DNA from: a virus
Lineage: Duplodnaviria > Caudoviricetes
DNA length: 31,208 nucleotides
IMG/VR virus record: IMGVR_UViG_3300020190_000242
Span: 1-31,208 of that record
Direction: 5' to 3' (one strand)
In this document: positions 1-31,208 of the stretch, one piece after another
Layout: the number at the start of each line of letters is the position of its first letter
Position numbering within the stretch: position 1 is the first letter of the stretch
Translations under genes and position numbers: made by a program
The notes under the pieces: model-generated
What the model was told of the DNA's origin: nothing
What the model saw: the letters and a program-made list of their open reading frames with translations, nothing else
The model's database searches: none

Positions 1-70
1 TGATTGCTGGGAGTTCTGGGTGATCAAGAACTGGTGCCCACTTTTTTGCATATGTTTCGTTAATATACAT
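1..70 (-). CDS. gp23: Major capsid protein, 5' end only (runs off the window)
   Basis: ATG at 70 with GAGG SD upstream; translates MYINETYAKKWAPVLDHPELPAI, matching the T4-like gp23 N-terminal 'KWAPxLDH' motif; directly follows gp22. Not in the ORF track. Confidence 0.9.
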   Translation of the reverse strand, partial: MYINETYAKKWAPVLDHPELPAI

Positions 71-88
71 TTAGTGTTTCCTCAGTTA

Positions 89-3000
89 TTAGGCTTTTGG
101 AGCCGTTTTTGATATTGATTGAACATATCGACTCATAATATTATTTGTAATTTCTACTTCTGGTTCTTCATTAAGAGCGACTCTTTGAAGTTCCTTTACC
201 TCACTTTTCACTTGTACTTTAGTCGGGAAGTAGTTCTCGCGTAATACAGCGAGTTTTTCTTCATAATCACCTTCTGTGGTGAACTCCACACCCTCTGCGA
301 GTGCCTTCATTTTCTCTGCTTGAACTGCTGTGAGTCCAGAGCAGAATGATTCTGTGACAATTGCTTTCTGAACAAAGTTAAGTTGCTCTTGAAGAGAAGC
401 AATTGTTGCGGTCTGATCTGCAACATGTTTATGTACATTCTCTACATACTCAGCTGCTGATTCAAGTTCAGATGCAAGTGTTTCTGCAACATCAACTTTT
501 TCTTCAGGAATCTCGATGTAGTGCTCTTGGAACAATGCACGTAAACCAGAGATAAAGTCTTCAGCGAGCTCAGCACGTAGACCTGTTTCGACAGCAACTT
601 TATTCTCTTGCATCCATTGTTCAACAACATAGTTGAGATATTCATCAACTTGCTCTGTCAATTCGTCTTTAATTTCCTCATATGCCTGTCCTAGAACTTG
701 GTCATTTGAAGCAACAAGCTCTTCTAGAATTTTTTCGACACGAGATGATACAGCTGCTTCGAAGATAAGTGTGGCTTTGGCGCGGAATTCTTCAGAGAGT
801 GATTCGCCATTAAACAGCGCATCTACATCCTCTCTCATATTGCCTTGGAACTGCTTGACCGTTTCTTTAATTGCAATCATTCTTTGCTCACGAATTTGCT
901 CTTCGGTGAGTTCAGCTGTTTTATCTTCAGCTTCTTCATCATCTTGCATATTTTGATCAGATTGCTGAGGCATTTGCTGAGGCTTTTGCTGAGGCATTTG
1001 CTGAGGCTTTTGCTGAGGCTTTTGCTGAGGCTTGAGCCGACCTTGTGGGTTCTTTCCACTTTCGCTGAGATTTTCATTCTCATTGAATGTCTCATTTGCT
1101 TCCTCTTGATTTTCTATGTCGTTCATATTCGAATCCTCAGTGCTTTCATTTGTTGTTTTACCACGAAATAAATTTAATGCCCCTTTGGCTAAATCATAAA
1201 CCGCTTGTCCAGCGGCGCCAGCTTTGGCAGCGTCTCCAAAATCTTGACCAGTTAATGCGCCGCCAATACCTGTTCGGAGACCAGTACGACCAGCCCTTTG
1301 TGCAAAATCAATAAATGCATTTCCAAGACCATATTTATCATTTCGTTGATTTGAACTTGTAGTTTGATTTGCGCTAGAGGAATCTGCAGAAGCACCTCCA
1401 CCAGAGGAAGAATCGGATCTAGATCTACCTCTTCTATCAATTGGATCTGAATGCCAATCCTCTAAACTGTTATATCTACCTTGAGGTCTTGCAGCGCCAT
1501 CATTTCCCTGTTGACCTGCTGTTTGCTCTGGTGGACCTGATCCTGCAGGATCAGGTCGACCTGATCCTGTACCTGAACCGCCAGCACCAGTGTTGGTAGC
1601 GCCAGCACCAGTGTTGTCAGCACCAAAGTTCAGACCCTGCTGAACTAACGTTAGCATTCTATTAGCATCAGCACCAAGATTTGTACTAGCAGCTGAACCA
1701 CCATCACTCTGCGCCTGGTACGCGACTGGTTGTGTAACTGGTCCTGAACCACCAGCTGGTTTTGAACCACCAGCTGGTTTTGAACCACTGCCATCAGATC
1801 CACCAGCACCCATTCTATTAACAGCAGCAAGAGCTTGCTTAAAATCAGCATCTAATTTTAAATTGCTTTCTTTAGTTTTACCAAGGCGTTCTCTCATTTT
1901 ATATGCATAATCTGCGCCAACATTAGGATCAACTCCGAAACCTGCAGCTAGTTGTGCACCAGATCTACGAATTGATGCTCCTGTTTTGCCATAGCGATCT
2001 TCATCACTCATTTCAGATGGTGCTTGAAATTTGGTTCCTGTCCAGAATTTGCCTTTATTTGCACCAGTTCCCCTTTCGCCATACTTCGGTGTTGCCACTG
2101 GTGCTGCCGCTGATGTTGCTGTCGTTGCAGCAGCGTTTGTTGCAGCAGCATTTAATGTTGCTGTCGTTGCAGCAGCATCTGTTTTAGCGCGTCGACGACG
2201 TGGACCACCCCTTTCAAATAAGTTTACAACGTATTCAGCTTGATCCTCTGATAATGAATTAATAAACTGATCTAGTTGCTCTTCATTTAATGTTGACAGT
2301 TGTTGAATGATATCTGTTTCTTCAGCAGCCATTCTATTTACTCCTCTTAATCGATCTTTGTTAGCGTTAATATCTCTCATGAAATTTCTAACTGAGTCTG
2401 GATCTTCATCGTCGTTGTCTTGATTTCTATTTTGTGCCACGCGTGTTTGTATATTCTCAGAATCATCTTGAACATTTTGATTAGATTGCTGAGGCTTTTC
2501 TCGTTTTTGTGCAGCTTGATTAAGTGCTGTTGAAGCGACGCTACCAGCAAGATCTGATCCTGTTCTTTGACCAACTGCTCCACCTGCTGCACTTGTAATA
2601 TTTCCAACAACTGCATCTCTCACACTGCCGCCTTGCAGTTTAGCAGAAGCAACATCGCGTGCAAGATTACCTACAAGCTCTGACCCTGTTGCTTTTGCAA
2701 TACTGCCACCAATTCCTCCAGTCACTCCACCAATCGCACCAGATTTGGCTCCTGATTTTAAGCCTGCTGAAAAACTACCGCCTGACAATTTACTTTGAAC
2801 ACCACCCTGAATTGCTCCCGATATGCTTTGTTGAACAACATTTTTCGCCAAGGTTTTTAAACCTGCTTTCAAACCTGCTTTTGCGACACCACTAGCAGCG
2901 GCACCACCAGCGCCACCAGCTGCTGCACCAGCAAAACCTAATTTTCCAGCAATTGCACCACCAATTCCAGGTAAAAGAAATCCAGCCGCAATTGGTGCTA

Positions 3001-3769
3001 ATTTCTTTAAAATTTTTCCAATACTTCTTTTCTTTTTAAGGACCCATTGTCCACGTTTAAATTTCCATTTCTTACCCTTGGGTGGAGGTTCTGTTGGTTT
3101 TGGAGGGCGTCCTGTATTCGGAGCTGGTGTCGGAGCTGGTGTCGGAGCTGGTGCAGAGGCGTTAACATTACCATCAGATCCACCACCAATACTTGAATTT
3201 TCATTATCACGTGCTGCTAATTCAGCAGGATCAGTTTCTTCATCTAAAGATGCAAGTTGAATTGTGTATACTATTTCCTCTTCATTTAATCTTTCAAAAA
3301 ATTTAACTAGTTCTTCATCGGATTGTGATTCAATAAAATCTTCTAGTTGATCTGCGTCCTCTTCCAACTGCATGAATTCATCTTCAGTAAATTCTCGTTG
3401 TTTAAAATCATTAATAATCGCTTCAATGAGTAATTCTTTTGCTCCATCTTCACCATATTGTTCAATTAAATTTTCCATTAAATTATTTGATTTCTCAGGC
3501 TCTTCAGATTCAGAATTTTCCTCTGACTCTTCATCCTCGGTTGGAAGTTTCTTAATTTCTTCTGCTGGAGCTCCAGGACGACCTGGTTTTGGTGTTGCAT
3601 TTATTGATTGTGCACTCATTAAACCTGGAGACACAACATCTCCAGTCATCATTTCACCACCTAAATCATTGTGTTGTATAGCAGCCATGCGAATAGGCTC
3701 TTTGCCAGCATTCGCCAATGACGCTGCAAGAATTTCAGCTGCCGACTCGTGTAATGTTTTATGAGCCAT
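89..3769 (-). CDS. gp22: Prohead core scaffold protein, greatly enlarged (1226 aa)
   Basis: C-terminal ~250 aa (MREDVDALFNGESLSEEFRAKATLIFEAAV...VDEYLNYVVEQW...GLRALFQEHYIEIPEEK...LRENYF) is the T4-like gp22 core; sits between gp21 and gp23. Confidence 0.9.
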   Translation of the reverse strand: MAHKTLHESAAEILAASLANAGKEPIRMAAIQHNDLGGEMMTGDVVSPGLMSAQSINATPKPGRPGAPAEEIKKLPTEDEESEENSESEEPEKSNNLMENLIEQYGEDGAKELLIEAIINDFKQREFTEDEFMQLEEDADQLEDFIESQSDEELVKFFERLNEEEIVYTIQLASLDEETDPAELAARDNENSSIGGGSDGNVNASAPAPTPAPTPAPNTGRPPKPTEPPPKGKKWKFKRGQWVLKKKRSIGKILKKLAPIAAGFLLPGIGGAIAGKLGFAGAAAGGAGGAAASGVAKAGLKAGLKTLAKNVVQQSISGAIQGGVQSKLSGGSFSAGLKSGAKSGAIGGVTGGIGGSIAKATGSELVGNLARDVASAKLQGGSVRDAVVGNITSAAGGAVGQRTGSDLAGSVASTALNQAAQKREKPQQSNQNVQDDSENIQTRVAQNRNQDNDDEDPDSVRNFMRDINANKDRLRGVNRMAAEETDIIQQLSTLNEEQLDQFINSLSEDQAEYVVNLFERGGPRRRRAKTDAAATTATLNAAATNAAATTATSAAAPVATPKYGERGTGANKGKFWTGTKFQAPSEMSDEDRYGKTGASIRRSGAQLAAGFGVDPNVGADYAYKMRERLGKTKESNLKLDADFKQALAAVNRMGAGGSDGSGSKPAGGSKPAGGSGPVTQPVAYQAQSDGGSAASTNLGADANRMLTLVQQGLNFGADNTGAGATNTGAGGSGTGSGRPDPAGSGPPEQTAGQQGNDGAARPQGRYNSLEDWHSDPIDRRGRSRSDSSSGGGASADSSSANQTTSSNQRNDKYGLGNAFIDFAQRAGRTGLRTGIGGALTGQDFGDAAKAGAAGQAVYDLAKGALNLFRGKTTNESTEDSNMNDIENQEEANETFNENENLSESGKNPQGRLKPQQKPQQKPQQMPQQKPQQMPQQSDQNMQDDEEAEDKTAELTEEQIREQRMIAIKETVKQFQGNMREDVDALFNGESLSEEFRAKATLIFEAAVSSRVEKILEELVASNDQVLGQAYEEIKDELTEQVDEYLNYVVEQWMQENKVAVETGLRAELAEDFISGLRALFQEHYIEIPEEKVDVAETLASELESAAEYVENVHKHVADQTATIASLQEQLNFVQKAIVTESFCSGLTAVQAEKMKALAEGVEFTTEGDYEEKLAVLRENYFPTKVQVKSEVKELQRVALNEEPEVEITNNIMSRYVQSISKTAPKA
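962..1033. repeat. 6 x 12-bp tandem repeat TTGCTGAGGC(A/T)T encoding (K/M)PQQ in gp22
   Basis: Read directly from the sequence. Confidence 0.9.
1745..1788. repeat. ~2.4 x 18-bp tandem repeat encoding GSKPAG in gp22
   Basis: tgaaccaccagctggttt twice plus a partial copy. Confidence 0.85.
3119..3154. repeat. 3 x 12-bp tandem repeat encoding (T/A)PAP in gp22
   Basis: cggagctggtg(t/c) three times. Confidence 0.85.
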
Positions 3770-3794
3770 GAAAATTATCCGTTAAATGGTAATA

Positions 3795-3802
3795 TATTTA
3801 TA
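3795..3802 (-). promoter_or_regulatory. T4-type late promoter TATAAATA upstream of gp22
   Basis: Perfect gp55 consensus in the 37-bp gp21-gp22 gap. Confidence 0.85.
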
Positions 3803-3806
3803 AAAG

Positions 3807-4451
3807 TTATAATCTCGATAAAAAGTTTTCAAATATTTTCAAGGAGATATCGTCTAATTGCTTCTGTTTTGCAGTCTTTATTTGATTATAATATTCATTT
3901 ACATTAAATTCCTTCACAAAACCATTGTCCCAGACCCACTCTTTACCTTCCATAATGCCTTGAACAAAAGCACCTGGAGCTGATGGATCAGCTACGATAT
4001 CAGCTGCAGTTGCAAGGTAAAAGTCTGGTTGTACGATATTGACTCCATCGATCATTTTAAGAGAGCCCATACCACGCGAGGATACACCAAGAGTAGCACC
4101 AGCCTCCATAAGATTCTTAGCAATTTTACCCATTGGAGTTTCAAGAACTTTTGCTTTACCCTCGAATACATTACCATTGCGCGAAATATTGGTAATCATA
4201 TGAGAGACGCGCTCTAGATTAATGGTTGGTGATTCTGGATGTCCAAGTTCACCAAAAGCTCGATTCTTATCGACGTATTCTCTCATGTAACGATTGACTT
4301 CGTTTTCAAGTACCGCAACAGGATATGAACGTCCGTTTCGATTCTTTGTTTCGGCGACAAGGAATGGACCTTGAATGTATAAAGTCTTAACACCGTTTTT
4401 CTCTTCAGTGATGACTTTAATTTCTTCGACTGTTTCTGTAATAAGTTTCAT
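3807..4451 (-). CDS. gp21: Prohead core scaffold protease
   Basis: MKLITE start, NRNGRxY, GELGHP (catalytic His), GVSSRGMGS (catalytic Ser), DIVADPSAP motifs. Confidence 0.97.
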   Translation of the reverse strand: MKLITETVEEIKVITEEKNGVKTLYIQGPFLVAETKNRNGRSYPVAVLENEVNRYMREYVDKNRAFGELGHPESPTINLERVSHMITNISRNGNVFEGKAKVLETPMGKIAKNLMEAGATLGVSSRGMGSLKMIDGVNIVQPDFYLATAADIVADPSAPGAFVQGIMEGKEWVWDNGFVKEFNVNEYYNQIKTAKQKQLDDISLKIFENFLSRL

Positions 4452-4461
4452 TTTTTGTTTC

Positions 4462-5541
4462 CTATACTCCGAGAGCTGCTCGTCTTCTCATTGATCTTCG
4501 TCTTTTCATAAGAGCTCGAGCCATTTTTGCTTTTCTTTTAATTTTGCCACGACGTTGGCCACGTTTGCGACGAATTCTTTCTTGCATTGACATGCGCTTG
4601 AGTTTACCACCACGAATCGTATATCCTTTTACAGCAGAGACTCTTCTACGTCTTTGCACTTTACCCTTTCTTATACGAACTCTGACAACATTTGTGCGAC
4701 CTTGACGCATTATATTGCGATTTGCTTCGCTTAATGATTCTGAATTTTCTGTAACCTCTTCATGTAATCCATAATGTGCTTGACGTAAGTCTTCAGCATC
4801 TGAAGCCATGGCCATGTCTGAACTAATTTCTCCACGCTCTAAACGTCCTTGCAAATGCGCAGCTCTACGTTCTGCTTCTTCTTGTTGATCTGGTGTTAAT
4901 TTGGAAGGAGGAATTAAATTAAATTGTTGTTGTTTTTCCGTTGGTACATTTTGCGCAATAGCACGACCAGAGCGTAATGGTGAATGATTCGCATCAAAGG
5001 GGACAAAACCTTTGATAACACCTTTTGTACCAAGATTACGCATGAAGTTTTTAAGTTTTTCTCTATTTTCTTTTTTGCCTTCCTCTATCGCAATTAATGT
5101 TTTATATAAGTTTAATTTATGTGTAGCAATTTCATTTATTAATAAAAATATTTCTTCTTTTATATCTTCACGACTTCTATAATTTTTTAATTCTCGAGTC
5201 TTAACGATGCGTGGATTTAACGCTTGCATTGTCTTAATACGTTTTTCATCTTCATGATTAAATGGTTCATCTTTATCATTTTCTTCATCATCTACATTCG
5301 TATCTAATTCAGAATTATCTTTTTGAGTTGAAATTTTTGCAGGTTGCTCAGCTAAAACTTTACCTAAAACATCACGTGATACAGCGTTAGCCAAATCAAC
5401 ACTAGTATCCGTTGGTTTTATACCAAGTTTTCTTTTTTGTTCCATCTCTTTTTGCATAATCGATCTTTTTTGATTTGCACCTTGCCTCTGCTTAAAATCG
5501 GAATCGCCGCGATCTTCGAATTTTTCTTGATCAACATTCAT
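4462..5541 (-). CDS. gp68: Prohead core protein, gp68-like basic C-terminal domain with a long N-terminal extension
   Basis: Immediately upstream of gp21; Arg/Lys-rich C-terminal ~90 aa (RVRIRKGKVQRRRRVS...KRRRSMRRRAALG) typical of gp68-position proteins. Confidence 0.65.
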   Translation of the reverse strand: MNVDQEKFEDRGDSDFKQRQGANQKRSIMQKEMEQKRKLGIKPTDTSVDLANAVSRDVLGKVLAEQPAKISTQKDNSELDTNVDDEENDKDEPFNHEDEKRIKTMQALNPRIVKTRELKNYRSREDIKEEIFLLINEIATHKLNLYKTLIAIEEGKKENREKLKNFMRNLGTKGVIKGFVPFDANHSPLRSGRAIAQNVPTEKQQQFNLIPPSKLTPDQQEEAERRAAHLQGRLERGEISSDMAMASDAEDLRQAHYGLHEEVTENSESLSEANRNIMRQGRTNVVRVRIRKGKVQRRRRVSAVKGYTIRGGKLKRMSMQERIRRKRGQRRGKIKRKAKMARALMKRRRSMRRRAALGV

Positions 5542-6263
5542 TGAATTGTCTCAGTAAATTTTTTTATTTTATTAAATGATTCTTTACTTTCAAGTATCAT
5601 ATCATTAAGTCGTATTTTATTTTGTTCATTTAACATTGAGTACAATATTTCAATTTTTTTAAATACATCTTTTTCTATATTAATTTCTTCGCCAGTGGCA
5701 AATAAAACAGGCACAACGTCTTCTTTTAAAAACCCTGCAGCTGCTGTTTGACTAGTGCGAGCATATGTATTTAAATCACCGAATCCTTTATCTAAATCGT
5801 AAGGGACTGGAAACGTTAATCCGTATTTACTATCAGTATACATTACAACTCGTTGGCGATTCGGAAACATGCGTATTGCTTGTCTTCGCAAAACAAGCAC
5901 AGCAGGTGGATTAAATTCTTCATTTAATAGCTCTGTTTCTTCTCTCATATCGCGTAATGTACGACGTAGTTGTGGCATGGTTGTATTTACAATCGTAGCA
6001 ACTGGCAATTTTAAAGCAGATACAGCATCCCTTTTTTGCGGACTCATATCTCGTAAGATTCGAAAGTGAGAATGTTTTGGATTTTTTCTTGCGCGATTAA
6101 TATAATCACTGATTGCAGAGGTAGCAAGAGAGGTATTAACACTGCTTCCCAAACGTAATGTGTTTCTAACAAGTGCAATTCTGTCACGAAGCTGGCTACC
6201 ATTGGTTTTATTTGCAGCTGCAGCCTCGTCTAAATTTAACTTATCATTGTTTTGATGATTCAT
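5538..6263 (-). CDS. Hypothetical protein in the prohead-core cluster (probable internal head/core protein)
   Basis: 241-aa ORF overlapping both neighbours (TAATG / ATGA); LxE motifs (LDE, LNE, LKE); located between gp67 and gp68. Confidence 0.7.
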   Translation of the reverse strand: MNHQNNDKLNLDEAAAANKTNGSQLRDRIALVRNTLRLGSSVNTSLATSAISDYINRARKNPKHSHFRILRDMSPQKRDAVSALKLPVATIVNTTMPQLRRTLRDMREETELLNEEFNPPAVLVLRRQAIRMFPNRQRVVMYTDSKYGLTFPVPYDLDKGFGDLNTYARTSQTAAAGFLKEDVVPVLFATGEEINIEKDVFKKIEILYSMLNEQNKIRLNDMILESKESFNKIKKFTETIQ

Positions 6264-6445
6264 TATGCCTCTGTTTGTGCCTCTGTATTCATTTCTGTTG
6301 GTGCAGCAATGAAGTTCGAAGCAACCTCAACTTTTTTTACCTCTAAAGCATCAGCGACTTTTGCTGATAGAGAACTATTAAATGCCTCTACAGCCTCATC
6401 TCTGTTTCCTGAAAGAATCGCGTTTATAAATGATTCACTGTTCAT
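6263..6445 (-). CDS. gp67: Small acidic prohead core protein (gp67-like)
   Basis: Follows the portal gene; FINAI..GN..EA..AF...L..KV..AL..KK.EVA pattern. Start moved from TTG 6457 to ATG 6445, which has a GGAGA SD at 6451-6455. Confidence 0.75.
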   Translation of the reverse strand: MNSESFINAILSGNRDEAVEAFNSSLSAKVADALEVKKVEVASNFIAAPTEMNTEAQTEA

Positions 6446-6457
6446 ATATTTCTCCAA

Positions 6458-6465
6458 TATTTATA
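6458..6465 (-). promoter_or_regulatory. T4-type late promoter TATAAATA upstream of gp67
   Basis: Perfect consensus in the gp20-gp67 gap. Confidence 0.8.
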
Positions 6466-6471
6466 CAATTA

Positions 6472-8118
6472 TTATTGTTGCGGTTGTTGCTGTTGCTGTT
6501 GCTGTTGTTGTTCGGCGGCAGCAGCTTGTTCTGGTGCTACAGGAGGCTGGGGAGGAGCATATTGAGCCTGAATCGCCATTAATTGTTGATTCATAATGGC
6601 TTCCTCTTGAGCCTTCGTTATAGTCTCTTGTTGTTCTTCCATACGTTCATTCACTAACTGCATTTTCATTTTATCGATAGCCTCTTCATCTAGATGAAGA
6701 ACATTCTTTTGAATATATTCTTTCGAGAAATATCGACCCGTAAACTGCTCTACTTGCTGTAACAATTGCATTCTAGCGTTCATGAGATCAGCTTCTCTTA
6801 ATTCTGCAAAGTTATTATCTTTTAAAAAGTCATAATGAATCTTTTCGCGAAGATCTTTCCATTCATCGATCGAAGCAATGCCTTTAAGGGCAAGTTGTCG
6901 CTCCATAAGTTCGTCGAATAAAACAGTAAATTTTCCACGAAGTCTTTCAATAAACTTATTAAATTTAACCTCATCTCGTGTAATTTCTTGTGAGCGACCA
7001 AGCATAAAACCTTGTCCTGCCTCTAAACGAGTAATAGGAATGTTTAATGCTTTGTAAAGTTTTTGCTCAAAATACTTAACATCTGTCATCTCACCTAAAT
7101 TTTGACCTGGAGGAAGAGTTGTAATCTCTGTTGACCTGCCCTCACCGCGTCGAGGAATCCAAAAATCTTCCATAATTGACATAAATTTACGATCGTCTTT
7201 GACCTCACCAGTTGATGAATCATAAACAACTTTGTTTCGGAACTTTGTCATAAAATCGCGCAAATATTGTTCTGCTTTAATTCGTGGCATATTACCAACA
7301 TCGATATAAAATACACGACGTTCTGGCGCACGACTTAAACGATAGATAACGACAGCATCTTCAATCATTCGAAGTTGATTTAACGGTTTAATGGCTTTAT
7401 GAATATATGATAGAACCATTTGTCGTTTTGGATCTAGTAATCCAGAATTTACATTCACAATTGCATCAACTGCAATTTTTACTGATGCATCGCCAACATT
7501 TGTTACAACTTGATTACCTTGTGTTGTAGTCTTATCGTTGAACAAATAAAATTCTTGCATACCAACTACCACTTCTGCACCAGTGCGTGGTTCTTTTTTC
7601 TTTTGAACCTGACGAACTTTTTTAATCTTGCGTGGATCGATGTAAACTAGTTCTTGAATGCCTAGCTGTGGTTGCGCGCGATCAACTAAAACTTGAAAAA
7701 ATAATCTTCCATCAATGTACCAATCACGAAATAAACCAGAGCCATCATTAGAAAAGTTGAGCAATTTTAACACATGCTTGAATTCGTTACGAATAGAGGT
7801 TTTAATTTCCTCTGATAGTTCTAGATCATCAAGTATAATTGAAACTGATTTGCCTGTAACATCATGTACAATTGACTCATTTACAATTTCATCTATTGCT
7901 GACTCGAGTTCAGGTTGTAGAGACATTTCACGATAACGTGAAATTAAATCAACTTCATTTTTAAAACTGGCTTCTAGATCTAGATATGTACCAAAATATC
8001 CACCTGTGCCAAGTTCCATCGCACCATCGTCTGAGACGGGTGCGGTAATTTGTGGTTGAATATCATTCTCTGGCTTTCTTCTTATAATTTCAAAGCCAAA
8101 TAAATTAATGCCTGCCAT
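6472..8118 (-). CDS. gp20: Portal vertex protein
   Basis: WYIDGR, YIDPRKIKKVR, KAIKPLNQLRMIEDAVVIYRLSRAPERRVFYIDVGN, EDFWIPRRGEGRSTEITTLPPGQN motifs. Confidence 0.98.
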   Translation of the reverse strand: MAGINLFGFEIIRRKPENDIQPQITAPVSDDGAMELGTGGYFGTYLDLEASFKNEVDLISRYREMSLQPELESAIDEIVNESIVHDVTGKSVSIILDDLELSEEIKTSIRNEFKHVLKLLNFSNDGSGLFRDWYIDGRLFFQVLVDRAQPQLGIQELVYIDPRKIKKVRQVQKKKEPRTGAEVVVGMQEFYLFNDKTTTQGNQVVTNVGDASVKIAVDAIVNVNSGLLDPKRQMVLSYIHKAIKPLNQLRMIEDAVVIYRLSRAPERRVFYIDVGNMPRIKAEQYLRDFMTKFRNKVVYDSSTGEVKDDRKFMSIMEDFWIPRRGEGRSTEITTLPPGQNLGEMTDVKYFEQKLYKALNIPITRLEAGQGFMLGRSQEITRDEVKFNKFIERLRGKFTVLFDELMERQLALKGIASIDEWKDLREKIHYDFLKDNNFAELREADLMNARMQLLQQVEQFTGRYFSKEYIQKNVLHLDEEAIDKMKMQLVNERMEEQQETITKAQEEAIMNQQLMAIQAQYAPPQPPVAPEQAAAAEQQQQQQQQQPQQ

Positions 8119-8150
8119 AGTTTACTCCATTATAATAAAATCAAATAAAT

Positions 8151-8441
8151 TTATGGACCCTCACCCTTTCTTCTTCGAGTAGGTCTTACATTTATATTTC
8201 TGCCAGTGTTAGGTGCTTTAGCCACAGGAGTGAGGTTTAATGGTTTTTGATTTGGATTGGTTCTTGATGTTCCTGTGTTTCGACCACGACCACGAATTTC
8301 ATCACGAACACGCCTAACATTTCGAACTGCTCGATTTAAATTAGAGGCAGATCGTGTAATATCATTAATACCACGTGTAACACCATTTACTTTTCTAAGG
8401 AAAATCTCTAAGAGAGACTTTTTGACAACGTTTCTTGCCAT
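8151..8441 (-). CDS. Small Arg-rich hypothetical protein
   Basis: 96-aa ORF that fills the gp19-gp20 gap on the operon strand. Confidence 0.65.
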   Translation of the reverse strand: MARNVVKKSLLEIFLRKVNGVTRGINDITRSASNLNRAVRNVRRVRDEIRGRGRNTGTSRTNPNQKPLNLTPVAKAPNTGRNINVRPTRRRKGEGP

Positions 8442-8447
8442 AATTAA

Positions 8448-8960
8448 TTAACCAACATTAACTTCTTGTGAAGTCCAATATTGATACTGAAATGTTACTG
8501 CATATTCTTCGATTGCATCATTTTGATCCCAGCTAATGTCAATTGCTGAAAGATCCACAGGAAACATATCAATGAATGTATAACTCTTAATAATATCGCC
8601 CTGTTTCCCAAACTGATAAACATCAGCATCAAAAGAGTATTGAGATAAAAATGCTTCTGAAAGATTGCTCTCGTGACCAACGATTCGTGACATCCACTCT
8701 TCAAGCTGATTACGAATAATAAAATCCTCATCATTTAATACTTGAATTGTCCATTCAGGAAATACTCTATTTCCTGCCATCTTAATGCTTCTACCAAAAT
8801 ATGGAATTTCAATTGTTCCTATTGTAGAGCCAGGAAGCTGTGCTGTTTTTGCAGTAAAGGTAAGTTTTTCATCAAACACTGGAATGTTGACTTCAAACAG
8901 ATTAGGACGTGCACCGTCAAATGGAAAATTACTTTTAAAGTCTGTAATATTAAAAGGCAT
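8448..8960 (-). CDS. gp19: Tail tube protein
   Basis: GARPNLFEV, PYFGRSIKMAGNR.F.EW, FPVDLSAIDISWD..DAIEEY.VTFQYQYW motifs; AGGAG SD. Confidence 0.97.
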   Translation of the reverse strand: MPFNITDFKSNFPFDGARPNLFEVNIPVFDEKLTFTAKTAQLPGSTIGTIEIPYFGRSIKMAGNRVFPEWTIQVLNDEDFIIRNQLEEWMSRIVGHESNLSEAFLSQYSFDADVYQFGKQGDIIKSYTFIDMFPVDLSAIDISWDQNDAIEEYAVTFQYQYWTSQEVNVG

Positions 8961-8980
8961 TGCGTTCTCCTGACCTTATA

Positions 8981-8988
8981 TATTTATT
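8981..8988 (-). promoter_or_regulatory. Late promoter variant AATAAATA upstream of gp19
   Basis: NATAAATA form, overlapping the gp18 stop codon. Confidence 0.65.
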
Positions 8989-10696
8989 AGAATCTACCAA
9001 CGACTTCTTCGAACGATACACCACTACGAACAGCGATGAAGTTTAGCTGAATAAAGTTTACACTTCGATTTGGTTTGACATATATGTCACCAATAAATTC
9101 ATTGCGATCAATAACATCTGGTGTGTTGTTTGTCGAGTTACAAATAACCTTGAAGTCTGTGATTCCACGACGACCTTTCACTGTTCTCAAGAATGGCTCA
9201 ACGATTGATACAAATTGAGATCTTGTAAACTCATCGTTAAACTCAAACAATTGCGCTTTCGCGGCTCGAGAAATTGCTTTTTCTAGAGTAATAAACAAGC
9301 GGCGAACATTGATACGATCGAAAGCACTTGGCTTCGATAGCATTGTCTTATCACCAAATAAAATAGTGCCCTCACCAGCGAATGAAACAATTGGATTAAT
9401 TCCATTCTTGTATAGAACATCTCTGTCTGCTTTAGCTGGATAGTATGCAAGTTTTATTACATTTTTAATCTGGCCACGTGAGGAACCAGCTGGTGAATAC
9501 CATGGATCGCGTTCTAGGTCAGTGCGCACGCATAGACCAGCAACATCTCCATTAAGTGGAATCCAACGATATGTGTCAGAATATTTGTCGTATTGATACT
9601 TCCACCCACTATCCATCACTGCATAAGAGGATGAAACATTTGAAAGTGCATTTTTACGATAGTTGACAACATCATCAGATGCTGTTGAAGAGGTTACGTT
9701 TGCAAGTGTTGGTGATACAAATACTACGCAATCTTTACGAACTTCAGCAATATTATTGATTGCATAAAGAACTGTTGCAGGAGCAGCATCACCTGTCATA
9801 ATAAGCGATACATCAATTAGATCGCTATCAATGAATTTACTGTATGCTGTTTGAACATTTCCAGCAACAACAACACCATCAGCACCAGAGGTCAATGATG
9901 ATGTATGAACTGCTGCAACATTTACGAGCTGAGCAAACGTTTTACCAGCTGCAGTTGTTCCCCACGTTGTATAAGTGTTCGTAATATCTGGATGATCTGT
10001 CCAATAAATGTATTTTGATTTTCTATAAAGTACATCTTTATAGAAATTTGAATTACCGACGCTATCTTTTGCATCGCTTGCTTTCGATAAGAATGGAAAC
10101 GTTTCTAGAACTGATCCTGCACTGCCTGTCAAAAGACCATCTTCATCAACAACCACGATGTGCATTTCGTCATTAGCTCCGCCAACTGCGCTTACATAGG
10201 CTGATGTTCCTGGTGCAGAGTCAAAGAAATTTTTATATGTCCAAGAATTAAAGTGCGTTGTATTTGTATTTGCCCAAACACTTACTTTCAATGAATTTCC
10301 AAGTGCACCAGCATATCTTGCTGTCCATGCACCAGTGTTTGCAGTGTTTGAATTGTAAAAAGTTGTGAAATACTGATCTTCGTTTTTGATAAGAAACGAT
10401 GAGTTACCTGAAGTAGTTGCAGATCTTGTATTATCACCATTTACTGCTCGAACAACACGTAAATCGTTGCCATAGTTTAAAAAATTTGTGCATGTAAAGA
10501 AAGAAATTGCCGTGTTTGTGTCAGGTTTGCCAAAAATTTCTACAAGACGAACTTCATTTTCGACCTGTCTTGCGAATTCAGCTGGACCCCATTGGAACAC
10601 TCCAGCAAATGCACCAGTTGTTGTTCCTGTGGAAGGCACTACGGTTGTTAAATCTACTTCAGAGGTAACAACGCCAGGAGATACTTGAAACGCCAT
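8987..10696 (-). CDS. gp18: Tail sheath protein
   Basis: MAFQVSPGV, FQWGP, PWYSPAG..RG, RINVRRLF, FEFNDEFTR, IYVKPNRSVNFIQLNF motifs. Confidence 0.98.
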   Translation of the reverse strand: MAFQVSPGVVTSEVDLTTVVPSTGTTTGAFAGVFQWGPAEFARQVENEVRLVEIFGKPDTNTAISFFTCTNFLNYGNDLRVVRAVNGDNTRSATTSGNSSFLIKNEDQYFTTFYNSNTANTGAWTARYAGALGNSLKVSVWANTNTTHFNSWTYKNFFDSAPGTSAYVSAVGGANDEMHIVVVDEDGLLTGSAGSVLETFPFLSKASDAKDSVGNSNFYKDVLYRKSKYIYWTDHPDITNTYTTWGTTAAGKTFAQLVNVAAVHTSSLTSGADGVVVAGNVQTAYSKFIDSDLIDVSLIMTGDAAPATVLYAINNIAEVRKDCVVFVSPTLANVTSSTASDDVVNYRKNALSNVSSSYAVMDSGWKYQYDKYSDTYRWIPLNGDVAGLCVRTDLERDPWYSPAGSSRGQIKNVIKLAYYPAKADRDVLYKNGINPIVSFAGEGTILFGDKTMLSKPSAFDRINVRRLFITLEKAISRAAKAQLFEFNDEFTRSQFVSIVEPFLRTVKGRRGITDFKVICNSTNNTPDVIDRNEFIGDIYVKPNRSVNFIQLNFIAVRSGVSFEEVVGRF

Positions 10697-10737
10697 GTTT
10701 ATGCTCCTATAAATGGAGAAATAGAAAATCTACGGAA

Positions 10738-10745
10738 TATTTAGT
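10738..10745 (-). promoter_or_regulatory. Late promoter variant ACTAAATA upstream of gp18
   Basis: Intergenic; the same octamer recurs upstream of gp13 and at 19408-19415. Confidence 0.65.
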
Positions 10746-10761
10746 AATTCATAATTTTGTA

Positions 10762-12396
10762 CTAGGTGCCCCAGTTTTTACCCTCCACCACGTTCCAGAG
10801 AGCTCCATCTGATACAAAAGAATTGTTGCGCTCCTCTAATACAACGGGTAAGGGCAACATTTCATCCTCGATTTGTTGCATTTGTTGCTCGTAGAGACGT
10901 TTCTTGATATTCGTGTCACTTATCTCGGAGAAAAAGTTTTGACTCGTGCACCACGAGAACAAAACAAGACACATAATCAAATCGTCATGGCTTCCCTCTT
11001 CAGCTTCAAAACTAGTTCCTCTTGCGATAAATGTGGATAACTCTGAGATAGTGTCGAAATCTGTAATAATGATTTGCTGAGATTCAATTAAATTCTTTAA
11101 AATCGAACACCCCATACGCTTCACACTCTTAGTGGTTCTCAATCCTCGACTAGATTTTGTACCATATCCCCATGTTAACGATATTCGACCTTTAAGATCA
11201 ACTGTGGAAAGAATATTCTCATATTCATAGTCATCGAAAAGAGAGTCCACTACTTGCTGACCATTATCGTTTATTTCAATTAGCACATATGCATTGTTAT
11301 AATATTGCGCTATCTTTTTTATAATACTGGGATACACAAGTGGGCTTATGTTGTTATCTCTATATGTCGAAACAAGTTTATAGGGAATCGAGTTAATATC
11401 TATTACAACAAAGGCTGAATAATCTAAGCCTTTTCCTCGACTAGTGTCAGCCACAATTAGATAGTTATGATTCGCTGCAGGTTGATCGTAAATGTTAATT
11501 CCGCTATCAGTTTTGTTTAAAGGTTTGTTAAATGCTAAACTCTTAAGCCCAGCTGCAGAGATAAGAGTTCCAGAGGAACCCATAAACTCAGTTTCGACCT
11601 CTTGATAGTATTTTTGATCACCAAGAACTCGCCGTTGTTCATCAGCCCATCGCTGATCTCTTCCAGGAACATTTCTCCAGTTTGCCTCGATATGCATAAA
11701 TCCATTGTGACCCTCTATCGCTTCGTTCCACATTTTGTAAAAATGATTCATTCCATTTGGTGTCGAGGAGATAAGAATTTTAGATGTTTCACCTGAAGAT
11801 ATCGTAGGATACACAGAGGTAAAGAAATCCTCGGCAATATTACTTGGAACGAATGCAAACTCATCGAGATATAGTAAAGAGATAGAGAAACCACGAATTG
11901 CACTCGAGGCAGTCGAAGTTGCCATTACACGGCAATTATTCTCGAGTTCAATATCACCTTTATTCCAGACTCTCACACCCTGTTGAATCCAGAGTGGTAA
12001 CGCCTCGTATGCAATTTTAATTCGACTTAAAATCTCACGTGCTGTCGGCGCTTTGTTGGCAAGAATGGCTACAAATTTATCATTATTGAAAAGAATGTAC
12101 CATAGAATGTAACCAACAACCATCGTCGTCTTTCCAAGCTGACGACCTGCTTTGAGAATTACCTTTCGATTATTTGTAATATCATTTATCGCTTGTGTTT
12201 GAAAAGGATAAAGATTTATATTAATAAATCCTCGATCAAGCGTAATAATTTTTACATAACGCTCAATGAAAAAGATTGGATCCTCGGCGCATTTCACATA
12301 TTCACGGATTTGTTCCTCCGTGAGTGAGACTGGCATATTAACTTTTTTTAAGTTTGGATTGCCAAGATAATTTTTAACTCTAAGTGGTAGATTCAT
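10762..12396 (-). CDS. gp17: Terminase large subunit
   Basis: YLGNPNLK, Walker A GRQLGKTT, Walker B LLYLDEFAF, STPNG coupling motif, RNase-H acidic residues (ADTSRG..DYS, HDDL). Confidence 0.98.
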   Translation of the reverse strand: MNLPLRVKNYLGNPNLKKVNMPVSLTEEQIREYVKCAEDPIFFIERYVKIITLDRGFININLYPFQTQAINDITNNRKVILKAGRQLGKTTMVVGYILWYILFNNDKFVAILANKAPTAREILSRIKIAYEALPLWIQQGVRVWNKGDIELENNCRVMATSTASSAIRGFSISLLYLDEFAFVPSNIAEDFFTSVYPTISSGETSKILISSTPNGMNHFYKMWNEAIEGHNGFMHIEANWRNVPGRDQRWADEQRRVLGDQKYYQEVETEFMGSSGTLISAAGLKSLAFNKPLNKTDSGINIYDQPAANHNYLIVADTSRGKGLDYSAFVVIDINSIPYKLVSTYRDNNISPLVYPSIIKKIAQYYNNAYVLIEINDNGQQVVDSLFDDYEYENILSTVDLKGRISLTWGYGTKSSRGLRTTKSVKRMGCSILKNLIESQQIIITDFDTISELSTFIARGTSFEAEEGSHDDLIMCLVLFSWCTSQNFFSEISDTNIKKRLYEQQMQQIEDEMLPLPVVLEERNNSFVSDGALWNVVEGKNWGT

Positions 12397-12781
12397 TTTT
12401 TATTTTTTTCAATAACTCTGTTGTTGAACCGACAAATACAGCTTTGTCGACATTAATATTGGTTGGAGTTACTTCTTTTGGCTTCAGATCCTGTTGCTGT
12501 TTCTGAAGAATCATTAATTTCTCTGTTACATCAGAGAGATTTTTTATCATATTTGCAGCCACTTCGTATGCTCGAGGATGTTGTGATTCTTTTGCAACCT
12601 CTAAAATACCATCTAATGCTTCATTACCTCGCTCGATAAGATTATAATAATTTGATCGAGAATAATCAGCATCTGGATTTTCACCGTTCTCTTTAAAAAT
12701 TGTAACTGGTTTATCCTCTTTTACAGCAGGGATATAATCAGTATTCAAGATTTCTGCTAAATTTTTATCGGTTTCACTCAT
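12380..12781 (-). CDS. gp16: Terminase small subunit
   Basis: DYSRSNYY, ESQHPRAYEVA, VFVGSTTELLK motifs; overlaps the gp17 start. Confidence 0.95.
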   Translation of the reverse strand: MSETDKNLAEILNTDYIPAVKEDKPVTIFKENGENPDADYSRSNYYNLIERGNEALDGILEVAKESQHPRAYEVAANMIKNLSDVTEKLMILQKQQQDLKPKEVTPTNINVDKAVFVGSTTELLKKIKNESTT

Positions 12782-12784
12782 AAA

Positions 12785-13786
12785 TCACGTTATGTTCGGT
12801 GCATGATCAATATCGATATCAAATCCAAATGCAGTATTTGCATTAGCTGATATTGGATCTGGTTCAATTGTAATTCTATTTAACTGATAATCTGTCGCTG
12901 AATTATAAGAATATAGATTGTAAGCAGCATTCGAAACTGCTCCAGTGATAGTATTTCCAGAGGTGAACGAACCGCTTATATCACTTACAACAAGTATATT
13001 AGCTGTATTATTCCAAGAACTTACGAATCCTCTTACTGAAGCTCCATCAACATTACGACCTTGATAAACCATTTCACCAATTTTAAATTGTCCTGTTCCT
13101 GTATTTAAATTAAATCGTTTTGCTTCGTTACCTCCACTGTTAAACTCATAAGTATTCGCAGTAACTTTGCGAATAATTTCAACATTGCTCACAGGACCAT
13201 ATAGATAACCCTTCATGGTAAAACCTAAATTCCATTGTAAAATTCTTAATTCTTGTGGTGGACCCTCTGTTCCACCAGAATTATAATTTACACTTTGAAG
13301 AATTAAAGGAACATCAACTGGATTTCCAACACCTACCAAATCTAATGTCATCGTATAATCTGGATTAAAGTAAGGTAAGATTTGTTCAATTAGTTGTGTG
13401 CCATCCTCTGTATTTCGAACATAGATGAAAAGTGAAAAATTAAAGTTATATGGAGCAAGAAAGGTTGTTTTAATTGCTGTTTGGTTTAATGGTCCATACT
13501 GATTAATATATGGTGAAATTTTGCGAGTAGTATCGTAAGCGATATCGGTCAATTCAAATGACATACGAGGCAATGTGAGTTGAACACGTCGATCAAGATT
13601 TGGATCTTGTGTAATACGCGAATAAAACTTTTCTTTTGATAGGTAATTCAATGGAACTACAATGCGTTCTAGTTCAGTAGTTCCCGCTAAGTTATAACGA
13701 AACAATTTTAAATTATTGAACATCGAGCCGAAAGCAACGACCATCTTCCGCGTTATGCGATGATAAAAGTGTTGACCAGATAACAT
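12785..13786 (-). CDS. gp15: Tail sheath stabilizer / tail completion protein with an extra C-terminal domain
   Basis: HFYH...RK.VVAFGSMFN, LPRMSFE, QLIEQILPYF.P, KGYLYGP motifs. Confidence 0.95.
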   Translation of the reverse strand: MLSGQHFYHRITRKMVVAFGSMFNNLKLFRYNLAGTTELERIVVPLNYLSKEKFYSRITQDPNLDRRVQLTLPRMSFELTDIAYDTTRKISPYINQYGPLNQTAIKTTFLAPYNFNFSLFIYVRNTEDGTQLIEQILPYFNPDYTMTLDLVGVGNPVDVPLILQSVNYNSGGTEGPPQELRILQWNLGFTMKGYLYGPVSNVEIIRKVTANTYEFNSGGNEAKRFNLNTGTGQFKIGEMVYQGRNVDGASVRGFVSSWNNTANILVVSDISGSFTSGNTITGAVSNAAYNLYSYNSATDYQLNRITIEPDPISANANTAFGFDIDIDHAPNIT

Positions 13787-13787
13787 A

Positions 13788-14663
13788 TTATGGCTCGTCT
13801 AGTGTTCCAAATGGATTAGATTCTGTAAAGTCTAGAATATTATCTGCTTCATTTTCAAGTAGTACATTCTCTTCAAGTGCATCTGTCTGATTCTCTTGCG
13901 GATCTACGCTAGTCATCGTCCATTGCGCATTTGATTCTGAACCTTTTATAAGTGTATTTGCTGCAAATGATCCTTTGATATTTCGAATAATTAGTTTTCT
14001 AGTTGGTAAATCCCAACTTGAAACGTATCCACGTGCTGTCGCTGAAGCCAAATTGGATCCCTGAAATACAATCTCGTTATTCGTAAATGTGCTCGAGCCA
14101 CCAGCTTGCATTGTAAATTCAATTCCATATGCACTTAATTGCGCAATTATATCGATCTCATTTATTCCTGTATCGAAAATTTCACCATTATAACGTAACA
14201 TCTCTAGATTTAGAGAGTACATATATGGAGCAACTTTTCCTGCCTGGAAGAAATTCTTTTCCTCTTCAACAAACTTTATCTCCATTATTTTTTCTTGAAT
14301 GGGTAGATAAATTAAATCGCCCTCTTTTGGAAGATTCCGAAGTGTTTTAGGTATAACTCGTTCAAATGTTCTTCGTGCTACAGTCACACGTGCTTCTTTT
14401 TGAATTTGCAAACCAAATTTAGAAAAGAATTCTTGATTACCTTCGAAATCTTGAAATGAGTCAAGATACATATCGATCTTAAAAGCCTTTGTAAATTTTT
14501 TAACAGAATCATCGCCAAACAATCGATCTAACTCTGATTGAGATTCTCGAGGAAGATAATAAATGTCGATACCATGATTGCGTATGGATTCGATAATCAT
14601 ATCTTCAATCAGTAGTTGCTCTCGAGTCGCGCCCTGATTGTTAAAATAAACTGACGTTGCCAT
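13788..14663 (-). CDS. gp14: Neck protein
   Basis: ESI..HG.DIYYLPR, FFSKFGL, PKEGDLIY.P, DFTESNPFG motifs. Start placed at MATSVYF (14663), just after the gp13 stop. Confidence 0.95.
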   Translation of the reverse strand: MATSVYFNNQGATREQLLIEDMIIESIRNHGIDIYYLPRESQSELDRLFGDDSVKKFTKAFKIDMYLDSFQDFEGNQEFFSKFGLQIQKEARVTVARRTFERVIPKTLRNLPKEGDLIYLPIQEKIMEIKFVEEEKNFFQAGKVAPYMYSLNLEMLRYNGEIFDTGINEIDIIAQLSAYGIEFTMQAGGSSTFTNNEIVFQGSNLASATARGYVSSWDLPTRKLIIRNIKGSFAANTLIKGSESNAQWTMTSVDPQENQTDALEENVLLENEADNILDFTESNPFGTLDEP

Positions 14664-14664
14664 A

Positions 14665-15426
14665 TCAACCAACGCACATCATTGGAGGCTCTTCAAATAC
14701 ATCGCGCAGTTTACCCTCGAGCCGTTGAATCTCTTGATCTGCTTCAGCGTAAATCCTTTCTCCATTTATAACCAATCCTCCAGGTAAAGTATAATTACCA
14801 TATTTTTTTAGATTAGTTCCCCATTGGCGTTTAAATAATTGAGTTGTATACTCCTTGACCCAAGAATCATTATAAACTCTTTCATAAGAATCTTGATCAA
14901 CTATTCGATTTGCGCGAAATAGTATGTACTCATTTACATTTAATTTAGAATCCCAATCTTGGAACAGATAGAGACGATTTGTCTTTTTATTATATGAAAA
15001 TGGTACATCTCCTGTAATGATCATATCAAGCATTGACAAGTGTTGGCGAGCGATATAATAATAAGCATATGATGAGGCTGTTAAACTATAGAAATCGTTT
15101 AAGCGAATTTGATAGTTAACATCAAATATGTTGAACTCATTTCCGTCTAATGAAGATACCGAGGTGCCAGAAAAAGGAAACACCTGACTTACACCAATTA
15201 TATTGTCACATAAGGTGATATACTTGTTTAAAATATCAGCATTCGTTACTTTATGCCCAAGGTACATAGTCTCAGTACCATCGTAGTGATAATCTTGGAA
15301 TAGCTGCAAAGCATCGTCCATACGATCGTCGAGCTGATCGTCATCAACATTTATATCGATTACAGGAAAACCAAGATTTCGGAGGCAATGATCTTTAAGT
15401 GTGGATTTATTGGTAGGTTTCGCCAT
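14665..15426 (-). CDS. gp13: Neck protein
   Basis: LR.LG.PVIDINVDDDQ, DYHYDG, KRQWG.NL.K, LPGG...NG motifs. Confidence 0.96.
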   Translation of the reverse strand: MAKPTNKSTLKDHCLRNLGFPVIDINVDDDQLDDRMDDALQLFQDYHYDGTETMYLGHKVTNADILNKYITLCDNIIGVSQVFPFSGTSVSSLDGNEFNIFDVNYQIRLNDFYSLTASSYAYYYIARQHLSMLDMIITGDVPFSYNKKTNRLYLFQDWDSKLNVNEYILFRANRIVDQDSYERVYNDSWVKEYTTQLFKRQWGTNLKKYGNYTLPGGLVINGERIYAEADQEIQRLEGKLRDVFEEPPMMCVG

Positions 15427-15449
15427 TTAGAACCTCGCATGTAGTACTA

Positions 15450-15457
15450 TATTTAGT
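15450..15457 (-). promoter_or_regulatory. Late promoter variant ACTAAATA upstream of gp13
   Basis: Lies in the 30-bp gap, followed by a GAGG SD. Confidence 0.65.
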
Positions 15458-16203
15458 TATTCGATCAATCTACCCTCTCGAGATGTATAAATTCGATCAG
15501 GATCCATGTGAGCAAACTGCTCCCAATTAGGCTCGCCCTCTAATATTCTTTTACCAGTCGTCTCCTCGCCGATATGCTCAATTATATTTTCGCCTCGAGA
15601 ATTTTTTAATGTGGCAGAATACATCTGATGAAAATGGTCTAGATAAACCATTATCATTCCTTCATTAATATTAAACTTCCAATAATCTTGGAATGGATAT
15701 TCGATAATATTCTTACGATATAAACTAAAGATTATCGGAAAAGTCTTTGTATTTTTGCTATAGTAAAATTGCTTGAATTGCGTATCGCTCGATTCAATAG
15801 TTGATGGCTTCTCATTAAAGTACCATGGTTGTCGTTGTAAAACAACCGAGGCAATTTTAGATTCTGACTCGAGACATTCAATCAGATCGTCGACTTTAAT
15901 TGGTTCTTTTAGAATTACGTCATCCTCTTGATGAAGAACGTAATCTACATCCATACCTCGGAGCGAGGAGAAGAAATCCGACCAATTTACCGATAGTCCT
16001 TTATTAACTGAATTTCTCCATATCTCAAATCTATAGCGTTTACCAATCAAATCAAAGATCGCATCATTGCGTGTTCTTGGATAATCATCGACAATAATCT
16101 TTCGAACCTCATGATTTCCATAGTCTAAATTAGACAATGAGTTAAGTGTCGGAAACAGATATCGAATCCTGTTGCAAGAAAAGATTACATGAAGAATCTT
16201 CAT
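15457..16203 (-). CDS. Glycosyltransferase, GT-A fold (GT2-like)
   Basis: N-terminal VIFSCNR..YL, IIVDD, N.G, YVLHQEDD (DxD-type) and late EHIG motifs. Confidence 0.8.
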   Translation of the reverse strand: MKILHVIFSCNRIRYLFPTLNSLSNLDYGNHEVRKIIVDDYPRTRNDAIFDLIGKRYRFEIWRNSVNKGLSVNWSDFFSSLRGMDVDYVLHQEDDVILKEPIKVDDLIECLESESKIASVVLQRQPWYFNEKPSTIESSDTQFKQFYYSKNTKTFPIIFSLYRKNIIEYPFQDYWKFNINEGMIMVYLDHFHQMYSATLKNSRGENIIEHIGEETTGKRILEGEPNWEQFAHMDPDRIYTSREGRLIE

Positions 16204-16760
16204 TAGTATTCTGTATTAAAAAAGAATGTTTGAAATAGTCTTCCGTTTTGAAGATTATTTCCGAAATAATCTACTGAAGCATGATACATGTTTCCGCGAT
16301 ATAATACTAATCGATTATATTTGTTCGAGACATAATCTGTCATATCCCATTTGGTGTAATCATATCCATCATACTGCGGCTCATCGTTATTAGATCGCTC
16401 ATACTTCTTGTTCTCTTTCCATCGATATAGTGCAGTGCCAGCAGATATTGGTGCATCAGGGTTCAGATAACAAACACCAGCCCAAGTATTAAAACTATCT
16501 GCATGTATCCATGTACGATCTTTCGCCATGCAAATTTGAAAAGCGCCTGTGTATCCAGAACTTTCAAACCAATCTGTTATTTTTCCACTCGAGTGTTGAA
16601 CAATTCCTTGAATTGCACTTTTCAAATCGTCTGGTAAATACGCTTTGGTTCGAAGTCCAGGATAATTACCTGAAATTTCGAAAGGTTGTGAGAGCGCATA
16701 TTCCCTAACTGAATCTGGGTTTGTATAGAAATCATCTATAATAATAAGTTTAACTTTCAT
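16203..16760 (-). CDS. Putative 2OG-Fe(II) oxygenase-like protein (DUF6445-like)
   Basis: IIIDDFY.NPD.VR..AL, YPGLRT, WIHAD (HxD), WAGVCYL.P, GT, YNRLVLY...YH, R.FQ.FF. Probable start MKVKL at 16760. Confidence 0.7.
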   Translation of the reverse strand: MKVKLIIIDDFYTNPDSVREYALSQPFEISGNYPGLRTKAYLPDDLKSAIQGIVQHSSGKITDWFESSGYTGAFQICMAKDRTWIHADSFNTWAGVCYLNPDAPISAGTALYRWKENKKYERSNNDEPQYDGYDYTKWDMTDYVSNKYNRLVLYRGNMYHASVDYFGNNLQNGRLFQTFFFNTEY

Positions 16761-16767
16761 TTTATAT

Positions 16768-17520
16768 CTAGTAATGCATAAATCGACCGTCGACACCATT
16801 CCATCCCACCACATTCCAATTAGTTTCTATTATTCGACTCTCATTTGGTCGTGTAAGATAGTACATAAGAGTTTCAATATCGTAGTTTATCATTTCTTTA
16901 CTGTCGATGAAATGCATTGCAGCTTCATTTATCTCTATTATTGAATTTAAATTAGATGAACCAAATGCATACATAACGGTGCAATATTGTCTCAACATAT
17001 CATCATTTTGTATCGCTCTACGATCGACCATCCAATAATTCCAATTGTCATTCCATTTAAACTGTAGGGGTTTCTTAAAGAAGAATTTATCTTTATTTTC
17101 TTCTGTGAATAAACCATTATTAAAATTATTATGAAAATATCTTCCTGTGGCTTTTATGACAAAATCATAACCTTGTAATTCCTTCTTAAAGTGCGTATAA
17201 AACGAGTTTAGTAGTAAACATTCACAATAACTTTTATTTGTATGTGTGTTTACTTTTTCAAATGCTGTATATGAAATTTCTTTGAGTGGCACGAAATCAA
17301 CATTTTCAAACACATTAAACATTCTTTCATATTCGACATAGTCATCTGATGAATCGATTATCTTTATTTTTGCATCGGGTAAAATATTTTTAATCGAATT
17401 GATGGTAAAGATTGTTTGTCTAAATCGTTCATCTTTATTAAAAATAGAACGTGTTTCACTATATGTAAATTTACCTTCTCTTGGTTGAATTGATGAACCT
17501 ACTACTACAATTTTATTCAT
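16768..17520 (-). CDS. Hypothetical protein, possibly glycan-modifying / GT-like
   Basis: 250-aa ORF between GT genes; R..QT..TI.SI, IIDSS and K.TGRY motifs resemble uncharacterised proteins of glycan loci. Function is inference only. Confidence 0.55.
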   Translation of the reverse strand: MNKIVVVGSSIQPREGKFTYSETRSIFNKDERFRQTIFTINSIKNILPDAKIKIIDSSDDYVEYERMFNVFENVDFVPLKEISYTAFEKVNTHTNKSYCECLLLNSFYTHFKKELQGYDFVIKATGRYFHNNFNNGLFTEENKDKFFFKKPLQFKWNDNWNYWMVDRRAIQNDDMLRQYCTVMYAFGSSNLNSIIEINEAAMHFIDSKEMINYDIETLMYYLTRPNESRIIETNWNVVGWNGVDGRFMHY

Positions 17521-18511
17521 AGAATTTATTTTTAATAACTTTCTGTAAATATTGATGGTGTTTTTTATGCACCTCTTCGTCAGAAAAATTTAGTCCCCAC
17601 TTTCTACAATCATATGGTGATATTTTATCAATGTTTTCAATTGCAGTTAGTAATGATTTAAAATCGCGAATACGATAACCCGTATCGCCTTCTAATACAA
17701 TCTCTGGGAATGCGCCCCAGTCTGTTGTAATTACTGGAGTGCCGCAGAGATTCGCCTCAATAATCATGTTACCAAATGGCTCAACGTAGTATGTTAAACC
17801 AAATAGTGCTTTGGCGTTCTTCATTAGTTTCATGCGTTGTTCCGCATCATTTACATATCCAATTACCTCAACATGATCAGGCACGTTAGAATAACCAAGA
17901 TCATGCAATGATCCAGGTCCAGCTATTTTAAGTTTTTTGCCAAGTTTTTCTGTGGCTTGAATTGCTAAATGAATGCCCTTCTCTTCACAAACTCTTCCAA
18001 AGTGTAAAAAATAATCCTCTTTTGTTTCAGAGTATTCGAATTCTTCAATCGTAAATGGATTACCAATTACTGCATCAAACCACGAAGGATTCATGAGCAT
18101 CCCTCGTTCGCCATAAAAAAAGTGCATCTGAGCGTAAGAGGTAAACACTCTATAGTCACTAAAAATTCCACTTGTTCTATAGCCAATAGAAGGCTCTACG
18201 GCAATACATTCTGGATTCATTTTGCACGCAAGTTGATTATCAATACCAAAAAAACATACAATAATATCACCCTTATCTGAACGTTTGCGTATTTGCGCGC
18301 CTGCACGTTCATTAAATAATCTTATCTCCACAGGCGTGGTATTAATATCGACATGCTCGCAATCCACTTGTGCACCAGGAATACCATAATGAACCATCTC
18401 ATAATGTTTAGATAGATGCTTGATGTATTTGTATGCATGAACCGCAAAGGGATCTATACGATTCATCAACCCAGTCGGATTTCTGGGATTTGCTAAAACA
18501 TGTATTTTCAT
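17513..18511 (-). CDS. Glycosyltransferase, GT-B fold (GT4 / Glycos_transf_1)
   Basis: FGRV.EEKG and EPFGNMIIEANLCGTPVITTDWGAFPE (EX7E signature). Confidence 0.92.
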   Translation of the reverse strand: MKIHVLANPRNPTGLMNRIDPFAVHAYKYIKHLSKHYEMVHYGIPGAQVDCEHVDINTTPVEIRLFNERAGAQIRKRSDKGDIIVCFFGIDNQLACKMNPECIAVEPSIGYRTSGIFSDYRVFTSYAQMHFFYGERGMLMNPSWFDAVIGNPFTIEEFEYSETKEDYFLHFGRVCEEKGIHLAIQATEKLGKKLKIAGPGSLHDLGYSNVPDHVEVIGYVNDAEQRMKLMKNAKALFGLTYYVEPFGNMIIEANLCGTPVITTDWGAFPEIVLEGDTGYRIRDFKSLLTAIENIDKISPYDCRKWGLNFSDEEVHKKHHQYLQKVIKNKFYE

Positions 18512-18520
18512 AAAAAAATA

Positions 18521-19234
18521 TTAGAATGTAATTCCTTTAGAAGCAAAGAAATCGTAATCAATTTGATACTTTTGCATAATTAAATTGCGCTCTTCTGTCG
18601 TAAACGGAACATCAGTATCTAAATTAATGTTCTCATTTTTGCGCGGTACTTCTTCTATAGTAACATCAAAGAACGAAAGAAGTCGACGTAGTTCATTATC
18701 ATAATCAGCAAAATTTAAATATGTGATATCAATATCATGATCTAACCATCGTTTTTGATATGCTAATCCAGTTTCTATGGTAGCAGGAATAGTGTCAATC
18801 GAAGGAACTAAATCTAATATTTGATCTAATGTGATCGACTCTAAAATTGCTCTGGTTTCTTCCGACAACCATAAATAACTCTCAGGATAATGTCTATTAG
18901 GAAACAAAAAGTCATCATATATTTTTTTGCGAACTTGCAATAAAGCCTTTCTCGATTCTTCTAGCGTTGAAAATTTATTAAGAGCACCCATGTATGTGTG
19001 TCGTTTATAATATTTAAACGCCGAAGTAAATCTACTCACAGGATCTCTGTAAAAGCAAAAGAATTTATATTTGTCGAAATCAGGCAACTCAAATGCTTGT
19101 GATGCTAAAGTATAATTTAAATGATTTTGTTTTTTAAAAGTTACTGGAATATTTTTAAATGCCACCATAATTGAAGTTGATCCAACTTTAGGATTTAAAA
19201 ACACACCAATTTTTTTTTCTGTACAATATATCAT
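18521..19234 (-). CDS. Sulfotransferase (Sulfotransfer_2-like)
   Basis: 5'-PSB loop NPKVGSTSI, 3'-PB motif RDPVSRFTSAF, C-terminal Y..DY..F. Confidence 0.8.
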   Translation of the reverse strand: MIYCTEKKIGVFLNPKVGSTSIMVAFKNIPVTFKKQNHLNYTLASQAFELPDFDKYKFFCFYRDPVSRFTSAFKYYKRHTYMGALNKFSTLEESRKALLQVRKKIYDDFLFPNRHYPESYLWLSEETRAILESITLDQILDLVPSIDTIPATIETGLAYQKRWLDHDIDITYLNFADYDNELRRLLSFFDVTIEEVPRKNENINLDTDVPFTTEERNLIMQKYQIDYDFFASKGITF

Positions 19235-19408
19235 TTACCATTTACCTACAGGACAATTAATTAAATCTTGATTTACAAGATGTTTAACCTTTTGTTCACA
19301 AATTCCGCATTTGATTTCTTTTTCTATGTAAAATGCGCATAATTTACAGATATTAAACCGCTTGAGCGCGAGTGAGTCTATCGGATACTCTCTTTTCTCT
19401 ACTTGCAT
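19235..19408 (-). CDS. 57-aa Cys-rich putative metal-binding protein (DUF6171-like)
   Basis: Hand translation: MQVEKREYPIDSLALKRFNICKLCAFYIEKEIKCGICEQKVKHLVNQDLINCPVGKW; fills the gap exactly and abuts the next ATG. Below the ORF-track cutoff. Confidence 0.8.
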   Translation of the reverse strand: MQVEKREYPIDSLALKRFNICKLCAFYIEKEIKCGICEQKVKHLVNQDLINCPVGKW

Positions 19409-19414
19409 ATTTAG

Positions 19415-20011
19415 TTATTTAAATTTAGGACCAGAAACCCAAATAACAAGAGATCTACGAATGCCAGATGTGACAGGTGTTACTCGATGTAACATCCAAG
19501 ATGGAAATGCATATAGCAATCCCTTTTGTTTTTTGGCTTTTATTGGTTCAGCTGATACAAAAAACTCTAAATCCCCACCCTCATACTCATTTGGATCTGA
19601 TAACTGCAATACTAATGAAAGTTTACGTGGTGTTTCGCGTGATCCTCTATCAATATGCCAAGTATAGTGATCCCCTGCGCCATCGTATACTGTATATTGA
19701 AAATCTTCAACAAACCCATCTAAACTAAAATCGTAGAATTGTCCATTGAGATGTCTGCAAATATATGCTAATGAATCATATAACCAAGTCGTCTCATTGT
19801 TAAGTTGTATCCAAGAAGTTTTAGATTTTCTAATTTCAGATATAACTTTTCTTTCATTTTCTGTACCAACAATTGCTTCCTTTGGTCGCAAACTCTCACC
19901 AATGCGAACAATATCATTAATTTGAGAGTCGGTGAATCCATTTTCCCAAAATGTAAATGTTTGTTCTCTTGTCGATAAATCAGGCGATGGCGCAAAAAAG
20001 TATGTGCTCAT
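19415..20011 (-). CDS. 2OG-Fe(II) oxygenase, PKHD / prolyl-4-hydroxylase-like
   Basis: Y.WHID (HxD), RKLSLVLQL, YEGG.L, FPS..LHRVTPVT.G.R.SLV.W (distal His and 2OG-binding Arg). Confidence 0.92.
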   Translation of the reverse strand: MSTYFFAPSPDLSTREQTFTFWENGFTDSQINDIVRIGESLRPKEAIVGTENERKVISEIRKSKTSWIQLNNETTWLYDSLAYICRHLNGQFYDFSLDGFVEDFQYTVYDGAGDHYTWHIDRGSRETPRKLSLVLQLSDPNEYEGGDLEFFVSAEPIKAKKQKGLLYAFPSWMLHRVTPVTSGIRRSLVIWVSGPKFK

Positions 20012-20736
20012 TACTTTCTACTCCAAATAAAATCTCTATAAATGCTTTCGTGCGCTTTTCTTCTCGCTCTTGTTGTGTTCAAATCTTTATGATCTTTTTT
20101 ATTAAATGGTCTAATTCTTGATTTTGTAATTAATCCATCTCGTTTAATTGGTATTGCTTGCACCATTGGAGTTCCAGCCTCAATCATGCCAGTATAGTTT
20201 GGTAAATGAAAAAAGAATGGAAAGTTAATGTATTCAAAGTAACCATCACAATCAACAAATCCTGACATACAAGTAAATTTTGGATCTTGACGATTTAATG
20301 GTGGCACAAATAAAACTGAATATCCTTTCGGAACTTTGATTGCCCACCAATTCAAAAATTTCATTGGTGGTTTCGGCATCATTGGATGCGGTGTTCGTTT
20401 GGTACTTATTTGATCAGCATTGTGATTTTCTACAAGAGTCCTTGTGAAAGTCCACTTGTAATTTACACCGCTCGCATCTGTATTTGTGATGAACTCCACA
20501 TCACCGCAAAGTGGAATAATCCAACCAACAGACATTGCATCAAGAACAGGCGCACAACGCTTGATTGTGCTGTTCTCAATTTTATTTTCGCGATTAATTT
20601 TTGGTGGTAATTCTTTGTACCACTCTGGCATCATTTTGCGCGCGGGATATGGCTCAGGCATTGTGCCATATAATTCTTCTTCACACAAGAATTCAATTTC
20701 TGGAGTTTTAATTACAGACTTTAATTTCGAAAACAT
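20011..20736 (-). CDS. Conserved phage hypothetical protein (TIKRC.P..DAM..G family, DUF6065-like / dUTPase-like beta fold)
   Basis: PEWYK, TIKRCAPVLDAMSVGWIIPL, KFLN.W, G.VD.D, AGTP.VQ.IP motifs; GAGG SD favours ATG at 20736. Confidence 0.7.
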   Translation of the reverse strand: MFSKLKSVIKTPEIEFLCEEELYGTMPEPYPARKMMPEWYKELPPKINRENKIENSTIKRCAPVLDAMSVGWIIPLCGDVEFITNTDASGVNYKWTFTRTLVENHNADQISTKRTPHPMMPKPPMKFLNWWAIKVPKGYSVLFVPPLNRQDPKFTCMSGFVDCDGYFEYINFPFFFHLPNYTGMIEAGTPMVQAIPIKRDGLITKSRIRPFNKKDHKDLNTTRARRKAHESIYRDFIWSRK

Positions 20737-20769
20737 GTTCACCTCACCAATCCATAATTATATATGGAT

Positions 20770-20777
20770 TATTTACA
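20770..20777 (-). promoter_or_regulatory. Possible late promoter variant TGTAAATA for the enzyme cassette
   Basis: 7/8 match to TATAAATA in the gap between the Gly-rich gene and the enzyme cassette. Confidence 0.4.
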
Positions 20778-20786
20778 TAAAGCAAA

Positions 20787-23700
20787 TTATTGATTTGGCC
20801 AAGAGATCGTAATCGATCCTGTTCCAGCACCAGTTCCTACTGAAATTGTACTTGTTGCGCCTTGTGATACTGATTTTTGCATTGTAGAAGAAGAATTGGT
20901 TGTGCTAGCTGCGCTTCCAGAACCTCCTGGTTGACCAGAAGTTGCTCCAGTTCCTGCAGAGCCAGCATTACCTGCTGATCCATTTGAGCCAGCTGCACCA
21001 TTACCGCCAGCGTTTCCTGGTTGCCCTGCTGCTCCTGGTTGACCAGAGGTTGCTCCAGTTCCTGCAGCGCCAGTATTTCCAGCAGCACCATTTGCTCCTG
21101 CTGATCCTGGTTGTCCAGCTGCTCCTGAAGTTGCTCCAGATCCTGCAGCACCAGTATTTCCAGCAGTTCCGTTAGCACCAGCTGCTCCTGGTTGTCCAGC
21201 TGCTCCTGAAGTTGCTCCAGATCCTGCGCCTCCGATAGTGCCTGGTGCACCATTGGCACCTGCTGATCCAGGTTGTCCTGCAGCACCATTTGTTGCTCCG
21301 CTGCCACCTGCGCCTGTATTGCCTGCGACACCATTGGCACCCGCACTACCTGGTTGTCCTGCTGATCCTGATGTTGCACCAGAACCGCCTGCACCAGTAT
21401 TACCTGCTGTGCCATTGGCACCTGCTGATCCAGGTTGTCCTGCAGCACCATTATTTGCTCCAGATCCAGCATTTCCTGGTTGCCCTGCTGCTCCAGCATT
21501 TCCATTGGCTCCAGCATTTCCTGGTTGTCCAGCATTACCACCAGCACCGTTTGTGGCACCACTTCCACCACCACCAGTATTTCCTCCAGCTCCTGCTGAT
21601 CCTGGTTGACCAGCAGATCCATTAGAACCAGCAGCTGCGAGATCGGTGCTGGCTGGTCCTCCTCCACCGCCAGCACCGGATCCTGGATTTCCTCCAGCAC
21701 CTCCTGCCGAACCTGGTTGTCCGTCCGCAGTATGAGTTATTGGGATCCAAGGACTATAAGTCTCTGACATTCCAGCACCACCACCGCCGCCACCGCCGCC
21801 GCCACCGCCACCACCTGGTGTTCCTGCATTTCCTGGTGATCCTGGATTACCTGCCGAACCACCACTACCACCATTACCAGCTGCGCCACCATTGCCATTA
21901 TTACCTGTATTTCCTGGCTGACCTGTTGCACCAACATTACCTGGATTTCCAGCATTACCTTGCGCACCACCAGCTCCACCAGCACCATTAGTGCCTGGAT
22001 TGCCTGAATTGCCTTGAGCACCTGGATTGCCAGCAGAACCACCAGCTCCACCTGCACCGCCAGCTCCATTATTTCCTGGTTGCCCTGCATTACCTAGTGC
22101 ACCTGGATTACCTGCCGAGCCACCAGCTCCACCAGCACCTCCAGCACCATTGTTTCCTGGTTGACCAGTATTTCCTTGAGCACCTGGATTGCCAGCAGAA
22201 CCTCCTGCGCCTCCAGCTCCACCAGCACCATTAGTGCCTGGATTGCCTGAATTGCCTTGAGCACCTGGATTGCCAGCAGAACCACCAGCTCCACCTGCAC
22301 CTCCCGCTCCGTTGTTTCCTGGTTGTCCAGTATTTCCTTGTGCGCCTGAATTTCCTGCTGCACCACCCGCACCACCTGCACCGCCAGATCCACCATTTCC
22401 AGCATCACCATTTGTTCCTGGTTGACCTGCTGTTCCAGCGTTTCCTGGTTGACCAATATTACCTGCTGCTCCAGCAGCACCAGCGTTACCGCCAGAACCG
22501 CCTGGAAGAGAAACTGTTGTAAATGTAACAGATGAACCTGCTACAAAAGTTGTTGCATTTCCTGCATTACCTGCGGAGCCAGCAGATCCTGCTGCTCCAG
22601 GATTTCCGGCATTGCCTGGTTGACCTGATGTGCCAGGATTTGCTCCAGTACCAGCATTACCTGCTGCGCCTGTTGATCCTGGTGTTCCAGAGTTGCCATT
22701 TGCCCCCGCAGCTCCAGGTTGTCCTGCAGATCCTGGTGTTGCTCCTGTTCCTGCCGCTCCTGTATTGCCAGCAGCACCTGCTGAACCTGCATTTCCTGGT
22801 TGTCCTGCTGAACCAGATGTAGCGCCTGATCCTGCAGCACCAGTATTACCTGCTGTGCCATTGGCACCTGCTGATCCTGGTTGACCCGCAGCCCCCGAAG
22901 TTGCTCCAGATCCCGCAGCGCCAGTATTTCCTGCCGCGCCATTTGCACCTGCAGCTCCAGGTTGTCCCGCTTGACCAATATTAGCGCCAGAACCAGCAGC
23001 ACCAGTATTACCTGCTGCTCCAGCAGATCCTGCATTTCCTGGTTGTCCGCTCGCGCCAGGATTTGCTCCAGAACCACCACCGCCAGTATTTCCAGCATTT
23101 CCGTTTGCACCAGCATTTCCTGGCTGGCCAGCAGATCCTGGTTGTCCACCAGTTGCACCTGAGCCTCCGCTTCCAGGATTACCTGCTGCACCTGTGTTTC
23201 CTGCTGCACCTGCATTACCACCAGAACCAGGATTTCCTGATCCACCTGATCCAGCATTTCCACCGTTACCAGCATTACCGCCATAATTAAGTAAAGTTCC
23301 TGGATATCCTGGTGATGCAGGATTACCGCCACCTTGACCATAAGTCCCACTTGCACCATAATTTGGATATCCGATATTTCCTGTAGGATTGCCATTTGTT
23401 CCTGTGTTTCCATTATTTCCTGGTGTGGTTGAACTTGGTTGTGTAAATACTGACCAGCCACCTTGTCCACCACCACCTGCATTGCCGCCGTTTGCACCAG
23501 CACCACCTGCACCACCATTTCCGTTGCTACCAGCATTACCAGTCGCACCAGCATTTCCTGCGTTTCCTGGATTGCCAGCATTTCCTCTAGCACCGCCTGG
23601 ACCTCCAGCACCACCGTTTCCGTTAGTTCCAGGATTTCCTGAGTTTCCTGTAGCACCTGAATTGCCAGCAGAGCCTCCTGCGCCACCAGCACCACCGTTT

Positions 23701-24299
23701 CCATTTGAACCAGGTTGTCCAGTGTTGCCTTGTGCTCCAGGGTTGCCAGCATTTCCTCTGGCGCCACCAGCACCGCCAGCTCCGTTGTTTCCTGGCTGTC
23801 CTGTGTTGCCCTGCGCGCCTGGATTACCTGCTGAACCTCCAGCACCACCTGCTCCGCCAGCACCATTTGAGCCAGGTTGACCTGTGTTACCTTGAGCACC
23901 TGAATTGCCAGCAGAGCCTCCTGCGCCACCAGCACCACCGTTTCCATTTGAACCAGGTTGTCCAGTGTTTCCTATTGCTCCGGAATTGCCAGCAGAACCC
24001 CCTGCACCACCAGCACCACCCGCACCATTATTACCTGCATTTCCTGGCTGACCTGTTGAACCTTGTGCTCCTGGATTACCAGCATTACCAGCAGTACCAC
24101 CTGTACCAGCAGAACCACCATTACCTCCGACGCCATTATTTCCAGGATTACCTGCAGTACCAGCATTACCTGTACCACCTGTACCAGAAATTGTAATTCG
24201 TCGAACGCCAAATGGAATGTACCATGTTCCGTTCGTTGAAAATGTAACGGAACCTGCTTTTACTCTCGTTTTTCGAAGAGTCGTCGCTGCTAATGGCAT
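20787..24299 (-). CDS. 1170-aa glycine-rich (G-X-X) virion fibre/adhesin candidate
   Basis: Gly at nearly every third residue with 27-aa higher-order repeats; beta-strand-like termini (TFSTNGTWYIP...ITISG; TISVG...GSITISW) typical of phage Gly-rich domains. Confidence 0.85.
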   Translation of the reverse strand: MPLAATTLRKTRVKAGSVTFSTNGTWYIPFGVRRITISGTGGTGNAGTAGNPGNNGVGGNGGSAGTGGTAGNAGNPGAQGSTGQPGNAGNNGAGGAGGAGGSAGNSGAIGNTGQPGSNGNGGAGGAGGSAGNSGAQGNTGQPGSNGAGGAGGAGGSAGNPGAQGNTGQPGNNGAGGAGGARGNAGNPGAQGNTGQPGSNGNGGAGGAGGSAGNSGATGNSGNPGTNGNGGAGGPGGARGNAGNPGNAGNAGATGNAGSNGNGGAGGAGANGGNAGGGGQGGWSVFTQPSSTTPGNNGNTGTNGNPTGNIGYPNYGASGTYGQGGGNPASPGYPGTLLNYGGNAGNGGNAGSGGSGNPGSGGNAGAAGNTGAAGNPGSGGSGATGGQPGSAGQPGNAGANGNAGNTGGGGSGANPGASGQPGNAGSAGAAGNTGAAGSGANIGQAGQPGAAGANGAAGNTGAAGSGATSGAAGQPGSAGANGTAGNTGAAGSGATSGSAGQPGNAGSAGAAGNTGAAGTGATPGSAGQPGAAGANGNSGTPGSTGAAGNAGTGANPGTSGQPGNAGNPGAAGSAGSAGNAGNATTFVAGSSVTFTTVSLPGGSGGNAGAAGAAGNIGQPGNAGTAGQPGTNGDAGNGGSGGAGGAGGAAGNSGAQGNTGQPGNNGAGGAGGAGGSAGNPGAQGNSGNPGTNGAGGAGGAGGSAGNPGAQGNTGQPGNNGAGGAGGAGGSAGNPGALGNAGQPGNNGAGGAGGAGGSAGNPGAQGNSGNPGTNGAGGAGGAQGNAGNPGNVGATGQPGNTGNNGNGGAAGNGGSGGSAGNPGSPGNAGTPGGGGGGGGGGGGGAGMSETYSPWIPITHTADGQPGSAGGAGGNPGSGAGGGGGPASTDLAAAGSNGSAGQPGSAGAGGNTGGGGSGATNGAGGNAGQPGNAGANGNAGAAGQPGNAGSGANNGAAGQPGSAGANGTAGNTGAGGSGATSGSAGQPGSAGANGVAGNTGAGGSGATNGAAGQPGSAGANGAPGTIGGAGSGATSGAAGQPGAAGANGTAGNTGAAGSGATSGAAGQPGSAGANGAAGNTGAAGTGATSGQPGAAGQPGNAGGNGAAGSNGSAGNAGSAGTGATSGQPGGSGSAASTTNSSSTMQKSVSQGATSTISVGTGAGTGSITISWPNQ
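20916..24185. repeat. Two classes of degenerate 81-bp (27-aa) repeats in four blocks
   Basis: Class A GAGGAGGAGGSAGNPGAQGNTGQPGNN; class B GSGATSGAAGQPGSAGANGTAGNTGAA. Confidence 0.9.
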
Positions 24300-24316
24300 T
24301 TAAATCAACCTTTTAA

Positions 24317-24664
24317 TTAAGCAGGTTGAACAATCTTATCAAGATTTGCCATCAATTGAGAACTTTGAAGTTCTGTTAAACCTTCTACAGCATTTGTGGC
24401 TACATCGTCAGTGTCATACACACCTTCCCAATGAACGATTGGGAGTTTTGTGAATGTCTTATGCGACATTGTTTCGCCATCATAATAGTTCCAAGTGCCT
24501 AGAGCTGAATACAAACCTTCGAGAGTTGAATCATCGCTCCAGTTTAAATGTTGAAATGGAACATTGTTATCTTTGAGAAGTTTAACAGCATTCCAGCACT
24601 CACCAGCATCTGCAGTCATTGCAGTATAAACAGTGATCTTCTTAATTTTAACTAAATTAGCCAT
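24317..24664 (-). CDS. Glutaredoxin/thioredoxin-fold-like protein with a single Cys
   Basis: ITVYT.....AGECWNAVKLLKDNNVPF..LN and TKLPIV (cis-Pro-like) pattern; AGGAGG SD. Confidence 0.55.
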   Translation of the reverse strand: MANLVKIKKITVYTAMTADAGECWNAVKLLKDNNVPFQHLNWSDDSTLEGLYSALGTWNYYDGETMSHKTFTKLPIVHWEGVYDTDDVATNAVEGLTELQSSQLMANLDKIVQPA

Positions 24665-24678
24665 TGTACAATAACCTC

Positions 24679-25083
24679 CTAACGTCCAAGATTGGCTAGG
24701 GCATGCGAAGCGTAATACGTTTCGCCGCCATCAAATGTCATCAATGTAATTACATCAGCAAAATCTGGTTTTGATGAGAGTATTGCAACTTCACCAAAAG
24801 ACCAGAAAACGTTTTCAGGAAATACAACCTTACGATTTCCCATGTTATCTTGCTTTAATATTAATGTGCAAGAATAACTTTTATCTGCTTCTGGCAAATT
24901 ATCGAACGAAATATTTATAATATTTTTTCTCAGTGTAATATGAAAAACATTTGATTCTCGTAGATCAAGAATCTCAATATTATTTACCGCATTTATTTTA
25001 GTAATCTTCTCGCGATACGCTTTTAATACGCCTTCAAATGTATCGAGACGATTTTTGCGAAGTGAAACTACATTTCCGTCCAT
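24679..25083 (-). CDS. Stand-alone copy of the fibre C-terminal beta domain
   Basis: Aligns by eye with the C-terminus of the upstream collagen protein (NVF.ITL, TLILKQ, V.F...V.WS..EV..LSS, DVITL.T..GG.TY...HA.AN). Confidence 0.8.
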   Translation of the reverse strand: MDGNVVSLRKNRLDTFEGVLKAYREKITKINAVNNIEILDLRESNVFHITLRKNIINISFDNLPEADKSYSCTLILKQDNMGNRKVVFPENVFWSFGEVAILSSKPDFADVITLMTFDGGETYYASHALANLGR

Positions 25084-25098
25084 TTTATTTTCCTCTTA

Positions 25099-27426
25099 TC
25101 AGTAAGATACGTTAGCCATAGCATGTGCGCCAAAGTATGTAGCACCATTATTAACAGTAAACAAAGTAATCACATCAAGTTTGCTGGCGATTCCAGAAGA
25201 CAATGTAGGAACTTCGGCATTCGACCAGTATACAGTATTTGCAAATGTAACAACATTTGCTGCAGTTCCAGGCTGTCTTAGGATTAGCGTTAATGGGCTA
25301 GACTTACCTGAAGCAGCAACGCTTGTAAATGTAATTGCTACAGTTGATGCTTGAAGCGTGAGATCAAAAATATTGTTTCCAGAAGCATCAGCTGTAAATG
25401 TCGAACCAGTAATTGTTGCACTGTTTGTGCGTTCAATATATCCATACAATTCAACACCACCAGAAGCCATTGGTCCTTGTGGACCTTGAGGACCTTGTGG
25501 TCCAGTCACACCCTGTGGTCCTTGCGGTCCCTGTGGTCCTTGTGGTCCAGTCACACCCTGTGGTCCTTGTGGTCCCTGTGGACCTTGTGGACCAGTTACA
25601 CCTTGCGGTCCTTGTGGTCCCTGAGGACCAGTGACGCCTTGTGGTCCTTGTGGACCTTGTGGACCAGTAACACCTTGCGGTCCTTGTGGTCCCTGAGGAC
25701 CAGTGTCGCCTTGTGGTCCTTGTGGTCCAGGAACGTTCGAAACACCAGCTGGTCCTTGTGGACCTTGAGGTCCAGTATCACCTTGTGAACCTTGTGGACC
25801 TTGAGGTCCAGTCACACCTTGTGGACCTTGCGGACCTTGTGGACCAGTCACACCTTGTGGACCTTGTGGACCAGTCACACCTTGTGGACCTTGTGGACCT
25901 TGCGGACCCTGTGGACCTGTTGGTCCTGGGACGTTAGACACACCGCTTGGTCCCTGTGGACCTTGAGGTCCAGTATCACCTTGTGGACCTTGTGGTCCTT
26001 GCGGACCAGTCACACCTTGTGGACCCTGTGGTCCTTGCGGACCTTGTGGTCCCTGTGGTCCTTGAGGACCTGCATCACCCTTGTCACCAGTTCTTGCAAA
26101 TGTAATAATAACATTTGTTGAATCTGGGAATGTTGTTACGCCAGTTGTGTGCGCAACAGGAACATAGAAGTAACTTGAAGTGTGATCATGCAATCCATTA
26201 ATACTAAAGAATGCAAACTCATTAATGTTTGCACTATTTGCTAACTTAAATGTTCCTTTGATTGTTGAAGTAGAGTCGTCAATTGTTTGTAGATAATTAA
26301 ATACATTTGCTGAATTTTGATCAATGAAATCAATATACAATGTTGTTGCTGTCGAGAAAGATGCGCTATTGAATTTTAAATTTGATGATCCAGGATCTGA
26401 GTTTGCTGTGTTTGTTAGATACACAAACTCAAATGTTGCGCCACCGAATTCGCCAGTGTCACCCTTTGCTCCTTGAGGACCTTGCGGTCCTTGTGGACCC
26501 TGTGGTCCTTGTGGACCTTGTGGACCCTGTGGACCAGTAACACCAATCACACCTTGTGGACCTTGCGGACCTTGTGGTCCTTGCGGTCCAGTTAAACCAA
26601 TTGGACCTTGTGGTCCTGTTGGTCCAGGAACATTTGAGACACCAGATGGTCCTTGAGGACCTTGTGGACCTTCAACTCCTTGTGGTCCTTGTGGACCAAT
26701 AACACCTTGTGGTCCTTGTGGTCCTTGTGGACCCTGTGGACCTTGTGGACCAGGAACATTCGAAACACCACTTGGTCCTTGTGGACCTTCTGGACCCTGT
26801 GGACCTGTTGGTCCTGGAACATTCGAAACACCACTTGGTCCTTGTGGACCTTGCGGTCCTTGTGGTCCTGTTGGTCCAGGAACATTTGAAACGCCAGCTG
26901 GTCCTTGTGGACCCTCAACTCCTTGTGGTCCCTGAGGACCTTGTGGACCCTGTGGACCAGTCACACCTTGCGGACCTTGTGGTCCTTGAGGTCCTGTTAC
27001 TCCTTGTGGACCCTGCGGTCCTTGTGGTCCTTGAGGACCAGTGTCGCCAATGACACCTTGTGAACCCTGCGGACCTTGTGGACCTTGTGGTCCAGTTACA
27101 CCTTGAGGACCTTGTGGACCAGTGATACCCTGTGGTCCTTGTGGACCAATGTCGCCAGTCACACCTTGTGGTCCTTGTGGACCAGTTACACCTTGCGGAC
27201 CTTGTGCACCAGTTACACCCTGCGGTCCTTGTGGACCTTGTGGACCAGTTGCACCTTGTGATCCTTGAGAACCAGTCACACCTTGCGGACCTTGAGGTCC
27301 TTGTGGACCAACACCCTGTGGACCTTGTGGACCCTGCGGTCCTTGTGGACCTTGCGGACCTTGTGGACCGCGTGCAATTTGCAAAACATTTACAGATTGG
27401 CTTTGCTGTTTAACTGTAACTGCCAT
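25099..27426 (-). CDS. Collagen-like tail fibre protein (two G-X-Y blocks, central and C-terminal globular domains)
   Basis: GPQ/GVT/GDT triplets at ~26450-27370 and ~25470-26085, a central beta-rich domain, and a ~120-aa C-terminal domain. Confidence 0.92.
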
Positions 27427-27758
27427 TATTTTGTAACCTGTGGATACACCGTGATAATACCCTCAATAAGGCGAGTTACATTGTTGCTATTGACTTCTTT
27501 AATATCGTAGAGATATCTTCCAGGGCGAATATTTGCAGTCACAGCTGAATTTGCATTTGCATAAATGAAACCATTAGCAGCATCAGCGGCTGTAATTGAT
27601 AGATTTGCAGTAACAGAAGAAGAATAATAGGACTTGCGAATTGATGATGTGAATGTAGAGTTCGCAACGTTTCTTGTAGAACCGTCTTCGTTAATTACAG
27701 TAATATCCACGCCAAAGGAAGTTCCTTGGTCCATTGATAATTCTACATACTGCGCCAT
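27426..27758 (-). CDS. Small virion structural / fibre-attachment protein
   Basis: [31 protein letters not shown] motifs seen in small structural proteins of T4-like aquatic phages; TAATG-coupled to the collagen gene. Confidence 0.75.
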
Positions 27759-27779
27759 CTATCATATCCTATTTTTTTA

Positions 27780-27787
27780 TATTTATT
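27780..27787 (-). promoter_or_regulatory. Late promoter variant AATAAATA
   Basis: Lies in the 33-bp gap upstream of the 110-aa gene. Confidence 0.6.
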
Positions 27788-27791
27788 GAGT

Positions 27792-28490
27792 TTAATTCGC
27801 TTTTCTTTCTAGCATATAGTCGAAAAGTTTTGATTTCATTCTTAAACGTTTTCTAACTTCATCTGGCTCTTCATACTTCATATTTAATTTGTTTAAGGCT
27901 TTTTTACGTCTATTAAGTTTAGCCTCTAGTTTGCTTGTATCTATGCATCGAATCCACTTATATCCTTTCCAAGAGTCTTCGTTATCATTATCGGCAAACT
28001 TACTGAAAACTTCTGAATATTCTACCTTCTCGCTATCTGCTAAACATTTATCATATGGTGCGCATTTTTCGCAAACATCATCACATCCTTTAATGTGAAT
28101 CTGCCAATTTGTCTTTCTAAAGCCATGATAAAACAAAGTCCATGAACCAGGAATACATGATTTTAATTGATGAACATCGTCCTTTGTTCTAAAAACAAAC
28201 TCACCTTTTTTGCGATTATAATCTTTGCCATTGAATGTTTCTAGATATCCACCCTTTAAAATGTAGGTTACTGTTGCCCAAGGATGATTATGATCGTATC
28301 CACCGTCAGTATATTTTTCTACAGGAAAGTAATGTAACCATACATTAGGTAACCATCTCATTCCCTTCTTTTTGTCTTCATCCTCTTCAAAATAAAACAA
28401 ATAGTATCTATGCGCTAAAATGTTACCGTAAAAATCAACAAATACTTTTTTTCTTCCAATCTTCTCAAGAAATCGCAAAAACAAATTCAT
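27792..28490 (-). CDS. Cupin-fold (RmlC-like) protein with a C-terminal Cys cluster
   Basis: HNHPW....ILKGGYLE...H metal-binding cupin pattern, followed by CDDVCEKCAPYDKC. Confidence 0.7.
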   Translation of the reverse strand: MNLFLRFLEKIGRKKVFVDFYGNILAHRYYLFYFEEDEDKKKGMRWLPNVWLHYFPVEKYTDGGYDHNHPWATVTYILKGGYLETFNGKDYNRKKGEFVFRTKDDVHQLKSCIPGSWTLFYHGFRKTNWQIHIKGCDDVCEKCAPYDKCLADSEKVEYSEVFSKFADNDNEDSWKGYKWIRCIDTSKLEAKLNRRKKALNKLNMKYEEPDEVRKRLRMKSKLFDYMLERKAN

Positions 28491-29182
28491 TTTGTAAACC
28501 TCACAATTTTTACTCGTCGCGCATTATTATTTGTAACATTTAATGTTGCATTCACAAACTTATACATACGCTTACTTCTTAAAATCTTTTCTCCACTATT
28601 GAGTGAATCAGAAAACAATAAAAAGCAAGATTCAACTTCTGGTCTTGATAATGTGATTGTTTCTCCAGATTCTATGGTTCTATTCATAAAAGTATATCTT
28701 GAATATGATCCATTTAATCTTGTAACACATAACATTTCTGCATCTTCGGAATTGAGAATAACTTTTGCTTTTGGTGAAGCAATTTGCCATCTGATGTGAT
28801 TATCCACCCACTCACTAGACTGCCAATCAGTTGTGATGTCAGCATACAACTTATTATTCGCCATATCCTTTGTAAAGGTATAATTTGTAAGTGCTGGTGA
28901 AATCGTTGTTAGATAATTGTCTACTTCACTTTCAGATATCTGCCCTGATTTCCATTCCCACTCAGCTCTAATGTTTCCACTTAAAAATAATTGCCCATTA
29001 AAACAACTAACGACATTTGCCAGTGTTGAGTGTGGATTTAATGCGCCAGCAGAATGATGTGCGCTGGCGATGCTGTCGCGCATAATATATTTGCCAATGT
29101 TTCCTGGTTCAAAATGAGAGACTAAAAGTTCATCATCGTACAGACCAAGAATTTTAGGAGTTATATTGGATTCAAAAGCCAT
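28487..29182 (-). CDS. Hypothetical protein
   Basis: 231-aa ORF overlapping both neighbours (TAATG / ATGA); no recognised motif. Confidence 0.75.
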   Translation of the reverse strand: MAFESNITPKILGLYDDELLVSHFEPGNIGKYIMRDSIASAHHSAGALNPHSTLANVVSCFNGQLFLSGNIRAEWEWKSGQISESEVDNYLTTISPALTNYTFTKDMANNKLYADITTDWQSSEWVDNHIRWQIASPKAKVILNSEDAEMLCVTRLNGSYSRYTFMNRTIESGETITLSRPEVESCFLLFSDSLNSGEKILRSKRMYKFVNATLNVTNNNARRVKIVRFTK

Positions 29183-29322
29183 TATAATTCCTCTGCTTCA
29201 GTTTCTGGATCAGTGAAAGGGGCTTTGATATAACTCTTCAATGGAAGATTAATTGTTGTCTCGTCGCCGTTGTCCCATTGCAGTGTGGTATTTGCGCTAT
29301 TATTTTCTGTATTTGCTGACAT
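29182..29322 (-). CDS. 46-aa acidic microprotein
   Basis: Hand translation: MSANTENNSANTTLQWDNGDETTINLPLKSYIKAPFTDPETEAEEL; TAATG overlaps at both ends. Not in the ORF track. Confidence 0.7.
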   Translation of the reverse strand: MSANTENNSANTTLQWDNGDETTINLPLKSYIKAPFTDPETEAEEL

Positions 29323-30341
29323 TAGTATACCAACACTCCATCAGCATAAAAGTTTGGACTTGTTTTAAATTTATTATTAAAGGTGTAGACTGTATCAAAA
29401 TGATCAATTCGTACAATTTCATCTACCTGGATTGAATTATTGTCTTTATCCACAAAGTTGTCGCCAACTTCCACCATCTGAACATTAGTTAAACTCTTGT
29501 ACCCATTCATTGTGAGTGCAGGATTCATCGAACAATATCCTTTACCAACTACAAAAAATGGATGATCATGTGAAGCACGTATTTCTTTTCCATTTGCTAG
29601 AGTATACTTGTACATCATTCTATTCACGCGTGTAATTAATTCCTCAACTTCATTAGTTTCATGCTGCTGAGTTTCTGGATTATATGATAGAATTTGATCA
29701 CCAACCTGAATTTGATTAATATTTTTTTTTGATAAATCAGCCATTGTAACTTCAGTATCATGTGTAAAACAACAACCGCCGCCGCCTCCGCCGCCGCCGC
29801 CACCGACGCCGTCAGGTATCGCGCCACCATCATTAAATCGTAATCCAATTGTAAATGTTCCGCTGGCTGGTAGATTAAACGGTTGATTCCAATAAATCTC
29901 AGCACCACCTGTACCATATCCATTCACTGTGCTTGTAATTGTTCTTTGAATATCTTGTGTTGCTAAAATATTAATGTTACCGGCAGGATAATTTTCAAAT
30001 GCAACCCACATAAACATCACTTCTGTACCATCACCATAATTAAATGATATAACAGAAGCCACATTTTGAGTAATACTAGTATTGGCTATTACAATTTGAT
30101 CATCAATGCTTCCATGCAAATATTCAGTAAACCCAGTTTGATTTCCAAATTTTTGATCATAAGAAGCAGAAGTAACGGTTGCTCCATATGATCTATAAAG
30201 ATCACTCATTCTAACATCATTATTAAAACCGAGTCCAAGTCTATTTGCAGCATCACTGCGCAATGCAACCTGACCTGAAAATGATTGCAGGATCTCCAAT
30301 CTGAGTGAACTCATGCTGATTTGTCCAGAGGTTGGTGTCAT
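29322..30341 (-). CDS. Putative fibre-tip protein with a C-terminal Hint (hedgehog/intein) domain
   Basis: Gly10 linker, then CF...T.V.MAD...K.I..I.VGD.I.S (block A), ASHDHPF (block B) and VY.F......NFYADGVLVY (blocks F/G). Confidence 0.85.
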   Translation of the reverse strand: MTPTSGQISMSSLRLEILQSFSGQVALRSDAANRLGLGFNNDVRMSDLYRSYGATVTSASYDQKFGNQTGFTEYLHGSIDDQIVIANTSITQNVASVISFNYGDGTEVMFMWVAFENYPAGNINILATQDIQRTITSTVNGYGTGGAEIYWNQPFNLPASGTFTIGLRFNDGGAIPDGVGGGGGGGGGGCCFTHDTEVTMADLSKKNINQIQVGDQILSYNPETQQHETNEVEELITRVNRMMYKYTLANGKEIRASHDHPFFVVGKGYCSMNPALTMNGYKSLTNVQMVEVGDNFVDKDNNSIQVDEIVRIDHFDTVYTFNNKFKTSPNFYADGVLVY

Positions 30342-30344
30342 CGA

Positions 30345-31208
30345 TCAGCCCTTTTGAATCAAATCCATTAATGCATCTTGTTTCTTGTCAATATCTTTAA
30401 TGGCTTCAATAAGTAGTGCAACGATCTTATCGTACTTAACAGCAAGAATTCCATCTGGTCTTTCAGCTACAACTTCTGGTAGCACTTGTTGAATGTCCTG
30501 AGCGATAACACCAATATCTTGCTTACGAACAAAATATCCATCTTCACCGCCGCGTCTTTGAACTTCTTCTTCATTCCAATCATAACGAACACCATTAATC
30601 TTCTTCAGAAGTTCAAGAGCATTTTCGATGTTGCGAATATTTTCTTTGAGTCGACGATCAGAGGAATAATATGCAATCACATCACCAGAAGAACGAATTT
30701 CATTCGATGCAATAGATGTAGATGATGTACTAACGATCAATCCACCAAAATAAACATGATTGGTTGTGTTTGCAGCTCCAGCTGGACCTTGTGGACCTTG
30801 CGGACCAGTCACACCTTGTGGACCTTGTGGACCAGTCACACCTTGTGGACCTTGTGGACCAGTCACACCTTGTGGACCTTGTGGACCAGTCACACCTTGT
30901 GGACCTTGTGGACCAGCAGGACCTTGTGGACCTTGTGGACCAGTCACACCTTGTGGACCTTGTGGACCAGCAGGACCTTGTGGACCTTGTGGACCAGCCG
31001 GACCTTGTGGACCTTGTGGACCAGTCACACCTTGTGGACCTTGTGGACCAGCAGGACCTTGTGGACCTTGTGGACCAGTCACACCTTGTGGACCTTGTGG
31101 ACCAGTCACACCTTGTGGACCTTGTGGACCAACACCCTGTGGACCTTGTGGACCTTGTGGACCAGTCACACCTTGTGGACCTTGTGGACCAACACCCTGT
31201 GGACCTTG
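30345..31208 (-). CDS. Collagen-like tail fibre with C-terminal peptidase S74 intramolecular chaperone (5'-truncated)
   Basis: GPQ repeats open to the window edge; [26 protein letters not shown]......LIEAIK motifs. The GTG start in the ORF track lies inside the repeat. Confidence 0.92.
30781..31208. repeat. Highly homogeneous 9-bp-based (ggaccttgt) tandem array with 27-bp higher-order units
   Basis: Read directly from the sequence; encodes GPQ/GVT/GPA. Confidence 0.9.

What the first reader, a model, noticed from the sequence alone, without database searches (positions are those of the whole stretch)
20787..24299. Gly-rich protein with four length-matched arms (A-B-A-B): candidate single-chain four-stranded polyglycine-II fibre
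Seen: short non-repetitive segments divide the G-X-X tract into four arms of nearly equal length: 24185-23457 (243 aa), 23282-22554 (243 aa), 22502-21771 (244 aa) and 21629-20916 (~238 aa). Arms 1 and 3 use one 27-aa unit (GAGGAGGAGGSAGNPGAQGNTGQPGNN); arms 2 and 4 use another with a register break (GSGATSGAAGQPGSAGANGTAGNTGAA). The arm1/2 and arm3/4 junctions carry aromatic loops (WSVFTQ...YPNY...LLNY; MSETYSPWIPITH), while the N-terminus, central hinge (TTFVAGSSVTFTTVSLP) and C-terminus look like beta strands. Known: G-X-X tracts form polyglycine-II bundles (phage S16 gp38, snow-flea antifreeze protein), but with short helices. Inference: the chain runs out-back-out-back, with the three beta segments forming a base and both aromatic loops meeting at a receptor-binding tip. 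At ~0.31 nm per residue this is a ~75-nm monomeric rod whose four arms must change length together. I know of no description of this architecture.
Basis: partly seen in the sequence, partly recalled or inferred. Interest (0 to 1): 0.85.

Follow-up and report, generated by a model that had tools for sequence, protein, structure and literature searches.

The report
Four-stranded glycine rod, swappable tips
A lake-phage protein has four glycine-repeat arms that lengthen and shorten together across its relatives and keep step with each other, so one chain most likely folds into a thin rod about 75 nm long with a variable host-binding tip, a fibre design with no solved structure that I could find.

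Summary
The 1170-aa gene has four Gly-X-X arms (A-B-A-B) separated by a hinge and two aromatic tips. In 25 measured relatives the repeat counts of all four arms co-vary (r 0.96-1.00). Seven protein pairs differ by the same multiple of 27 aa in each arm.

The exact match is crosswise. Arm 1 copies the irregular spacing of arm 4, and arm 3 that of arm 2 (7 of 7 proteins), while the tips join 1-2 and 3-4. This closes a ring and disfavours two independent hairpins. The two arm pairs are staggered by half a repeat, and the two tips have swapped places at least three times, as a two-fold screw would allow.

Best reading: a single-chain, four-stranded antiparallel polyglycine-II stalk between a small beta base and a gp38-like tip, probably a fibre-tip adhesin. 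Four relatives are short in one arm, one probably by assembly collapse. No fold could be run, so shape, length and monomeric state are inferred. The scan reported this architecture before on other DNA; the few lines I saw of those notes do not mention the crosswise register or tip swaps.

The parts
20787..24299 (-). Four-arm glycine-rich protein, 1170 aa
   Evidence: same gene in 7 viral contigs
24255..24299 (-). N-terminal basic peptide (aa 1-15); candidate attachment to a fibre end (inferred)
   Evidence: conserved in the close clade; binding untested
24180..24254 (-). N-terminal base strands (aa 16-40)
   Evidence: family consensus block from 146 members
23457..24179 (-). Arm 1, A type (outgoing), 8 repeat motifs, spacing 36,27,27,27,27,27,33
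23283..23456 (-). Tip Q: aromatic loops between short Gly strands; sits in the second half in L075 and L070
22554..23282 (-). Arm 2, B type (returning), 7 motifs, spacing 33,27,27,27,27,30 counted from the base, identical to arm 3
22500..22553 (-). Hinge (aa 583-600), central base strands
21771..22499 (-). Arm 3, A type, 7 motifs, ending in the polyglycine run
21777..21815 (-). 13-glycine run; candidate buried central strand of the tip lattice (inferred)
   Evidence: all-Gly central helices in S16 gp38
21630..21770 (-). Tip P: hypervariable aromatic loop and a conserved Gly hairpin; sits in the first half in L075, L070, L026, L038
20910..21629 (-). Arm 4, B type, 8 motifs, spacing identical to arm 1
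20790..20909 (-). C-terminal base strands (aa 1131-1170); the first block is the one that scores against Pam3 gp24
24317..24664 (-). 115-aa partner, glutaredoxin-like pattern without CXXC; candidate chaperone (inferred)
   Evidence: weak GlrX hit, E 0.036, far below cut-off; beside 23 of 23 long members
24679..25083 (-). 134-aa stand-alone copy of the fibre C-terminal domain; candidate docking partner
   Evidence: PHROG tail fibre hits; 35% identical to the collagen fibre's C-terminus
25099..27426 (-). 775-aa collagen-like fibre ending in that domain
20011..20742 (-). 243-aa conserved downstream protein (phrog_7084; a relative scores at the DUF6065 cut-off)
   Evidence: beside 20 of 23 long members
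19415..20011 (-). 2OG-Fe(II) oxygenase; candidate modifier of X-Pro-Gly sites (inferred)
   Evidence: a 2OG-type gene lies within 3 kb of 75 of 77 members, no background control

Best explanation
One chain leaves a small beta-sandwich base, runs out as arm 1, returns as arm 2, adds the hinge strands to the base, runs out as arm 3 and returns as arm 4. The four arms pack side by side as extended antiparallel polyglycine-II strands. Every 27 residues an Asn-bearing triplet of an A arm faces the Gly-less triplet of a B arm (arm 1 with 4, arm 3 with 2). The two pairs are offset by half a repeat, giving a pseudo two-fold screw. The two tips meet at the far end as a short polyglycine lattice with variable aromatic loops. 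The rod (about 70-75 nm) most likely caps a phage fibre through its N-terminal peptide and carries the host-binding loops outward. Shown: four arms, co-variation, crosswise register, stagger, tip swaps, gene neighbourhood. Inferred: PGII conformation, length, single chain, docking, receptor binding.
For: Repeat counts: A3=B2 in 24 of 25, A1=B4 in 21 of 25, all six r 0.955-0.997. Seven of seven chosen pairs show four matching indels of about 27, 54 or 81 aa, one per arm. Spacing vectors are identical for 1-4 and 3-2 in 7 of 7 proteins with irregular repeats and in 0 of 7 for the other four pairings; 1 of 720 permutations over 6 distinct patterns reaches this. The window's tips match the opposite-position tips of L075 (0.61 and 0.66 against 0.21 and 0.20), and the base tree forces at least 3 changes of tip order. 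All 4 P-first members are n,n,n,n; 14 of the other 21 are n+1,n+1,n,n. A arms are 44-46% Gly and B arms 36-37%, in line with Gly rising with neighbour number in PPII bundles. Aromatics: tips 5.6%, arms 0.2%. The fibre C-terminal domain gene lies beside 23 of 23 long members. ESM Atlas features place a short member near Gly_rich_2 clusters (0.93).
Against: No structural model exists. Four of 25 members are short in one arm: L131 by 3 repeats, L028 by 1, L013 by 1, L025 by about 2. Only L131 is readily explained as collapse (0 mismatches to L130); L013's short arm 1 recurs in a second contig, L012. L140 and L041 have n,n,n,n with tip P second, against the parity rule. Members are related, so counts overstate independence. 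No Pfam, PHROG or PDB sequence match ties the base to a solved fold. No cultured phage relative was found, so virion location is unproven. Register cannot tell contacts within a chain from contacts between chains.
Confidence: 0.64

Rival explanations
1. Same registers, but between chains: a domain-swapped dimer or a trimer of rods, as Pam3 gp24 is a trimer of TNF-like plus Gly-rich subunits.
For: Sequence register cannot separate intra- from inter-chain pairing. Pam3 gp24 is trimeric (PMC9608196).
Against: Pam3 gp24 trimerises mainly through an N-terminal helical bundle; this protein has only about 15 residues before the base. S16 gp38 is a monomer on a trimeric fibre.
Confidence: 0.12
2. The four arms stay in register but coil or fold in layers, one repeat of each arm per layer, giving a shorter and thicker solenoid or sandwich.
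For: A layered fold would also force co-variation. Solved PPII-bundle helices are only about 4-11 residues long (Table 1 of PMC13243192). B arms have a regular Gly-less triplet that tolerates 3-residue loop insertions.
Against: A arms keep Gly at every third residue for 76 of 76 triplets with no turn. Spacings vary in steps of three (27, 30, 33, 36), as extended three-residue helices allow.
Confidence: 0.11
3. Two independent hairpins (arm 1-2 and arm 3-4) forming a forked fibre with two tips.
For: Tips link 1-2 and 3-4 covalently; the gene looks like a tandem duplication; an earlier scan note used this wording.
Against: Irregular intervals match for 1-2 and 3-4 in at most 1 of 15 cases at any of three offsets, but in 15 of 15 for 1-4 and 3-2. 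Counts of arms in different halves track each other.
Confidence: 0.05
4. An ordinary collagen-like homotrimer, as the Pfam Collagen hit suggests.
For: PF01391 at E 2e-36; long perfect Gly-X-Y runs in the A arms.
Against: 46 of 152 A-arm triplets have a second Gly and 28 a Pro, against 1 of 148 and 103 in the neighbouring collagen. B arms lose Gly every ninth triplet. A parallel trimer gives no reason for arm 4, read backwards, to copy arm 1.
Confidence: 0.03
5. A flexible or non-virion protein, for example a substrate of the neighbouring oxygenases and glycosyltransferases with no adhesin role.
For: 2OG-type genes lie within 3 kb of 75 of 77 members; 61 of 68 Pro are followed by Gly; there is no virion proteomics.
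Against: Residue-exact register across four arms is not expected of a disordered chain; variable aromatic tips and fibre-gene linkage fit a receptor-binding part.
Confidence: 0.05

Closest known systems
T-even gp38 adhesin (Salmonella phage S16, PDB 6F45; Pfam PF05268, PF21721)
   Same: Two excursions from a small base run along the fibre axis and build a polyglycine-II tip with an all-Gly strand and hypervariable distal loops; gene follows a fibre gene (passages of PMC6851490).
   Different: No sequence match (hhalign 0.5%; no PF05268 hit). No three-Trp helical attachment domain. gp38's excursions are 18 and 77 residues; here they are 542 and 530.
Cyanophage Pam3 tail fibre gp24 (PDB 7YPX; TNF-like plus glycine-rich domain; near Pfam PF21722 Gly_rich_2)
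   Same: Beta strands that extend into Gly-rich loops with variable ends. The family's first C-terminal block scores on gp24 residues 134-148 above 498 of 500 shuffles. gp24 scores 23.8 against the PF21722 cut-off of 24.3; Atlas features link short members to PF21722 clusters.
   Different: The other three base blocks do not beat shuffles; hhalign 1.9%. The shared strand lies before the middle in gp24 but at the end here, so the wiring looks permuted (my reading). gp24 has six loops, is a trimer and is about 10 nm long.
Glycine-rich PPII bundles: snow-flea antifreeze proteins, Obg, ALK/LTK glycine-rich domain
   Same: Gly-X-X strands, antiparallel preference, Gly content rising with neighbours (bioRxiv 10.1101/2023.11.25.568672).
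   Different: Six to fourteen short helices in compact layers; here four strands of about 240 residues.
Collagen triple helix (Pfam PF01391)
   Same: Gly-X-Y repeat, Pro mostly before Gly, 2OG oxygenase next door.
   Different: Three parallel chains in collagen; here evidence for four antiparallel arms of one chain, many Gly-X-Gly triplets and a regular Gly-less triplet.

Membership tests
gp38 adhesin (PF05268) | Profile match to GP38 or Gp38_N | tested here: not met
   No hit for the window protein or 20 short members; S16 gp38 control hits both; hhalign 0.5%
gp38 adhesin (PF05268) | N-terminal helical bundle with three Trp that caps a trimer | tested here: not met
   About 15 residues precede the base, with no Trp
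gp38 adhesin (PF05268) | Gly-rich motifs separated by hypervariable distal loops, with an all-Gly strand | tested here: met
   Tip comparison of 8 close members; aromatic share
gp38 adhesin (PF05268) | Monomer at a fibre tip that sets host range | not testable with these tools
   Only gene linkage; no cultured relative
TNF-like plus glycine-rich domain (Pam3 gp24, PF21722) | PF21722 profile match | tested here: not met
   No hit; Atlas features 0.75 for the window protein and 0.93 for a short member are leads only
TNF-like plus glycine-rich domain (Pam3 gp24, PF21722) | Shared beta-strand elements in the same order | tested here: inconclusive
   1 of 4 blocks beats shuffles; order appears permuted
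TNF-like plus glycine-rich domain (Pam3 gp24, PF21722) | TNF-like beta-sandwich fold | not tested
   No model could be obtained, so no fold search was run
Glycine-rich PPII (PGII) bundle | Gly at every third residue, small residues, extra Gly in more buried strands | tested here: met
Glycine-rich PPII (PGII) bundle | Antiparallel neighbours in register | tested here: met
   By sequence register only: arm 4 read backwards copies arm 1, arm 2 copies arm 3
Glycine-rich PPII (PGII) bundle | PPII backbone and inter-strand hydrogen-bond lattice | not testable with these tools
   Needs a structure, CD or NMR
Collagen triple helix | Uninterrupted, Pro-rich Gly-X-Y with rare Gly at X or Y | tested here: not met
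   the Pfam hit reflects the triplet pattern

The most novel reading that the evidence does not exclude
A distinct class of protein fibre: a single-chain, four-stranded antiparallel Gly-X-X rod with a 27-residue clasp and a pseudo two-fold screw. It is tunable from about 10 to 90 nm in half-repeat steps, each odd step exchanging the two tip modules in the gene, and it is perhaps hydroxylated by phage-encoded oxygenases.
Probability: 0.55. Interest if true: 0.87.

Novelty: new variant of a known kind. Interest (0 to 1): 0.72.

Why it matters
Known phage fibres are mostly homotrimers, and known glycine-rich PPII bundles are compact with short helices. A one-chain rod of four 240-residue strands would extend that structural class about twenty-fold in helix length. 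It would also give designers a monomeric, length-tunable spacer with a natural length series (441 to 1323 aa). The crosswise register yields residue-level pairing predictions that are cheap to test. The gene poses an evolutionary puzzle: four separate indels must accumulate together, and tips exchange places. Databases would label these proteins collagen or hypothetical, so a common receptor-binding family of uncultured aquatic phages may be overlooked.

Tried and rejected

Full-length profile searches were swamped by collagens and gave no new long member. The N-terminal region search for long proteins found none. The genome-contig scan gave 4 weak loci and no family member. There was no match in cultured phages or PDB sequences (the few hits were linker or collagen artefacts).

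T4 late-promoter matches were at chance level (3 against 1.6 expected). No RNA holder was listed. Joints in the laid contigs had sides of 20-24 letters and were treated as repeat noise. A strain pair (L026, L112) showed no excess of amino-acid change in tips, so tip hypervariability rests on more distant members.

My first motif count picked up tip motifs and gave r of only 0.68-0.97 for the outermost motif. One search tightened the gap rule, set the L011 anchor and the L025 gap by hand, and still miscounts one motif in L151. Tip-swap by a single origin is rejected by the tree. An origin by simple A-B duplication is rejected as the cause of the match, since it predicts 1=3 and 2=4.

Literature searches found no description of a long four-stranded PGII rod. 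The library lacks most subscription papers, and I read no supplements.
Full report
Setting. The window is a whole 31-kb linear virus record, estimated 17% complete, found in lake-water metagenomes. It has a T4-type scaffolding protein; I recognised the portal, sheath, terminase and neck genes from their sequence only. The gene lies in a run of minus-strand genes between a collagen fibre and a cluster of oxygenases and glycosyltransferases.

Observation. The ORF, the four Gly-X-X arms, the two 27-residue units, the tips and the hinge are as described. A arms have Gly first in 76 of 76 triplets, with Gly-X-Gly in about a third. B arms replace Gly by Ala in one triplet of nine and keep the frame. 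Differences between repeats are mostly silent. Seven viral contigs carry the gene at the same length, though they need not be independent.

The family. Searches with the non-repetitive N-terminus gave 77 distinct complete proteins in loci and 98 database proteins, mostly 340-550 aa. Nearly all complete ones keep the same frame: N-terminal strands, a hinge, C-terminal strands and two excursions. Short members have stubs for arms and large Cys/Pro/aromatic tips. I counted repeats in 26 members of 444-1323 aa and dropped one near-copy (L112). The other 51 locus proteins (short members and near-copies), the database proteins and partial genes were not counted.

Co-variation. In 25 members all six pairwise correlations of repeat number are 0.955-0.997; arm 3 equals arm 2 in 24 and arm 1 equals arm 4 in 21. 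I chose seven related pairs for global alignment and all seven show one matching indel per arm. L146/L151 and L037/L146 show 27 x 4 exactly. L140/L169, L009/L010 and L075/L070 show about 27 x 4, with split gaps. The window against L009 shows 54 x 4, and L123/L030 shows 81 x 4. Repeat length also co-varies: B units are three residues longer than A units where they carry a Trp loop (30 against 27 in L130; 36 against 33 in L025).

Crosswise register. Measured from the base, the window's arm 1 motifs are spaced 36,27,27,27,27,27,33, and arm 4 read backwards is identical. Arms 3 and 2 share 33,27,27,27,27,30. In the seven close relatives with irregular repeats the whole spacing vector is identical for 1-4 and 3-2 in 7 of 7, and for the other four pairings in 0 of 7. 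Irregular intervals in those pairings match at most 1 of 15 at offsets -1, 0 and +1. Permuting over the six distinct patterns reaches the observed score 1 time in 720; that test mostly reflects differences in repeat number, and the first interval is shared by descent. Since the tips join 1-2 and 3-4, and register joins 1-4 and 3-2, the four arms form a closed ring on one axis. Laid side by side, the Asn-ending triplet of arm 3 falls opposite the Gly-less triplet of arm 2 at all seven repeats. Arms 1 and 4 show the same within one triplet of my anchor, and the two pairs are offset by four to five triplets, half a repeat.

Tip swaps. In L075 and L070 the window's two tips occur in reverse order (similarity 0.50-0.66 crosswise, 0.20-0.23 in place). 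L026 and L038 show the same in another clade. A tree of the base segments (23 rows, 96 columns; L112, L131 and L028 left out) needs 4 changes of order, and its well-supported branches force at least 3. All four members with the polyglycine tip first have n,n,n,n repeats. Of the other 21, 14 have n+1,n+1,n,n; L151 does so if one tip motif is discounted; L140 and L041 do not; four are short in one arm. Inference: the rod has a pseudo two-fold screw, so adding half a repeat turns the tip by 180 degrees, which in the gene means exchanging tips. Excision between the A arms and reinsertion between the B arms could do this in two crossovers (speculation).

Results against. L131 lacks three repeats in arm 4 but is otherwise identical to L130 over 3225 bases, in an arm with 112-base exact repeats, which looks like assembly collapse. 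L028 is a diverged strain one repeat short. L013 is one short in arm 1, also in contig L012, and L025 about two short. All four are shortfalls, the direction expected of collapse, but real tolerated mismatches are not excluded. How four coordinated indels arise without such intermediates is unexplained.

Function. Tips keep Gly strands and vary in the aromatic loops between them; aromatics are 5.6% in tips and 0.2% in arms. Within 3 kb, among 23 long members with enough flank, 23 have a gene with the fibre C-terminal domain, 23 the glutaredoxin-like partner, 20 the 243-aa protein and 21 a 2OG-type gene (iterated local profiles, no background control). This fits an adhesin at a fibre end, as S16 gp38 caps gp37. 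Docking by the N-terminal peptide, chaperoning by the 115-aa protein and hydroxylation of X-Pro-Gly (61 of 68 Pro) are inferences. Bacterial dioxygenases were proposed to modify co-encoded collagen-like or tail-collar proteins (PMC2938197). At 0.31 nm per residue the stalk is about 75 nm, and about 70 nm at a collagen-like rise that I recalled.

Relation to known systems. It works like gp38 but is not a member by profile. Kinship of the base with Pam3 gp24 and PF21722 is suggested by Atlas features and one strand block, not established. The Collagen hit is a triplet effect. Published PPII bundles have helices of 4-11 residues. Eight literature searches found no long four-stranded form.

Papers seen. 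bioRxiv 10.1101/2023.11.25.568672: parts 1-3 of 4 of the text. PMC9608196, PMC6851490, PMC13243192, PMC2938197, PMC9301287, PMC13243795, PMC12143355: passages found by term. PMC13419713: a short held text in which my terms did not occur. Others: search listings only. No supplements were read. Earlier scan notes report the same four-arm design in other phages; they are unchecked AI notes and are not counted as support.

Verdict. A real, well-constrained architecture. The four-arm coupling is shown by sequence; the rod, its length and its role are inferred and await a model or an experiment. New variant of the polyglycine adhesin kind, with a stalk that would be a new fibre design if confirmed.

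Noticed in passing
window 89-3769 (-): T4-type scaffolding protein of 1226 aa. The Pfam domain covers only aa 978-1218; the rest holds acidic blocks, Pro and Gln repeats, and basic and Gly/Ala-rich segments.
   Followed up: no
window 29322-30341 (-): 339-aa protein with an 11-Gly run followed directly by Cys-Cys and a Hint domain, beside a collagen fibre with an S74 chaperone domain.
   Followed up: partly
window 24317-24664 (-): Glutaredoxin-like protein lacking CXXC; found beside 23 of 23 long members but 5 of 41 short ones, so it may serve folding of long stalks.
   Followed up: partly
L051:5867-6325 and relatives: A different conserved small protein lies beside 36 of 41 short members and 0 of 23 long ones, nearly exclusive with the glutaredoxin-like gene.
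   Followed up: partly
window 24679-25083 and 25099-25500 (-): A stand-alone paralogue of the collagen fibre's C-terminal domain (35% identity); the pair recurs in the close clade and could form a mixed trimer.
   Followed up: partly
L130:4968-8462, L026:5001-8537, L025:8343-11291: B repeats carry a Trp-containing loop; in L130 every B repeat also has two Cys, so the stalk itself may be decorated or cross-linked.
   Followed up: partly
L002:3514-5949: The neighbouring collagen gene is 811 aa against 775 aa in the window, while the four-arm gene keeps its length with 7 base changes.
   Followed up: no
window 15457-20742 (-): Run of modifying-enzyme genes (GT2, DUF6445, GT1, 2OG-Fe(II) oxygenase, unknowns) between the fibre genes and the neck genes.
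   Followed up: no
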